Below are positions 1-64,000 of a DNA stretch of 64,000 bases, piece by piece. A program made the position numbers and the translations under genes. This DNA is from Candidatus Latescibacterota bacterium. GTDB lineage: Bacteria > Latescibacterota > UBA2968. The stretch is from positions 1,088,001 to 1,152,000 of the forward strand of contig OZ220741.1 in the NCBI GenBank assembly GCA_965116885.1. Direction: 5' to 3'. The notes beneath the pieces were generated by a model. That model was not told the origin of the DNA. It did no database searches and saw nothing but the letters and a program-made list of their open reading frames with translations. Within the stretch, counting starts at the first letter, position 1. Each line of letters opens with the position of its first letter.

Positions 1-2
1 TC

Positions 3-173
3 GCGCTCTTTGGCGCCAACAGCAGCACATTGTGGGGACCCTATCCGGGCAACTACCCCCGCATCATCGTTGAACCGCCACCCGAAATTCCTCGAAACGC
101 CCAGGCCATGAAATGGATCCAAACCTCACACGTCATAGACGCTTATAACCGCCTCAACCTCCAACAACAATAG
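3..173 (+). CDS. Glycosyltransferase family 9 (heptosyltransferase-like), C-terminal fragment running in from the window edge
   Basis: Manual translation ALFGANSSTLWGPYPG...AMKWIQTSHVIDAY...* resembles the GT9 C-terminal ALFGPTxPxxWGP motif; TAG at 171-173. Confidence 0.6.
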   Translation, partial: ALFGANSSTLWGPYPGNYPRIIVEPPPEIPRNAQAMKWIQTSHVIDAYNRLNLQQQ

Positions 174-250
174 TTCCCATTTGTAAAAAAACGCGCCCTT
201 TGCTATCTTTGTCATAATTCTAATCTTCTAACCTCAACAACACGCGCCCC

Positions 251-1180
251 ATGCCCGACCTCAGCCTCGTCATACCCCTGCTCAACGAAGAAGAAAGCCT
301 GCGCCCGCTCATGGAACAAATCCGCGGCGTGCTCTCTACCCAGAACCGCACCTACGAAGTCATCTTCATCGACGATGGCAGCACCGACGGGTCAATCGCC
401 GTATTGGAAGACTTGCACAACACCTATCCCGAAGTCAAAGTCATCCAATTTCGGCGCAACTTTGGCAAAGCCGCGGCTTATACCGCCGGATTTCAACGCG
501 CACGCGGCACATACATCATCACCATGGACGCCGACCTGCAAGACGACCCGGCAGAAATCCCCAATCTCCTGTCCAAAATCGAAGAAGGCTATGACCTCGT
601 CTCTGGATGGAAGAAAAAACGCTTTGACCCCCTGGGCAAAACCCTGCCCTCCAAATTCTTCAACTGGGTCACGGGCTTTGTATCGGGCATAGACATACAC
701 GACTTTAACTGCGGCCTCAAAATCTACCGCAGCGAAGTCACAAAAGACATACGCGTACTCGGCGAACTCCACCGCTACATCCCCGTACTCGCCCACCTGG
801 AAGGGTATCGCATCGGTGAAATCCCCGTCCAGCACCACCCGCGACAATACGGCGTAACCAAATACGGCTGGGGGCGCCTGCTCAAAGGCTTCTTTGACCT
901 TCTCACCGTCATGTACATCGGCAAATACATGGGCCGGCCCCTCCACCTCTTTGGCACAGTGGGCCTCATCTTTGGCATCACGGGCATGCTCATCAACGCA
1001 TACATCGCATCCCTCTGGTTCCAAACCGGCACCATTCAATACCGGTATCCCCTGCTCATGCTCGGGGTTTTCCTCACCGTACTCGGCGTGCAATTCATCT
1101 GCACGGGCCTGCTCGCCGACATGCTGACCCGGGGTCCCCAGCCCAGTGAAAAATTCAACATTCGAAAAATTTTGGAATAA
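251..1180 (+). CDS. GT2 polyprenol-phosphate glycosyltransferase (ArnC/DPM1-like)
   Basis: DDGSTDGS, RNFGKAAA, MDADLQDDP, DFNCGLK motifs; two C-terminal TM helices. Confidence 0.9.
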   Translation: MPDLSLVIPLLNEEESLRPLMEQIRGVLSTQNRTYEVIFIDDGSTDGSIAVLEDLHNTYPEVKVIQFRRNFGKAAAYTAGFQRARGTYIITMDADLQDDPAEIPNLLSKIEEGYDLVSGWKKKRFDPLGKTLPSKFFNWVTGFVSGIDIHDFNCGLKIYRSEVTKDIRVLGELHRYIPVLAHLEGYRIGEIPVQHHPRQYGVTKYGWGRLLKGFFDLLTVMYIGKYMGRPLHLFGTVGLIFGITGMLINAYIASLWFQTGTIQYRYPLLMLGVFLTVLGVQFICTGLLADMLTRGPQPSEKFNIRKILE

Positions 1181-2305
1181 ATGACCACCAAAAACATCCT
1201 CGTCACCGGCGGCATGGGATTCGTCGGCTCCTACCTCGTCGATGAACTCGTACAGCGCGGACACCGCGTCCGCATCTACGACAACCTGGACCCTCAGGTA
1301 CACCCCAACCGCGAATTGCCGGACTACGCCAACCCCTATGCCGAATTTATCCAGGCCGACATCCGCGATCGCGACGCCTTAAAAAAAGCCCTTCACGGCA
1401 TTGAAATCATCTTCCACAAAGCCGCCGCTGTCGGTGTGGGACAATCGCAATACGAAATCAAAAAATACGTTGACGTCAACACCGGCGGCACCGCGAACCT
1501 GCTCGACATCCTCGTCAACGACAAACACAACATAGAAAAACTCATCGTCGCAGCCTCGCAAACCAGCTACGGCGAGGGCCGCTACACATGTGCAGAACAC
1601 GGTACACAACACCCGGGTCTCCGCCCAGAAAACCAGCTAAAAAATGCCCACTGGGAACACAGGTGTCCCATATGCAACCATGACATGCCCCCGGCACCTG
1701 TACCCGAAGACTCCGAACGCATCTGCCATACCATCTACGCACAAACCAAAACGCATCAAGAAGACATGGTCCTCAACATAGGCCGCGCGTACAAAATCCC
1801 CTCAATAGCCCTGCGCTACTTCAACATCTTCGGACCCCGGCAATCGCTCTCCAACCCCTACACGGGGGTAACCGCCATCTTCATGAGCCGCCTCAAAAAC
1901 AACAAACGCCCCGTCATCTACGAAGACGGCAAACAATCGCGCGACTTCATCTCCGTCCACGACATCGTAAGGGCCAACATCCTCGCCATGGAAAAATCCG
2001 AAGGAGATTATCAGGCCTTCAACGTCGGCAGTGGAATCGGCACATCCATCGAACACATCGCCCTGACCCTGTCCAACATCCTGGGCACGGAACACCTCGC
2101 GCCCCACATCCCCGGCACCTATCGCCAGGGCGACACCCGCCACAGCATTGCCGACATCTCCCACATAAAAAAAACACTGGGCTTTGTGCCCAGTGTCAGT
2201 TTTCAACACGGCATGGAAGAACTCGTCGAATGGGGGCGAAACCGCGAAGCCACAGACGGCTTTGCAAAAGCGCAAAACGCACTACAGCAAAGAGGTTTAA
2301 TTTAA
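1181..2305 (+). CDS. NAD-dependent nucleotide-sugar epimerase/dehydratase (extended SDR) with Cys-rich insert
   Basis: ILVTGGMGFVG, YAQTK (YxxxK), LRYFNIFGPRQ, RDFISVHD. Confidence 0.9.
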   Translation: MTTKNILVTGGMGFVGSYLVDELVQRGHRVRIYDNLDPQVHPNRELPDYANPYAEFIQADIRDRDALKKALHGIEIIFHKAAAVGVGQSQYEIKKYVDVNTGGTANLLDILVNDKHNIEKLIVAASQTSYGEGRYTCAEHGTQHPGLRPENQLKNAHWEHRCPICNHDMPPAPVPEDSERICHTIYAQTKTHQEDMVLNIGRAYKIPSIALRYFNIFGPRQSLSNPYTGVTAIFMSRLKNNKRPVIYEDGKQSRDFISVHDIVRANILAMEKSEGDYQAFNVGSGIGTSIEHIALTLSNILGTEHLAPHIPGTYRQGDTRHSIADISHIKKTLGFVPSVSFQHGMEELVEWGRNREATDGFAKAQNALQQRGLI

Positions 2306-2463
2306 ACCGGAACAAATTCACGAGCGGGAACCCGTTCCCGTATCTCGTGATCCCAGCGCAGCATTGTCCGAATCTTCTCAGATCGGTCAACATCACCGTG
2401 AATCGCATAATACAGTGCGCGATACGCCATGTGGTCGCGTTTTTCCAGATCGATGCGCGTCAT
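2302..2463 (-). CDS. Small hypothetical protein, 53 aa (MTRIDLEKRDHMAYRALYYAIHGDVDRSEKIRTMLRWDHEIRERVPAREFVPV)
   Basis: Below the ORF-track cutoff; AGAAGGAG RBS 7 nt before ATG; consensus sigma54 promoter upstream. Confidence 0.7.
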   Translation of the reverse strand: MTRIDLEKRDHMAYRALYYAIHGDVDRSEKIRTMLRWDHEIRERVPAREFVPV

Positions 2464-2520
2464 ATCATTTCTCCTTCTATGGGTGACAGTATTTCGGTAT
2501 CTTCAGGTATCTTTATCTAA

Positions 2521-2536
2521 AGCAAATCCCGTGCCA
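2521..2536 (-). promoter_or_regulatory. Sigma54 (-24/-12) promoter for the 53-aa ORF
   Basis: Minus strand TGGCAC-GGGAT-TTGCT matches TGGCAC-N5-TTGCW exactly. Confidence 0.85.
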
Positions 2537-2622
2537 CTTTTACTATTTTTTTATAATATTTTATTTAATACCTGATTTTACAGAACTTATCCGAAAACGC
2601 TCATATATAGCTAAAAAATTCA

Positions 2623-2682
2623 TGTGGCAAAAATGGAACATTATGGTCAAAATGACCACCTGTAATCCCACAAATTGGCACA
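2623..2682. promoter_or_regulatory. Candidate bEBP upstream activator sequences
   Basis: Perfect palindrome TGGTCA-AAA-TGACCA (2644-2658) flanked by related TGTGGCAAAAATGGAACA and CCCACAAATTGGCACA, about 90-140 bp upstream of the sigma54 promoter across an AT-rich spacer. Confidence 0.55.
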
Positions 2683-2691
2683 TTTTTTTCT

Positions 2692-4722
2692 ATGGCATTT
2701 GAAAACGAAACAGATCGGATGCTCGACAATAAGTGGATATTCCCGACTTATATCGTCTTAATGGGCATCCTCGCATGCATCGCCTATGGTCATCTGCTCA
2801 ACCATCCGTTTGGCACCGATGATTTTGAGCATATAGCCGATGTTGAAGCGATCCTGGAAGACCCAACACGCCTATTTTCGCCTGAACATCATTATCACGG
2901 CAGACCTTTGGTCGATATCGTACTTTTGATCGGATATGTTTTATGGGGCAAAAATCCTGGGGCGTATCACGCTCTGACAATCACCCTCCATTTTTTGGTC
3001 AGCCTGCGGCTGGTTCAGACATTCAGGCTCTTTGGCGCGAGCACACCTGTGAGCATGTTGGCAGGTGCATTTTTTTTCTTATATGCAGCGAATTTTGAGA
3101 CCATGCAGTGGATAGCTGCTTCGGCCTATATCCTTGCTCTGATCTTTGCATTGGAAGTTTTGCGCGTATATAAAAACGTACCTTTATCGCGTCCTCAAAT
3201 GTTGCTTGCTGCCCTCTATATACTCCTGGGTATTCTGGCACAACCAGCGTCAGTATTTGTTCTCGGCGTCTGCGTCTATATTGCCTATACACGCACGAAA
3301 TCGCTGTCCGAAACAATTTTCAGCACACTACCTTCTGTGTTGGCGGGGTTTATAGGTGTTGGATGCGTGTATGTGTTTTACGCGAGTTCACCACAGGTTG
3401 AACAATGGTCAATGAATACGGATATAAGTTCCTATTTCCAGCATTTGGGATACCTCATTTTATGGGCTTTTTATTTCCCTATGCACCTGACAATAGGCCA
3501 GGAGGGCGTGTTGACACCTACGACCTATGCTTTAATCGCCGGTATATCCTTCGCTTTAATTTTGTTCTTTCTTATTTTTTTTAGAAAAACACCCGTTTCG
3601 ATCTGGTCCTTATGGACGCTTGCGGCACTCGTGCCCTTTTTTCCTAAATCGGCCCTCTATTCGCGTTACTTCTACTTCGCATCAGCGGGCTCGGCATTTG
3701 TGCTTGCTTATTTTTTTATTTTTTTGTGGACTGCAGCATTTAAAAAAATATCCCGGCCCCTTGCTTATACAATCGGGATAGTGATTCTCGCCATTTTAGT
3801 TTCATCAAGCATTTTTACCCACAAACGAGCAGAAGCCATTGCACTCTACTTTGCGGGCAGAGCACATATCGCCCGTGAGTTTTATAAAGATGGGATTGAG
3901 TTACTCACCCGTGCACTACAAAAAAATGCCCAGGGCATACCCATAGACGCTTATGAACGCCTATCGCTGACTTCATTTAATGAAGGAAAAAACCCAGGCC
4001 ACATTTTGCGCGAAGGGTTAAAACACTACCCCAACCATCCTCAACTTACCCCGGAACTCAATCTCTTGCTTGGGCTGTCTATGTATTTGGACGATACCCA
4101 AATCACAGAAGGCAAAGCACTTGTGCGAAAAATTTATGAATCTACTGAGAACAAATTGAGATTGCACAAAATTGCTGGCACCTGCCTGAACAACTTAGCC
4201 GGGTATTATTCAAACAACAAAAACTACGAAAAAGCTTTGTCCCTGTATCGGGAAGCCCTTGTTTTTCTCCCCAATCATTATAAGGCACATTTGAGACTCA
4301 TCGGAGTACTTTTCGAACTCAATCGCACCAATGAAGCCATTCAAGCTGCACGCCAGGCAATTGACAGGCATCCGAAAAATAAAGATATGGCGTTCCGTTT
4401 GTTCGCTATACTCTTTAACGCAAAACAATACGCTGAAGCCGAGAAGGTGTACCGCCATTATCTCACCCTTGATCCCCGGGCTATCAACCCACACTTCTAT
4501 CTCGGGGCCCTCGCATTGGCACAAGGACGTTATGAGGAAGCCATTGTTAAATTGCAACGCACCATAAAAGATGACCCTGCTGACACTGACGCACATCTAT
4601 ATCTGGCTCAGGCGCTCGAAAAGGTGGGCAAATCACAAGAGGCGGTGCAGGCCTACCGTCGGGTTCTTACTCTGGATCCACACAACAAATTCGCCAACGA
4701 CCGCCTCAAAGCCAACGAGTAG
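2692..4722 (+). CDS. TMTC-like GT-C membrane glycosyltransferase with C-terminal TPRs (paralog 1)
   Basis: Multi-TM N-terminal half with TDDF (DD loop), GRPL, HALTITLH, RYFYFASAG motifs typical of TMTC-type GT-C; TPR repeats in C-terminal half. Confidence 0.7.
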   Translation: MAFENETDRMLDNKWIFPTYIVLMGILACIAYGHLLNHPFGTDDFEHIADVEAILEDPTRLFSPEHHYHGRPLVDIVLLIGYVLWGKNPGAYHALTITLHFLVSLRLVQTFRLFGASTPVSMLAGAFFFLYAANFETMQWIAASAYILALIFALEVLRVYKNVPLSRPQMLLAALYILLGILAQPASVFVLGVCVYIAYTRTKSLSETIFSTLPSVLAGFIGVGCVYVFYASSPQVEQWSMNTDISSYFQHLGYLILWAFYFPMHLTIGQEGVLTPTTYALIAGISFALILFFLIFFRKTPVSIWSLWTLAALVPFFPKSALYSRYFYFASAGSAFVLAYFFIFLWTAAFKKISRPLAYTIGIVILAILVSSSIFTHKRAEAIALYFAGRAHIAREFYKDGIELLTRALQKNAQGIPIDAYERLSLTSFNEGKNPGHILREGLKHYPNHPQLTPELNLLLGLSMYLDDTQITEGKALVRKIYESTENKLRLHKIAGTCLNNLAGYYSNNKNYEKALSLYREALVFLPNHYKAHLRLIGVLFELNRTNEAIQAARQAIDRHPKNKDMAFRLFAILFNAKQYAEAEKVYRHYLTLDPRAINPHFYLGALALAQGRYEEAIVKLQRTIKDDPADTDAHLYLAQALEKVGKSQEAVQAYRRVLTLDPHNKFANDRLKANE

Positions 4723-4731
4723 ATGAACCAC

Positions 4732-6768
4732 ATGGCACTTGAAAACGAAACAAATAGGATACTCAACAATAAGTGGATATTCCCGATCTACATCGTCTTA
4801 ATGGGCATCCTCGCATGCATCGCCTATAGTCATCTGCTTGACCATGCGTTTAGCACCGATGATTTTGAGCATATAGCCGATGTTGAAGCGATCCTGGAAG
4901 ACCCAACACGCCTATTTTCGCCTGAACATCATTATCACGGCAGACCTTTGGTCGATATTGTACTTTTGATCGGATATGTTTTATGGGGCAAAAATCCTGG
5001 GGCGTATCACGCTCTGACAATCACCCTCCATTTTTTGGTCAGCCTGCGGCTGGTTCAGACATTCAGGCTCTTTGGCGCGAGCACACCTGTTAGCCTGTTG
5101 GCAGGTATATTTTTTTTGATATATACAGCCAATTTTGAAACTGTGCAGCGGATAGCTACTTTGGCCTATATCCTTGCTCTGATCTTTGCATTGGAAGTTT
5201 TGCGCGTATATAAAACTGCACCTTTATCGCGTTTTCAAATGTTGCTTGCAGCATTCTACATGCTCTTGGGTATCCTGACACACCCAGCGTCAGTATTTGT
5301 TCTCGGCGTTTGTATCTATATTGCCTATATACGCACAGGGTCGCTTTCTGGGACAATTTTCAGCACAACACCTTCTGTGTTGGTGGGATTAATAGGTGCT
5401 GGATGTATGTATGTGTTTTACTCGAGTGCGCCACAGGTTGGAGAATGGTCAACAATTACGGATGTAAGTCGCTATTTCCAGCATTTGGGACACCTCATTT
5501 TATGGGCATTTTATTTACCCATAAGTGCAACAGACCTGGCGCATCCTGAATTTACGACCCTTGCTTTAATCCTCGGTATATCCTTCGCTTTAATTTTGTT
5601 CTTTCTTGTTGTGTGTAAAAAAACTCCCGTTTCAGTTTGGTCCTTATGGACGCTTACAGCACTCGTGCCTTTTTTTAGTAAATCGACTCTCGCCTGGCGT
5701 TATCTCTACTTCGCATCAGCGGGCTCGGCATTTGTACTTGCCTATTTTTTTATTTTTTTCTTTACCGCAGTTTTCAAAAAAATCTCCCGGCCTCTTGCTT
5801 ACACAACCGGGATAGCGATTCTCGCCATTTTACTTTCATCAAGCATTTTTGCCCACAAACGAGCAGAAGCCATTGCACTCTATTTTGCAGGCAGAGCACA
5901 TCTCGCCCGTGAGTTTTATGAAGATGGGATTGAGTTACTCACTCGTGCATTGAAAAAAAATGCCCAAGGCATTCCCGTAGATGCTTATAAACGCCTATCG
6001 CTGGCTTTATTTGGTGAAGGAAAAAATCCAGGCCACATTTTGCGCGAAGGGTTAAAACACTATCCCGACCATCCTCAACACACCCCGGAACTCAATCTCT
6101 TGCTCGGTCTGTCTATGTATTTGGACGATACTCAAATCACAGAAGGTAAAGCACTTGTGCGAAAGATTTATGAATCTTCCGCAAACAAAACGGAATTGAT
6201 CTCAATTGCGGGCTCCTCTCTGATCAACTTAGCCCTGTATTATTTGGCTAATAAAGACTACGAAAAAGCTTTGTCCATGTGCCGAGAAGCCCTGGCCTTT
6301 CAGCCCAATAATTACAAAGCACATTTTATGCTTGTACCACTACTCTTCAAACTCAATCGCATCAATGAGGCCATTCAAGCCACGCACCAGGCCATTGACT
6401 ATCTAAAAAATAAAGAAATGGCTCTATCTTTCTTCCTTATACTCACTGAAAAAGAACAATATGCTGAAGCCGAAAAAGTGTACCGCCATTATCTCGCCCT
6501 TGATCCCCAAGCTCCGAACGCACACTACAATCTGGGAACCCTCGCATTGGCACAGGGGCGCAATGAGGAAGCCATTGTGAATTTACAACGCGCAGTAAAA
6601 GATGATCCTGCTGACACTGATGCACATCTATATCTGGCTCAGGCGTTCGAAAAGGTGGGACAAACACAGGAGGCGATACGCGCCTATCGCCGGGTACTTG
6701 TTTTAGATCCGCACAACAAATTCGCCAACGACCGCGTCAAAGCCAACGAGACCAGGCCTACCCCGTAA
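4732..6768 (+). CDS. TMTC-like GT-C membrane glycosyltransferase with C-terminal TPRs (paralog 2)
   Basis: Tandem duplicate of 2692-4722 at 2040-bp offset; start set by alignment (MALENET vs MAFENET). Confidence 0.7.
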   Translation: MALENETNRILNNKWIFPIYIVLMGILACIAYSHLLDHAFSTDDFEHIADVEAILEDPTRLFSPEHHYHGRPLVDIVLLIGYVLWGKNPGAYHALTITLHFLVSLRLVQTFRLFGASTPVSLLAGIFFLIYTANFETVQRIATLAYILALIFALEVLRVYKTAPLSRFQMLLAAFYMLLGILTHPASVFVLGVCIYIAYIRTGSLSGTIFSTTPSVLVGLIGAGCMYVFYSSAPQVGEWSTITDVSRYFQHLGHLILWAFYLPISATDLAHPEFTTLALILGISFALILFFLVVCKKTPVSVWSLWTLTALVPFFSKSTLAWRYLYFASAGSAFVLAYFFIFFFTAVFKKISRPLAYTTGIAILAILLSSSIFAHKRAEAIALYFAGRAHLAREFYEDGIELLTRALKKNAQGIPVDAYKRLSLALFGEGKNPGHILREGLKHYPDHPQHTPELNLLLGLSMYLDDTQITEGKALVRKIYESSANKTELISIAGSSLINLALYYLANKDYEKALSMCREALAFQPNNYKAHFMLVPLLFKLNRINEAIQATHQAIDYLKNKEMALSFFLILTEKEQYAEAEKVYRHYLALDPQAPNAHYNLGTLALAQGRNEEAIVNLQRAVKDDPADTDAHLYLAQAFEKVGQTQEAIRAYRRVLVLDPHNKFANDRVKANETRPTP

Positions 6769-6833
6769 TGTCTCTATACAGAGACCGTCCCTCACTTGTT
6801 TAACTAACCGCTTCTCTTAAGGAGTAACCCTTC

Positions 6834-8117
6834 ATGCTCGACATCAACCTCATTCGCAAAAACCCCGAACATGTCACCCGGGCATTGCAAAAACGCATGG
6901 ACGACATCGACTTCACAGACCTGCTCATCTGGGATGAAAAACGCCGTATGCACATCGCAGAAGCCGGACAGCTCCGCGCAAAACGCAACAGCGTCTCTGC
7001 CCAAATCCCCCAAATAAAAAAAGCGGGCGGAGACATCGCCCAGATACAAACAGAAATGCGCGACGTCTCGACCCGCATCAAAACCATTGAAACCGAACTC
7101 GCGGAAATCGAGCAAAACATCCATCTATTTATCGAAAGCCTCCCCAACATACCCGCAGACGACGTACCCCCCGGAGACAAAGAAAACAACCGCGTCATAC
7201 GCACATGGGGTGAAAAACCCGCCCCCGACTTTGATCCCCAGGACCACGTCGAACTCGTCACCCGCCTTCGCCTGATCGACTACGAACGCGGCGTCAAAAT
7301 GGGTGGAACGGGATTCTGGCTCTATATCGGCGACGGCGCGCGCCTCGAATGGGCCTTGCTCAACTACTTCATCGACAGCCACATTGACGACGGCTACGAA
7401 TTTGTACTCCCCCCACACATACTCAACGAAGCATGTGGCTTCACCGCCGGACAATTCCCCAAATTTGCCGACGACGTATTCCACCTCAAAACCGGCGACG
7501 ACAAAGTGCAATTCCTCTTGCCCACCTCTGAAACCGCGCTCATCAACTTCTACCGGGACGAAATCATCCCCGAAACAGACCTGCCCAAAAAATTCTTCTC
7601 CTACACCCCATGTTATCGCAAAGAAGCCGGCAGCTATCGGGCGCAGGAACGGGGCATGATTCGCGGTCACCAATTCAACAAAATCGAAATGTTCCAATTC
7701 ACCCGCCCCGAAGACTCCGAAGACGCACTCGAAGAACTCATCCACAAAGCCGAAAAACTCACCCGGAACCTGGGCCTGCATCATCGCGTCTCCATGCTCG
7801 CCGCAAAAGACGTCAGCGCATCCATGGCCAAAACCTACGACATCGAAGTCTGGATCCCCAGCATGAACGAATACAAAGAAGTCAGCTCCGCCTCCAATGC
7901 CAGCGACTATCAAGCCAGACGCGGCAGCATCCGATTCAAACGCACAGAAACCGGCAAAAACGAACTCGTACACACCCTCAACGCCTCGGGCCTGGCGACC
8001 AGCCGCATCATCCCCGCAATCGTCGAACAAAATCAAAACAGTGACGGCAGCGTCACCATCCCCGAAGTTCTGCGCCCCTATCTGGGGGGAAAAGAAATTT
8101 TTGAACCCGTGGATTAG
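6834..8117 (+). CDS. serS: Serine--tRNA ligase
   Basis: MLDINLIR N-terminus, coiled arm, LLPTSE, CYRKEAGS, RGHQFNKIE, EVSSASN, HTLNASGLA. Confidence 0.97.
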   Translation: MLDINLIRKNPEHVTRALQKRMDDIDFTDLLIWDEKRRMHIAEAGQLRAKRNSVSAQIPQIKKAGGDIAQIQTEMRDVSTRIKTIETELAEIEQNIHLFIESLPNIPADDVPPGDKENNRVIRTWGEKPAPDFDPQDHVELVTRLRLIDYERGVKMGGTGFWLYIGDGARLEWALLNYFIDSHIDDGYEFVLPPHILNEACGFTAGQFPKFADDVFHLKTGDDKVQFLLPTSETALINFYRDEIIPETDLPKKFFSYTPCYRKEAGSYRAQERGMIRGHQFNKIEMFQFTRPEDSEDALEELIHKAEKLTRNLGLHHRVSMLAAKDVSASMAKTYDIEVWIPSMNEYKEVSSASNASDYQARRGSIRFKRTETGKNELVHTLNASGLATSRIIPAIVEQNQNSDGSVTIPEVLRPYLGGKEIFEPVD

Positions 8118-8120
8118 CTC

Positions 8121-10712
8121 CTATCCCGAGCAATTCGAGCCACTAACATCTGTAATGCCCTGAAGCCACGTCTGAAAGGCAGCATCAAGCGGCGCACATA
8201 GCCCTGTATTATGAAAGTAAAATTGCTTCAGCTTTGTCAGCCCAGTCAGGCTTTGGGGAAGCGCACCCATCAAAGATGCATTATCCTGGAGCCACAGAAC
8301 CTCCAGATTGGACAAGTTGCCCAATTGTATTGGCGTTGCACCACGCAACTGATTGTTGCTAAGATACAGTGCTGTAAGATTGGACAAGTTGCCCAATGCT
8401 GTTGGAATCGCACTGCTCAACTGATTGTTGCTAAGACTCAATGTCGTAAGATTGGACAGATTGCCCAATGCTGTTGGAAGCTCGCCAACCAACTGATTGC
8501 TGTGAAGACTCAGTGTCGTAAGGTTAGATAGATTACCCAATGCTACTGGTATCTCACCTACCAACTGATTGTTGCCGAGGTCCAGGGTCGTGAGATTGGA
8601 TAGACTGCTCAATTCTGTTGGAATCTCGTCACTCAACTGATTGCTCCAAAGATGTAGTTCCGTAAGGTTAGAAAGGGTGAACAATTCGGAGGGGATTGAC
8701 GTCAGTTGATTACCACCCAGATAGAGCGTGCGGAGTGCGGCCAGGTCATCAAAGAGGCCATCGGGCAGGCTACTGAGTTGATTCTCTTTCAGGTCGAGCG
8801 TTGTCAAACCCGTCAGACCAGAAAAATCGCCAGCCTTCAGTTCTGTGAGGTTTGCATCCTCCAAAATGAGAGAATTTATCGCAGACAGATGCGCCACTGT
8901 CACATCGCCGCAAGTGCTTACAGGCACTTGTGCCATAATCGCGTCGTGTACTGCGTGCGTGCGGTCACACACCGATACCCTTACTGTCTGTAACGGCAAG
9001 TCTTTGACAATTTTTCCCGTCTCTCCAGTATATTTTCCCACTTCAATTTTTATGATACCCCGATCGTCCAGGTAGCTTGTCTGCGCCATCACCGGGATAG
9101 AGGCGTGCGGAGAGAATAGATTTGAAACTTCCGCAATACGATGATAGCTCTGGTCATTCCCATCCACCTGAAAATGAGAGAAAGAAAGGCTGAATAAAGG
9201 GGTATCTCTGACTGGAAAGGGATTGGGATTACCATAAATTTCAACGAATATGACGTCGCGAATGTGCAGTGAAAGCGTCTTTCCCGGAAATGCCAGCGCA
9301 CCGATGAAGGTCGTTTCATTCGTACTCAGATCCGTCGCTTCCATACGCACCCATGTATGCTCGTAACGTCCCCAGCCATACGCGATGTCTTCGGGCTTAT
9401 AGCTGGCGGGAAGAGGCTCTCCTTCCACAACATCGGACTTGCGAAGACACAGGCGATAGGTTCCTTCTGACCAGGCGAAGTCGTTTCTCACACTAATAAA
9501 ATCCCCTTCGTCACCAGAGCTTTCCAAAAGGCCGCCGGGTGCTTGTCTAATCGCTTTCCAATTTCGCTCTTCCCATCGGGAAAAAATAGCCCCCCTGCCG
9601 CGCGTGAAGACAGAATATGCGAGGTTGCTCATGTGCAGACGACCTTTAATTCGCGTCTGTATGCCTCCGTAAATGGGTATCTGATTGATCAGCTTGTTAA
9701 AAGGGGCTATGTATAAATTGACACTATCGGGCACACTGCCTTCAATGGTGAACGTTGTACAATAGGACTGAATGTCCTTCGGCTCATTTGAGGAGTATAA
9801 ATACACGTTAATCAAGTGCCAGGGCGTTTTAGCCTGCGTATTTGGTGGCAGGCGCCGGGGCACGGCAATAGTTGAGGCCGACCACGCGCCCGTACCTTCG
9901 TCGTTGTTTGCCCGTATCTGCACCTCGTAGTAAATGTACGATTTCAAGCCCGCGATCGTCGTCGTCTGCGCGGTGCCGGTGTGAGGATAGGAGATAAATT
10001 CACTGTCGCTGGCTTGTCGGTATTGCACATCATAATCACTGATGTCTGGACCGGTGTTGGTCGGTGCCATCCAGCTCACCGTCAGGGTATTCAAGGTCGG
10101 ATCTGATATTGTTGGTGCTGCTGGTCTTCCCGGTGCTTCTTTCACATCAATCACAGCAATGGTAATCGCCTGTTCGGCTGTCCGTGTGCGTTTACCCTTG
10201 CCACTTGTAACCTGGACCACCACGGTATATGTACTATCGTCCGCGACTGGTCGCTCGAAGTCTGGAAGGGCCTTGAAGTACAACTGATTCTGGTTGATGA
10301 TCTCAAACAGATCCTGATTGGGACCACCGCTAATCGCATAGCCGATAATATCGTCCTGGCTGTCGTCATCTTTGGCGATAACCGTGCTGACCATCCTTGT
10401 GTTCTCCTGCATATAGAAGGTTGACGCACTGGTGAAAACAGGCAAGCAGTTTACCTCCTGGCCAAAGCTACTGACAAAGATCAGAAAATCGTCAAACGCA
10501 ATTTCACCATTGCCGTTCAGATCGTATTTTGCTTCATACTTTTCCTGGCCCTCCAGAGACCCGAACGCGCTGACAAAGAACAAAAAGTCGGGAAAATCAA
10601 CAACGCCACTTCCGTCAAAGTCCGCGGGAGGTGGCGTATCAGCAGAGGCATTCCCCATACATACCAGTATCGCAAGGGCGACAAAATTCATAAACACCCA
10701 GCTCTTTTTCAA
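8121..10712 (-). CDS. Secreted modular protein: signal peptide, EF-hand/dockerin-like, cadherin, FN3, uncharacterised central domain, LRRs
   Basis: DFDGSGVVDFPDF/YDLNGNGEIAFDDF pair; PVFTS..QEN..PDFE cadherin; WMAP..YDVQYR..YEVQIRA FN3; 24-aa LGNLSNLTTLxLxNNQLxGxIP repeats. Confidence 0.85.
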   Translation of the reverse strand: MKKSWVFMNFVALAILVCMGNASADTPPPADFDGSGVVDFPDFLFFVSAFGSLEGQEKYEAKYDLNGNGEIAFDDFLIFVSSFGQEVNCLPVFTSASTFYMQENTRMVSTVIAKDDDSQDDIIGYAISGGPNQDLFEIINQNQLYFKALPDFERPVADDSTYTVVVQVTSGKGKRTRTAEQAITIAVIDVKEAPGRPAAPTISDPTLNTLTVSWMAPTNTGPDISDYDVQYRQASDSEFISYPHTGTAQTTTIAGLKSYIYYEVQIRANNDEGTGAWSASTIAVPRRLPPNTQAKTPWHLINVYLYSSNEPKDIQSYCTTFTIEGSVPDSVNLYIAPFNKLINQIPIYGGIQTRIKGRLHMSNLAYSVFTRGRGAIFSRWEERNWKAIRQAPGGLLESSGDEGDFISVRNDFAWSEGTYRLCLRKSDVVEGEPLPASYKPEDIAYGWGRYEHTWVRMEATDLSTNETTFIGALAFPGKTLSLHIRDVIFVEIYGNPNPFPVRDTPLFSLSFSHFQVDGNDQSYHRIAEVSNLFSPHASIPVMAQTSYLDDRGIIKIEVGKYTGETGKIVKDLPLQTVRVSVCDRTHAVHDAIMAQVPVSTCGDVTVAHLSAINSLILEDANLTELKAGDFSGLTGLTTLDLKENQLSSLPDGLFDDLAALRTLYLGGNQLTSIPSELFTLSNLTELHLWSNQLSDEIPTELSSLSNLTTLDLGNNQLVGEIPVALGNLSNLTTLSLHSNQLVGELPTALGNLSNLTTLSLSNNQLSSAIPTALGNLSNLTALYLSNNQLRGATPIQLGNLSNLEVLWLQDNASLMGALPQSLTGLTKLKQFYFHNTGLCAPLDAAFQTWLQGITDVSGSNCSG
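8260..8700 (-). repeat. 72-bp coding tandem repeats (plant-type 24-aa LRR)
   Basis: Recurring AAGATTGGACAAGTTGCCCAATGCTGTTGG..CAACTGATTGTTG units at 72-bp period. Confidence 0.85.
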
Positions 10713-10822
10713 GTCTAACCCCCTTCAATAGATGTGACCCCAAATAGGGGCAAGTCCCAAAAATTCTATCAAAAGATAGCCCCGCGATAGGGGTGGTGGT
10801 TTTATGTAAAGCTATTTATAAA

Positions 10823-10838
10823 TGCAAAAACCGTGCCA
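10823..10838 (-). promoter_or_regulatory. Sigma54 promoter for the LRR/cadherin gene
   Basis: Minus strand TGGCAC-GGTTT-TTGCA, exact consensus, about 110 bp upstream of the start; divergent bEBP gene adjacent. Confidence 0.85.
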
Positions 10839-11114
10839 ATAGAAGTTTTGCTCCAGAGATTTTATTCGTAAAGAGTTGTTTTATATAAAAAAAGAGAGCC
10901 AATCTGACTATATCATATCGTTGCCGAATAGCCGGATTGGCTCTTACAAAAGACTTTATATGGTCTTAAAAGACGTACTATGGTCTCAAAAGTCCCGAGA
11001 TTATTACACCCTTCATATTTCTGTTTGCAGGTGTGAAATTCAATATTATGTTTCTCTTGCAAGTGTGAGATACACTATGAATCCGTTTTTCACCCATATC
11101 ACAAGGTTCGCCCT

Positions 11115-14100
11115 ATGATCAAGCCACTTGACCGCACAGGCACCTATCGGACTTATTCTATGGCCGATGGCCTGGCCGGGGTGCGCATTGAACACATTGC
11201 CGAGGATAGCAAAGGCGATCTCTGGTTTGCCACCTGGGACAATGGTGTCAGTTGCTTCGATGGAGACGAGTTCCAGGTATTTACCCAACAGGACGGTCTT
11301 GTTAGTGACCGCGTTTATTTTATTCAAAAGGACAGTCAGAATCGGTTGTGGTTCGGTACATTAAATGGGGTCTGCTGGTATGACGGGGCAAATTTCCACC
11401 ATTTGGAAGAAGACGGTATCGCAGGCCGATCTGTGCAGTTCATTTATGAAGACCGTGAGGGACGTATATGGTGTGGTGGTCACCATACCCTGGGATATTA
11501 CGACGGCACGGCTTACCGCGATTTAATTTCGCTTTACCTGCAGCACTACCCGGAACCGCCTGCTCCTAACTGGACCAACCGGTGTCGGGGCATAGCTCAG
11601 GATCTCGAAGGTCACCTGTGGTTTGGCTTTAATTATCTCACCCGCTTTGACGGCACATCTTTCCACCGCTACGAAGAGAAAGAGGGTTTTCCTCGACACC
11701 CGACAAGCTATGTCGTGGGTCGGAACGATACCGGTCATGTTTGGATCGGTCATCGCAAATGCGAAAACAAACTCTGGTGCTATGCCGATGACTCTTTCCA
11801 GCCTATTCAGGTAGATTTGGGTGGTATTCTGCGCAAAATACAGTGTGACGGTACGGGTCGAATGTGGTTTTCTACTTCAGAAGGGGTGCTCTATCAGGAT
11901 GGCGAAGGGTTCAGCAGGTTTACCGTTGCCGATGGCCTGCCTCATACCTCAGTTAAAGCCGTATTACAGGATCGCGAGCATCAGTACTGGTTTGCCACAG
12001 AGGGGGGCGTCGGGATTTACGATACACATATCAGCGTTTTCGACCTGCGTCCAAACTTATCTAATTCATCTGAAAGCGTAAGCGGGATTTCACAGATCGT
12101 GCAAGACAGTCGAGGTGATATATGGGTTGGGTATGCAGCTCCCTTTCTCAACAGCCAGACCCAAAGCGTCTTTCGTTTTGATGGCGAGTGCTTTGATTTC
12201 GTAAATGCCGATGATGGCGATATCGACAACTGTTTTGCCATCTACGAGGACCGCGATGGGGCCCTGTGGTTTGGCGGCGTCAATGGTTTGTTCCGCTACG
12301 ATGGGAAGAAGCTAAAAAAAATGGAAGAACCAATCGCAGGTTCAGGCGAAGGCAGTATCAGTGCAATCACCCAGGATTCGCAAGGGCAATTCATATTTGG
12401 TCATTGGGAAGAAAAAATAAAAAGAAAAGACCTTTTTGTCAGCGCATTGAAGATCGCTTACCAGCGCGGCGAGGAGGTCCAAACCATTTTTGAGAAGAAG
12501 GAGAAAAAAGATCCTTTTAGCCGCATTGGCACTGTGATTGTCGGGCGCAACAGCGAGGTCTATTTTCATCTCGTTCACCAGGATTTCTACGACAACAATA
12601 AAGGCTTCGTGCGTTGGCATCCCGAAGATGGCCTCAAATTCTATAGGGTTAAAGACGGGCTGATAGACGGCAGGGTCACCGACCTGTTTTTAGACCAGAG
12701 TGGCAACCTGTGGATTGCCACTCTGGGTGGTCTTTATTGCTTTGATGGCAGTACCTTCCAGAGCTTCACAACTGAAGAGGGTCTGCCGAGCAACCGCATC
12801 CGTTGCTTGCTTGAAGATCGGCAAGGCCACCTTTGGATTGGCACAGACGGCGGTGTGGCTCACCATGATGGCCAGATTTTTCAGACCATCAAGTCGCCGT
12901 ATATAGGACCGGTTTTCCGAATACTTGAAGATCGCGATGGAAACTTCTGGTTTGGTACAGCCCAACATTCTCTGGTGCGCTACCGGCAACAAAAAACGCG
13001 ACCTCAGATTCGCTTGCTACAAGTGATTGCCGATGAGGTCTATGAGAACTTAGAAGAAGTCATCGTATCTAAGACAGACCAGAATGTGATTTTCGAGTAC
13101 AAGGGCCTGAGTTTTTCTACCCATCCCAGCGACATGCTCTATGTCTATCGCCTGAATGGCTATGATGCCGACTGGCAACCAGCGACCCGAAAAATGCGGG
13201 CCTTTTACCGGGACTTGCCGCCGGGAGACTACACCTTCCAGGTCCGGGCGATAGATCGCGATCTCAATTACTCAGAGATCGCGCAAACGTGCCTCTCGAT
13301 CACAGAAGACCCGCGTATCGAAGCATTGACCGACGTCATCAACCGTCGAGAAAGCCAGCAGTTTATCGGTCATAGCCCTGCTCTGCGCGAGTTTCAAATT
13401 AATCTTGAAAAAATCGCATCTACCAATATGACCGTGTTGATTATGGGCGAGACGGGGGTGGGCAAGGGGTTGGCAGCACGGACACTACACGCGCTGAGTG
13501 CCCATAGCGATGGTCCTTTTATAGAGGTCAGTTGCGGTGCATTGCCCGGAGCGTTGATCGACAGTGAGTTGTTTGGTCACGAGAGAGGGGCCTTTACCGG
13601 CGCAGTTTTCCACAGATTGGGCAGGGTGGAACTGGCAGAGGGTGGCACACTCTTTTTGGACGAGATCGGCGATATGGCTGTAGAAACGCAGGGCAAGCTG
13701 TTGCGTTTGCTGGAAGAGGGCAGGTTTGAACGCGTTGGGAGCAGTGAGACGCGGATGGCAAAGACGCGTATTGTAGCAGCGACCAATCGCAATTTGGGGG
13801 AGATGGTCAGCAGGGGTGATTTTAGGGAGGATCTCTATTACCGTCTCAATGCCTTTCCGATGTACTTGCCATCCCTGCGTGAGCGCAAGGAGGATATACC
13901 GGAGTTAGCCGAGTATTTCAAGATTCGCATGGCGACGCATCTGGGCAAGCAAATAGCTCTCTTGACGCCAGAAATTATTGAGGTTTTACAAAGCTACGAT
14001 TGGCCGGGTAATGTGCGGGAATTAGAGCATACCATACAACGGGCCGTGGTCTTGTGTTCTGAGTCTCAAATCAGAAAGGAGAATCTGGGACTGCACAGTT

Positions 14101-14324
14101 CTCGAATCAAAGATACAGGTCATGAGGGGCAGACTTTATCGGCTCCTCATGACCGCGAATTCGTACCTTTAAATGAATTTGAACGGCGCCACATCCTCGA
14201 CGCGCTCGAAGCCACGAACTATCTGATAAAGGGACCCAGGGGCGCGGCGAAGCTGCTTGGGGTACCGCCTTCTACGCTGTATGGAAAAATGAAAAGACTG
14301 GGTATCAAACTAAACCCTCGCTGA
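11115..14324 (+). CDS. Sigma54-dependent activator (bEBP) with N-terminal Reg_prop beta-propellers and Y_Y_Y domain
   Basis: Repeated DxxGxLWFGT propeller blades; YVYRLNGYD..YRDLPPGDYTFQVRA; GETGVGKG, GAFTGA, LFLDEIG, WPGNVREL, C-terminal Fis-type HTH. Confidence 0.92.
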   Translation: MIKPLDRTGTYRTYSMADGLAGVRIEHIAEDSKGDLWFATWDNGVSCFDGDEFQVFTQQDGLVSDRVYFIQKDSQNRLWFGTLNGVCWYDGANFHHLEEDGIAGRSVQFIYEDREGRIWCGGHHTLGYYDGTAYRDLISLYLQHYPEPPAPNWTNRCRGIAQDLEGHLWFGFNYLTRFDGTSFHRYEEKEGFPRHPTSYVVGRNDTGHVWIGHRKCENKLWCYADDSFQPIQVDLGGILRKIQCDGTGRMWFSTSEGVLYQDGEGFSRFTVADGLPHTSVKAVLQDREHQYWFATEGGVGIYDTHISVFDLRPNLSNSSESVSGISQIVQDSRGDIWVGYAAPFLNSQTQSVFRFDGECFDFVNADDGDIDNCFAIYEDRDGALWFGGVNGLFRYDGKKLKKMEEPIAGSGEGSISAITQDSQGQFIFGHWEEKIKRKDLFVSALKIAYQRGEEVQTIFEKKEKKDPFSRIGTVIVGRNSEVYFHLVHQDFYDNNKGFVRWHPEDGLKFYRVKDGLIDGRVTDLFLDQSGNLWIATLGGLYCFDGSTFQSFTTEEGLPSNRIRCLLEDRQGHLWIGTDGGVAHHDGQIFQTIKSPYIGPVFRILEDRDGNFWFGTAQHSLVRYRQQKTRPQIRLLQVIADEVYENLEEVIVSKTDQNVIFEYKGLSFSTHPSDMLYVYRLNGYDADWQPATRKMRAFYRDLPPGDYTFQVRAIDRDLNYSEIAQTCLSITEDPRIEALTDVINRRESQQFIGHSPALREFQINLEKIASTNMTVLIMGETGVGKGLAARTLHALSAHSDGPFIEVSCGALPGALIDSELFGHERGAFTGAVFHRLGRVELAEGGTLFLDEIGDMAVETQGKLLRLLEEGRFERVGSSETRMAKTRIVAATNRNLGEMVSRGDFREDLYYRLNAFPMYLPSLRERKEDIPELAEYFKIRMATHLGKQIALLTPEIIEVLQSYDWPGNVRELEHTIQRAVVLCSESQIRKENLGLHSSRIKDTGHEGQTLSAPHDREFVPLNEFERRHILDALEATNYLIKGPRGAAKLLGVPPSTLYGKMKRLGIKLNPR

Positions 14325-14352
14325 CAAACTGCTATCGCAATTATCTGCTCAC

Positions 14353-14414
14353 CTCGAGTACAAACAAAAGCCCGTCGATCAAATGAGATTAACGGGCTTT
14401 CTTGTGTACTTGAG
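14353..14414. terminator. Long hairpin / intrinsic terminator after the bEBP gene
   Basis: CTCGAGTACA..AAAGCCCGT...ACGGGCTTT..TGTACTTGAG inverted repeat. Confidence 0.65.
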
Positions 14415-14621
14415 TCAAGTTGAAGTTAAGGAGCGGCAGAGAAAGAAATTTTGGCAGATGATTGAGGAGCAATATCCGGGTCAAAATACCTGCTGTGAGC
14501 AGGTTGCGCTATCAGGACTTGATAACTGAATCAAATAGGTTGAACTTGACTCGTTTCGGTGTATAATAGTCGGCATAAGATGCCTCGGTGAAACCTGCTA
14601 CACTAAAACGGAGTAACGCAA

Positions 14622-17039
14622 GTGTTTTCATTTTTCAGGCACATCATCTTTTTTTTCTCTGTGTGCTTTTTCTTTTTTCATTCTGTAACGTATGTACAGG
14701 CGCAGAACAACAATACGCCTAATCTTACGATACAAGAGTTAGTTACTGGACTAAGTACTCCCTGGAGTCTCGATTTTACGCCTGATGGAACAATTCTATT
14801 TACTCAGCGACGAGGTGTATTGAGTGCTATTTTACCAGACGGCACAGTAAATACTGTTACCATTGATCTTAGCGACTTTTTTGCCCAGAGAACGACAGGT
14901 TTGTTGTCCGTTTTGGTTGATCCTGATTTTTCGACTAATCGACGTTTTTATACTTGTCAAGGTCATCAAGTCGCTGGTGCGAGTAACGACACCAGAGAAG
15001 TTCAAGTCATCGCATGGAGAATGAACGATACATACACAGCGGCTACTCGCGTGAATGATCCTCTTGTTGGCGGTATTAAGGTCAGGAATGATGGTTTTCA
15101 CGGAGGCGGGCGAATGCGGTTTGGCCCTGATGGATATTTGTGGATTTGTGCCGGTGATGGTGGCGCGGGTACTGTTCCTCAAGACACGTCTGCGCTTGGC
15201 GGTAAAATTCTTCGTGTTAATGCCATGACGGGCGCGGGTGCTTCTGATAATCCGTTTTCTGATTATCCTCTTGTTTACACGTTGGGGCATCGCAACCCGC
15301 AGGGATTGGCTTTGAGACCTGGTACAAATGAAATGTGGTCAGTAGAGCATGGGCCAGAGTACGATGATGAAATCAATAAATTGGTATCTGGTGGTAATTA
15401 TGGATGGGACCCTGTACCTGAAAAAGAAGGTGATGATCGATATAATCAGGAAGTGTCGATGACTGACACTGAAAAATATCCTGATGCTATTGAAGCCAAG
15501 TGGTCGTCTGGAAGTGCCAGAACTGCGCCAAGTGGTGCTGCTTTTCTTGAAGGTAGCGCCTGGAAAGATTGGGAAGGACGATTGGCGGTAGCAACGTTGC
15601 AACATAAGAAATTATATCTCCTTAAATTCTCTAATTCAGGTACATTTGAGAATAGAATCATCGTTCCTGGATTTAGTGGAGATCCTGGGAGTGGAGGACA
15701 TGGGCGACTTCGTGCGGTTGTTCTTGCCCCTGATAGTAGCCTGTATGTTACCACCTCAAAAGACGATTGGCGTACTACAAAAAGAAATGATGATAAGATT
15801 TTAAGGGTTATTCCGAGTGTTGCCCCCTCTTTTGCATCTAATAATATTAGTGTGAGTGTCGCTGAGAGCAATAATAGTGCAGTACTTGTGGCTACGGTTA
15901 CGGCTACTAATGACGATGACGAGATACTTTCCTATGAACTAAGTGGACAAGATGAAACGTCTTTTTACATATCGGATTCTTCCGTTGGAGAGGTGCGAGC
16001 GCGTGTAGAATTAGATTACGAAACCAAAAATTCATACCATGTTGTCGTTACGGCTACTGATCCTTTTCATTTGAGTGATGAGGTCACAGTAACTATCACT
16101 GTAACAGATGTGAATGAACAATTCGCTATCTCCCTGGATACAGACGATTCTGAAGGTGAGCAGTTTGCATCTTTTCTCGCTGTTTCTCCTGATGGCGGAA
16201 GAGCGACTATCCAGGTTTTCGGGAAAGCTATTCCGGATGTAAACGATATTTCCATGCGCTTTGAATACGATCCGACACAGGTGGTGTATGAAGGCTTTAA
16301 GCGGGGTCCAGTCTTATCTGGCACCTCTGCGCTTGCTGGGAAAAACTTTGTGAATATCGGGATGACGTTAAGAGAAACAATTGACGATAGTGGTCTTATG
16401 GGCACACTTCGCTTTCGTGCGAGAGATACACTTACAGAGACAGAGATACGGTTGGTGCGCGTTAAGCTGTTGGGGGGACAGTCTGAGACCCTCCCGATGT
16501 ACCTCAGCATCGCTCTACAAGGGTCTGCAGTTGCCCTACCAGTCGGTGAGGCTTCGGCAGATTTTAACGGGAATGGGACCATAGACATTCCCGACTTTTT
16601 GCTCTTTGTGGATGTGTTCGGGTTAAAGGCGGGTCAAGAGCAGTATGAGGCAAAATACGATCTGGACAGGAATGACGAGATAGGGATCCCCGATTTTCTG
16701 ATCTTTGTGGATAACTTTGGCAAGGAAATGATCCAGGTGCCAGTGTTCACGTCAGAGCGTCCTGTGCTGCGCTTTGTGGAGGAGAATACGCCGCCTGGAC
16801 AGCCTATAGGTGATCCCATTTCAGCGAGGCGTGCCGAAGGTGAATCTCTCATGTATAGCCTGTGGGGTGTGGATGCCGAATATTTTGCGATTGATGCGAA
16901 CACAGGCCAGCTTGAGACGAAAGAGGCGCACAATTATGAGACGCGGAACTGGTATTCTCCCATCGTGCGCGTCAGTGATGGCAAGGGTGGACAGGTGAGT
17001 GTGGTGGTGGGTGTTGCTATCATTGATGTTGTCGAATAG
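14622..17039 (+). CDS. Secreted PQQ-dependent sugar dehydrogenase (GSDH) fused to cadherin, cohesin-like, dockerin/EF-hand and cadherin domains
   Basis: GLSTPWSLDF, HGGGRMRFGPDG, GKILRV, LGHRNPQGL, EHGP..DEIN, GRLRAV; LDYETK cadherin; FEYDPTQV cohesin-like; DFNGNGTIDIPDF pair. Confidence 0.85.
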   Translation: MFSFFRHIIFFFSVCFFFFHSVTYVQAQNNNTPNLTIQELVTGLSTPWSLDFTPDGTILFTQRRGVLSAILPDGTVNTVTIDLSDFFAQRTTGLLSVLVDPDFSTNRRFYTCQGHQVAGASNDTREVQVIAWRMNDTYTAATRVNDPLVGGIKVRNDGFHGGGRMRFGPDGYLWICAGDGGAGTVPQDTSALGGKILRVNAMTGAGASDNPFSDYPLVYTLGHRNPQGLALRPGTNEMWSVEHGPEYDDEINKLVSGGNYGWDPVPEKEGDDRYNQEVSMTDTEKYPDAIEAKWSSGSARTAPSGAAFLEGSAWKDWEGRLAVATLQHKKLYLLKFSNSGTFENRIIVPGFSGDPGSGGHGRLRAVVLAPDSSLYVTTSKDDWRTTKRNDDKILRVIPSVAPSFASNNISVSVAESNNSAVLVATVTATNDDDEILSYELSGQDETSFYISDSSVGEVRARVELDYETKNSYHVVVTATDPFHLSDEVTVTITVTDVNEQFAISLDTDDSEGEQFASFLAVSPDGGRATIQVFGKAIPDVNDISMRFEYDPTQVVYEGFKRGPVLSGTSALAGKNFVNIGMTLRETIDDSGLMGTLRFRARDTLTETEIRLVRVKLLGGQSETLPMYLSIALQGSAVALPVGEASADFNGNGTIDIPDFLLFVDVFGLKAGQEQYEAKYDLDRNDEIGIPDFLIFVDNFGKEMIQVPVFTSERPVLRFVEENTPPGQPIGDPISARRAEGESLMYSLWGVDAEYFAIDANTGQLETKEAHNYETRNWYSPIVRVSDGKGGQVSVVVGVAIIDVVE

Positions 17040-17071
17040 ACACAGCAGGATATAGCTGGTAGAGTACAAAC

Positions 17072-17115
17072 AAAAGCCCGTCAATCATCACCGATTGACA
17101 GGCTTTTTATTTTTT
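17072..17115. terminator. Bidirectional terminator between the GSDH gene and tRNA-Met
   Basis: AAAAGCCCGTCAATC-ATCACC-GATTGACAGGCTTTTT followed by a T-run. Confidence 0.7.
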
Positions 17116-17116
17116 G

Positions 17117-17192
17117 TGGTAGCGGCAGAGGGACTCGAACCCCCGACCCATGGATTATGATTCCACTGCTCTACCAGCTGAGCTATGCCGCC
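17117..17192 (-). tRNA. tRNA-Met (CAU), elongator type
   Basis: GGCGGCATAGCTCAGCTGGTAGAGCAGTGGAATCATAATCCATGGGTCGGGGGTTCGAGTCCCTCTGCCGCTACCA folds as a cloverleaf; TTGACA-N17-TATTTT promoter upstream. Confidence 0.95.
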
Positions 17193-17289
17193 ACATGATA
17201 TCAGGACGGGAAAAATACAGGAAAATCCTCAGAGTGTCAAGCGTTGGAAACAAGCTATCGGCGGTCAGCCCCGTCCTGCCACCACCCAA

Positions 17290-17320
17290 TGGATCGCGGC
17301 TTACACCTTGCCGCGATGAC
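17290..17320. repeat. Palindromic REP-like repeat, family B
   Basis: TGGATCGCGGC..GCCGCGATGAC; similar copies at 33963-33992 and 35952-35982. Confidence 0.75.
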
Positions 17321-17437
17321 GGTGTTCCTCTGTGAACTGGTCTGCAACCTATCCCCCTTACCATGCATCAAACCTCAAAACCATTGACAACCACCTCAAT
17401 ATAAGGTATTCATGAAAATATACTGTGGAGGACCTTA

Positions 17438-18775
17438 TTGATGAAACCTGTACTCACATTCCTCGTACTCCTTCTCGGACTCGGTTTGCCCACCCGGGCA
17501 GAAGAAGTACACGTCGCCAAAATCAACGGCACCATTGAAGGCGGCGTAGCCGCTTTTGTCACGCGCGTCATGAACGACGCAGAAGACGCGGGCGTCAAAG
17601 CCGTCATCTTCGAAATCGATACCCCTGGTGGTGCTCTCGACGCCGCGCTCACCATCCGGGACGCCATACTCTACAGCGAAACCAAAACCATCGCCTTCAT
17701 CAACCCCCGCGCAATATCTGCGGGCGCCCTCATCGCGCTCTCTACCGACCACATCATCATGGCCGAAGGCGGCACCATTGGCGCGGCCACAGCCGTCGAT
17801 ATGCAGGGCAACAAAGCCAGTGAAAAAATCATCTCGTACTTCCGCAACGAAATGAAAGCCACAGCCGAAAAAACCGGCCGCTCCTCCAAACTGGCCGAAG
17901 CCATGGTCGATGAAGACGTCGATATCGAAGGCCTGGCGCCCAAAGGCAAGCTCCTCACCCTCACCACTGAAGAAGCCATTGAACAAAACATCGCCGACCA
18001 CAAAATCTCCGAAAAAAACGAATCGGAAAAACTCATCGCCGTACTCAAATACTACGACCTCGTACAGGCCAGCATTATCCACCAATCGACCAACTGGGCC
18101 GAACAACTCGTGCGCTATCTCACCAACCCCTATCTGGCCTCGCTGCTCATGACCCTGGGATTTTTGGGCCTGATCTTCGAAATCCAAAGCCCGGGCTGGG
18201 GCATCGGCGGCACCATCGGCTTAGTCTGCCTGGGCCTGTTCTTCGGCAGCCACCTGCTCGTCAACCTCGCCGACTGGTCTGAAATCCTCATCTTCTTTAT
18301 CGGCATCGCGCTCATCCTCATCGACCTGTTCTTTGTCATGGGCTTTGGCCTGCTCGCCATTCCCGGCGCGATCCTGATCTTAACCAGTCTGTTCTTAAGC
18401 CTCATGGGTCGCTATGACCTCTGGACCTGGGACGACATCAACGCCGCGCTCACGCCCTTGCTCTTATCTTTCATTCTCACCGGTGTCCTCGCCATTCTCA
18501 TTTTGCGCTCCCTCCCAAAATCCAGAATATGGAGTCGCCTGGTACTCGACACCGAAGAAAAATCTTCTGAGGGATATGTTGCGGCACCCTACAGCGACCT
18601 CCTCGGTGCATCCGGCACCGCATTCACAGACCTGCGCCCCGGAGGCACCGGCGTATTTGACGGTCGCCGCATCAGCGTATCGACCGAAGGCGAATACTTA
18701 ACCAAAGACACACCCGTCACAATCATCGAAATCGAAGGCAGTCGCGTCATTGTGCGAAAAATAGAAGACACATAA
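17438..18775 (+). CDS. nfeD: NfeD long-form membrane-bound ClpP-class protease
   Basis: IDTPGG, AISAGALI, KGKLLTLT, TM region, C-terminal OB fold (DLRPGG..STEGEY). Confidence 0.9.
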   Translation: MMKPVLTFLVLLLGLGLPTRAEEVHVAKINGTIEGGVAAFVTRVMNDAEDAGVKAVIFEIDTPGGALDAALTIRDAILYSETKTIAFINPRAISAGALIALSTDHIIMAEGGTIGAATAVDMQGNKASEKIISYFRNEMKATAEKTGRSSKLAEAMVDEDVDIEGLAPKGKLLTLTTEEAIEQNIADHKISEKNESEKLIAVLKYYDLVQASIIHQSTNWAEQLVRYLTNPYLASLLMTLGFLGLIFEIQSPGWGIGGTIGLVCLGLFFGSHLLVNLADWSEILIFFIGIALILIDLFFVMGFGLLAIPGAILILTSLFLSLMGRYDLWTWDDINAALTPLLLSFILTGVLAILILRSLPKSRIWSRLVLDTEEKSSEGYVAAPYSDLLGASGTAFTDLRPGGTGVFDGRRISVSTEGEYLTKDTPVTIIEIEGSRVIVRKIEDT

Positions 18776-18802
18776 GACCGACCATTTTTTAAGGAGCTTT
18801 TC

Positions 18803-19783
18803 ATGGACGCCGTTTTTCTACTCCTCATTGTTGCCGCAGGTATTCTGGGACTCTCCCTCTTCTTCTACTTCATCCCCGTCGGCCTCTGGATCTCTGCCAT
18901 TGCCGCGCGCGTGCGCATCGGCATTGGCGAACTCATCGGCATGCGCCTGCGTCGCGTACCCCCGCGCATCATCCTCGGCTCGCAAATCAACGCAACCAAA
19001 GCGGGCCTCGACATACCCACCGCATTTCTCGAAGCCCACTACCTCGCTGGCGGTCATGTCGAAAACGTCGTCAACGCACTCATCGCCGCAGACAAAGCCG
19101 GCATTGGACTAACCGGCGAACGCGCCGCCGCCATTGACCTTGCCGGACGCGACGTACTCGAAGCCGTACAGGTCAGCGTCAATCCCAAAGTCATCTCCAC
19201 CCCCATGGTCACCGCCGTTGCCAAAGACGGCATACAGGTCAAAGCGACCTCGCGCGTCACAGTTCGCGCCAACATAGAACGCCTGGTCGGCGGTGCGGGT
19301 GAAGAAACCATCATGGCCCGCGTGGGCGAAGGCATCGTCACCACCATCGGCTCCTCGGAAACCCACAAAGACGTACTCGAAAATCCCGACATGATCTCCA
19401 AAACCGTACTCGACAAGGGCCTCGACTCGGGCACTGCCTACGAAATCCTCTCCATCGACATCGCCGACGTGGATGTGGGCGACAACATCGGTGCAAAACT
19501 CCAGACAGACCAGGCAGAAGCCGACAAAAACATCGCACAGGCGCGCGCCGAAGAACGCAGGGCAATGGCCGTTGCACAAGAACAAGAAATGGCAGCCCGC
19601 GTTGAGGAAATGCGCGCCCGCGTCGTCGAAGCCGAAGCCGAAGTCCCGCTCGCAATGGCCGACGCATTCCGCAGTGGCAACATGGGCATCATGGACTACT
19701 ACCGCATGCGCAACATCGAAGCCGACACGCAAATGCGCGAAGGCATCGCTGGTGAAACAGAAGAAGAAGAAGAGAACAATTAA
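18803..19783 (+). CDS. floA: Flotillin-like protein FloA (YqfA)
   Basis: [59 protein letters not shown]. Confidence 0.93.
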
Positions 19784-19787
19784 AGAC

Positions 19788-19868
19788 GGGACGGCACAGG
19801 GGCCGTCCCCTACAAGATACACAACCGACCCAGACAACCACTGTAGGGGCGACCCCCTGTGGTCGCCC
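19788..19868. repeat. Pair of GTAG-type REP elements (family A)
   Basis: GGGACGGCACAGGGGCCGTCCCCTAC and GTAGGGGCGACCCCCTGTGGTCGCCC. Confidence 0.8.
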
Positions 19869-19900
19869 GCACCATAACCCATAACAAATGGTCTTACACC

Positions 19901-20473
19901 ATGGAACTGGAAGTACTCTTACCGCTAATCGTGTTTCTCTTCTTCAGCCTTATCGCGCCGCTCATAAAAAGGCTGCGAGGCACCAGAGAACCCGACGAAT
20001 CCAAACTCCAGCGCAGGCAAACGTCCCGCGACGCAGGTGCCGACGACCCCTTTGAAGAGGAGTTTGACCTTTCCGAATGGGAAGTCATCTTCGGACCTAC
20101 TGAACCCGAACCTGAACCCGAACCAAAACCACCTTCAGAGTTCCAGGAGGTACAGGGCAAACGCCCCGTCTCTGAAGCAGACACCGGACCAGAGTTTCGG
20201 GAAGTTGAAGGCAAGCGTCCCGTTTCCGAAGCAGACACCGGACCGGAATTTCAAGAGGTTGAAGGCAAGCGCCCCGTCTCCGACGAATCATCTTACATCG
20301 AAGGCCAGACCTCATTTATACGCGCATCAGAAACCGAAATGCTCCTGCGCCCCAAACGCAAAAAACGCCGTATAAAACTCGATTTTGAACCCGACACCAT
20401 CCGCAAAGCCATCATCTACAACGAAATCATCGGACCGCCACGCGCTGAAACAGATCACTTCAAAAACCCTTGA
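19901..20473 (+). CDS. Hypothetical membrane-anchored protein, third gene of the nfeD-floA operon, with 18-aa repeats
   Basis: N-terminal TM; three EF(Q/R)EVxGKRPVS units; C-terminal RKAIIYNEIIGPPRA motif. Confidence 0.75.
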   Translation: MELEVLLPLIVFLFFSLIAPLIKRLRGTREPDESKLQRRQTSRDAGADDPFEEEFDLSEWEVIFGPTEPEPEPEPKPPSEFQEVQGKRPVSEADTGPEFREVEGKRPVSEADTGPEFQEVEGKRPVSDESSYIEGQTSFIRASETEMLLRPKRKKRRIKLDFEPDTIRKAIIYNEIIGPPRAETDHFKNP

Positions 20474-20519
20474 CACACAATCCCGCGTTTGGGATATTGT
20501 TCACCATGGAACATCAGGT

Positions 20520-20606
20520 GCCGAAGTGGTGGAACTGGTAGACGCGCTGGACTCAAAATCCAGTGGCCGCAAGGCCGTGTGGGTTCGAGTCCCACCTTCG
20601 GCACCA
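20520..20606 (+). tRNA. tRNA-Leu (CAA)
   Basis: GCCGAAGTGGTGGAACTGGTAGACGCGCTGGACTCAAAATCCAG..GGTTCGAGTCCCACCTTCGGCACCA with long variable arm. Confidence 0.96.
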
Positions 20607-20621
20607 TAAATTCGCTTTTTC

Positions 20622-20657
20622 AGGAGGTGACATCACAATATGTCACCTCCTTTTTTC
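20622..20657 (+). terminator. Intrinsic terminator after tRNA-Leu
   Basis: AGGAGGTGACAT-CACAAT-ATGTCACCTCCT followed by a T-run. Confidence 0.85.
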
Positions 20658-20720
20658 TTTGCCTTGACAGCGGGAATAAACTGTATTAGGATGCATCCCG
20701 ATATTCACAGGAGAGACATA

Positions 20721-22067
20721 ATGTCTGACCATTACGACGTCATAGTAGCGGGCGCGGGCATAGGCGGATTGTGTGCGGCGTTGCGCGCTCGGGAAAAAGG
20801 CGCGTCCGTTGCCATCGTCGAAAAAGCTGAAACAATCGGCGGATCCGCCGCTGTATCGGGCGGCACCATCTGGTGTGCAAAAAACATCGACGAATGGCTC
20901 AAAGTGCAGCCCAATGGCGACATCTCACTCGGCACCGCGCTCATCGACCGCTTCTACACAGGCATCGAATGGCTCCGCAAACAGGGCGTATCCCTGCAAG
21001 CGCGCGAAGACAAACCGTACAAATTTCAACGCACCATCTACCAGTTCACCCCCGATGCGCGCACCGCACTGGAAATCCTCGGCTATCAATTCCAACACAT
21101 GGGCGGCACCATCCTCACCCACACCGGCCTGACCGGCCTCATCGGCGGCAACGGCAAACCCATCACAGGCGTCAAAACCACACATACAAAAATAACAGCC
21201 CGCGCCGTCATCCTATCAACCGGTGGATACCAAGCCAGCCCCGAATTGCGCGCGCAGTACTTCGGCGCGGAATCCGATCACATGATCGTCCGCGGCGTAC
21301 CTCAAAACACCGGCGGCGGATTTCAAAGCGCACTCGAAGCGGGCGCGCAACCCACAGAGCCCCTCAACCGCTTCTACGGCCACCTCCTCCCCGCACCCCC
21401 CGCACGAGTCGGCCTCCACAACTTTCTCAAAGTCAAACCCGACTTCAGCGAATACGCCATCTTAATCAACCTCAAAGGCGAGCGATTCGACGACGAATAT
21501 CTCGGCGACGAAGTCACCTGCCACACCCTCGTCCAACAACCTCAGGCCACCGCCATCCTCATCTTTGACCAGCACATCCGCGACAACCAGAACGCACTCT
21601 CGCAATGGCCCACGCCAGACAACGACCGCGTCAAAAACATCCGCGAAGCAGGCGGCGAAGTCATCGAAACATCCTCCTTGCCCGAACTCACCCGCGCACT
21701 GACCAACCGCTGGCACATCCCCGCCCACACATTCGAAAAAACAATGGCCGAATACGCCACCGCCTGCGCCACCGGCAACGGCCAAACCCTCTCAATACCA
21801 AAAACCGGCGGCCTCATCCCCCTCAACACACCGCCCTATTACGCCATCCGCACCCTGCCCGGCATCACCTTCACCTACGGCGGTGCCAAAATCAACGCCC
21901 AGGCACAAGTCATAGACAAAAACGACCAGCCCATCCCGGGCCTCTACGCAGCCGGCGCCGACTGTGGCGGCATCTACACCCGGGGCTACACAGGCGGTTT
22001 GTGCATGGGCCTCGCCTATGGCCTCATCGCAGGTGAAAACGCGGCGGAATACACCACACAGAAATAG
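20721..22067 (+). CDS. FAD-binding oxidoreductase (FAD_binding_2; flavocytochrome c/TcuA/KstD-like)
   Basis: DVIVAGAGIGG, GGSAAVSGG, ITFTYGG, IPGLYAAG; AGGAGA RBS before ATG 20721. Confidence 0.85.
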   Translation: MSDHYDVIVAGAGIGGLCAALRAREKGASVAIVEKAETIGGSAAVSGGTIWCAKNIDEWLKVQPNGDISLGTALIDRFYTGIEWLRKQGVSLQAREDKPYKFQRTIYQFTPDARTALEILGYQFQHMGGTILTHTGLTGLIGGNGKPITGVKTTHTKITARAVILSTGGYQASPELRAQYFGAESDHMIVRGVPQNTGGGFQSALEAGAQPTEPLNRFYGHLLPAPPARVGLHNFLKVKPDFSEYAILINLKGERFDDEYLGDEVTCHTLVQQPQATAILIFDQHIRDNQNALSQWPTPDNDRVKNIREAGGEVIETSSLPELTRALTNRWHIPAHTFEKTMAEYATACATGNGQTLSIPKTGGLIPLNTPPYYAIRTLPGITFTYGGAKINAQAQVIDKNDQPIPGLYAAGADCGGIYTRGYTGGLCMGLAYGLIAGENAAEYTTQK

Positions 22068-22100
22068 ACATTCAACATCCACACCAAAAATGGAGACCCC

Positions 22101-23645
22101 ATGCAACCCAACATCCTCTTTGCTTTTGCCGACGACTGGGGGCGTTACGCCAGCGCATATCAGCGCATAGAAGGCCCCAACTCCCTCAACCAGCTCATCG
22201 ACACCCCCAACTTTGACCGCATCGCCCGCGAAGGCGCGCTATTCACCAACGCCTTTGTACCCGCGCCGAGTTGCACCCCCTGCCGAAGCTCTATCCTCTC
22301 TGGACAATACTTCTGGCAAACCGGCCTCGGTGCCATCTTACAAGGCGCGATATGGGACGAAAGCATCCCCACCTATCCCCTCGAACTCGAAAAAGCCGGA
22401 TACCACATCGGCTACACCTACAAAGTCTGGTCCCCCGGAAAAGCCGCCAACGCCCCTTATGGCGCCGACCGAACCCGCTATGAATCCGCCGGCACCAACT
22501 ACCGGGGATTCTCCCACTGGGCAACCAGACACGCCGACGAATTGGGCGTTGAAGGTGCCAAACAAGCACTCCTGAACGAAACCCGCGACAACTTCAATTC
22601 ATTCCTCGACGCCCGCCCCCAAAACACACCCTTCTGCTACTGGTGGGGGCCCACCAACACCCACCGCTCCTGGGAACGCGGATCGGGCAAAGCCTTATGG
22701 GATCTGGAACCCGACGACCTCAAAGGCCGCTTACCCTCCTTCCTGCCCGATGTACACGACATCCGCGAAGACATAGCCGACTACCTGGGCGAATGTCAGG
22801 CTGTCGATGCTGGCCTCGGCGTCTTAATCCAGCGTCTCGAAGAAATCGGCGAACTCGACAACACCCTCATCGTCGTCAGCGGCGACCACGGCATACCGGG
22901 CTTTCCCCGCGGCAAATGCAACCTCTACGACATCGGCTGCGAAGTCACCCTCGCCGCACGCTGGCCCAACAACATCCCCGCGGGACGCACCGTAGAAGAC
23001 TTTGTCAACCTCATGGACCTCGCCCCCACATTCCTCGAAGCCGCGGGCGCAGACATCCCCGATACCATGACCGGCAAAAGCCTCCTCCCCGTCCTCAAAA
23101 GCGACCAGAGCGGCCTCGTTGATCCCGACCGCACCTTTGTCATCACCGGACGAGAACGGCACGTTGGCACCGCAAGAGAAGGCCAGCTACCCTATCCGCA
23201 ACGCGCCATCCGCAACGCCGACTTCCTCTACATCCACAACTTTGCACCCGACCGCTGGCCCATGGGCGATCCCCAGGGACTCGACGACCTCCATGCAGAA
23301 GCCCCTTCTGCCGAAGAACTCACCAGAAACACCCGCGTCGCCTATCCCGACATGGATTCCAGCCCCACAAAATCCTATATGATCCTCCACCGTGCAGAAC
23401 AAGACGTACAGGAACTATTCGAAATCGGCTTTGGCAAACGTCCGCGTGAAGAACTCTACGACCTGCGCGTGGACCCGCACTACATGAACAACATCGCCGA
23501 CGACCCCGAATACGACCCCATCCGCAAAGAACTCGCCACCGCACTCATGCAAACCCTGCGCGAACAAAGCGACCCGCGCCTCGTCGAATCGCCCTGCCGA
23601 TTCGAGCACGCGCCTTATGCCGGACCAGTTGACGAAAATTGGTAA
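22101..23645 (+). CDS. Sulfatase (Cys-type S1)
   Basis: [15 protein letters not shown] (CxPxR), GDHG, ELYDL..DP. Confidence 0.92.
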
Positions 23646-23679
23646 AAAAAACGGCTCCTTTATTAAGGAGCCGTTTTTT
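23644..23679. terminator. Bidirectional terminator
   Basis: AAAAAAACGGCTCCTT-TATT-AAGGAGCCGTTTTTT between convergent genes. Confidence 0.85.
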
Positions 23680-23697
23680 CATATCCTACAAACAACT

Positions 23698-25107
23698 TTA
23701 ATGAAACACCACCATCTTCGTCTCCGTCATCTCCTCCACCGCGTACTTCGGTCCCTCCTTGCCCATCCCGCTATCCTTCAGCCCGCCGTAGGGCATCAAA
23801 TCCGCGCGCCACTGCGTACCCCAATTGACGTGAATATTGCCCGAATGGACCTCCCGCGCAAACCGCATCGCCCAGTGGATATTCTCTGTAAACAGTGCCG
23901 CACTCAAACCGTAATTCGTATCATTCGCCATCGCAATAGCAGCGTCGATATCGTCAAACCGCGTAATACCCACCGCAGGCCCGAACAATTCATCGCACGA
24001 AATTTTCATACTCGGATCCACATCGGCCAGAATCGTCGGTTGATAAATCGCACCATCGCGCTCGCCGCCCGTCACAAGACGCGCGCCAGCCCCCACCGCA
24101 TCCTGAATCCACGCCTGCACGCGCTCGGCATCGCGCTCCCGTACCATCGGCCCCATCATCACGCCATCAGCAATGGGATTGCCCGTCGCCAGCGCCTCGA
24201 CCTTTGGCGTCAACGCATCGATAAAATCGCCGTAAACCGCGTCATTGACAATCACCCGCTGTGCTGAAATACACACCTGCCCGGCATTGGCAAAACCCGT
24301 CGTCGCGGTCGCAGCAGCCACCTGATCCAGATCCGCATCCGGCATCACAATCAAAGGCGCATTGGACCCGAGTTCCATCGTCACCTTCTTCAACCCCGCC
24401 ATATTGCAAATCTCCTCCCCCACATCGCGGCTACCCGTAAAACTAATCTTGCGCACGCGGGTATCCGAACACAGCGCATGGCCCAACTCATTCCCCGGAC
24501 CCGTAATACACTGCACAGCCTCGGCAGGCACACCGGCCTCCACCAGAATCTCCACCAGCTTCAGCGCCGAAAGCGGCGTATCCGTAGCCGGCTTCACAAT
24601 CACCGCATTGCCCGCAGCGAGTGCAGGACCCACCTTGTGACACACCAGATTCAGGGGAAAATTAAACGGCGTAATCGCCAGCACCACCCCACACGGCACG
24701 CGCAGCGTAAAACCAAACTGATCGCGCACGCCCGAACCGCCATCCAGCGGAATGGTCTCGCCGTACAACCGCTTGGCCTCCTCTGCAGACAGCGTCATCG
24801 TCTCAATCGCCCGGCCGGCCTCGCCGATGCCCTCAGCCAGGACCTTGCCCTCTTCCAGCGTAATCGTACGCCCCAAATCCTCAACCCGTTCCTGCATCAA
24901 ATTCACAGCCCGATGCAAAATCTCATACCGCTCATAAGCCGTCAAAGCCGCCATCGCTTTGGCACCGCGCACGGCCGTCGCAATCGCCACCTCTGCATCT
25001 GCGGCATCGCCTTTGGGCACCGTATCCACCACCGAATTGTCAAATGGATTGATCACATCGATCTTCTCAGCCTTATCCACCCATTGACCGCCAATATGCA
25101 TCTTCAC
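23698..25107 (-). CDS. Aldehyde dehydrogenase family protein
   Basis: ITPFNFP, FTGS, MELGSN, GQVCIS, ELFGP. Confidence 0.93.
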   Translation of the reverse strand: MKMHIGGQWVDKAEKIDVINPFDNSVVDTVPKGDAADAEVAIATAVRGAKAMAALTAYERYEILHRAVNLMQERVEDLGRTITLEEGKVLAEGIGEAGRAIETMTLSAEEAKRLYGETIPLDGGSGVRDQFGFTLRVPCGVVLAITPFNFPLNLVCHKVGPALAAGNAVIVKPATDTPLSALKLVEILVEAGVPAEAVQCITGPGNELGHALCSDTRVRKISFTGSRDVGEEICNMAGLKKVTMELGSNAPLIVMPDADLDQVAAATATTGFANAGQVCISAQRVIVNDAVYGDFIDALTPKVEALATGNPIADGVMMGPMVRERDAERVQAWIQDAVGAGARLVTGGERDGAIYQPTILADVDPSMKISCDELFGPAVGITRFDDIDAAIAMANDTNYGLSAALFTENIHWAMRFAREVHSGNIHVNWGTQWRADLMPYGGLKDSGMGKEGPKYAVEEMTETKMVVFH

Positions 25108-25219
25108 GGCAAACCTCCTTAAATCAGTTAAAAATTACCATTCTCGAACTTCTATTTCATCTCAGACCACTCATCATGCACAGCGACACCCTGCAAGTCA
25201 ACAAAATTCATCCCAACCC

Positions 25220-26269
25220 TCACCGCAACCACGCATCCAGATGTTCCGCCACAAAATCGTCGTCATTCAAATGCGGATAAGCATCATACACGCGATTGAT
25301 CTCCTCCGCTTGTCCCGGCGACAGACCCTCCTCGGGATTCAGACACCAGACCCCCTCCAAAAGCCCCTGCCTTCGCAACACCTCGTGAACACCGGCAATA
25401 CACCCGTGAAAATCATTGGCCACATCAAAAAACGCCGCATTGCAATCCGTCACCTCAATCGCCCGCGTCAGCATCTCCCCTGGCACAGCATCCAGTTGCG
25501 CAATCTCGTGACACGCCCTCAGAATTTCCACCGCCTTCTTTGTCCACACCGCCCAATGCCCCAAAAGTCCACCCACAATACGCACATCCACACACGCGCC
25601 ATCGCACACAAACCGATGTGACGTCAGCAAATCCATCACAATATTATCGTCATTCCCCGTATAAAGCGCAATATCCGCCACCCGCCCCGCAGCCACGACC
25701 CCGCGAATCACATCCAGCGTCTGATACCGATTAAAAGGCGCAATCTTAATCCCCACCACAGACTCTATCTCTGCAAAACGCCGCCAAAAATCAAACGGCA
25801 ACACACATCCTCCCACAGCCGGCTGCAGATAAAACCCCATCACCGGAATCACATCGGCTATGGCGCGGCAATGTGCAACCATCGCATCGACACTCGCATT
25901 GGCAAAAGCGCGCAAACTCACCAACCCGACCTCATAGCCGCAATCACGCGCTATTTCTGCCTCTGCCACCGCCTGTCGCGTATTGCCCACAATACCAGCC
26001 ACGCGGATAAAATCAGCCGGTGCATCGGCATCCATCACACACGCTGCCAGTTCCAAAACGGGCCGGTACAAATCCCATTTGGGATCGCGGATTTCAAATT
26101 GCGTGGTATGCACCCCCACGGCCAATCCCCCCGCGCCAGCAGCAATATAATAGCGCGACAACGCCTGCTGCCGCCGCGCGTCCAACTTCCGCTCGGCAGT
26201 CAGAGCCAGCGGATGTGCGGGAATCACCTGCCCTTTCTTCAATGCAATCTCGACATCTTTTGTCAACAT
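25220..26269 (-). CDS. Dihydrodipicolinate synthase-like aldolase/dehydratase
   Basis: GVHTTQF, FYLQPAVGG, VGIKIAPF (Schiff-base Lys), YTGNDD. Confidence 0.8.
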   Translation of the reverse strand: MLTKDVEIALKKGQVIPAHPLALTAERKLDARRQQALSRYYIAAGAGGLAVGVHTTQFEIRDPKWDLYRPVLELAACVMDADAPADFIRVAGIVGNTRQAVAEAEIARDCGYEVGLVSLRAFANASVDAMVAHCRAIADVIPVMGFYLQPAVGGCVLPFDFWRRFAEIESVVGIKIAPFNRYQTLDVIRGVVAAGRVADIALYTGNDDNIVMDLLTSHRFVCDGACVDVRIVGGLLGHWAVWTKKAVEILRACHEIAQLDAVPGEMLTRAIEVTDCNAAFFDVANDFHGCIAGVHEVLRRQGLLEGVWCLNPEEGLSPGQAEEINRVYDAYPHLNDDDFVAEHLDAWLR

Positions 26270-26272
26270 CTG

Positions 26273-26884
26273 TCATTCTCCATTTGTTCCCCGCCTCTCC
26301 AACTCAGCCCGATAATCTTCTGGCGTATCCAGATCCCGCAAAATACCCTCATCATCGACCGACACCTCCCTCGTATCTTGCGGGTGCCCCCGCATAACCG
26401 GCTTGAGACCTTCATCCCCTGAAAGTCCCAAAATCTCGCTCTGATAACGCGACAAATTGATCAGCACTGGATGCCCGCGCTTGCCACCCGATATGGGAAT
26501 CGCAATACCCCGATCGCCTTCGCGGTATGCCCGCACCACAGCCTGAACAACATTCAATTCAATCTGAGGCTGATCGCCAAGCGCGATAAGCACAGCACCT
26601 GCATCTGCAGGCAAATGACGGAGACCGCAAAGTACACTGGAAAACATCCCCTCGCGGTAGGCATCATTCACACAACACAGCACGGGCCGACCGCGCAAAC
26701 TCTCGCGCACAGCATCTGCATCGTGCCCCAAAACTACCACAACACCAGCCAGATCAGCACCTGACAGCGTATCAACTACTGTTTGAAGAATCGTTCTATC
26801 GCCAAAAGGCAACAACTGTTTGGTTGACCCCATGCGCTGCGCCATACCCGCGGCCAGCACAAGACCGTAAATTTGCTCTTTCAT
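26273..26884 (-). CDS. MocA/MobA-like nucleotidyltransferase
   Basis: LAAGMAQRMG..KQLL, LGDQP, RGHPVL, DLDTPEDY. Confidence 0.88.
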   Translation of the reverse strand: MKEQIYGLVLAAGMAQRMGSTKQLLPFGDRTILQTVVDTLSGADLAGVVVVLGHDADAVRESLRGRPVLCCVNDAYREGMFSSVLCGLRHLPADAGAVLIALGDQPQIELNVVQAVVRAYREGDRGIAIPISGGKRGHPVLINLSRYQSEILGLSGDEGLKPVMRGHPQDTREVSVDDEGILRDLDTPEDYRAELERRGTNGE

Positions 26885-27152
26885 ATATCGGCTTTCAGCT
26901 TTCAGCTAATAGCTCGTTTTGCTAACCGCTGCACGCGCAGCACAACGCCAGTATAGCTTATTTTGCATTCGTAGTATAAAGATAAGGCTTACTGTTGACA
27001 AGTGCGTATTTTAACAGCTTATACATCATTTTGCAAACTTATAACAAAACAACAATTTATTAAAATACCTTGACTTTTTTTTTACAGGCATTAAATTTTC
27101 CGGGGTTATAAACAAACGGAACGCGGGCATCTCAAAACGCGAGGTCACACCA

Positions 27153-27386
27153 TTGATTTGCGAACAATGTGGCAAAGTTCCGGCAACAAAAGCACAAACG
27201 CATGTCGAAAACGGCATAAAACGCGTCCTTTATCGCTGTGATACCTGCGCGACCCTTACTTCCCCCAAATTAGACCGTCCGTGCGCGCAGTGCAAACAGC
27301 GAGAAGGCGAGATTAAACTCACTCGTATTCGCCCGCATGGCCGAGTAGTTACATATATATGTCAAGCCTGTGCTGACGTAAACTAA
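27153..27386 (+). CDS. Small protein with two tandem McsA-like Zn ribbons (4 CxxC)
   Basis: CEQC..CDTC and CAQC..CQAC; GAGG RBS and TTG start; abuts the next gene. Confidence 0.7.
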   Translation: MICEQCGKVPATKAQTHVENGIKRVLYRCDTCATLTSPKLDRPCAQCKQREGEIKLTRIRPHGRVVTYICQACADVN

Positions 27387-27387
27387 T

Positions 27388-30300
27388 ATGAACCCTAAAA
27401 ATTTCATCAATCCCCCTGCTGCTGACCGCCTCGTTCCATTTTGGATATGGAACGGCATAATAGAAGAAAACGAACTCGTCCGTCAAATCCGCGAAATGAG
27501 CGAAAAAGGACTTGGTGGATTTTGTCTATCAACAGGTCCTGGGCTAAAAACGCCTTATTTGTCGCACATCTGGTTCGATCGCGTAAAATTGGCACTTGAA
27601 ACAGCAGAAGAATGTGGCCTTCATGTCTGGATTCACGACGAATACCGCTATCCAGGTGGTATTGGATCAACCCAAATCACCTTAAATCATCCCCAATTCA
27701 TCGCACAACAACTCACCTTTCGCGAAACCGTTGTACAGGGCGGACAACAAGTTGATCTCACGTTGCCCTGGGCACCCGTGTTACATACACTTGCCGTTCC
27801 CTTGCGAAGAGACCGCTGTCTGTGGGAAGACAAACAAGATATCAGTGCTTATCTGGGCGTCAACCATCAACACCACGCACTGCGCGACAACAACGCTGTG
27901 CCCGCCTACGGTCCCCACACTTATGTATCTTTTAACCCCACCCGCCGACTGTACTGGAAAGCACCTACCGGACGTTGGCGCGTGCTCGTGTTTTTGCAAG
28001 AACCCTCGGCAAATAGTGACTGTCCTGGTTCACACCTCGATAGGTTCAATCCAGAATCTGTCCGTACCCTGCACCAGACCGTTCAGCAACCCTATATCGA
28101 GCGATTTTCCGCTTATCAGGGCAAAACCTTAAAGGGCATTTTAACCGCAGAAACGCATTTCCCCAACGATCGCCTGCCCTGGTCATCCGTATTGCCCGAA
28201 TACTTCAAAACGCGCAATGGCTACGATCTCATCTCTTGCTTGCCTGCCCTCATAACCTACTTTGGCCCCAACACGGGCCGCATTCGCTACGATTATTTTC
28301 AAACCCTGGGCGAACTGCAACAGCGACACGACAGCGCGCGCAGCGCCGACTGGTGCAAAGAGCACGACCTCAATTATGCGAGCGATATAACCCCGCTTCG
28401 CAATGCCCAGCGCGCCGCTATATCCATACCTGGTACAAGCGGTGATCTCGGCGTTGAACGCGCCCAAGAATACACCGTATCATATCGCCACAGCCCGGAA
28501 TTTGCAACAGCACTCGCCACGCAAACAAACACTTCCCGCGTGCTCAATACCTGTTTCCAAAACGCGAGCTGGGCAACCACGCTGCAAGATATGAAAGCAC
28601 ACCTCGATACCCTCGGCACCCACGGAACCAGCTTCTTTGCCCCTCAGGCCCTCTACTACACACTCGACGGGTTGCGCAAACACGCCACATCTCTGTTCCA
28701 CCAAAATCCCTACTGGGAACACTTCCACCTGCTATCTGACTACGCGGGGCGACTTGCCTATCTCTTAAGCCAGGGTCATCAAGTAGCCGATATTGCACTC
28801 CTCGATCCCGTCACCAGCTTGTGGGCACATCTCGCACACCCGCTTCACAACTGGTCTTATGTCGGGTATGACCCCGATGAAGAAACACTGACCAATCACC
28901 TCGTTGCCGACTGGGCCTGCATTGCCCGCACCCTGTATCAGATGCAGCGACCATTTCAAAGCCTTGACCCGGCCCTCCTTGCCCAGGCGGAAATCATCAA
29001 CCGCCAATTGCAGATCGGCAAAACGCGCTATAAGGTCCTGATCATTCCCCCCATCACCAATCTGGAACGCGAAGCTTTTGATAAGCTACGCGCATTTATC
29101 AATGCAGGCGGTCTCGTCATCGCCCTGGGATTATTGCCCATCGAAGATATTCAAGAGGGCACATCGGTCGTCGAGGGATTTTCGCGGTTGACCGACATGG
29201 ACCCCGGGCGAATGATTCGCGATTATACCGGCCACGAATCGGGCGTCCACTTGCTGAGTCGAGACAATTTCATGTTTGTCCGCACGGGGGGTACTGTAGA
29301 AAAAAATCAGGCGACCTCCATGCTGGAACGCCTACTCGACGAAATACTGCCCCGGCGAGTACACATCATGTCAGACGGGAAAAGCGCTGACACAATACAA
29401 TATCACCACCGAACAGATGAAAAGCACCGCATATTCTTTTTTGCCAATCGGGGAAATTCGCCCGTTACAACACAAATTTATATACCCGCCTCCGACGGAC
29501 AGATAGAGAAATGGGATTTAGAAACGGGCAAACGCACACCACTTGTGATCGAACCTGCCGGAGAAATGAGTCGCATTAACCTCTCCTTTGATCGGCTGCA
29601 ATCACATATGATCGTAACCTCTCCGGTCCATCCGAAAAAAGAAAAAAAAGAGCCTCTATTAGAAACGCTCAAACTCAATTTAACAGGTCACTGGAAAGTT
29701 GATCCAGAAGAAGATAATGCCTTGCGCCTGGACAAATTCAAAACGAAATTCGACCTGTCTAACACGGGCGTGCATCAGGGCTGGCATCAACCGGCCTATA
29801 GCGACAGCAGGTGGCCCGAAACGCGCCCGCAATCTTTTGACAATCCAGAAGAAAAAACGATTTGTTGGTACCGAACAACCTTTGTCTCGGACATCGTCCC
29901 CAGCAAACTCTCTCTGGTCATGGATCGAAGTGCCATTCAGGGAGAGCATCAGATCTACATCAACGGTTCCAAATTGCCGAGCAATGCTTTTCGCCCCACC
30001 TTCCGGTTCGATCACGCCAACGCGACGTGTTCCGTGGGGCAACGCATAAACAAGGGCAAAAATGTGATCGCCATCCGCGTGGAAGTCAACAGCCCGGGTG
30101 ATGGCCTCGTCGATGCCCTGTATCTCTTTGGGCGTTTTCAGGTCAAATCCTGGCGCAGTGTATATCCCAAACTAACCCCCCTTCAAGATAGCGGTCCAAT
30201 TTTCGACTTCAAAGCGCAGGGACTGCCCTTCTATGCTGGCACCTTGTCATACACCCGAGACATCGATATCAAAACACTGCCCACGACCGCGCGTTTCAAA

Positions 30301-30531
30301 ATTGACCTCGAACACACCGTAAAAAACCTCTCCGACATTGTCGAAATAATCATCAACGGCCAATCTCTCGGCGTGCGCGCCTGGGCACCTTATTGCTGGA
30401 CTGGCAAAACAGCCCATCTCAAACAGGGCAAAAATCGCATAGTCTTCCGCGTCACCAACACACTCGAAAAATTGCTCACCGGCATGGCGTACCAGCCGAA
30501 AACGCGCAAAACGATCCCGGTAGATATCTAA
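27388..30531 (+). CDS. GH106 (alpha-L-rhamnosidase)-like protein
   Basis: PFWIWNG, WIHDE..PGG, FKTRNGYDL, RYDYFQT, LRK..F.QNPYW; C-terminal beta-sandwich with NTL. Confidence 0.75.
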   Translation: MNPKNFINPPAADRLVPFWIWNGIIEENELVRQIREMSEKGLGGFCLSTGPGLKTPYLSHIWFDRVKLALETAEECGLHVWIHDEYRYPGGIGSTQITLNHPQFIAQQLTFRETVVQGGQQVDLTLPWAPVLHTLAVPLRRDRCLWEDKQDISAYLGVNHQHHALRDNNAVPAYGPHTYVSFNPTRRLYWKAPTGRWRVLVFLQEPSANSDCPGSHLDRFNPESVRTLHQTVQQPYIERFSAYQGKTLKGILTAETHFPNDRLPWSSVLPEYFKTRNGYDLISCLPALITYFGPNTGRIRYDYFQTLGELQQRHDSARSADWCKEHDLNYASDITPLRNAQRAAISIPGTSGDLGVERAQEYTVSYRHSPEFATALATQTNTSRVLNTCFQNASWATTLQDMKAHLDTLGTHGTSFFAPQALYYTLDGLRKHATSLFHQNPYWEHFHLLSDYAGRLAYLLSQGHQVADIALLDPVTSLWAHLAHPLHNWSYVGYDPDEETLTNHLVADWACIARTLYQMQRPFQSLDPALLAQAEIINRQLQIGKTRYKVLIIPPITNLEREAFDKLRAFINAGGLVIALGLLPIEDIQEGTSVVEGFSRLTDMDPGRMIRDYTGHESGVHLLSRDNFMFVRTGGTVEKNQATSMLERLLDEILPRRVHIMSDGKSADTIQYHHRTDEKHRIFFFANRGNSPVTTQIYIPASDGQIEKWDLETGKRTPLVIEPAGEMSRINLSFDRLQSHMIVTSPVHPKKEKKEPLLETLKLNLTGHWKVDPEEDNALRLDKFKTKFDLSNTGVHQGWHQPAYSDSRWPETRPQSFDNPEEKTICWYRTTFVSDIVPSKLSLVMDRSAIQGEHQIYINGSKLPSNAFRPTFRFDHANATCSVGQRINKGKNVIAIRVEVNSPGDGLVDALYLFGRFQVKSWRSVYPKLTPLQDSGPIFDFKAQGLPFYAGTLSYTRDIDIKTLPTTARFKIDLEHTVKNLSDIVEIIINGQSLGVRAWAPYCWTGKTAHLKQGKNRIVFRVTNTLEKLLTGMAYQPKTRKTIPVDI

Positions 30532-32609
30532 TCCTCACCTCTCAGCAAATATTTCTGCACCAGATACCGATAAATTTGCACAAAATCGCCTCGCCCATTA
30601 TCCGCATTGTAAAAATGACATATGGGATTGGGATTCACTTCCAAAACAAAATACCCATTGGAACCGGCGATCAAATCAATCGCGTAAAAACCCAAATCCA
30701 GCACCCGGTTTAACGCCTGTGTCAAAGCGCGAAAATCCTCCAACAATCCGTCATCCACGACCGCAACTGCCCTGCCCCCTGCCCGATGCAGCGGATTGAT
30801 ATCCTCTCCCTCAATATCCGAATCATTTTGCTTTTCGTATGCGAGCAGCAACTCATCCTCACTGCCCACAATGCGATACTCAGGTCCCTCAACATACGCC
30901 TGGATCAACAACACATTGTCAAATCGGCTACTTTCCTCACACAACGCTTGCAAACGCGACTGCAAATCCTCTGCATTCGCCTCCAAATACACGCCCTGTG
31001 CCATAGAGCCGTGATTGCGTTTCAGCACAACCGGAAAAGACATGTGTTGCACCACATCGCTCACAATATCTGCCACAGAAGCATGCGTCTTATACCGATC
31101 AAACCGCCGGTCTGATAGAGGATTGAACACCGTCATCGTCCTGGGCACAGCGATATTCGCTCGATCAAACAGCTCGTATTGATACCCCTTATCTTCCGCC
31201 AACTTTCCAGAAACATAATCGTTAAACGGATGTTTATTTCGCAAAAAATACAGCGGCATTCCCTCTCTCTCCACCCGAATCACATTGCCATCTGCGGACA
31301 CTGCCTCATACCCCACGCCCAACTGCCGACACGCGATCTCAAGACACCGCAAACTCTCTAAAATCACATCCTCGCCAAAACTGTCCGCCTCCCCGGGCAA
31401 ACCCAACACCTCGCGTGCCAACGCCACCAGATACAGCGACCCGAGTACGCACGTAGGCTGTGGGGATACCTCCGTCAAAAAATTCAATCCCCCCGTCTCA
31501 CACCGCACACAAAGCCCCTCTGGAACCAGCGATCTCAAACGCGCCACAGAAATGGCTTTCGGATGCGCCGACTGCGTCAAAACAACCTCGGCAGCTATGG
31601 GCGCAAGTGCATGCAAAATACCCCGTGCATCGTGCCCCTTATTAACACCCACCACAAAACGCCACTTATCCGATAGAACCTTCAAATCCCGCATCAAAGC
31701 GCGAACCGCATCCGGATTGTGGGCACCATCTAAAATCAACGCTTTCCGCACCACCTCAAAGCGCCCGGGCAGAGCCAGATTCAAAACCACATCCCGCATC
31801 CGCTCATCTGCCAACACCATCCCGCACCCGTCCAGAACATGACGCGCCACAGCAACCGACAGCGCGGCATTCTCCCGAAAAGTAACCGGTCGATCCGCCA
31901 TATCGTCTATTTCCGTATCGACCACCTGCAACGCCGCACCCCGACGCACACATTCCCTTTCCAATAACTTCAGGACTTCGGGAACCTGCCCTGACCCCGT
32001 AAACAGCGGCCTTCCCGAACGCGCAATATGTACCTTATCCGCCGCAATCTCACACAGCGTATCGCCCAACACATCCGTGTGATCCAGATGAACAGCCGTC
32101 AACACAGCAACTTTTGAATCCCACGCATTGGTCGCGTCAAATTGCCCACCCAGCCCCACTTCAAAAACAGCCCAATCCACATTCGCCCGCGCAAAATGAT
32201 GAGCCGCCAAAACCGTGAGCGCCTCAAACTTGCTAAACGCGCCCCAGCCCTCGCGCTCAAAATCGCGGCTCTTTTCGTAAAAATGCGCGACACCTTCGGC
32301 CCACACATCGCGCGCGAGCACCTCGCCATCAACACATATCCGCTCGCGCACCGTGTGCAAATGCGGCGACGTATAAAGCCCTACGCGAAAACCCGCTGCC
32401 CGCAATAACTCAGATAGTAAATAACTCACCGTCCCCTTGCCATTTGTACCCCCCACAATAACAGAGTCAAACCGCGCCTGGGGATTATCCATGCGGTGCA
32501 ACAGCGCGCGCACACGCGGCAAATAATTTTCCAGCGCACCCTCTATCGGCTCACCCATCTCCCAATCGGGCAGTGTATTGAGAAACCGATTGCTCCGAAA
32601 ATAATTCAT
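30528..32609 (-). CDS. FolC-like (folylpolyglutamate synthase/Mur ligase) fused to a C-terminal ATP-grasp domain
   Basis: GTNGKGT, YTSPHL..RERI, FEVGLGG.FDATN, LDGAHN; then DKGYQ, FPVVLK..GS..GV, EYRI, IDLI..LEVNPNP. Confidence 0.85.
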   Translation of the reverse strand: MNYFRSNRFLNTLPDWEMGEPIEGALENYLPRVRALLHRMDNPQARFDSVIVGGTNGKGTVSYLLSELLRAAGFRVGLYTSPHLHTVRERICVDGEVLARDVWAEGVAHFYEKSRDFEREGWGAFSKFEALTVLAAHHFARANVDWAVFEVGLGGQFDATNAWDSKVAVLTAVHLDHTDVLGDTLCEIAADKVHIARSGRPLFTGSGQVPEVLKLLERECVRRGAALQVVDTEIDDMADRPVTFRENAALSVAVARHVLDGCGMVLADERMRDVVLNLALPGRFEVVRKALILDGAHNPDAVRALMRDLKVLSDKWRFVVGVNKGHDARGILHALAPIAAEVVLTQSAHPKAISVARLRSLVPEGLCVRCETGGLNFLTEVSPQPTCVLGSLYLVALAREVLGLPGEADSFGEDVILESLRCLEIACRQLGVGYEAVSADGNVIRVEREGMPLYFLRNKHPFNDYVSGKLAEDKGYQYELFDRANIAVPRTMTVFNPLSDRRFDRYKTHASVADIVSDVVQHMSFPVVLKRNHGSMAQGVYLEANAEDLQSRLQALCEESSRFDNVLLIQAYVEGPEYRIVGSEDELLLAYEKQNDSDIEGEDINPLHRAGGRAVAVVDDGLLEDFRALTQALNRVLDLGFYAIDLIAGSNGYFVLEVNPNPICHFYNADNGRGDFVQIYRYLVQKYLLRGED

Positions 32610-32698
32610 TATTACCTTCCAAATTAATGCTATTATGTTGTACCCTGTTCCCAACCACTGTTACGCAGTTGTACAACCGCTTCCTAATTCCCAATTCT

Positions 32699-33952
32699 AT
32701 GGAACGCATTGTCGATCCAAAATACCGCTTCGCTTTCTCCTTCAGAACCGACCAACCGTACTACCGCAAGTGCTATTGGGAAAATCTCTATGTCTTTACC
32801 TATGGCACAGATCGCGTACTCGTCGCAACGCGCGTAGTTCCCTTCACCTCACTGCACGAAGCACTCTACACCGCCTTCAAAGGACAGCGGGGAAACACAC
32901 TCACACAGCACCTGTTGCCCGAAGCAATACAACAACCCCATCTCAATGTATTCAACAACAAATCTCAAGTTCAAATCTTTGCAGATAATATCTCTGCCCT
33001 CGTACCCGAACAGAACGCAGAACTCCCCGAAGAACTCATAGAAAAAAAAGAAGCGGAAATAGAAGAAGCCGCTTCTCGAATCATGATCAGACAGGGCATA
33101 GAAGGCGGGCTTGGCAGCTTTGCCTCGGGAGAAACCACGCCTTTTATCGCCCGCGACGAACCCGATGACCCGAGCCGGTCCATCGTGCGGGAAGACGACG
33201 AAGACGCCGCACTGATCCAGATGAGCGTACAAATCGACGCCGCCATTAAAAAACACATACGCGAATCGGGCGAAGGCGCATTCGACATCGCTGCGCGACT
33301 ATACACAAACCCCCGTTACCTCGGCTTTGTGCGTCGTCTCATCAACGCCAAAGGCAGTTATACCTCGCCCGTTGTCCGGGACTTTCTCAAATTTTATGCG
33401 CGATGCTTCAACATCAAAATCTCCGAACATCTTCGACAGAGCAAAGACGACCCCGACATCTTGCACCAGCGCATTGAAAGCCTATTGGGCCGTGAAAAAG
33501 GCGGACGCTATCACTACCTCAACTATCACGACCTCACCATATTGGGACGCGTTGTCAAAGGCGAACTCGAACCCGACCCGGACGACCCCGACAAGACCAC
33601 ACACTGCTTCAAACTATCCAACACCATTGACGCACAAACCCTTCGCCTATCCGAAATTCACGATCCGGTGCAGCGTTTCGCAATCCGCAAATTCGTCGAA
33701 CACACCTTCAATGCCCGTCACAACATCAAAAATATTCAATACATCGACGAAATCTCTCGGCGAAAAATCCCCTTCGTCCAGCACCTTCCCGACCCTATCG
33801 AACGCGCTTTGCGCTCGGGCATCGAAACACTCGAAAACTATCTCGACCACCTCGAACCTCAGATGCTCCAAATCGCCATCGGCGCCCTTCTCCTATCACT
33901 ACTCGGCGTCGTTGCCCTCGTCCTGGGCGCATTTATCGGCCTGGCAAGATGA
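32699..33952 (+). CDS. Hypothetical protein with C-terminal TM helix
   Basis: Long ORF with genome-typical codon use; start moved to ATG 32699 because the upstream part overlaps repeats. Confidence 0.65.
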   Translation: MERIVDPKYRFAFSFRTDQPYYRKCYWENLYVFTYGTDRVLVATRVVPFTSLHEALYTAFKGQRGNTLTQHLLPEAIQQPHLNVFNNKSQVQIFADNISALVPEQNAELPEELIEKKEAEIEEAASRIMIRQGIEGGLGSFASGETTPFIARDEPDDPSRSIVREDDEDAALIQMSVQIDAAIKKHIRESGEGAFDIAARLYTNPRYLGFVRRLINAKGSYTSPVVRDFLKFYARCFNIKISEHLRQSKDDPDILHQRIESLLGREKGGRYHYLNYHDLTILGRVVKGELEPDPDDPDKTTHCFKLSNTIDAQTLRLSEIHDPVQRFAIRKFVEHTFNARHNIKNIQYIDEISRRKIPFVQHLPDPIERALRSGIETLENYLDHLEPQMLQIAIGALLLSLLGVVALVLGAFIGLAR

Positions 33953-33962
33953 AAAAACCTTC

Positions 33963-34018
33963 TGGAGCGCGGCTCAACACCATGCCGCGGACGGGACGGC
34001 ACGGGGACCGTCCCCTAC
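33963..34018. repeat. Composite repeat: family B plus GTAG REP family A
   Basis: TGGAGCGCGGC..GCCGCGG followed by GGGACGGCACGGGGACCGTCCCCTAC. Confidence 0.75.
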
Positions 34019-34036
34019 AATTGTTTTATCTGCGGA

Positions 34037-35920
34037 TCACTTCACACTCGCCACTGTCGGACCCAGCCCCTGTTTCAAAAAGCGGACAAAAATATCCACA
34101 TCGCGCGTCATCCCCGGAAAATGTGTAATCTCTTTTCCCTCGGGTGTCATAATAGCGTACAAAGGCAGTGCTACCGTACCAAAATTAGCCTCCTGCAAAT
34201 CGCGATTGCGCTTGTATTTTTCCCCCCGCCCATCTGTGTATAACTGAACCCGTACAAACTGCTTTAATAGCGCATGTACCTCCTTTTCAGGAAAAATATT
34301 CGCCTCCATCCAGCGGCAATTCGTACACGCGTAGCCCGTAAAATCGATAAATACCGGTTTGCCCGTCGCCTTTGCTTCTGCCAAACCCGCCTCGTAATCA
34401 TCGCGCCAGGTCAGTTCGGGTTCGCCACTCCTTATCTTGGCAATCTCCCCATAACTTCCATAAGGCGGGAAAAATGCATCCCATTCGCCCAGAGGTGCGC
34501 CAAAAAGACCCGTCATCAAATACAGCCCAAAAGCCAAACATCCACTACTCGCCAGCAAACGCAACGGACCAATTGTATCGAGCACAGAATCGTGCGGCAA
34601 TCGGATCTTGCCCAACAAATAAAAACCACACAGCAAAAAGATCGCGATCCACCCCGCAATAAAGACCTCGCGCGAAATAATCCCCCACTGCCACACCAGA
34701 TCGACATTGCTCAAAAATTTCAACGCAGCGGCCAATTCCAAAAACCCCATCACCACCTTCACGGAATTTAGCCAGCCACCGCTTTGGGGCAGAGAAGAAA
34801 GCGCCTGTGGAAAAAGTGCCAAAAAGAAAAATGGAGAGGCAAAAGCAGCCGAAAACACCAGCATGCCCAAAATGGGCCACGCCCACGTTCCCTGAGCCGT
34901 CAGCACCAGCAGCGTCCCCACAAAAGGCGCAGTACACGTAAACGACGTAAGCGAAAACGTGAACCCCATAATTAGAATCGCGCCATAACTGCCCCCCTGA
35001 ACCTGGTTCAACTTATTGAGCAACCCGTAGGGCAATCGAATCTCAAACAGCCCAAACAACGCCAGCGCAAAAGCCACAAAAATCGCAGTAATCAACAAAT
35101 TGACCCAGGGATTGGCCGCAAACAGAGCCGCACCAGACGCGCCCAGAGTCGCCGCCAGTACCATACCCAGCCCGGTAAACGTAAAAATAATACCCCCGCA
35201 ATAAGCCAGCGACTTGGTGACAGACTCCCTCCGGCTCTGCGTTTCCTGCTTGGTAAAAAACGACACCGTAATGGGAATCATCGGAAACACACACGGCGTG
35301 AGCAAAGCCAGAAAACCCATCCACAAAGACAGGTACAAAAACGCGCTCAAACCCTCTGTAATCGCACGCTCAACATCGGCCACGCTACCCGTACCATCCA
35401 GAGGTACAGCGGGCGCTTCAACAGAAGAAAACACATACTCCGCCCGCGCAGGTCCCGCCTCCACCATCACGGGAATTTCAAATGCGTATGTATTGGGCGG
35501 CAAACACTGCGTCGCATTGCAAAGCATATAGATCACTTCACCCGACAGCACCCGCTCGCCCGGCATCCCCTCACCCACCTCAGCCCGCACCCCAAACCGC
35601 ACTTTGGGATGATAATATTCCACATTCATCTCAAAATTAGGATCGTACTCCACAATAGGCCTGGGCTGAATCACCGCCCCCACCTGCCGAAACCCCGCGC
35701 CCGACAGCGCAATCTCTGTGGGATAGGGACCACCCGGCGGCGTGGTCGCCGAATAAATATGCCAATCATCGGACAGATCGACATCAATCCAAACCGCAAC
35801 AGCCTCCCCAACCCGCGCAGCCTTTGGCTCCACCATCACCCCAAACGAAGCCTCATTCTGAGCCATTGCAGCACTGCCCTGAAGCACCATCAAAACACAC
35901 ACCGCGACAAAAATCCGCAT
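34037..35920 (-). CDS. dsbD: Thiol:disulfide interchange protein DsbD
   Basis: WHIYS, CNATQC, LTPCVFPMIP, SFTCTAPF, DFTGYACTNCR; GGAGG RBS before ATG 35920. Confidence 0.9.
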   Translation of the reverse strand: MRIFVAVCVLMVLQGSAAMAQNEASFGVMVEPKAARVGEAVAVWIDVDLSDDWHIYSATTPPGGPYPTEIALSGAGFRQVGAVIQPRPIVEYDPNFEMNVEYYHPKVRFGVRAEVGEGMPGERVLSGEVIYMLCNATQCLPPNTYAFEIPVMVEAGPARAEYVFSSVEAPAVPLDGTGSVADVERAITEGLSAFLYLSLWMGFLALLTPCVFPMIPITVSFFTKQETQSRRESVTKSLAYCGGIIFTFTGLGMVLAATLGASGAALFAANPWVNLLITAIFVAFALALFGLFEIRLPYGLLNKLNQVQGGSYGAILIMGFTFSLTSFTCTAPFVGTLLVLTAQGTWAWPILGMLVFSAAFASPFFFLALFPQALSSLPQSGGWLNSVKVVMGFLELAAALKFLSNVDLVWQWGIISREVFIAGWIAIFLLCGFYLLGKIRLPHDSVLDTIGPLRLLASSGCLAFGLYLMTGLFGAPLGEWDAFFPPYGSYGEIAKIRSGEPELTWRDDYEAGLAEAKATGKPVFIDFTGYACTNCRWMEANIFPEKEVHALLKQFVRVQLYTDGRGEKYKRNRDLQEANFGTVALPLYAIMTPEGKEITHFPGMTRDVDIFVRFLKQGLGPTVASVK

Positions 35921-35951
35921 ACCACCCTCCTCGTAAAAGCTAAAAACCTCC

Positions 35952-35982
35952 TGGATCGCGGCTTTAAGCATGCCGCGATGAC
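35952..35982. repeat. Palindromic REP-like repeat, family B
   Basis: TGGATCGCGGCTTTAAGCATGCCGCGATGAC. Confidence 0.75.
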
Positions 35983-36031
35983 AATCGCTATTCTCTGGCT
36001 CTTCCTGCTTCACACTTCTACCTTCACACTT

Positions 36032-39000
36032 CTAACGCCTCTTAATAACCAGAAGCGTCACATCATCTGTCTGTGCCGCCGACGCGCGAAACCGAACCAG
36101 ATCATCGATCACCGTATCGATCAAACCATCGGCACTTGCGCCCGCGTGTTCTTTCAGCAAAGCCTCCAGCCGCGCCTCCTCGTAAAACTCTCCCGCTTCA
36201 TTTTGCATATCCGTCACCCCATCGCTGTAGAGCACCAGCATATCGCCAAAATCCAAAAACGCACGCGCCTCTCTCGGCTCGGTATCCACCTCGGGTGGCA
36301 ACGTCATACCCAGAGGCACAGACATCAATTCTATCATCTGCAAATCACCGCCCACAGACACCCGATAGGGATAGGGATGCCCGGAATTGGCCAAAACGAT
36401 CTCCCCGGTCTCTAAATCCAGCGTCCCCAAACAGCACGTCACAAAACTCGCCGCATCAAATTGCTCTTGCAAAACGAGATTCAAATTCCGCAATACATCT
36501 ATCGGCGTCTGTGCCGCGCGAACCTCATAGTGCAACATCCCGCTCAATTGCATAGCCCGCACAGCACCCTGCATCGCCTTACCCGACACATCTGCGGCTC
36601 CAAACCCCAGTATTTTCCGATCGTCATCCAACCAGAAATACGTAAAATAATCACCGCCGACGTGATTGGCTGGCAAACACCTGCCCACCACCTCAAAACC
36701 CTTTTCGCGCACGGGATCTCGGGGCAACAGCCCCATCTGCATATCGTGGGCCTCCTGGAGTTCCGTCTCCAATTCGTCAATCAACTGCATCTGCGCCGCA
36801 CGCCACCGCTTGTGCTTTTGAAACGCATATCCCGTCGTCACCAGCACAATGAGCAGCGAAACACCACTCAACCCCACAAACCAGGGCCGTTGCCACACAG
36901 GCGCCAACACCTCAAACACCTGCACAGCAGATGTCTTATCCACATTAAACGCCAGATCCATAGCGCGCACTTCAAATTTGTGACCGCCAGCATCGATGTC
37001 CTCCAACAAAACCCGATTATTGCGCGAAAAAGAGGACCACGCCCCCCCATCGAGCCGCCATGAATATTGCAATGACCCATCTGGCGTCTGCTTCCACACA
37101 TCCTGCCCTGCAAATTCAAACAACGCATTTTGATACGGCGCAATTTGAACTGGCGGCGCCAAAAGACGCGTTTCGGGCGCATCGCCATCGGGATTATAAC
37201 AACCCAACCCATCAGATGTCGCAAACCACAACTGACCCTCGACATCTTGTGTCACATCCCAAACCTGTGTACTCGGCAATCCCTCTTGAACCGTATAACG
37301 CACCCAGGCAAACCCATCGGTGTGAATCGCGCCATCAATCGGCGAAGCCAACCACACCTTGCCATCATTCGCCGGAAATATCCGATTCACCCCATTAAAC
37401 TGAGCCTCATCCGCGCCCGGCACGCGACGCCACCTCTGCCCATTGAAATGCGCTACACCCTCGAGCAGTGAGCTAATCCATATCTGTCCACCAATATCTT
37501 CGGCAACCACAGTAATCGGTCCACCGGGTATCCCATCAGCAGCGGTGTATTTTCGCTGCTCTCCATCCACCACATGCATCACGCCATCCACCTGCCCCAG
37601 CCACAAACTGCCATCGCTCGCCTCGCAAATCGAAATACTAAACCTTTCGGGATTGCGCTCTTCCTGCACCAGATCCTCCGGGGAAGATAAAGCCGTCCAT
37701 ACCTGCCCATCGAATCGCTGAACCCCCGAGCGCGTAATTGCCCACACACCGCCATCTTGTGCGGGACACGCGGCTCGAATTCCCAATCCCCCCCGACTAT
37801 CTGACCTTATCACCTCCCATACCTCGCCATCATAACGCAACAATTGAAACGGCGTTACAGCCCAGAGATGTCCTTTTCCATCGACAAACAAATCAGTCAA
37901 ACGCCCGCGCACATCGTCCTCTAACTCGCGTGCTACCTGCCAGGAACCCCGCTCAAATTTGTAAAGCGCATCATTGCCAACCCAGAGCTGACCATCTTCA
38001 TCGAGCGCGAAAATCGAAGCACCGCGATCATTTATCCCCGGCCAATTCCTGTGGTGCAACCATCCCGAAAGACCCAACCGCGCAACCCCCCCGCGCGTAC
38101 CCACCCAAATTGCCCCATCCGCAGCAATACAGATATCGACCACATAGCTATTGGGCAGTCCCTCGCGCTCTGTAAAAATTCGCCATTGTCCGCCCGCATC
38201 TCGAAAAGCCGCGCCAGCCGGCGTACCAATCCACATTGTTCCATCCTGTGCAAAGCGAATCACCTGCACTCGATTAGAAGGCAACCCGTCCTCAGTTGTA
38301 AATGTTTCCCACCTTCCCGAATGATACCGCTTAAGCCCGTTCTCATCGGTACCAAACCAGAGCGCGCCATCGGCACTTTGCGCCATCGCCCACACAGATA
38401 CATTGCTCAAACTATCCATATCTGCTATCGTCGTCCATTCCCCCGTATCCACATCCAATAATCCCATGCCCTGTGCAAATTCACCGGGTCGTCCACCCCG
38501 TCCTCCACGACCATTTGGACCGTCCGGGTCCCTCAAACCGCCACGCCCGCGACCATCCGGTTCACCTCGTCCTCTACGGCCATCTGGACCATCCACATCC
38601 CCAAAACCTCCGCGCCTACCCCGACCACCCAATTCACCCCGTCCTCCACGACCATCAGAACCGTCCGCCCCTCTAAAACCACCGCGCCTGCCTCTGCCAC
38701 CCGGTTCACCTCGTCCACCCCGTCCCATTCCAGGACCAAACAAGATATTGCCCCCTCGCCCCCCATAAGCGACCCACACTTTCCCATTTGCATCGGCCAT
38801 CAAGCTCTGAACACCTTGAAGCGGCTGACCATCTAACATCACCAAATAAAGATCTGCGCCATCAAAGCGCAACAAGTGACCTGCATCGGTCACCAGACAG
38901 GAGCGACCACCATCCAGCCCCAAAATCTGGCGCATGCCCCCTCGTCCCCTCAATTCTTCTGGTATATCAATCCCCCTCCATTCCTCGCCAAAAAAATAAG

Positions 39001-39343
39001 CCAGCCCTTGTCTCGCTTGACGACTAAAACCCCGTCCCACAGCAGCCCACAATGCCCCATCGGGCGCGGCAACCAGATCCTGAATAGCATTTCCCGGCAG
39101 CCCATCTTCAACCCCGAACTTCTTCCAGGAACGCCCGTCATAGCGCGACACCCCACCCAGCGTGGCAAACCACATCGCCCCATCAGGTGTCTGCACCACA
39201 GCCGTCACCACATTGTGCGCCAGCCCATCTTCTTGTCGAAAAGACGTCCACACATGCCTGGCCTCGCCCGCAAAAGCCTCGGCATTGAGGCAAAACAATC
39301 CAATGAGCATCCACCTGAAAAACACTAATTTTTGACCGTCCAT
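36032..39343 (-). CDS. Periplasmic beta-propeller/Y_Y_Y sensor with TM and SpoIIE/PP2C phosphatase
   Basis: Signal peptide, DGxxWF blades, PVWQRPWF TM, VGGDYF, ADVSGK, YSDGVTD, DDVTL. Confidence 0.9.
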   Translation of the reverse strand: MDGQKLVFFRWMLIGLFCLNAEAFAGEARHVWTSFRQEDGLAHNVVTAVVQTPDGAMWFATLGGVSRYDGRSWKKFGVEDGLPGNAIQDLVAAPDGALWAAVGRGFSRQARQGLAYFFGEEWRGIDIPEELRGRGGMRQILGLDGGRSCLVTDAGHLLRFDGADLYLVMLDGQPLQGVQSLMADANGKVWVAYGGRGGNILFGPGMGRGGRGEPGGRGRRGGFRGADGSDGRGGRGELGGRGRRGGFGDVDGPDGRRGRGEPDGRGRGGLRDPDGPNGRGGRGGRPGEFAQGMGLLDVDTGEWTTIADMDSLSNVSVWAMAQSADGALWFGTDENGLKRYHSGRWETFTTEDGLPSNRVQVIRFAQDGTMWIGTPAGAAFRDAGGQWRIFTEREGLPNSYVVDICIAADGAIWVGTRGGVARLGLSGWLHHRNWPGINDRGASIFALDEDGQLWVGNDALYKFERGSWQVARELEDDVRGRLTDLFVDGKGHLWAVTPFQLLRYDGEVWEVIRSDSRGGLGIRAACPAQDGGVWAITRSGVQRFDGQVWTALSSPEDLVQEERNPERFSISICEASDGSLWLGQVDGVMHVVDGEQRKYTAADGIPGGPITVVAEDIGGQIWISSLLEGVAHFNGQRWRRVPGADEAQFNGVNRIFPANDGKVWLASPIDGAIHTDGFAWVRYTVQEGLPSTQVWDVTQDVEGQLWFATSDGLGCYNPDGDAPETRLLAPPVQIAPYQNALFEFAGQDVWKQTPDGSLQYSWRLDGGAWSSFSRNNRVLLEDIDAGGHKFEVRAMDLAFNVDKTSAVQVFEVLAPVWQRPWFVGLSGVSLLIVLVTTGYAFQKHKRWRAAQMQLIDELETELQEAHDMQMGLLPRDPVREKGFEVVGRCLPANHVGGDYFTYFWLDDDRKILGFGAADVSGKAMQGAVRAMQLSGMLHYEVRAAQTPIDVLRNLNLVLQEQFDAASFVTCCLGTLDLETGEIVLANSGHPYPYRVSVGGDLQMIELMSVPLGMTLPPEVDTEPREARAFLDFGDMLVLYSDGVTDMQNEAGEFYEEARLEALLKEHAGASADGLIDTVIDDLVRFRASAAQTDDVTLLVIKRR

Positions 39344-39488
39344 TTACTGCGCTCCTTCATAGTTCACATCGCGTCGTCCGTATATAATACAAAAAAATCT
39401 CCTATTGCACACCCCACAAAGATTAGACGCCTGTGCCCACCATTCGTCCCACTTGATATCGCGCAGGCAATGTCATATTTTATTCGGC

Positions 39489-39561
39489 GGGCGACCACAG
39501 GGGGTCGCCCCTACAAATCGGATTCACAGAACTTTGACCGCTACCAGTTGCACACCGTTCC
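39489..39561. repeat. GTAG REP (family A) plus family C motif
   Basis: GGGCGACCACAGGGGGTCGCCCCTAC..GAACT..ACCAGTTGCACACCGTTCC. Confidence 0.75.
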
Positions 39562-39645
39562 ACCGTGAGCCTAGACTACTACCAGACAGGCTCATTATAT
39601 TGCGCCTATGCGTAACATCAATTTTTAATTCAAAAGGAGTCTCTC

Positions 39646-41058
39646 TTGCCTACAGACCGTCCCAACATCCTCTTTATCATGTCCGACGATCACGCATCGC
39701 ATGCCATGAGTTGCTACAACAGCCGCATCAACCAGACCCCCAACCTCGACCGCATAGCAAATGAAGGCATGCGCTTTGACAACTGCTTTTGCACCAACTC
39801 AATCTGCGCCCCCAGCCGAGCGGTAATCCTCACCGGCACTTACAACCACATCAACGGCGTAACCACGCTTGCGACCCATCTCGACGGCAGACAACTCACA
39901 TTTCCCAAATTATTCCAACAGGCGGGATACCAGACCGCCATGATCGGCAAATGGCATCTCGGGCACGGCGGCATCCACGACCCCACCGGCTTTGACTACT
40001 GGAATGTCCTGCCCGGACAGGGATTATACCACAACCCCAAAATGATAGAAATGGGCGAAGAAAAAGTCTATCAAGGCTATGTCACCGACATCATCACAGA
40101 CCTATGCCTCGACTGGCTCAAAGCGCGGGACACAAATCGCCCCTTCATGCTCATGTATCACCACAAAGCGCCCCACCGCGCCTGGGAACCCGATGAAAAA
40201 CACGCCCACATGTATGAAAACGAAGACATACCCGAACCCGAAACCTTCTGGGACGACTACAGCAATCGCGCCAGTGCTGCCGAAGCCGCCCAAATGCGCG
40301 TTGACCGCGACATGAACAAAAATGACCTCAAGGGATTACCCCCTGAAGGTCTCTCACCTGAAGAAGATAAAAAATGGAAATACCAGCGCTACATAAAAGA
40401 CTACCTGCGCTGTGTGGCCTCTATCGACGACAATGTCGGACGCATGCTCGACTATCTCGACGAAGAAGGCCTCACCGACAACACCATCGTCATTTACACA
40501 TCTGACCAGGGCTTTTTCCTGGGCGATCACGGCTGGTATGACAAGCGTTTTATGTACGAAGAATCTCTGCGCATGCCCTTCATCATCCGCTATCCCAAAG
40601 AAATCAAACCCGGCAGTATCAACACCGACATGATCCTCAACACCGACTTTGCCCCCACCTTTCTCGACTACGCGGGCATCGACATTCCCGAAACCTTCCA
40701 GGGATCGAGCATGCGCCCCTTGCTCAACGGCGAAACACCAGAAGGATGGCAAACATCGATGTACTATCGTTACTGGATGCACCTTGCACACCACCATGTT
40801 TACGCCCATTACGGCGTGCGAACCCACCAGTATAAACTCATCTATTACTACGCCGACGGCCTCAATCAAAAAGGATCAATCGAAGACACCAAAGAACCCG
40901 AATGGGAACTCTTCGACCTCGAAAAAGACCCTTATGAACTCAACAACGTGTACAGTGATCCCGAATACGCCGATATCGTGCGCGAACTCAAAGACGAACT
41001 CTACCGCCTTCAGGAAAAAGTAAAAGACGAGCGGTATATAAAAGACGTGGACGAATAG
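39646..41058 (+). CDS. Sulfatase (Cys-type S1, N-acetylglucosamine-6-sulfatase-like)
   Basis: [49 protein letters not shown]. Confidence 0.93.
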
Positions 41059-41082
41059 ACGAACCCCGCCCAGCCACCCAAC

Positions 41083-41146
41083 GGGCGGGCACAGGGGCAC
41101 CGCCCCTACATTGATGAACTATCCCGAACCAGTTGTACCCCGTTCC
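41083..41146. repeat. GTAG REP (family A) plus family C motif
   Basis: GGGCGGGCACAGGGGCACCGCCCCTAC..GAACT..ACCAGTTGTACCCCGTTCC. Confidence 0.75.
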
Positions 41147-41171
41147 GCTGATTCGCTGATTCGCCGATTCT

Positions 41172-42575
41172 CTACTTCGGCACCTTGAGCACGGCGTAAA
41201 AATTGGCATAGTGCCGGCGGGTCTCTCTGCGAATGATTATGCCGACTTCGTCACCGGGTTTCAACTCCGCCAATACATCTTCATAATCTTCCATCGAACG
41301 CATGGCTCTGCGATTCATCTCGCGAATCACATCTCCCCGCTGCAAACCCGCCGCTTCAGCCGCGCTCCCCGCTCTTACATCGGTAATGAGCATGCCCCAT
41401 TGTGCATTATAACCGAACTGACGGGCAATCGCGGACGTCATCTCCTGAACATTCAACCCCAGGGCGCGTTGTCGCTCTACCTCTTGCAGGCCGCGAAAGG
41501 GATCGAACGCATCCACCGTTACGTGCAATTTTCTATTTTCCCTACTTCGGATCACCTCAATGATCACCTGTGCTCCTGGAGGCGTCCGCGCAATACGCGT
41601 CAGAAACTCATCTGCATTGGAAATCTCGCGGTCGTTCAACCCCACAATCACATCGCCGGGTTGTAAACCTGTCTGCTCGGCAAATTCCCCCACCTCCTGA
41701 ATCAGCGCACCCCGATTCACAGATAATCCCAGTGCTTCGGAAAGCTCCGGCGTAAGATCTTGAACCACCACATCCAGATACCCGCGTTTCACCTCTCCAT
41801 CTTCGATAATCTGCTGCATAATATTGCGCGCCATATTGATAGGCACAGCCAACCCAATACCCTGACTGCCCCCACTGCGCGACAAAATTGCCGTATTCAG
41901 ACCCACCAGTTCCCCGCGCAAATTCACCATTGCCCCACCGCTATTGCCCGGGTTAATCGCCGCATCTGTCTGAATAAAATCTTCGTAATCCACAATATCT
42001 AAATTGCCTCGCCCAATCGCGCTCACAATACCGTACGTCACCGTATGCCGCAAACCATACGGATTGCCAATTGCCAGCACCCAGGCCCCGACCTTCAACT
42101 TATCCGAATCGCCCATCTTCAGCGCGGGCAAATCGCGCCCATCAATTTTCAACACCGCGACATCGCTCTGCGGATCTGTCCCCACCAGCGTTGCGCCGAA
42201 CTTTCTGCCATCGTCGAGTTCCACTTCAATAGAATCGGCCTCTGCAATAACGTGATTATTGGTCAAAACATAGCCATCCCGAGAAACAATAACCCCCGAA
42301 CCCAAACCCTGCTGCCGCTGTTCTCTCCGATACTGCAGACCACCGCCGAAAAAATGATCGAAAAACGGATTGCCCGTTGATCTTCGCACCCCAACCACCA
42401 CATCTCTTTTCTTAATAACCGCGACCACACCCGGATTGACCGCAGAAGCCACCGCAGCAAAAGCCTCGCTGAACTTTTCCATTTGCGCGATCGTCGCCTG
42501 AGATTCGGGATCAATTTTTGCATCAACCGGCAAAACTGTAAATCCCGCAATCAGTATCCATATCCATCTTTGCAT
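41172..42575 (-). CDS. degP: HtrA/DegP-family serine protease with two PDZ domains
   Basis: GSGVI, TNNHV, DVAVLK, IQTDAAINPGNSGG; signal peptide from ATG 42575. Confidence 0.92.
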   Translation of the reverse strand: MQRWIWILIAGFTVLPVDAKIDPESQATIAQMEKFSEAFAAVASAVNPGVVAVIKKRDVVVGVRRSTGNPFFDHFFGGGLQYRREQRQQGLGSGVIVSRDGYVLTNNHVIAEADSIEVELDDGRKFGATLVGTDPQSDVAVLKIDGRDLPALKMGDSDKLKVGAWVLAIGNPYGLRHTVTYGIVSAIGRGNLDIVDYEDFIQTDAAINPGNSGGAMVNLRGELVGLNTAILSRSGGSQGIGLAVPINMARNIMQQIIEDGEVKRGYLDVVVQDLTPELSEALGLSVNRGALIQEVGEFAEQTGLQPGDVIVGLNDREISNADEFLTRIARTPPGAQVIIEVIRSRENRKLHVTVDAFDPFRGLQEVERQRALGLNVQEMTSAIARQFGYNAQWGMLITDVRAGSAAEAAGLQRGDVIREMNRRAMRSMEDYEDVLAELKPGDEVGIIIRRETRRHYANFYAVLKVPK

Positions 42576-42661
42576 ACGCCATTTCTCCGTTGTAGCGTGA
42601 ACTTGAGTTATATATCGCAAAGCACCAAAAGTTCCCGAAATTGTCCAATCCCGTCAATGAC

Positions 42662-42701
42662 AAAAAAAAAGCCGAGATCCACAGAGAATCTCGGCTTTTT
42701 T
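42662..42701. terminator. Intrinsic terminator
   Basis: A9-GCCGAGAT..ATCTCGGC-T6. Confidence 0.8.
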
Positions 42702-42717
42702 AAACTGAAAAATGCAC

Positions 42718-43047
42718 TTACGCAGCTGACTTATCCGACGGACGCACCTTTTTCAGCGCAGACATCCAGGTCAGTTCGTAAACCACCAGCGCACCTCGCC
42801 ATACCTCGACATTTTCAAGTCCGCTGTACACCAGGCGCGCAGCCTGTTCAATCGTCGCTTCTGCGGCCTTGACCTCGGGCTGATCGGCCACTATTTTCAT
42901 GGGAACGGGACCATAAGCGGCGCGAATGCGATTAATCACCTCACAGACTTCCCGACGAAACTGAGGGACGAAACGGGACCGAGAAGTAGCCCGTTGTACC
43001 CCGTTTGATCGTGAACCGATAGCCGACATAGAAAAAATGCGTCTCAT
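42718..43047 (-). CDS. Hypothetical protein
   Basis: AGGAGA RBS, TTGACG-N17-TATATT promoter upstream, terminator downstream. Confidence 0.7.
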   Translation of the reverse strand: MRRIFSMSAIGSRSNGVQRATSRSRFVPQFRREVCEVINRIRAAYGPVPMKIVADQPEVKAAEATIEQAARLVYSGLENVEVWRGALVVYELTWMSALKKVRPSDKSAA

Positions 43048-43376
43048 GGGAACATCTCCTGTCTAAGTTAGGTGAAATACATCGACTAAAATCGTCGTAT
43101 ATAATCACAAAAACTTTCCTAAACTCAATTTTTACAGAATATTATATTCCATCTTCCACTCGCTATAAATATAGTGAACATTTGTATATGCGTCAAGGAT
43201 AAATGTCATTTTTATCCTAAAAAAAACTTTCCCTCAATGCGCTGTGATATTATCTTTTGCCCTCAATATTAAATACCAATTAAGGGTTGAAACAGGTGAG
43301 ACGTAAGACGTGAGACCCCCAGACCTCCAATTCTCAATTTTTAATTCTCAATTCCTAATTCTCAGAAAGGAGCATC

Positions 43377-44444
43377 ATGGCAGACAAACTCAAAGTCGGT
43401 ATCATCGGCGTTGGCGGCATCGCACGCACGCACATACCCGGATGGGCCGCTTCCCAACATGCCGACCTGATTGCCGGTAGCGACATCAATGCAGACGTAC
43501 TGAATCAATGGGGCGAAAATAACGACATATCCATCCTATCCACCGATCCGGAAGACCTGTTCAAAAATCCCGATATCGATATCATCGACATCTGTACCCC
43601 CAACAATTATCACGCGCCATTGGCCATTGCCGCGCTTGAAGCGGGCAAACACGTCATCTGCGAAAAGCCTCTTGCCCCCAATCCCGAACTCATCAAAAAC
43701 ATGATTGCCGCACGCGACAAATCCGGCAAAACCCTGATGACAGCGCAACATTTTCGTTTTTCGGGCAAATCAAAAGCCATGCGAGCCGAACTCGACACAG
43801 GCGTACTCGGAGACATCTACCACGCGCGAAGCTGGATGCTCCGCCGCTCAGGGGCACCAAACACACCGGGCTTTATACAAAAACGACACAGCGGCGGCGG
43901 TCCCTGCATCGACATCGGCGTACACATCCTGGACCTCACACTCTATTTTATGAATAACCCCAATCCCGTATCCGTCACCGGTGTCGCCCGCGCAGAAATC
44001 GCCCACCAGAAAGGTGCGTTCAGCAACTGGGGTCTCATCCCATCGGAGCAGTTTGACGTGGAAGACTTCGCCGCAGCTTTTGTGCGCTTTGAAAATGGAG
44101 CAACCCTCGTACTCGAAGTTAGCTGGTTGCTCCACCACAAAACGCAGGGCGAAGACATGCAAATGTGGCTCTACGGCACCAAAGGGGGCAGTCACTGGCC
44201 CAGTTGTGAAATCTATCAAACCAACAACGATATACAACAACACTACAACCGCACCCTGCAAAATACCAGAGACCTGCTCGAACCCCACGCACAAGAATGC
44301 GTCGAATTTGCCCAGGCCATCGCCGAAGGCAAGCCATCACCCGTGCCCGCCGAGCAATCGCTGCAAGTCATGGCAATCCTCGACGGCATCTATCGCAGCC
44401 AGAAAACGGGCGAAGAAGTAAAAGTCACCCAGGAAACATCGTGA
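43377..44444 (+). CDS. Gfo/Idh/MocA oxidoreductase
   Basis: GIIGVGGIA, GKHVICEKP, GGPCIDIGVH. Confidence 0.92.
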   Translation: MADKLKVGIIGVGGIARTHIPGWAASQHADLIAGSDINADVLNQWGENNDISILSTDPEDLFKNPDIDIIDICTPNNYHAPLAIAALEAGKHVICEKPLAPNPELIKNMIAARDKSGKTLMTAQHFRFSGKSKAMRAELDTGVLGDIYHARSWMLRRSGAPNTPGFIQKRHSGGGPCIDIGVHILDLTLYFMNNPNPVSVTGVARAEIAHQKGAFSNWGLIPSEQFDVEDFAAAFVRFENGATLVLEVSWLLHHKTQGEDMQMWLYGTKGGSHWPSCEIYQTNNDIQQHYNRTLQNTRDLLEPHAQECVEFAQAIAEGKPSPVPAEQSLQVMAILDGIYRSQKTGEEVKVTQETS

Positions 44445-45061
44445 TCTTTATATCCACCATCGTCGGTCCGCTCCAGGTCAATTGTTACATCCTCGCCTGC
44501 GAAAAAACGCGCGAAGGCATTGTAATAGACCCCGGCGACGATACCGACACCATACTTCAACTCATCGAAGACCACAATATCAAAGTCGTCGAAATAATTG
44601 CCACACACGGACATTTTGACCACATCGGGCGCGTCGCATCGCTCAAAGAAAAAACAGGTGCGCCATTCGCCATCCACAAAGCCGATGTATTCATGGTCGA
44701 GGCACTCACAGACATTGTCGCACCCCTGGGCCTTCAAACCGATCCACCGCCCAAAATCGACCGCTTTATCGATGAAGGCGATACCATAGTCTTTGGCCGC
44801 GAAACCCTGAACATCCTCCATGTACCGGGTCACGCGCCCGGAAACATCGCCCTCACCTGGCCGGGCCACGCCATCGTTGGCGACACTGTATTTGCCGGCT
44901 CTATTGGCCGAACCGACCTCGCGGGCGCAGACCTGCAAACGCTAATGGACTCAATCCACACCAAAATCCTCACCCTCCCCGACGACACAGTACTTCACCC
45001 TGGACATGGGCCAGACACAACCATAGACCGCGAAAAACGCATCAACCCATTTCTCATATAG
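44441..45061 (+). CDS. MBL-fold metallo-hydrolase (glyoxalase II/YcbL-like)
   Basis: NCY, IDPG, THGHFDHIG, PGH, GDTVF..SIGRTD, PGHG; GTGA overlap with the upstream stop. Confidence 0.9.
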   Translation: MIFISTIVGPLQVNCYILACEKTREGIVIDPGDDTDTILQLIEDHNIKVVEIIATHGHFDHIGRVASLKEKTGAPFAIHKADVFMVEALTDIVAPLGLQTDPPPKIDRFIDEGDTIVFGRETLNILHVPGHAPGNIALTWPGHAIVGDTVFAGSIGRTDLAGADLQTLMDSIHTKILTLPDDTVLHPGHGPDTTIDREKRINPFLI

Positions 45062-45074
45062 GACCACTTCTCAC

Positions 45075-46571
45075 ATGAACATCTCCACCACCATCGGCAA
45101 CATCCTCGAAAGTACAACAGACGCTATCGTCCTCAACCTCTTTGAAGGCGTCACAGAACCGGGTGGCGCAACAGGTGCAGCCAATCGCGCGCTGGACGGA
45201 CTTATTTCCGACCTCATCGCAGGCGGTGACTTCAGCGGCAAACGCAACCAAATCGCTGTACTCTATCCCCGCCAGGGTGTAGCGCGCCTCATTCTCGTTG
45301 GCCTGGGCAAACGAGAAGACTTCACGCCCAACCAGGTGCGCCTCGCATCCGCATCTGCAACCAGAGAAGCCATCAAACTCGGCGCAAAAACCCTCGCCTC
45401 CATCATCCACGGGGGCGGCATAGGCGGCCTCGATGTCTCAGACGCCGCACAAGCCACTGTTGAAGGCGCGATTCTCGGCAATTACAAGTTCACCAATTAC
45501 AAAACAAACAATAACGATCCCAAACATCTCGACACCTTTACCCTCGTCGAATTTGACACATCCAAACAAACCGATGTCGAAAAAGGCGCGAATACCGGAC
45601 AAATCATCGCCGAGAGCGTGTGTTTTGCCCGCGACCTGAGCAACACCCCCGGCAATGACTTGCCACCGGCGACACTGGCCGAACGCGCTCTGGAAATGGC
45701 TCGTGAAACAGGACTCTCCTGTGAAATATTTGACGAACAGCGCATCTCAAATGAAGGCATGGGCGCCCTCAGCGCCGTGGGACAGGGAAGTGCTCGACCA
45801 CCTCGTTTTGTCATCCTAAAACACTCAGGCACCGATCCCAATGCCGCGCCTATCATCTTCATTGGCAAAGGCATAACCTTTGACACCGGCGGCATATCTC
45901 TCAAAGGTGGCGACGGCATGTGGAACATGAAATTTGACATGAGTGGATCCGCAGCCGTCATCGGCGCAATGCGAGCCGTGGCAAAACTCGACCTGCCCCA
46001 CCGCGTCATTGGCCTGGTTGCCGCCGCAGAAAACATGCCCGATGGCCGCGCGTATCGGCCCGGCGACATCTTGCATCCCCTGGGCACCAAAACCGTTGAA
46101 ATACACAGTACCGATGCCGAAGGCCGCCTCGCCCTCATCGACGCCATCGCATACAGCGCGCGCTACGAACCAAAAGCAGTCATTGACCTGGCCACGCTAA
46201 CCGGTGCCTGCGTCACCGCACTCGGCAACGAAGTTAGTGGCTTGATGGGCAACGACAACGACCTCATCGCTCAAATCCACGAAGCGGGCAATCGCACCGG
46301 TGAAATTGCCTGGCATCTTCCCATTCTCGACAGCCACAGGAACAGCATCAAAAGCAATGTGGCCGACCTCAAAAATTCAGGCGGTCGGCCCGCAGGCGCA
46401 CTCACCGCCGCCGCATTCCTCGAAGCCTATGTCCAGAACTTTCCCTGGGCACACCTCGACATCGCCGGCACGGCATCGACAAGTTCCGCCAAACCCGACG
46501 CCCCCATCGGAGCCACGGGCGTTGGCGTGCGCTTATTGATCGATTTCCTGCGCCATCAATCGGTAAAATAA
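45075..46571 (+). CDS. pepA: Leucyl aminopeptidase (M17)
   Basis: GKGITFDTGGISLK, MKFDMSG, TDAEGRL, DLATLTGA, WAHLDIAG. Confidence 0.95.
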   Translation: MNISTTIGNILESTTDAIVLNLFEGVTEPGGATGAANRALDGLISDLIAGGDFSGKRNQIAVLYPRQGVARLILVGLGKREDFTPNQVRLASASATREAIKLGAKTLASIIHGGGIGGLDVSDAAQATVEGAILGNYKFTNYKTNNNDPKHLDTFTLVEFDTSKQTDVEKGANTGQIIAESVCFARDLSNTPGNDLPPATLAERALEMARETGLSCEIFDEQRISNEGMGALSAVGQGSARPPRFVILKHSGTDPNAAPIIFIGKGITFDTGGISLKGGDGMWNMKFDMSGSAAVIGAMRAVAKLDLPHRVIGLVAAAENMPDGRAYRPGDILHPLGTKTVEIHSTDAEGRLALIDAIAYSARYEPKAVIDLATLTGACVTALGNEVSGLMGNDNDLIAQIHEAGNRTGEIAWHLPILDSHRNSIKSNVADLKNSGGRPAGALTAAAFLEAYVQNFPWAHLDIAGTASTSSAKPDAPIGATGVGVRLLIDFLRHQSVK

Positions 46572-46621
46572 AAAAGCAGGGACATAAATCCCGGCCTGGA
46601 TATAAACTTCTAATGCATCTA

Positions 46622-47224
46622 CTACCTCTCACCCAAAGAGAACATCAGACCTGCGTGGATGCCAAAATTATTTGTTGACCCGGACGCAAAAGCGCGAAAC
46701 CAGCGACCCTGCACAAATGCACCTATGCCCTCGGAAACATCAAATCGCATACCACCTGCCACGGCAATCAACGCCTCGGTTGACGTTCCTGTTACAAAGT
46801 CTCCGGTCACTGGATCTCTTGACGGTTCCATTATAACGTCTCCGGTCACTGGATCTATTAAATTAATCTGCGTTCCGTCATCCAGTACTATAACCGCTGG
46901 AACAATCACGGGAAAACCCCAAGCGTGCAACACGCCGCCGGCAACCCCAAAAAACACCGTGCCATAGCGATCGGACAAAGGGGCTTTATAAACCAGGCTA
47001 ACACCCGCTGGAATTTCTGAAATACCGTCCTTCCGATAAAACTCAACAAAAGGCGCCAGATACGTCGGATACAAATCACCAATGGGAACCTCTATGGACA
47101 GGTGCCCGCCCCCGCGCGTGGGATCGAGAAGCGCACCTCCGCCTATCTTGACATCCACCTGTGCATCTGCCCGACCTAAAAACGCGACCATTGTGAAAAA
47201 AAACACCGCAACCATTGACTTCAT
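46622..47224 (-). CDS. Putative outer-membrane beta-barrel protein with a loop insertion
   Basis: Signal peptide, alternating Gly/aromatic strands, terminal AGLMF strand. Confidence 0.6.
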   Translation of the reverse strand: MKSMVAVFFFTMVAFLGRADAQVDVKIGGGALLDPTRGGGHLSIEVPIGDLYPTYLAPFVEFYRKDGISEIPAGVSLVYKAPLSDRYGTVFFGVAGGVLHAWGFPVIVPAVIVLDDGTQINLIDPVTGDVIMEPSRDPVTGDFVTGTSTEALIAVAGGMRFDVSEGIGAFVQGRWFRAFASGSTNNFGIHAGLMFSLGER

Positions 47225-47386
47225 ACACACCCCCTGATAATGGCAATTAAGAATTGAGGAGCGGTGTACAACTGGTCGTAGTCCAGACCAGTTCATTAAA
47301 AATTAAGAATTACCCCGCCCCAATGAACTGCTATCGCCTGTCTGCCGTACCCGGCACAGGCAACACAACGCCAATAAGGAACACAC

Positions 47387-48016
47387 ATGCCAACCGACCT
47401 CATACTAATCTGCCATGGACAAGCCAGAGAACACGACGGCGAACACCACTACGGCTGGTGGGCTGACCTGCCCCTCTCGCATCGGGGCAAACAACAAGCC
47501 CTGCTCGTTGGCGAACGCCTCAGAAACGACTTTGACATTCGCCGCCTCTACACCAGCCCCCAGAAATGCGCCCGCCAAACAGCCGAATGGATAGGCGATA
47601 TACTCCATATCGTGCCCGAAGTAGAAAATGACCTGCGCGAACTCGAAAGCGGCGATCTGGCCACACTCACCCGCGAAGAAGTCCAAAAATATTATCCCGG
47701 CTTTTTTGGCGGACAATCCCTCGAAGAGGCGCGCGTTCCGGGCAGTGAAAACTATGCCGACCTGCACAGCCGCATTGCCAACATCGTGAGCCAACTCGTC
47801 ACCGAAGTGCCCGACCAACAAATTGCGTGCATCACACACGTCCGACCCATTGTCGCATGCCTACAAGCGATCATGGGATACACACCCGAAGACGAACACA
47901 AACCCCAATTCGCGTGTCACACAGCCGCTATCCACCACCTTCAACTCAACCCCGGAGACGAACCCACTTTCATATCCCTCAACGATATTGCCCACCTCGC
48001 AGACCTTCCCAGATAA
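47387..48016 (+). CDS. Histidine phosphatase/phosphoglycerate mutase family protein (atypical motif)
   Basis: LILICHG (normally RHG), YTSP..A.QTA, DLRE, ITH, LND.AHL. Confidence 0.8.
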   Translation: MPTDLILICHGQAREHDGEHHYGWWADLPLSHRGKQQALLVGERLRNDFDIRRLYTSPQKCARQTAEWIGDILHIVPEVENDLRELESGDLATLTREEVQKYYPGFFGGQSLEEARVPGSENYADLHSRIANIVSQLVTEVPDQQIACITHVRPIVACLQAIMGYTPEDEHKPQFACHTAAIHHLQLNPGDEPTFISLNDIAHLADLPR

Positions 48017-48017
48017 T

Positions 48018-48863
48018 TCACACGTCATCCACCAGAGGACCCCGCGTTTCCATAGCCATAGATATCCGCGCGCTGCGCGTGCCATCGCCGTTGCAGTGGT
48101 AAAAACGCACCGCACCGCGAAACTTATCCGCGTGCTGAATAAAATCGAGCTCTGCTTCTGCGACTTGCCCGGGCACAAAAGGCTTGCGAAAATAAATCAC
48201 AATTTCGTGAAACCGCAAGCGCCCGACATCGCCTCCCATCTTGTGATATTGAAGCGACAGGAGATCGAGCACCCGGTCCATGTATTTAACCGTGTTGATA
48301 TGCCGATACTGATCTGACTGATCCATGTGAAAAACAACCGGCTGCGTGTCATAGGTCAGCATATCGCCACTGCCCTCGCACCGATAGGATTCGATATCCC
48401 GGCAGAGCAAATCATCTTCACCCAGTTCGTGCTCCTTCAGAAATTTAAGCTCCTCCGGCACATCGGAAGGCATGCGTTCATCAGGAGGTGCAAGCGGCCG
48501 TGTGAGCGCCAGCCAGAACTCCGACCGACCAACCAGATTATCCGCCTTAAAAAGTTCGCATGTCAGAACGAGATGCCCGCGTTTGAGACTTCCGTCATCA
48601 CTGCGCGTTGTAACCAGACGGATCTGCGATTCCTGTCGCAGTGTTGTCTGAAGAGAACAGGGATGCCCGAAAGTTTCAAATTTCAAAATATGATTGATCG
48701 GCGCGACACCATCGCCGCTATTGACATTGGATCTCCAGTAGGGCCGCAGCATGTGAAGACCCGACCTCAACGTGAGGCTCAAACTGGATGCGACCAACTC
48801 GGCATTCATATTGAGCATGCGCCAATCAACATCATATTCAGTTGTACCCGTCAGAACATCCAT
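48018..48863 (-). CDS. Acyl-ACP/acyl-CoA thioesterase-like (double hotdog)
   Basis: SDQYRHINTVKY resembles DxNxHVNNxxY; IYFRKPF. Confidence 0.55.
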   Translation of the reverse strand: MDVLTGTTEYDVDWRMLNMNAELVASSLSLTLRSGLHMLRPYWRSNVNSGDGVAPINHILKFETFGHPCSLQTTLRQESQIRLVTTRSDDGSLKRGHLVLTCELFKADNLVGRSEFWLALTRPLAPPDERMPSDVPEELKFLKEHELGEDDLLCRDIESYRCEGSGDMLTYDTQPVVFHMDQSDQYRHINTVKYMDRVLDLLSLQYHKMGGDVGRLRFHEIVIYFRKPFVPGQVAEAELDFIQHADKFRGAVRFYHCNGDGTRSARISMAMETRGPLVDDV

Positions 48864-48869
48864 CTCACC

Positions 48870-49703
48870 TCACCCCGGATGCGTAAGCCCCAGCATTTCT
48901 CGAGCATCGTTTGGCGTGGCAATCTCGCCCTGAAGTTTCTCCACAATACTCGCCGCGAGATCGACCATCTGTGCATTGCTCTTGAGCAAAACACCTCTCC
49001 GCAAATAAATATTATCTTCAAAACCCACCCGTATATGCCCCCCCATGAGAAAAGCCATGGTAATCATCGGCAACTGTGCTTTTCCCACACCCAGAGCGGA
49101 CCAGATCGCATCGGGCGGCAAGAGGCTCTTCATAAAAATCAGATTTTCAGGCGTGGCTTCAATACCCCATCCGGGCCCCATACACAACTGGATAAACGGG
49201 GGATCTTCGAACAACCCCTCCGCAATCATATACCGCGCCTGGCGGATATGACCGGCATCAAAAACTTCGATCTCCGGCTTAACGCGATGCTCGCGCATGC
49301 GCTTTGCCGCAGCAACACCCCATTCGGGTGGATTCATAAACACCCGAGTGCCAAAATTCACCGAACCGATATCCAGAGAGCAAATCTCGGGCTTCAGCGT
49401 AACCGGCTCAAGCCGCTCCTCAATAATATTCTCCCCTTTAATATTTCCCCCACTCGTCGTCAGATTAATCGCAATATCGCAAGCTTGCCGAATCCGATCC
49501 ACCACCTCCTTAAAAAGCTCAATCCGCGAACAAACAATACCCGTCTCGGGATCGCGCACATGGATATGCGTAATCGCCGCACCCGCCTTATGGCATTCAA
49601 TCGCTGCTTCTGCAATCTCCTTTGGCGTATAAGGCACAGCCGGATTCATATCCTTCGTAGGACCCGATCCCACAACCGCCACTGAAATAATTGTCTTATC
49701 CAT
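48870..49703 (-). CDS. Beta-keto acid cleavage enzyme (BKACE/Kce, DUF849)
   Basis: [45 protein letters not shown] before ATG 49703. Confidence 0.92.
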
Positions 49704-49719
49704 TTTCTCCTCTTGTCCT

Positions 49720-50934
49720 CTAAAATTGAAACGGCACCAACCAATCCTCTTCAATCCCCAGATCAAAACCCGGACCCGTCGGCGCAAACTCCAGATAGCT
49801 ATTGCGCGGTACGCACGCGCCGGGTTGCGCCACTTCTTCAAGCGGCACCCCTGGATCAGAACCGATAAAATACTCACACCAGGGCGTATTGGGCATTGCC
49901 CAGCTCAAATGCTGACCGTACGCATCGCGTCCCCCGCCGTGCAGACAAACCTCCAGACCTGCAGCGGCAGCCATATTACAAATTTTGACACAAGCAGTCA
50001 AACCGCCCACCCACTGAATATCGGGTTGCAAAATATCGAGACACCGATTTTCGATCATCAACTGGTAGGGATACGGCGTGTAAAAATGCTCGCCACTGGC
50101 AAGGGTCAACCACGGCAGGCGTTTCTTGAGTTCAATATGCCCCCCAACATCTTCCGGAATCAGACACTCTTCCATCCAGCGCAGATTATAAGGACGCAGG
50201 CGATTGGCCAGACGCGCGGTATATTCCACATCAAAAGCCATATAACAATCCAGCATGAGATCGCAATCATCGCCGATCAACTCGCGGACCTCGGCTATTC
50301 GCCTCTCGTTCTCCCCCAATCCCCACAAGCCATCAACCGGACCGTATTGACAGGGCAACTTAAACGCCCGAAACCCCAACTCCTTGTACCAATCCACATC
50401 ATCCCCCGTCGCGTACACAAACAAACGGTCGCGCGCCGGACCGCCCAGAAGCTCATAAACGGGCTTGCCTTGCAATTTCCCCGCCAGATCCCACAGTGCC
50501 AGATCCACAGCACTCATCGCCAACGAGGCGATCCCCACAGTTCCAAAAGATTTGGACACGCGAAACATCATATCCCACAGCTTTTCAATTGCCAGACAAC
50601 TTTCCCCTTCTAAGATATGCGCGAAAGCATCTTCCACCACCATAGCAACCGGGCGTCCCGCCGACGTGCCGAGGCCCCAGGTCCCATCTTCAGCGGTCAC
50701 CTTAACCGAAAACCTGGGCCACTGTCTGGCACCGTAAAGCTGCCGCCGCGCCTTAAACCGCGGGAACTTAGACATCGGATTTGCCACCTCTATCTGCGAG
50801 GGCCACGCCTTTCGATACCCCTTTGTCCTCGGTGCTGCACCTGTTGAAGCGGCGAGTGTCGTACCAGATCCCGTTGAGACCTGGCTCGCATCTGGCCGTT
50901 TAACGCGAACGACTTCGACGGATTTGATTTTCAT
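49720..50934 (-). CDS. Enolase-superfamily acid-sugar dehydratase (L-rhamnonate dehydratase-like)
   Basis: [37 protein letters not shown]. Confidence 0.85.
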
Positions 50935-51112
50935 GTATTGTCCTTTTTCTCGTATTGGAATGATCCTCAGGAACAAACAATGTATCAACAACGCGAGATT
51001 GTCAACCGCAATTCGGTTGTTGAGGATATTTATTTCAGGGATGTGCAAGTCAAAAAAAAGCGTACGTGTCAATATTTAACACGCACGCTTTTGTCAACCG
51101 CATTTCAAAACA

Positions 51113-51703
51113 TCAAGGTAGATCAAGATTCACCGCCTTGTCCCAGGTGATATGAACCAGATCCTCGGGATCGCCTTTAATCACATGCTTCCTATTTCGC
51201 AAGTTCCGAAGTTTGAACATTTCTCTCATATCGATGCTGCACTTTTTTAAGAGTGCAATAAGATCTTTGGATGATTTGAGCTTATAACAAGATTTATCGG
51301 GCGAAAAATAGACCAGAATATTTTTCTGCAACTGCAATAAGTTGAGAACATTGTTCAGGGTTCCCTTACTCTTTCCATCCCAGATCATGAAGCCATAGGA
51401 CGCTACTCGAGCCATCTTTGCATCCTTCGTTGTGTAGTATGCAAAGTCCTTTATATCATTATCTGCATATATCTGTTCTACTGGCCAACTTCCCACGTTG
51501 TTCCGACAGTGATCATCCATGCAATAAACGATAACATTCCGATATGCTTTTTCTGCTAAATAGCTCTGTACCGCCTTGTCAGCACCATTTGCATCGCCGA
51601 TGACAATAGCAAAACGCTGACGCATGATGTTATCCGCTGTGTACCTGATGGTATCGTTCAAACGTGTGATACTACGAGAACCGCCAATGAAAACCGTCTT
51701 CAT
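51113..51703 (-). CDS. SLOG-like (DprA/YspA-related) protein with an antitoxin-like C-terminal tail
   Basis: VFIGGSR, IGDANGADKAVQ, MIWDGKSKGT; tail IKGDPEDLVHITWDKAVNLDLP. Confidence 0.6.
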   Translation of the reverse strand: MKTVFIGGSRSITRLNDTIRYTADNIMRQRFAIVIGDANGADKAVQSYLAEKAYRNVIVYCMDDHCRNNVGSWPVEQIYADNDIKDFAYYTTKDAKMARVASYGFMIWDGKSKGTLNNVLNLLQLQKNILVYFSPDKSCYKLKSSKDLIALLKKCSIDMREMFKLRNLRNRKHVIKGDPEDLVHITWDKAVNLDLP

Positions 51704-51850
51704 GATATTGCCTTTGTACGGGTGGGAGCCAGCACGTACACATCAGAGCATTGTGCCTGATCATAACGTTGCGAACCCTTGTGAAAAGATTGGGAATCTT
51801 GTCGAAAGCGTTGGTGATAATTCCACCTCTTTTATCTTTGTTCTGCCTTC

Positions 51851-51900
51851 GGCGACCTACTTTTTGTCAGCAGCCACAAAAAGTAGGCAAAAAAGGCCGC
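51851..51900. repeat. Palindromic MITE-like element
   Basis: CCTACTTTTTGT..ACAAAAAGTAGG-CAAAAAAGG inverted repeat in non-coding DNA. Confidence 0.5.
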
Positions 51901-52177
51901 TCTCAAACGCCGAGGGGCTGGCACAGCACAAATCGTTTCTGTGGCAATACGCTATACAATGGCCTACACAGTTGGGATACCACAAGAACATCCGCTGCGA
52001 GACGGACTCACGCGCTGTGCGTAATGGCTTTAATTGATGGCGCTTTATGAGAGTACGTTTTGTAATGCCTTATCTGAAGTACTGCGTAACATCTATTACA
52101 CTAAAAAACAAAAAGTGTCGCAACGAGGCGAGATTATCAACCGCATTTCAAATTATTCGCCCAATCTGCGCTTAAAA

Positions 52178-52897
52178 TTACACTGCTATACCAACTTGTA
52201 GCGCGGCATCATAGCCTCCCGTCGCGACATTGGCAATCACATTTGTCAGTTGGTATTGGAATGCATTGGCTGGGGAACGAAAAAGGCCATCGTCGGTATT
52301 TTTCGTGGGATTCTGTCCCCGAGGAGAATATTCCGTTGTATTGAACACAGCCGTATTGATTTCTTCGGGAAAAGCCAATTGCGAGGTTGCCACCAATCCA
52401 TTATTTAAAAAAATTTGAAAATGAATATGCGTTGCTCTACCCGGATACCATCCCGGATAAACTGTTGTAAATGTGGCATCTCCATTCTCGTCACTCAACT
52501 GAATACCCCGGCAAAAAGTCTGTCCACTCGCATTGACACCACCAGGTTGATTGGAAAATCCGGAATAAACCCCACGCGTATCGCAATGCCATACATCGAC
52601 GCGGGCATTGACAATTGGCGTACACCCAGCATTTGCATTCACCACCTTCAAAGTCAAATTAAGCGGCACGCCCGATATGTCTTCCGCAATATCCCGTCGA
52701 AAATATTCGGGATTATTGCTCAAATTTAATGGAAAAGGCCCTTCTGTTTCTTGCGGTATTAAAATGCAACTTCCCTCACTCAGGAGAGGATCGTCACCCT
52801 GGGTGACCAGATCCTTGTTGCAAGCCTTCATAATCAGGCCTCCAACGCCCATCAGACCAACACCCCCCACGCGCTTCAAAACATCCCGTCGATTCAT
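52178..52897 (-). CDS. Intradiol ring-cleavage dioxygenase-like protein, Tat-exported lipoprotein
   Basis: NRRDVLK twin-Arg, KAC lipobox-like, TEGPF, VDVWHCD..G.YS, YPGWYPGRATHIH. Confidence 0.85.
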   Translation of the reverse strand: MNRRDVLKRVGGVGLMGVGGLIMKACNKDLVTQGDDPLLSEGSCILIPQETEGPFPLNLSNNPEYFRRDIAEDISGVPLNLTLKVVNANAGCTPIVNARVDVWHCDTRGVYSGFSNQPGGVNASGQTFCRGIQLSDENGDATFTTVYPGWYPGRATHIHFQIFLNNGLVATSQLAFPEEINTAVFNTTEYSPRGQNPTKNTDDGLFRSPANAFQYQLTNVIANVATGGYDAALQVGIAV

Positions 52898-53228
52898 TCT
52901 TCTTCTCCAAAACAAACGCGATTACACAGCTCTAAAATTCGATGCTCAAATCAAGAGACACATTGTCGCCTGTCGCAGTGATACAATTCATCATTTGAGA
53001 CACGCGACAAGCCCACTTCGTTCCCCTGAAAATTGTAATAAATTGTTACAGTGCCACTTCCTCCTCTTTCATTTAGCGAGCGAATGGGTTTTCTGTAGAG
53101 GGATCAACCTGCAAAAAAATACCGCCCCCCGATATTGGGAGAGCGGTATAGAATGGATCGGTACGATGAACCGACGCTTGTGTTCTTCGCATTTCAAAAC
53201 ATCTCTTCTACGACCAAAGACATCACGC

Positions 53229-53471
53229 CTAATCCTTTGGATCAAATTTATGCCACATCTCTTTTCGGACTTCGGCTATATCTCGAGCGGTTATTGGCTC
53301 CATCTGATCCCACAAGCCTTCGGGATTAAAGAGCTTGCCTTGATCAAATTCTGACGAATCTGGTACTTTTGACATAGAGGCCGAACCATCTTTCTGCATG
53401 ATAATCACTTTCTCCCCATTGGCCTCTTCTTTGACCAATGCTGCAAGACAGTTTTCCGCTTCTGTCTCGAT
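53229..53471 (-). pseudogene. Degenerate/chimeric Phd-YefM-like antitoxin
   Basis: Open frame IETEAENCLAALVKEEANGEKVIIMQKDGSA (Phd-like) lacks a proper start; ends GLW..IT..DIAEVRKEMW. Confidence 0.45.
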
Positions 53472-53479
53472 ATACCTCT

Positions 53480-53668
53480 CTACTGGTCTGAAGTTGTGAC
53501 AGTTGTTGCAACAGCCGCACGGGATGGATACTGCACGTATTTACGACCAGATGATTTTTGTTTTTTCTTAATATCGCGGAATATCTCTTTGAGATCGTAG
53601 CCAAACTGAGCAGCGTGTTTGTCGCGTACTGCCCGGACTTCCGAAACAACAGGATCATTCATCGTCAT
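53480..53668 (-). CDS. Small protein of the DPIVEEVR type usually found next to PIN toxins
   Basis: NDPVVSEVRAVRDKHAAQFGYDLKEIFRDIK. Confidence 0.6.
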   Translation of the reverse strand: MTMNDPVVSEVRAVRDKHAAQFGYDLKEIFRDIKKKQKSSGRKYVQYPSRAAVATTVTTSDQ

Positions 53669-53727
53669 GATCGCGCCCTATGAGGTTGATCAATTTGGTA
53701 GAATAGAACAGTGGGAATGCATCGACA

Positions 53728-53988
53728 CTACAGATTCCTGGCACTGGAAATATCCTTTGCCAATTCTTCTGAGGTCAGATTGATAGGAGATACCTGGTAG
53801 GATTTTAAGGCATCTAAAAACACAACACGCTCCATGCCCGCAAACCGAGCCGCCTGCCCCGATGACAAACGTCCGAGTTCAAACAGTTTGACAGCGATAA
53901 GCATACGGCCTTGTTCAGCGAATTGTTCAGGCGTTTCACTAAGGGTCTGCAGAATATCATCTGGACATTCAAATGTAATTTTTAACAT
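53728..53988 (-). CDS. UPF0175 family protein (putative antitoxin)
   Basis: AVKLFELGRLSSGQAARFAGMERVVFL..L. Confidence 0.85.
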   Translation of the reverse strand: MLKITFECPDDILQTLSETPEQFAEQGRMLIAVKLFELGRLSSGQAARFAGMERVVFLDALKSYQVSPINLTSEELAKDISSARNL

Positions 53989-54121
53989 GTGCGCCCCGTT
54001 TCATCCATATTTGAATTATACCCAAAAACAAAAAGTGTAGTAACGACACGATTTTGTCAACCGCATTGGACTTGACCCGTTTTGGTGGGTACCTTATCAG
54101 TAGTCAGAAAGGAGACCCACT

Positions 54122-54433
54122 ATGCCACCAACACGTCCACCTTATCCAGCCGAGTTGAAACGCCAGATCATCGAGCTTGTGCGTGCTGGCCGCAGTCCTA
54201 CAGAATTGGCCAGAGAGTTTGAGCCGACCGCTCAGACCATCCAAAATTGGATACGCCAAGCTGATCGAGATGAGGGACTTCGAGAAGACGGTCTGACCAG
54301 TTCTGAGCGAGAAGAGTTGCGTGTTCTTCGACGTGAGAACAAGCAGTTGCGCATTGAGCGTGAGATATTGTCAAAAGCAGCGGCCTGGTTCGCAAGGGAG
54401 ACCGACGCGATCCCAAGAAAATCTTCGCGTTAA
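54122..54433 (+). CDS. IS3 transposase OrfA
   Basis: YPAELK HTH, LRRENKQLRIEREILSKAAAWFA. Confidence 0.92.
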   Translation: MPPTRPPYPAELKRQIIELVRAGRSPTELAREFEPTAQTIQNWIRQADRDEGLREDGLTSSEREELRVLRRENKQLRIEREILSKAAAWFARETDAIPRKSSR

Positions 54434-55281
54434 TAAAAGCGCATCAGGCACTTTGGCCAATCGCCACGCAATGCCGAGTCCTGGGTGTCTCCCTCAGCGG
54501 GTATTATGCCTGGCGAACACGTCCACCCTCTAAACGAGCAAAAGTTGATGCAGACCTCAAGAAGAAGATTAAAGCCTTTCACACCCGATCAGATGGCACC
54601 TATGGTGCGCCCCGTATCTGGAAAGACCTGATGGATGTGGACATCCTTGTAAGTAAGAAGCGCGTGGCACGTCTGATGCGTGAGATGACCATTTGTGGCA
54701 TTAGCCGCCGAAAGAGCACGCAAACGACTGTTAAGGCGCGTCAGGATAGAAAGGCTCCCGATCTGGTAAAACGCGACTTCACGGTTGCAACGGTCAATAA
54801 ACTCTGGGTGGCTGACATCACCTATGTACCCACCTATTCTGGATTTTTGTATCTATCTGTTGTCTTGGATGCCTTCTCTCGCCGCGTCGTGGGTTGGGCA
54901 ATGGCAACACACCTGCAAAGCGAGTTAGTCTTGTCAGCTTTAAATATGGCCCTTTACCAGCGCCGTCCCGAAGACGTGATTCATCACTCTGACCAGGGAG
55001 CACAATATACCTCCATAGCATTTGGAAAGCGTTGTCGTGAGGCTGGCGTACGTCCCTCAATGGGGGCTGCTGGCGACTGCTATGACAACGCGCTGTGCGA
55101 GAGCTTCTTCGCCACCCTGGAGTGTGAGTTGGTCAATCGCCGATCCTTCCGTACGCATAAAGAGGCTCGGTTAGCTATCTTCTCCTACATTGAAGGGTGG
55201 TATAACCCGCATCGCAGGCATTCTTCCATCGCCTACCATGCACCGATAGCTTATGAAAAACTGCATCAATCACAGGCTTGA
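54421..55281 (+). CDS. IS3 transposase OrfB (DDE), probably expressed by -1 frameshift
   Basis: Frame open from about 54421 (CRVLGVS.SGYYAW, YGAPRI); WVADITY, HHSDQG, DNALCESFF. Confidence 0.9.
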   Translation: MFALIKAHQALWPIATQCRVLGVSLSGYYAWRTRPPSKRAKVDADLKKKIKAFHTRSDGTYGAPRIWKDLMDVDILVSKKRVARLMREMTICGISRRKSTQTTVKARQDRKAPDLVKRDFTVATVNKLWVADITYVPTYSGFLYLSVVLDAFSRRVVGWAMATHLQSELVLSALNMALYQRRPEDVIHHSDQGAQYTSIAFGKRCREAGVRPSMGAAGDCYDNALCESFFATLECELVNRRSFRTHKEARLAIFSYIEGWYNPHRRHSSIAYHAPIAYEKLHQSQA

Positions 55282-55322
55282 AACCCAAGCCCTAAACTCT
55301 CCACCAAAACGGGGTAACTCCA

Positions 55323-55424
55323 GCCAGACAACTCGGCGAGCCAGAAAGTTTTTGGGTTCAGCTTGCACTACAGGACATGCTTCGAAAAGAAAATTTGAAC
55401 CTCGTTGTTTCCGTCGAAAAATAA
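55323..55424 (+). pseudogene. C-terminal remnant of a HigA/XRE-like protein truncated by IS3
   Basis: ARQLGEPESFWVQLALQDMLRKENLNLVVSVEK* begins exactly at the IS right end. Confidence 0.5.
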
Positions 55425-55443
55425 AAGGGGCAATCTCAAAATA

Positions 55444-55620
55444 TTCAGTATTGCCGAGAACAAGTGACTACTCCCAACGATAGAGCAGTTGGGCTTCTTG
55501 GTGGTCAAGCCACCTGACGTTGTAGCCCCAACGTCAATATGTTTATCGCAGCATTGTGGTCTCTGTCCGTCTTATAGCCACACGCCTTGCAATGATGCAC
55601 ACGATCTGAGAGTGTCTTTT
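55444..55620 (-). ncRNA. Predicted TnpB omega/reRNA: scaffold over the tnpB 3' end and RE, guide from flanking DNA (5' boundary uncertain)
   Basis: Established TnpB biology; RE ends in TCAC at 55464; next 20 nt are TTGTTCTCGGCAATACTGAA. Confidence 0.5.
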
Positions 55621-56840
55621 TCTCTCTATGTCCGCATGCAGAGCAATCTTGTGACGTATAGTCAGGATCAACGGCCTTGAATCCAATACCAGCTTCTTCC
55701 GCTTTGTATTCGAGACAGTGCCGAAACAGGGACCACGCTACGTCTGCTATTGATTTAGCCAACCGTCTGTTTTTTTGCATCTCTTTCACGTCCAATTTCT
55801 CTACGGCTATGAAACCGTGACGATTGACCATTTTTCTTGATTCTTGATGAGCAAAGTTATGTCGTTTATTACGGATACGCTCATGCACTTTGGCAATGAC
55901 CTTACGACGCTTTTCTCTTACAGCGTCCGTCTTAGGTCTTTTTTTCACTGCGTCCCATTTGCGCTGTGCTCTGGCAAGTGATTTTTCCTCTTTGCGAAAG
56001 AATCGCTGATTCTCTATTTTTTCGCCGTCACTGGTCACAGCAAAGGAATTGAGACCCACGTCAATGCCAATAGCAGAGCCAGCGTCTTTTTTTTCAGGTG
56101 TATCGCCAATATCGCAAGAGATAGACACAAACCATTTGCCTGTTGCTGTGCGTGTGATTGTGCAAGATTTAGGGATACCCTCAAGTGGCCTGTGCTGGAC
56201 AATGCGAATGCAACCAATACTGCCCAATCGCAAGCCCTTGTCGTCTAATCGACATCCATTGGCAAACTGAGGATAGGTGATAGAATCATAGCGATTCTCA
56301 TTCTTGTATCTGGGAAATCCTGCTTTCTCGCCTGTCTTTGACTTCCCTTTGAGACGGCGAAAGAATCCTTTGAATGCAAGATCAACCCGTACCGCGACCT
56401 GTTGCAACACCTGACTATACACTGGCTTGAAAGCAACGTGCTGCTGTTTCAGCATTGGCAATGTCGCCTGTTGCTCATAGCACGACAGACTTTCTTTATT
56501 CTTTTTCCATGCTTGTATTCTCGCACAGAGTAGTTGATTATAGAGAATACGACATTCGTCAATATGCGTCAGCAAGATTTGTTCTTGCTTTTTGGTTGGA
56601 CGCAATCTATATTTGAACGACTTAAACATAATAAAAATATATATTTATGTGCCGTTTATGTCAAGTGGAATATGGAATAAATCTTGTTGATGAAGTGCTC
56701 GCGCACTTGTACGCCCACATTGCCTTGTGCAATGTGCCACCGTGCTAAAGCACCACACCATAAGCATGTCCCTGCGAAAGCAGGGATTCGTAAGCCCTTA
56801 TATCTCAACGCTAACGCTGTTGGGCCTTACGGGCTATTAG
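55464..56840 (-). mobile_element. IS200/IS605-family TnpB-only (IS1341-type) element
   Basis: LE follows TTAC (56844-56841) with hairpin GCCCGTAAGGCCC..GATATAAGGGC; RE GAAGCCCAAC..GTTGGGAGTAGTCAC; no tnpA. Confidence 0.8.
55505..56629 (-). CDS. tnpB: RNA-guided endonuclease TnpB
   Basis: FKYRLRPT HTH, GFPRYK, GIDVG (D), AVEKL (E), CSACG..CKACG, DRDHNAAINI (D). Confidence 0.95.
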   Translation of the reverse strand: MFKSFKYRLRPTKKQEQILLTHIDECRILYNQLLCARIQAWKKNKESLSCYEQQATLPMLKQQHVAFKPVYSQVLQQVAVRVDLAFKGFFRRLKGKSKTGEKAGFPRYKNENRYDSITYPQFANGCRLDDKGLRLGSIGCIRIVQHRPLEGIPKSCTITRTATGKWFVSISCDIGDTPEKKDAGSAIGIDVGLNSFAVTSDGEKIENQRFFRKEEKSLARAQRKWDAVKKRPKTDAVREKRRKVIAKVHERIRNKRHNFAHQESRKMVNRHGFIAVEKLDVKEMQKNRRLAKSIADVAWSLFRHCLEYKAEEAGIGFKAVDPDYTSQDCSACGHREKKTLSDRVHHCKACGYKTDRDHNAAINILTLGLQRQVA

Positions 56841-56881
56841 GTAAGAAAAATTAAACGCCAAACCTGAGAAAGGAGCCTCAA

Positions 56882-57238
56882 ATGGCCGAGCATGTTTCGG
56901 TTGAGGAAATGGTCAAAGCATTATCCAGTGAATCTTTTGCAGCAGAGTTTGCTGAGCAGAATGCAAAAACTCAGCTATCTCAATCTTTGTCCGCTGCAAG
57001 AGTTGCATCCGGAATGACTGAGCGCGAGATTGCCGACCGTCTCGGATGGACCGAAGATGATGTGGTGAGATTTGAGTACCAGGAAACAGATAAAATCAGT
57101 CTTGGAGATTTGGCTTGTTATTTAGGTGCTCTTGGGATTAAAGTGCATTTGTCCTTCCTCCCCTCTGAGCAAAAGGCTCCTGTTTTGCCCCCCGTAAAAG
57201 CCTTTCCCGAGCACGATATCGCAGTCCAAACATCCTGA
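56882..57238 (+). CDS. XRE-family HTH protein (antitoxin/regulator-like)
   Basis: LSAARVASGMTEREIADRLG..VVRFE; AAGGAG RBS. Confidence 0.8.
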   Translation: MAEHVSVEEMVKALSSESFAAEFAEQNAKTQLSQSLSAARVASGMTEREIADRLGWTEDDVVRFEYQETDKISLGDLACYLGALGIKVHLSFLPSEQKAPVLPPVKAFPEHDIAVQTS

Positions 57239-57278
57239 ACAACCCATTGAACCTCGTCGTCTCCATCGCTTAACACCC

Positions 57279-58595
57279 CTACCACCCTGGTCCCACATCT
57301 GCCGCAGTTAAGGGACCGCCATCCTCCGTTTCCGTCGGGAACTCAACGCAACCAATCGTCTTTTGCTCGCCCCGGGAATGCCCCAGAACATCCGTCGTAA
57401 TCTCTGGATAATGCCCCTCGGCATTACCAATCAGACCACTGGACTCTCCCGGTGCAACAACCCCATTGGGCAGATACGCCACATCGACCCGCCCAGTTTT
57501 TATCCCATTTCGAGCGGGCATACCCAAATCCCCATCCGTCACATTCCCCTCCCATGTCCAATCCACTGGCTCATCGTCCTGCACCAGCCGCACAGTCCTA
57601 TCGGATCTCACAAAAGCATTATTCGCAATTACACAATCTTTAGGCGCCGTACCATTGGGATACCTGCTGTGATTTAGCCCCACAACCATCGCCGGACTAC
57701 ATCCCACAAACGTATTAAACGCAACCAGCGCGCGCTCCACCCGCACATAGAGATCATCCGTTGTCCCATCCATCATCCCCACGCCAAACGCATTGAGCGA
57801 ATGGAACAAATTATTCACCACAACCTGATCCGTCCCCTGCAAACGCACACCGCCAGCCCGGCGTTCACCCTCGCCAAAAAAGAAATTCTCAGACACCACA
57901 TTGCCATCCCCGTGCCGAAGCACCAGCGCGCCGCGGCAATCGCGAAACGTATTCCTGCGCAGCATATTGCCATTGGACTTCACAGAAATAATCTCCGCTT
58001 CCCCATTACAACGCTCAAAAAGATTGTACTCAATCACCGTCTCACAATCGCCCGGCTCCGGATCGTACGGATTCCCCTCTGTAATAAGCTGAAGCGTCTC
58101 GTACCCATTGCTCTCCTTACCATCCGGAACATCCACAAAATAATTGTGATGGACATGGTGCCTCTCGCCCTGATTCCGCACATAAATCTGCATCAACTGG
58201 CAGCCGCGCGTCTCCTCGAGATTATTGGTCTTATTCTCAAACCGGCAGCGATCAATCTCAACCTCCCGGCTCTCTGCCCTCACCCGTATCCACTTGCCAA
58301 CCTGCACATCCGTCATCACACAGCGACTTATGCGACAACCCCGCCCTCGAATCTCCACACTCCCCTTCGCCACAAAATGCAACCCCACAAAACTGATATA
58401 ATCTCCCACCAACAACAACGGCGCCTTTATAACCGCCTTTCCCATACCCTCCGCCCGAATAACAATCGGCTGATCCGCAGTCCCCCTCGCCGCGAGCCTG
58501 CACCTCTCGCCATCATACACGCCATCGGCCAGCGCAATCACATCGCCCGGCTGTGCCTCAGCCACCCGCGCTTCAAGTTCGGAAAGAGACTTCAT
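57279..58595 (-). CDS. Polysaccharide lyase family 6 (chondroitinase B/alginate lyase-like beta-helix)
   Basis: AQPGDVIALADGVY, NGYETLQ, NLFERCNGEAEIISVKS, LVLRHG. Confidence 0.85.
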   Translation of the reverse strand: MKSLSELEARVAEAQPGDVIALADGVYDGERCRLAARGTADQPIVIRAEGMGKAVIKAPLLLVGDYISFVGLHFVAKGSVEIRGRGCRISRCVMTDVQVGKWIRVRAESREVEIDRCRFENKTNNLEETRGCQLMQIYVRNQGERHHVHHNYFVDVPDGKESNGYETLQLITEGNPYDPEPGDCETVIEYNLFERCNGEAEIISVKSNGNMLRRNTFRDCRGALVLRHGDGNVVSENFFFGEGERRAGGVRLQGTDQVVVNNLFHSLNAFGVGMMDGTTDDLYVRVERALVAFNTFVGCSPAMVVGLNHSRYPNGTAPKDCVIANNAFVRSDRTVRLVQDDEPVDWTWEGNVTDGDLGMPARNGIKTGRVDVAYLPNGVVAPGESSGLIGNAEGHYPEITTDVLGHSRGEQKTIGCVEFPTETEDGGPLTAADVGPGW

Positions 58596-58596
58596 C

Positions 58597-59565
58597 TTAT
58601 TCTCCCGGTTTCAACACACGATTAAAAAACGCCTCACGGGCAGGCTCGGTAAACGCGATATTGCGCTGAAAAGCACCGTGTCCACTCTCATCGCCCAGAA
58701 GAATATAACTGACATTTTTGGCACCGGCTTCTCGCAGCGCATTGACCAACTTATCCGAATGATAGACACCAACCGTGCGATCAGAAATTGCGTGAACGAG
58801 CAGAATAGGCGGTGCATCGGCCGAGGCATAAGTCACGGGAGAAGTCTTAGCGCGAACCGCTTCGGATTCCAGTCTAAGCTCGTTTTTGCGAGGCGGACGT
58901 GCTCGCTGCTGATTGCGTTGACGGTCACTCATAGCAGACAGGAAGTCGGTAGGCGTAGCACTCGCCACAACAGCCTGAACCATACTGGAATACGCCTGAT
59001 AAGGCCCATCGCCCTCAAGCCCGGCTGAAGGCGGGCACACACCCAGCATAACAGCCAGATGCGCCCCCGCGGAATTTCCACTCGCGCCAATCCGTTCCGG
59101 ATCAATATTGTACTCCTCGGCATGGGCGCGCAACCAGCGTACCGCATTCTTCACATCCTCAACACACGCCGTAATAGGCGCTTCATCGAGCATCCGATAG
59201 TTCACCGTCACACAAACATAGCCCTTAGCTGCATAGCTGATAGTAGGACGAAGAAAACCTCCCCGGCGTTTATCCCCACCTCTCCACCCACCCCCGTGGA
59301 TAAAAACAAGGGCTGGACGGAGAGACTCCCCGCGTTCTGTGGGCATAGCGAGATCGAGTTTCCATGCCTCGTTGCCCTCGCGATACGCAATATCGGGAAT
59401 AAAAGTCACACCTTCGGGTAATTGTTGCATAATTTGCTCCACGGTGATTGTGCGTTGCTGCCGGCGTTGGTTTTGTTGTTGCGGTTGTTGTGGTTGCTGT
59501 GGTTGCTGAGCATCAACCGACTGAAACAGCAAAACAACGAACAGAAAACAGATAAATTTGGACAT
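58597..59565 (-). CDS. Secreted alpha/beta hydrolase (HSL/BD-FAE-like esterase)
   Basis: Signal peptide, HGGGW, GNSAG, D..V and GHG catalytic positions. Confidence 0.88.
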   Translation of the reverse strand: MSKFICFLFVVLLFQSVDAQQPQQPQQPQQQNQRRQQRTITVEQIMQQLPEGVTFIPDIAYREGNEAWKLDLAMPTERGESLRPALVFIHGGGWRGGDKRRGGFLRPTISYAAKGYVCVTVNYRMLDEAPITACVEDVKNAVRWLRAHAEEYNIDPERIGASGNSAGAHLAVMLGVCPPSAGLEGDGPYQAYSSMVQAVVASATPTDFLSAMSDRQRNQQRARPPRKNELRLESEAVRAKTSPVTYASADAPPILLVHAISDRTVGVYHSDKLVNALREAGAKNVSYILLGDESGHGAFQRNIAFTEPAREAFFNRVLKPGE

Positions 59566-59587
59566 AGTGCCCTCCTTGTTTTAGTCC

Positions 59588-62479
59588 TCACTTCAATTCA
59601 GCGCGTATCTGATCGAGAACGCGCTTTACCCTTGTAAAATTCGGCTGTAGCGCGAGCGCCTTCTCCAAATAGGGAACAGCCTCTCGCAACCTCCCCGCCT
59701 GTGCCAGCGCCGTACCCAGATCGGCATGCGTATCGGGCCTATCCGGATGCAAGCGAATCGCCTCCTTGTAGTGCTGAATCGCTTCATCAAAGCGACCGAG
59801 CCTGTGAAGCGCCATAGCAATACCATTTTGCGACAACGCATTGTCCGGATGGTAGTGAATCGCATCCTCATAATAGCGAACCGCATCTTCAAGCCGTCCC
59901 GAGCGGTGAAACGCCACAGCGCGGCCATTCAGCGCGCGAGCATCTGCGGGATCGAGTTCCAAAACCCGCGCATAGTGTCTTTCTGCATCCTGCAAACGCC
60001 CCAGTTGCATCATCGCATCCGCGAACATGCGATGCGCATCCAGATACTCGGGAAGTCGGCGAATCGCCTCGGCACAAAGCGTTGCAATCCGTCTGTGTTC
60101 GTGCGCGGGAATCAAATCCGACGCCTCGCGAACAAAAACGCGCGCGGCAATCTCCCTCAAATTCTTATTTTGAACATCCGCAATACGCGCATCAACCTCA
60201 CCCGGTATCAACGCATCAATAGAATCCCGGTATTTATACAGCATCTCCGCAAACGCAAGCTCATCGCTCTCCGCATTCTGAACCGTCTCATAGTCCAGAA
60301 CCGGTCGGTCATCCCAATACGTATCCGCCTCAACCGTGGCAGAAGCCAGCCCCTCAGCCCCCATCAAATAACCACCCCAAAAAACATGCGGCTGATTGAG
60401 ATAATACGACACCCCGCCCCAATGACTGTACTGGAGATCCGCCTGCACCTCCTCATCCACACCCAACAATCTCTCCTCAGCAATATTAAACGCATCATCC
60501 GCCGAACCAATAAGCAAAAGCTCAGACGTATTATACCACAAAATACTCTGCGGAAAAACCCTCAAAAAACTGCACACAACACCGCGAAACTGGTCCTCCG
60601 TCAGAAAGTGCAGGGGCACAAACTGCACCAGAAACCCACCTGCCGTCAGGCGTTCTCGGGCGCGCGCATAGAAATCAACCGTATAAAAAAACGCCACACC
60701 CGGACGGGACACCTCGCCAAGCTCAAGCGAAATAATATCATAAGTCGCCGCAGTATGGCGCAGAAAATTGCGCCCATCTTCAGCGATAATCTCCACGCGC
60801 GGATCCCGCATCCAATCCGTCTCAAAATACGCCTCAACAAAAGGAAAAAGCATCGGCTCAATATCCACACACGTCAGATAATCGATGGGATACATCAAAA
60901 AACGACTAACCGTCTGCCCCGTACCAGCCCCCACAACAACGACCCGTTTCGGATTCGGATGCAAAAGCATCGGCACATGCGCCGCCATAATCTGATGGTT
61001 CTTCTTACTCCCGCCCTGCCACCAGCGATCAATCTCCAGTTCCAGATCATCCTCCCGCCGCACAACCGCCATATTCGCGCCATAACCCTCTCGAAACGCC
61101 ACGAGATCCCGCCCCTCACCGATAAAATCTGCAGGCACTTGCGTCTGCGAAAAATACGGAATACCCAAATAGACCAGAACAGCAACCAGCGCAGCCGCAT
61201 ATTTGAACGCGCGATATCTTCCATCCAGCAAAAACCAAGCAGAAATGCCGATAGCGAGATTCGCACCCGTAATAAAAAATAGACTCTTCTCAAGACCAAA
61301 AAAGGGAATCCCCACAAAACCAATCAGCAGAGACCCGAGAATACCCCCAAGCGTATTCACCGCAATCAGGTTCCCAGCCATCCCGGACGTATATTCCGCA
61401 TTGCGAATCACCAGCCGAATCGCAAGCGGAAAAGCCGCGCCACTCAACACAGCAGGGGGCAAAAGCACCGCAAAATAGATATACAAATCACTACCCAATC
61501 CTCGCCATGCCCCGGGCGAAAGCATCAGAAGCGCCAGCACAACAAGACCCGTCACAACCTGAAACGCGCCAAAATAATACGCCCGCCTATCCGTCCTATC
61601 GGAAAACAGGGAAGCCAAAATACTCCCCAGAACCAGCCCAACCAGCACAACGCCCAACGCCAGCGTATAAGTATAAACCGTATTATTGATCAGAAGCCCC
61701 AGATACCGCACCCACAGCACCTCGGCGCCCAGCGCCACAAATCCAACCGCAAAAAACAGAACAAATACAACCCCACTCCGCGGAAGTCCGCCACTCACAC
61801 CGCGAGACGCCACCGAATCGGGAAACACATCCTCCCGCGCAATAGACAGCGCGCGAACAACAACCCCGCTCAGAATATTGCACACAACGCCAACATAGAT
61901 CGCACCGCGCAACCCCAGATCCGGTAAAAAAACAAACCCCGCAGCCGCGCAACCCAACGCAGCCCCCAGCGTATTGACACCGTAGAGAAGACCAACAGCG
62001 CGTGCAATTCTACCGCTATTGCGCGAATACTGACGACAAAAAAGAGGAAGCGTACCGCCCATCAGAACAGTGGGCGGCAGGACGACGAGCGCAACCAGAA
62101 AAAGACGGGTAGTGAACCGCAGGAAGGGAGCATCGCTCAACATTCTATACGCGATGCCATAGAGAAAATCTGCAAAATCAAACGCAAAAGGACTGATCAG
62201 AGCCAGAAGACCCAGACCAATTTCGATATACGCAAAAAGAATAAGCGGCCGGGAAGTCCGTTGACCAATGCGTCCAAAAAGATACGCCCCAATGGCCAGA
62301 CCCAGAAAAAAAACAGCCAAAACCGCGCTCACCGCAAAAGTCGTTGACCCAAACAAAAGCGCGGCCTGCCGTATCCAGGCAACCTCGTAAACCAGCCCGG
62401 CAAAACCCGACAAAAAAAAGCATATCAGCGCGGTGATATGCTGCGGCGTTCGCGCCGATTTCCCAGTGCGCTTACTCAT
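59588..62479 (-). CDS. Fused membrane domain/spermidine-synthase-like methyltransferase fold with C-terminal TPRs
   Basis: SGFAGLVYEVAW, LYGVNTLGA, VVGAGTG, VDIEP, EDGRNFL, TDDRP-like WDDRPVL, TPRs. Confidence 0.85.
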   Translation of the reverse strand: MSKRTGKSARTPQHITALICFFLSGFAGLVYEVAWIRQAALLFGSTTFAVSAVLAVFFLGLAIGAYLFGRIGQRTSRPLILFAYIEIGLGLLALISPFAFDFADFLYGIAYRMLSDAPFLRFTTRLFLVALVVLPPTVLMGGTLPLFCRQYSRNSGRIARAVGLLYGVNTLGAALGCAAAGFVFLPDLGLRGAIYVGVVCNILSGVVVRALSIAREDVFPDSVASRGVSGGLPRSGVVFVLFFAVGFVALGAEVLWVRYLGLLINNTVYTYTLALGVVLVGLVLGSILASLFSDRTDRRAYYFGAFQVVTGLVVLALLMLSPGAWRGLGSDLYIYFAVLLPPAVLSGAAFPLAIRLVIRNAEYTSGMAGNLIAVNTLGGILGSLLIGFVGIPFFGLEKSLFFITGANLAIGISAWFLLDGRYRAFKYAAALVAVLVYLGIPYFSQTQVPADFIGEGRDLVAFREGYGANMAVVRREDDLELEIDRWWQGGSKKNHQIMAAHVPMLLHPNPKRVVVVGAGTGQTVSRFLMYPIDYLTCVDIEPMLFPFVEAYFETDWMRDPRVEIIAEDGRNFLRHTAATYDIISLELGEVSRPGVAFFYTVDFYARARERLTAGGFLVQFVPLHFLTEDQFRGVVCSFLRVFPQSILWYNTSELLLIGSADDAFNIAEERLLGVDEEVQADLQYSHWGGVSYYLNQPHVFWGGYLMGAEGLASATVEADTYWDDRPVLDYETVQNAESDELAFAEMLYKYRDSIDALIPGEVDARIADVQNKNLREIAARVFVREASDLIPAHEHRRIATLCAEAIRRLPEYLDAHRMFADAMMQLGRLQDAERHYARVLELDPADARALNGRAVAFHRSGRLEDAVRYYEDAIHYHPDNALSQNGIAMALHRLGRFDEAIQHYKEAIRLHPDRPDTHADLGTALAQAGRLREAVPYLEKALALQPNFTRVKRVLDQIRAELK

Positions 62480-62516
62480 ATACTCTCAAATTTGAGTTTA
62501 CCGCTACTCTATGCAA

Positions 62517-64000
62517 TCACCCATCCCCCAACCCCGCGGCGTGACGCCCCGCTTTGGGATCGCCTGCCGCGTAATACCTGTCCTCTTCCCGATCCACATA
62601 AACCATAACAGGCGTCGCGATATTAGATGCCTTCGCCTCAACCTGATGTCCCCGTCTGGCGAGATCGTCCTGCACATCCTGATCTATCCCATCATTCAGC
62701 GTCAGCGACCCCGCCTGTTTGAACGTCTGCTCGCGGACGGGATTGGGATCAAAAGAATCGTGGTGATGCGCCGTCGCAAAACGGGGCGCAGTAACAGCCT
62801 CCTCCGGCAGAATCCCAAACTCCACAAAATCCAGCAACAAATTCAACGTCGTCTGATCCTGCAAATCCCCACCCGCAACGCTAATACCCAGAATCGGTCG
62901 CCCATCTTTCAGAACCAGCGTAGGTGTCAACGTAATGCGCGGACGCTTCCCCGGCTGGATACAATTCGGATGCCCCGCCGTCGTATTCAGACTCCGCAAA
63001 CGATTCCCATAAGTAACCCCCGTACTCCCCCCATCAATCGTAGGCCGGTGAACATTGGCACTCGGCGTCGCCGCGACCACATTGCCCCAGCGGTCCGCCA
63101 CCACACAAGTCGTCGTCCCCCCAATGCCGGGCCGGAACACACCGCCTTCTTTAACCGGCTGCATCAGATACGGATCACCCGGACGCGCCTCTATAGAAGC
63201 CGCTTGCATATCGATAAGCGGCACCCGCAAATCCGTGTACGCATCGGAAAGCAATCCCCCCAGAGGCACACCCGAAAAATCGGGATCGGCATAATACGCA
63301 TCGCGATCCGCCATCGCCAGCTTGATCGCCTCCGTAACCACATGAACATAATCCGCCGAAAGATGGCCCATCGCTTTAACATCGAACTTCTCCAGCAAGC
63401 GCAACGCCTGACACAAATAAGGCCCCTGCGTCCACGGCCCGCACTTACAAACCGTGTACCCCCGATAAGAAACCGTAACCGGATCTTCAATCGTCGTAAT
63501 ATGCGTCGCCAGATCTTCCCGACGCAAAAACCCTCCCTTTGCGATATAAAAAGCCTCAAGCTCCTCGGCAATATCATTGCGGTATTTATTCCGCCCGTAA
63601 AAGCGATCCGCGGCAGCCTGCAACTTCTCCTCCCGGCTCCCCGACGTAAGATGCTCCTCCTCAACGAGTTTTCGCAACGTCCTCGCAAGATTGGGATGCC
63701 AATCATCCTCACCCGCATCGAGCAAGGCAAGCACAGGCGCGATAATCTCTTCAAAAGACATCGTACCGTATCGCCTGAGCGTCGTAATACACAAATCGAC
63801 CACCGAAGGCACGGGCGCCATCTTCATATCCCCATCCCCGGGAATACCATTCTTCATATACCAGTCAATCGCCTCCTGAGACCGCGGCGCCCGCCCCTGC
63901 CCGCTCAAAGCTTTCACCTCCGAAGTCGCAGCATCATAAATAAGAAGCGGAACCTCTCCCCCAATCGAACACGCACCGTGATCCGTAACATTCAGCGCAA
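62517..64000 (-). CDS. ggt: Gamma-glutamyltransferase family protein (5' end outside window)
   Basis: Frame open to the window edge (SIGGEVP); PWTQGP, ADRDAYYADP, GTTTCVVAD.WGN nucleophile, PGKRPR.TLTP. Confidence 0.88.
   Translation of the reverse strand, partial: ALNVTDHGACSIGGEVPLLIYDAATSEVKALSGQGRAPRSQEAIDWYMKNGIPGDGDMKMAPVPSVVDLCITTLRRYGTMSFEEIIAPVLALLDAGEDDWHPNLARTLRKLVEEEHLTSGSREEKLQAAADRFYGRNKYRNDIAEELEAFYIAKGGFLRREDLATHITTIEDPVTVSYRGYTVCKCGPWTQGPYLCQALRLLEKFDVKAMGHLSADYVHVVTEAIKLAMADRDAYYADPDFSGVPLGGLLSDAYTDLRVPLIDMQAASIEARPGDPYLMQPVKEGGVFRPGIGGTTTCVVADRWGNVVAATPSANVHRPTIDGGSTGVTYGNRLRSLNTTAGHPNCIQPGKRPRITLTPTLVLKDGRPILGISVAGGDLQDQTTLNLLLDFVEFGILPEEAVTAPRFATAHHHDSFDPNPVREQTFKQAGSLTLNDGIDQDVQDDLARRGHQVEAKASNIATPVMVYVDREEDRYYAAGDPKAGRHAAGLGDG

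Follow-up and report, generated by a model that had tools for sequence, protein, structure and literature searches.

Introduction

What does a short repeat do when it recurs in front of unrelated genes: does it express them, help to move them, or both? This question is raised by positions 50972-54066 of a 64-kb window (the whole stretch of 64,000 nucleotides that was analysed here) from a Candidatus Latescibacterota genome. According to the original prediction, five direct copies of one promoter-bearing motif delimit a gene cassette array that is integron-like, without attC sites, upstream of a catabolic operon. In a literature survey carried out mostly at the level of abstracts, neither the repeat nor promoter-sharing toxin-antitoxin arrays in Latescibacterota were found described.

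Repeat unit and gene content of the locus

The five direct repeats proved to be real, lying far above chance level and all in one orientation. The repeat search returned three 58-nt copies (50953-51010, 52088-52145 and 54008-54065; 67-76% identity to the reference copy) and four 30-nt copies (51085-51114, 52128-52157, 53174-53203 and 54048-54077; 73-83% identity). The 14-nt core with at most one mismatch matched four times in the 64-kb window, all within 50999-54067, as compared to 0.017 matches predicted from base composition. The unit is about 50 nt long and comprises, in minus-strand order, the A/T-rich part L (GAGATRTTTTGA), the core (AATGCGGTTGACAA) and then TATCGCGTTGTTGCTACAYTTTTTG, including an invariant TTGACAA and a second -35-like element, TTGCTA. 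The ungapped 52-nt alignment of copies 3 and 5 contains 10 mismatches, precisely as claimed, and the minus-strand core and the ends of the long copies (TATAAT in copy 5, TGTAAT in copy 3, GATCAT in copy 1) were likewise as described, as was the location of copy 1 directly upstream of the enolase operon, 65 nt from the start of the enolase-superfamily gene (50934), and of copy 2 at the stop codon of the SLOG-like gene (Table 1). By contrast, the count of five copies of one motif held for copies 1, 2, 3 and 5, which are units, and not for copy 4 (53174-53203), which is the head of a separate, conserved block of about 95 nt (T-block) rather than a decayed unit. The T-block has its first ~18 nt in common with the unit; it is a portable 3' block with nine copies in the window and the compared loci, and closes several modules.

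Table 1. Features of the repeat-bearing segment and of the adjoining mobile elements, in window positions.
Feature	Position	Strand	Details
Unit copy 1 (W-core-R)	50953..51023	-	Core 50999-51012 (ATTGCGGTTGACAA); nhmmer 47.7 bits
Intrinsic-terminator-like hairpin	51056..51092	-	17 pairs, then T run
Unit copy 2 (L-core only, terminator-fused)	51071..51117	-	Core 51091-51104; nhmmer 36.8 bits
SLOG/DprA-like gene (196 aa)	51113..51703	-	Fold resembles ShosA, DprA, LOG
Non-coding stretch (384 nt), copy 3 to SLOG-like gene	51704..52087	-	
Unit copy 3 (full L-core-R)	52088..52159	-	Core 52134-52147 (AATGCGGTTGATAA); nhmmer 51.6 bits
Intradiol-dioxygenase-like gene	52178..52915	-	Pfam; no unit precedes it
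T-block	53113..53206	-	L + AATGCG + AAGAACACAA..., terminator at end (53119-53149)
Antitoxin-position gene, 5'-truncated (69 aa)	53229..53438	-	
62-aa ORF, no family	53480..53668	-	DNA homologues in L014/L015, L036, L053
UPF0175 antitoxin-type gene (86 aa)	53728..53988	-	Pfam
Unit copy 5 (core-R)	54008..54067	-	Core 54054-54067; nhmmer 44.5 bits
IS3-family element	54068..55322	+	orfA 54122-54433, orfB 54631-55281
HigA-like HTH gene remnant (last ~30 codons)	55323..55411	+	
IS605-type TnpB element	55427..56865	-	tnpB 55505-56629; limits inferred from L051, which lacks the element

The individual copies differ at their edges: the L variant of copy 3, CGAATAATTTGA, goes along with the 3' end of the dioxygenase gene, the terminator hairpin begins within copy 2 right after the core, and copy 5 has lost its L part, in place of which the IS3 end is found. 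Conservation of AATGCGG (the left half of the core) and of the following TCGC goes beyond the needs of a -35 box, part of this invariance being due to ascertainment because the scan pattern required it. Identity between units was 82% within a module type and 78% between types, and concerted evolution within a genome was rejected in the absence of homogenisation (78% vs. 78%), which lends no support to frequent gene conversion. Conserved dyad symmetry or a hairpin was not found in the unit. A hairpin of L with the 7 nt after the core was considered and dismissed: 6-8 pairs form in a few copies (GGGCGA/TCGCCT; GTGAGAGA/TCTCTCAT), 1-5 in most and none in W-type copies. The symmetry around this 7-nt stretch is limited to ACAA...TTGT (4 nt).

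Pfam confirmed each of the UPF0175, intradiol-dioxygenase-like, enolase-superfamily and BKACE genes, and the twin-arginine motif RRDVLK, read from the translation, is present at the N-terminus of the predicted Tat dioxygenase. The SLOG label was supported at the level of the fold but not of the sequence family: no Pfam, NCBIfam or PADLOC match was obtained, while Foldseek aligned the AlphaFold model (pLDDT 84.3) with ShosA, DprA, LOG and the ThsA SLOG domain (E 3.9e-5 to 7e-3, TM about 0.5). About 300 nt of the non-coding stretch upstream of this gene are missing in the L009 version of the module, its block 51832-52020 is found again in L051, and Rfam returned no match to it. Of two small genes described as antitoxin-like, the one at 53229-53438 is a truncated homologue of a gene that is 96-115 aa long at full length and precedes a PIN toxin in L024, L038, L063 and L072 (77% identity), but the 62-aa ORF could not be assigned to a family. 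The PIN partner of the former is absent in the window, as is the partner of UPF0175 (DUF3368 or other), which is present in L013 and L017; only antitoxin-side genes of toxin-antitoxin pairs are left in the window cargo. The neighbouring IS3-family element has the inverted ends TGGACTTGACCCGTTTTGGTGG and CCACCAAAACGGGGTAACTCCA and no target duplication (CAT vs. GCC). The HigA-like HTH gene is located at the distal end of the island in L008, L013, L017 and L051, on the strand opposite to the cargo genes, and in the window the TnpB element is inserted between its remnant and an HTH gene. The unit was also considered as an end of the IS3 or TnpB element, the ends of which are unrelated to it in sequence. 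As for known RNA families, the two tRNAs gave the only gathering-score matches in the window, and two sub-threshold Rfam matches in 50900-57300 were attributed to chance.

Proposed promoter character of the unit

All 31 units identified in the window and the compared loci are co-oriented with the next gene, and a co-oriented OR­F starts at most 130 nt from the core in 24 of them, the choice of start being automatic and noisy. Of the 31 units, 17 show a TTGCTA-like element followed after exactly 17 nt by xAxxxT (GATAAT, TGTAAT, TATAAT, GATCAT, GATTAT or GATATT), and five further units have a -35/-10-like pair with a spacer of 16 or 18 nt or a register shift of 1 nt, giving 22 in total; most units thus complete a promoter-like sequence of the form TTGCTA-17-GATAAT. 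Within the window, the core is followed by TTGATA-17-GATCAT in copy 1, TTGCGA-17-TGTAAT in copy 3 and TTACTA-17-TATAAT in copy 5, the last 65 nt upstream of UPF0175. The other nine units lack a -10 element at the right distance; three of them are terminator-fused and six stand before DUF433 or F17 modules. Both tRNA genes of the window are preceded by canonical elements (TTGACA-17-GATATT and TTGACA-17-TATTTT), which indicates that the host uses canonical promoters. Based on its position and sequence, the unit fits the promoter-bearing repeat of the original prediction, and we infer that it acts as a portable promoter of the sigma-70 type. Bacteroidetes-type -33/-7, sigma-54, IHF and ECF-type sites were considered by comparing their consensus sequences by eye with the unit, and none fits every copy.

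A promoter-like repeat might be the signature of a regulon and nothing else, i.e., promoter and operator of a shared regulator or of an alternative sigma factor by which toxin-antitoxin and stress genes would be co-controlled; turnover of the locus would then be owed to a hot spot at the conserved flanking genes and to insertion sequences. The core would be located at about -59 to -46 from the start predicted by TTGCTA/GATAAT, a usual position of activator sites or UP elements, and GAAAT-16-CGTT in many copies loosely resembles the ECF-type consensus, which several copies do not match. However, members of a regulon normally have a box of 14-20 nt in common, whereas the units are about 80% identical over about 50 nt with the spacers included, which argues for common descent rather than convergence, and L-core is also found fused to a terminator, where a promoter role is impossible. 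Together with the distribution of joints described below, this makes a pure regulon signature rather improbable.

Distribution of the unit

True units were found only in Candidatus Latescibacterota in the scan of public genomes. They number 31 in 341 kb of window and compared loci, and all of them are located at modules. The strict pattern yields 1-5 matches per chromosome of 4.7-6.3 Mb; the motif is therefore not a common genome-wide box, and an uptake sequence or REP element is ruled out by the same low copy number and confinement to modules. Candidate units outside the phylum were rejected since the 53 non-Latescibacterota pattern loci match the 21-mer only; 19 of these 53 reached nhmmer scores of at most 25.1 bits over profile positions 7-37, as compared to 35-63 bits for true units. 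One match in a Latescibacterota genome (L030) was likewise a chance match. A plasmid or phage origin was also considered, and blastn with 50950-54070 gave only chance-level matches of 60-74 nt.

Turnover of cargo between related genomes

The locus is flanked by the enolase operon and a chondroitinase-B-like gene and was found in seven related genomes (L008, L013/L037, L014/L015, L017, L036, L051 and L053), in which the flanks are 86-95% identical. Between these flanks, 1.9 to 10 kb of cargo are present, consisting of toxin-antitoxin pairs, defence-type genes and insertion sequences, and this island cargo is different in all eight versions, none of which has cargo or order in common with another. 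At a second site (BatD...PALP), L060 and L063 hold different modules as well. Adjacent type II pairs of known families in the related loci include UPF0175 with DUF3368, PIN pairs, DUF433 with a YgiT/MqsA-type zinc ribbon, RelE-like with HigA-like, and Phd/YefM with PIN. At the island and at other loci, units precede at least seven unrelated gene sets: DUF433 with the MqsA-like zinc-ribbon gene, UPF0175 with DUF3368, the antitoxin-position gene with PIN, a 119-aa gene with PIN, a DUF2442 gene, the SLOG-like gene, and the enolase operon. In 196 of the 324 pairs of units with different cargo, identity is at least 80% over 50 nt; the cargo families are unrelated by Pfam. In contrast to the original prediction, the repeats do not bound every cargo gene: module size between units varies between 0.09 and 7.4 kb, and a module can contain as many as a dozen ORFs.

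Distinct ends of homology blocks fell into unit windows in 34 of 290 cases as compared to 6.5 expected. For block ends in the array interior, the proportion was 27 of 177, as compared to 3.8% of positions (p 1e-9), and for intergenic block ends 27 of 80, with 18.2 expected (p 0.016), a modest enrichment; part of the enrichment is built in because BLAST blocks run through a shared unit and stop at its edge. With regard to the anticipated gain, loss and reordering of cassettes with breakpoints in the repeat, all eight arrays differ and joints are enriched at units, but 150 of the 177 interior joints are located outside units. That the majority of joints is found elsewhere, and that the locus was visibly reshaped by IS3 and TnpB elements, would suit a regulon signature; the enrichment at units speaks against it. 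In the window, the L part linked to the dioxygenase gene adjoins the SLOG leader, whereas in L013 it adjoins the UPF0175 leader; the SLOG leader itself occurs in three different left contexts. Moreover, three of the 11 classes of unit middles occur with two or more modules, and five of the six multi-copy modules have at least two middle classes. Unit segments are hence reassorted to either side of the middle, a pattern more in line with general recombination than with a single fixed point of crossover. Duplication of the site at each insertion of cargo was not borne out.

Following this, we propose that the unit is a portable promoter and, within a recombination hot spot, also provides a short anchor of homology through which modules are exchanged; to this reading we assign a probability of about 0.55. 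The unit heads unrelated toxin-antitoxin or defence-type modules as well as the resident enolase operon, and the locus would be a hot spot between two conserved genes in which modules accumulate, get lost and get reordered. As each module brings the same unit, units and T-blocks could serve as short identity tracts at which modules join, swap and drop out, probably by general recombination, either homologous or microhomology-based, with IS3 and TnpB elements active as well. With 19-26 nt of exact identity, or about 50 nt at about 80%, the tracts are short and a poor substrate for RecA, and direct L-core flanks of modules are equally expected from a site-specific system; both observations weigh against the reading.

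Alternatively, L-core may be the crossover site of a dedicated site-specific system with its recombinase encoded elsewhere in the genome, so that circular L-core-R modules (site and promoter) would enter resident L-core-terminator or W-core-R sites and build self-expressing arrays, integron-like in logic but with a different site. Modules with direct L-core flanks do occur (copy 3, SLOG-like gene, copy 2; unit, PIN pair, T-block), units and T-blocks repeatedly have a boundary at the left edge of L, the same modules are found at several unrelated chromosomal sites, and AATGCGG and TCGC are more conserved than a promoter would require. Furthermore, in the comparison of the dioxygenase, SLOG and UPF0175 genes L stays linked to the gene upstream and R to the module downstream, which would place the crossover inside the ~19-nt identical core. 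However, the unit middle reassorts against both sides, implying more than one crossover zone, and a site-specific system leaves the many interior joints outside units unaccounted for. No tyrosine or serine recombinase, HUH enzyme or other candidate is encoded in the 64-kb window or the 20-kb loci, the site has neither dyad symmetry nor a hairpin, and the single-unit loci L024, L038, L060 and L072 contain no second complete unit within 20 kb. Taken together, a dedicated recombinase appears unlikely. In its most specific form, in which L-core (GAGATRTTTTGA-AATGCGGTTGACAA) would be the attachment site of an undescribed Latescibacterota cassette system without intI and attC, with the recombinase elsewhere, we regard the idea as unlikely as well, and the same applies to the insertion of circular modules carrying promoter and site between a gene and its terminator or before a resident operon.

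Absence of integron hallmarks

Cargo that is co-oriented and includes toxin-antitoxin genes, repeats at the 3' ends of genes (copies 2, 3 and 4) and an array that differs among relatives could also point to a true integron cassette array, or to an integrase-free attC cluster, with unusual attC sites. An integron-like mechanism is supported in part, by the variable arrays and the joints enriched at the repeat, but neither an integrase nor a preference of most joints for units was found. Pfam detected no Phage_integrase or resolvase family among 47 ORFs of the window, 70 array ORFs of seven related loci and 98 ORFs of five further loci; a recombinase of any integrase type was absent from the 64-kb window and from every 20-kb locus, in which the only recombination-type genes are rve (IS3), OrfB_IS605 (TnpB) and DDE transposases. 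The predicted lack of attC was confirmed, as no hairpin, no consistent L/R pairing and no R''/R' boxes are present: when five units were folded as single-stranded DNA on both strands, eight of the ten strands gave z values of +1.16 to -0.91 relative to shuffles, W-type copy 1 being the sole exception (-2.3 and -2.7), the best L/R stems in units had 1-8 pairs and were not conserved, and R''/R' box pairs (RYYYAAC...GTTRRRY) numbered 0 in 50900-54100, as compared to 0.34 in shuffles. The cassettes would not be promoterless either, since 22 of the 31 units carry their own -35/-10-like pair, and terminators lie inside the array. Folding, box search and the absence of intI in the window and the loci rule out attC or integron identity as examined here, and we consider an integron with aberrant sites highly improbable.

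Comparison with known systems

If the proposed role as promoter and homology anchor is correct, a short promoter unit would be the common plug for toxin-antitoxin and defence modules in a poorly known uncultured phylum: a module bearing the unit would be expressed wherever it is inserted and would have an identity tract in common with every other module. Modular arrays of an integron-like kind could then be built in a simple way with no dedicated integrase, and the reading would join propagated promoters with hypervariable defence and toxin-antitoxin hot spots, which are usually treated apart. Should a trans-acting recombinase be involved, the array would represent a new cassette system. The unit itself is a concrete, testable sequence for studying island assembly.

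Integron cassettes are mostly promoterless and expressed from a common Pc next to attI, and attC sites are imperfect inverted repeats (R''-L''...L'-R') that fold as single-stranded hairpins. The array described here resembles integron arrays and integrase-free attC clusters in its co-oriented, toxin-antitoxin-rich modules with a repeated site between them and in its variability among relatives, whereas IntI, attC hairpins and R''/R' boxes are absent from the window and the loci, modules have their own promoter-like elements, many are multi-gene, and most joints are outside the repeat. In Acinetobacter plasmids, pdif modules are small, often contain toxin-antitoxin pairs, and are reshuffled between replicons by a recombinase encoded elsewhere, their sites being 28-bp XerC/XerD sites (11-6-11) with dyad symmetry and alternating orientation. 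Small modules, often toxin-antitoxin, bounded by short conserved sites are found here as well, but the units are direct repeats without dyad symmetry. Correia, ERIC and REPIN elements are short dispersed repeats giving promoters or terminators to neighbouring genes, and the units likewise supply promoter-like or terminator sequence to their neighbours; unlike MITE-, REP- or Correia-type repeats, they have no terminal inverted repeats, hairpin or target duplication and are low in copy number, the strict pattern matching 1-5 times per genome. Correia elements, ERIC and REPIN have been named among promoter-carrying small repeats in the work on putative mobile promoters, which are defined by similar non-coding sequence (≥80%, ≥50 nt) upstream of non-paralogous genes, occur within and between genomes, and move in a way described as unknown (Nijveen, Matus-Garcia and van Passel, 2012; PMC3575422). 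The same level of similarity is seen in the above-mentioned 196 of 324 cross-cargo unit pairs, the cargo families of which are unrelated by Pfam. In contrast to putative mobile promoters, the unit family is tied to one cargo class, namely toxin-antitoxin and defence-type modules, is concentrated in hypervariable hot spots, marks the joints of modules and is partnered by the T-block. Minimal mobile elements consist of variable genes between specific conserved flanks in close relatives and are exchangeable by homologous recombination (PMC3787668). Variable cargo between the same conserved flanking genes is also what the present locus displays; unlike minimal mobile elements, it contains internal linkers, the units and T-blocks, that would permit exchange of sub-modules and not of the whole region only.

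Repeat units in the window

The original prediction described five direct copies of one motif and a gap-free 52-nt alignment of copies 3 and 5 with 10 mismatches; a repeat search of the window recovered the copies, all in one orientation, and the alignment was reproduced as stated. Within the 64 kb, four sites match the 14-nt core with one mismatch or none, all of them inside 50999-54067, as compared to 0.017 matches expected from base composition. All genes in the repeat region lie on the minus strand, and the G+C content at 51-54 kb is 44-46% as compared to 52-55% in the flanks. On the minus strand, the unit consists of a left part L (..TTTGA), the core AATGCGGTTGACAA, a right part R (..TCGC..GTTGCTACAYTTTTTG..) and a -10-like hexamer, and the five copies retain different portions of it. 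Copy 1 lies inside an 8-bp perfect inverted repeat spanning the core (TCAACAAC ... GTTGTTGA), a possible operator for the resident operon. The 69-aa gene downstream of copy 5 is a 5'-truncated homologue (77% identity) of the gene preceding a PIN toxin elsewhere.

The 196-aa protein matched none of the sequence families searched and no Pfam domain; with 4826 matches at E up to 0.001, it is a member of a large family that has no name. Its structural model (pLDDT 84.3) matched ShosA, DprA, LOG proteins and the SLOG domain of ThsA, so that the label SLOG given in the original prediction holds at fold level; since the top match was ShosA from the Shosta anti-phage system, the modelled fold suggests that the protein may be a defence component.

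Features of the window and of related loci (L numbers, 20-kb loci around pattern matches in other genomes)
Feature	Position (strand)	Remarks
58-nt repeat	50953-51010, 52088-52145, 54008-54065	three copies
30-nt repeat	51085-51114, 52128-52157, 53174-53203, 54048-54077	four copies
Copy 1	inverted repeat 50960-51030 (-)	AACCGA-core-R; enolase-superfamily/BKACE operon 65 nt downstream
Copy 2	terminator 51092-51056 (-)	L-core; starts at stop codon of 196-aa gene, runs into 17-pair terminator
196-aa (SLOG-like) gene	51113-51703 (-)	
Non-coding block, ~190 nt	window 51832-52020; L051 10100-10286	87% identical; between unit and SLOG-like gene (window) or UPF0175 and enolase-proximal unit (L051); no Rfam match (window block)
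Copy 3	(-)	full L-core-R; after Tat-type intradiol-dioxygenase-like gene; then 384 nt non-coding and 196-aa gene
Copy 4 (T-block)	53113-53206 (-); terminator 53149-53119	L + AATGCG + different sequence, then 12-pair terminator
Copy 5	(-)	core-R, L replaced by IS3 element end; downstream UPF0175, 62-aa ORF, truncated 69-aa gene
IS3-family element	54068-55322	between HigA-like gene remnant and copy 5
IS3 copy	L008 10777-12022	89% identity, opposite orientation, inserted into T-block
IS605-type TnpB elements without tnpA	window 55427-56865; L013 11113-12314; L015 3510-4661; L017 5090-5495	four island versions, differing places
Other T-blocks	L008 10599; L013 17745; L015 5502; L017 7045; L038 8938; L051 18913; L063 10185 and 11879	nine copies with copy 4
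ATCCTGATTCTGACAAGG repeat	L017 5620-5690; L051 10705-10775; L063 10030-10100; L015 8382-8450	
BatD-type operon to PALP-enzyme gene	L060 9300-11300	one unit, 119-aa gene, PIN gene
Same hot spot	L063 8900-11700	two units, different PIN pair, T-block, remnant of L060 module (82.5%, 555 nt)
tRNA gene promoters	20471-20519 (+); 17193-17245 (-)	TTGACA-17-GATATT; TTGACA-17-TATTTT
TPR proteins	2692-4722 (+); 4723-6768 (+)	676 and 681 aa, identical domain layout, in a stretch of lower G+C (44-47%); probably tandem paralogues

Distribution of the unit

Scanning 185,579 species-representative genomes with pattern GAAWTGCGGTTGAYAAWNNCG, which fits copies 1-3, yielded 72 loci; by arithmetic, a random 35-bit pattern would match approximately 35 times in 596 Gb on both strands. 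Nineteen loci belonged to Candidatus Latescibacterota (20 distinct matches in 10 assemblies), and with 1-5 matches per assembly the motif is not a common genome-wide box. The window's own genome was absent from the matches, the closest flanks being those of L013/L037 (95.5% identity). The 53 loci from unrelated taxa, with one match each, were rejected as units: they match the searched 21-mer only, with nhmmer matches in 19 of them, all at most 25.1 bits. L030, from Latescibacterota, was likewise a chance match. A 54-nt profile detected 31 units (35-63 bits) in the 341,475 nt of the window and 14 non-redundant loci. No published description of this repeat was found in the literature searched.

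Promoter reading and the terminator block

The unit always has the orientation of the next gene, and an ORF start, as chosen automatically, lies at most 130 nt from the core in 24 of the 31 units. A TTGCTA-like hexamer followed after exactly 17 nt by GATAAT, TGTAAT, TATAAT, GATCAT, GATTAT or GATATT is present in 17 units, and by our reading five more pair with a -10 at a 16- or 18-nt spacer or with a 1-nt register shift; the nine without such pairing comprise three fused to terminators and six ahead of DUF433 or F17 modules. The tRNA gene promoters in the window indicate that this FCB-group genome uses canonical -35/-10 promoters. From these sequence features we infer that the unit is a promoter. 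The core's invariant TTGACA precedes TTGCTA by 24 nt; it may act as another -35, paired with TACAYT after 15 nt or CAYTTT after 17 nt, or may belong to an upstream element or activator site. In the unit alignment, a short repeat ..ATCCTGATTCTGACAAGG.., at times followed by ..TTGGTTGGCTTGCGATTRGCA.., was seen directly upstream of L in some units.

A second conserved block of approximately 95 nt, the T-block, starts like the unit with L + AATGYG, continues with GAAGAAYACARGCGTCGG.. and closes with a terminator rich in G+C. The genes that it follows differ between copies, as does the sequence upstream of it right to the left edge of L.

Variable loci and their cargo

Both flanks of the locus, enolase operon and chondroitinase-B-like gene, recur at 86-95% nucleotide identity in L008, L013/L037, L014/L015, L017, L036, L051 and L053. 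They are 1.9 to 10 kb apart, and all eight locus versions differ in cargo or order, in keeping with the variation among relatives anticipated in the original prediction. Arrays contain 2-5 units spaced by 0.09 to 7.4 kb. Their cargo comprises the pairs DUF433 with a YgiT/MqsA-type zinc ribbon, UPF0175 with DUF3368, Phd/YefM-type with PIN, HTH with DUF4258, and RelE-like with HigA-like (opposite strand, distal end), as well as a DEAD/MZB helicase similar to defence helicases, a WD40 protein, the dioxygenase, the SLOG-like gene and insertion sequences (TnpB, IS3, DDE). Single units also occur at other sites of the same genomes, ahead of an antitoxin-position gene with PIN (L024, L038, L063, L072), of a 119-aa gene with PIN (L060) or of SLOG-like and DUF2442 genes (L009). 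L060 and L063 represent one BatD...PALP locus with different modules.

The IS3 element shows no target duplication and its end replaces L of copy 5. These features, together with the reversed copy inside the L008 T-block, suggest that the lineage of the window underwent a deletion or inversion mediated by the IS. The L013 TnpB element splits the dioxygenase gene at a site equal to window 52404, and the guide RNA of the window tnpB could lie within the 78 nt downstream (55427-55504).

Joints between arrays and overall reading

Joints were taken as ends of blastn blocks of at least 150 nt among 14 regions, and unit windows as -10 to +64. Inside unit windows lay 34 of 290 distinct ends (6.5 expected), and in the eight array interiors 27 of 177 as compared to 3.8% of positions (p 1e-9); in the intergenic-only comparison, 27 of 80 ends lay at units as compared to 18.2 expected (p 0.016). 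Breakpoints, predicted to fall at the repeat, are enriched there but mostly lie elsewhere, 97 of the 177 ends falling within ORFs of at least 60 aa. Ends at units bunch at profile positions 2-14, between the left edges of L and the core. Part of this pattern, the enrichment included, is built in because blocks cross the shared unit and halt where neighbours differ.

The L variant CGAATAATTTGA keeps with the dioxygenase 3' end; what follows it is the SLOG leader in the window and the UPF0175 leader in L013. On its left, the SLOG leader has a different context in each of the window, L008 and L009, which puts those crossovers inside the ~19-nt identical core. The 19 nt that follow the core fall into 11 sequence classes, at arbitrary clustering thresholds and with drift as a confounder; 3 of these classes are found with at least two cargo types, and of the 6 cargo types present in several copies, 5 show at least two classes. 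This reassortment implies exchange also to the right, near ACAYTTTTT. Having two crossover zones, one at each of the two longest tracts of identity, is better explained by general recombination than by a single fixed site. A less likely alternative is a trans-acting site-specific recombination system at L-core, which would account for modules flanked by direct L-core repeats and for unit conservation greater than a promoter needs; none of the findings requires it. Unit identity averaged 82% between genomes when the cargo was shared, and 78% both for units with different cargo within one genome and for all remaining pairs.

The account with the best support is a propagated promoter unit doubling as a homology linker. 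We propose that the unit and its partner terminator block would be common to toxin-antitoxin and defence-type modules, that the unit would also serve as a short homology linker within hot spots, and that IS3 and TnpB would reshape these further.

With regard to known systems, an integron was rejected: no integrase or resolvase family was found among 47 window ORFs, 70 array ORFs and 98 ORFs of five further loci, and the absence of attC stated in the original prediction was confirmed. Units folded no better than shuffles on 8 of 10 single strands (z +1.16 to -0.91), copy 1 being the sole exception (z -2.3 and -2.7), where the AACCGA-side flank pairs TCAACAAC with GTTGTTGA; possible L/R stems vary between units, none being conserved, and 50900-54100 contains no R''/R' box pairs. 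The enolase/chondroitinase-B-like locus corresponds to a minimal-mobile-element-type variable region as defined in PMC3787668. Moreover, 196 of 324 cross-cargo unit pairs are at least 80% similar over 50 nt, the similarity by which putative mobile promoters have been defined (PMC3575422).
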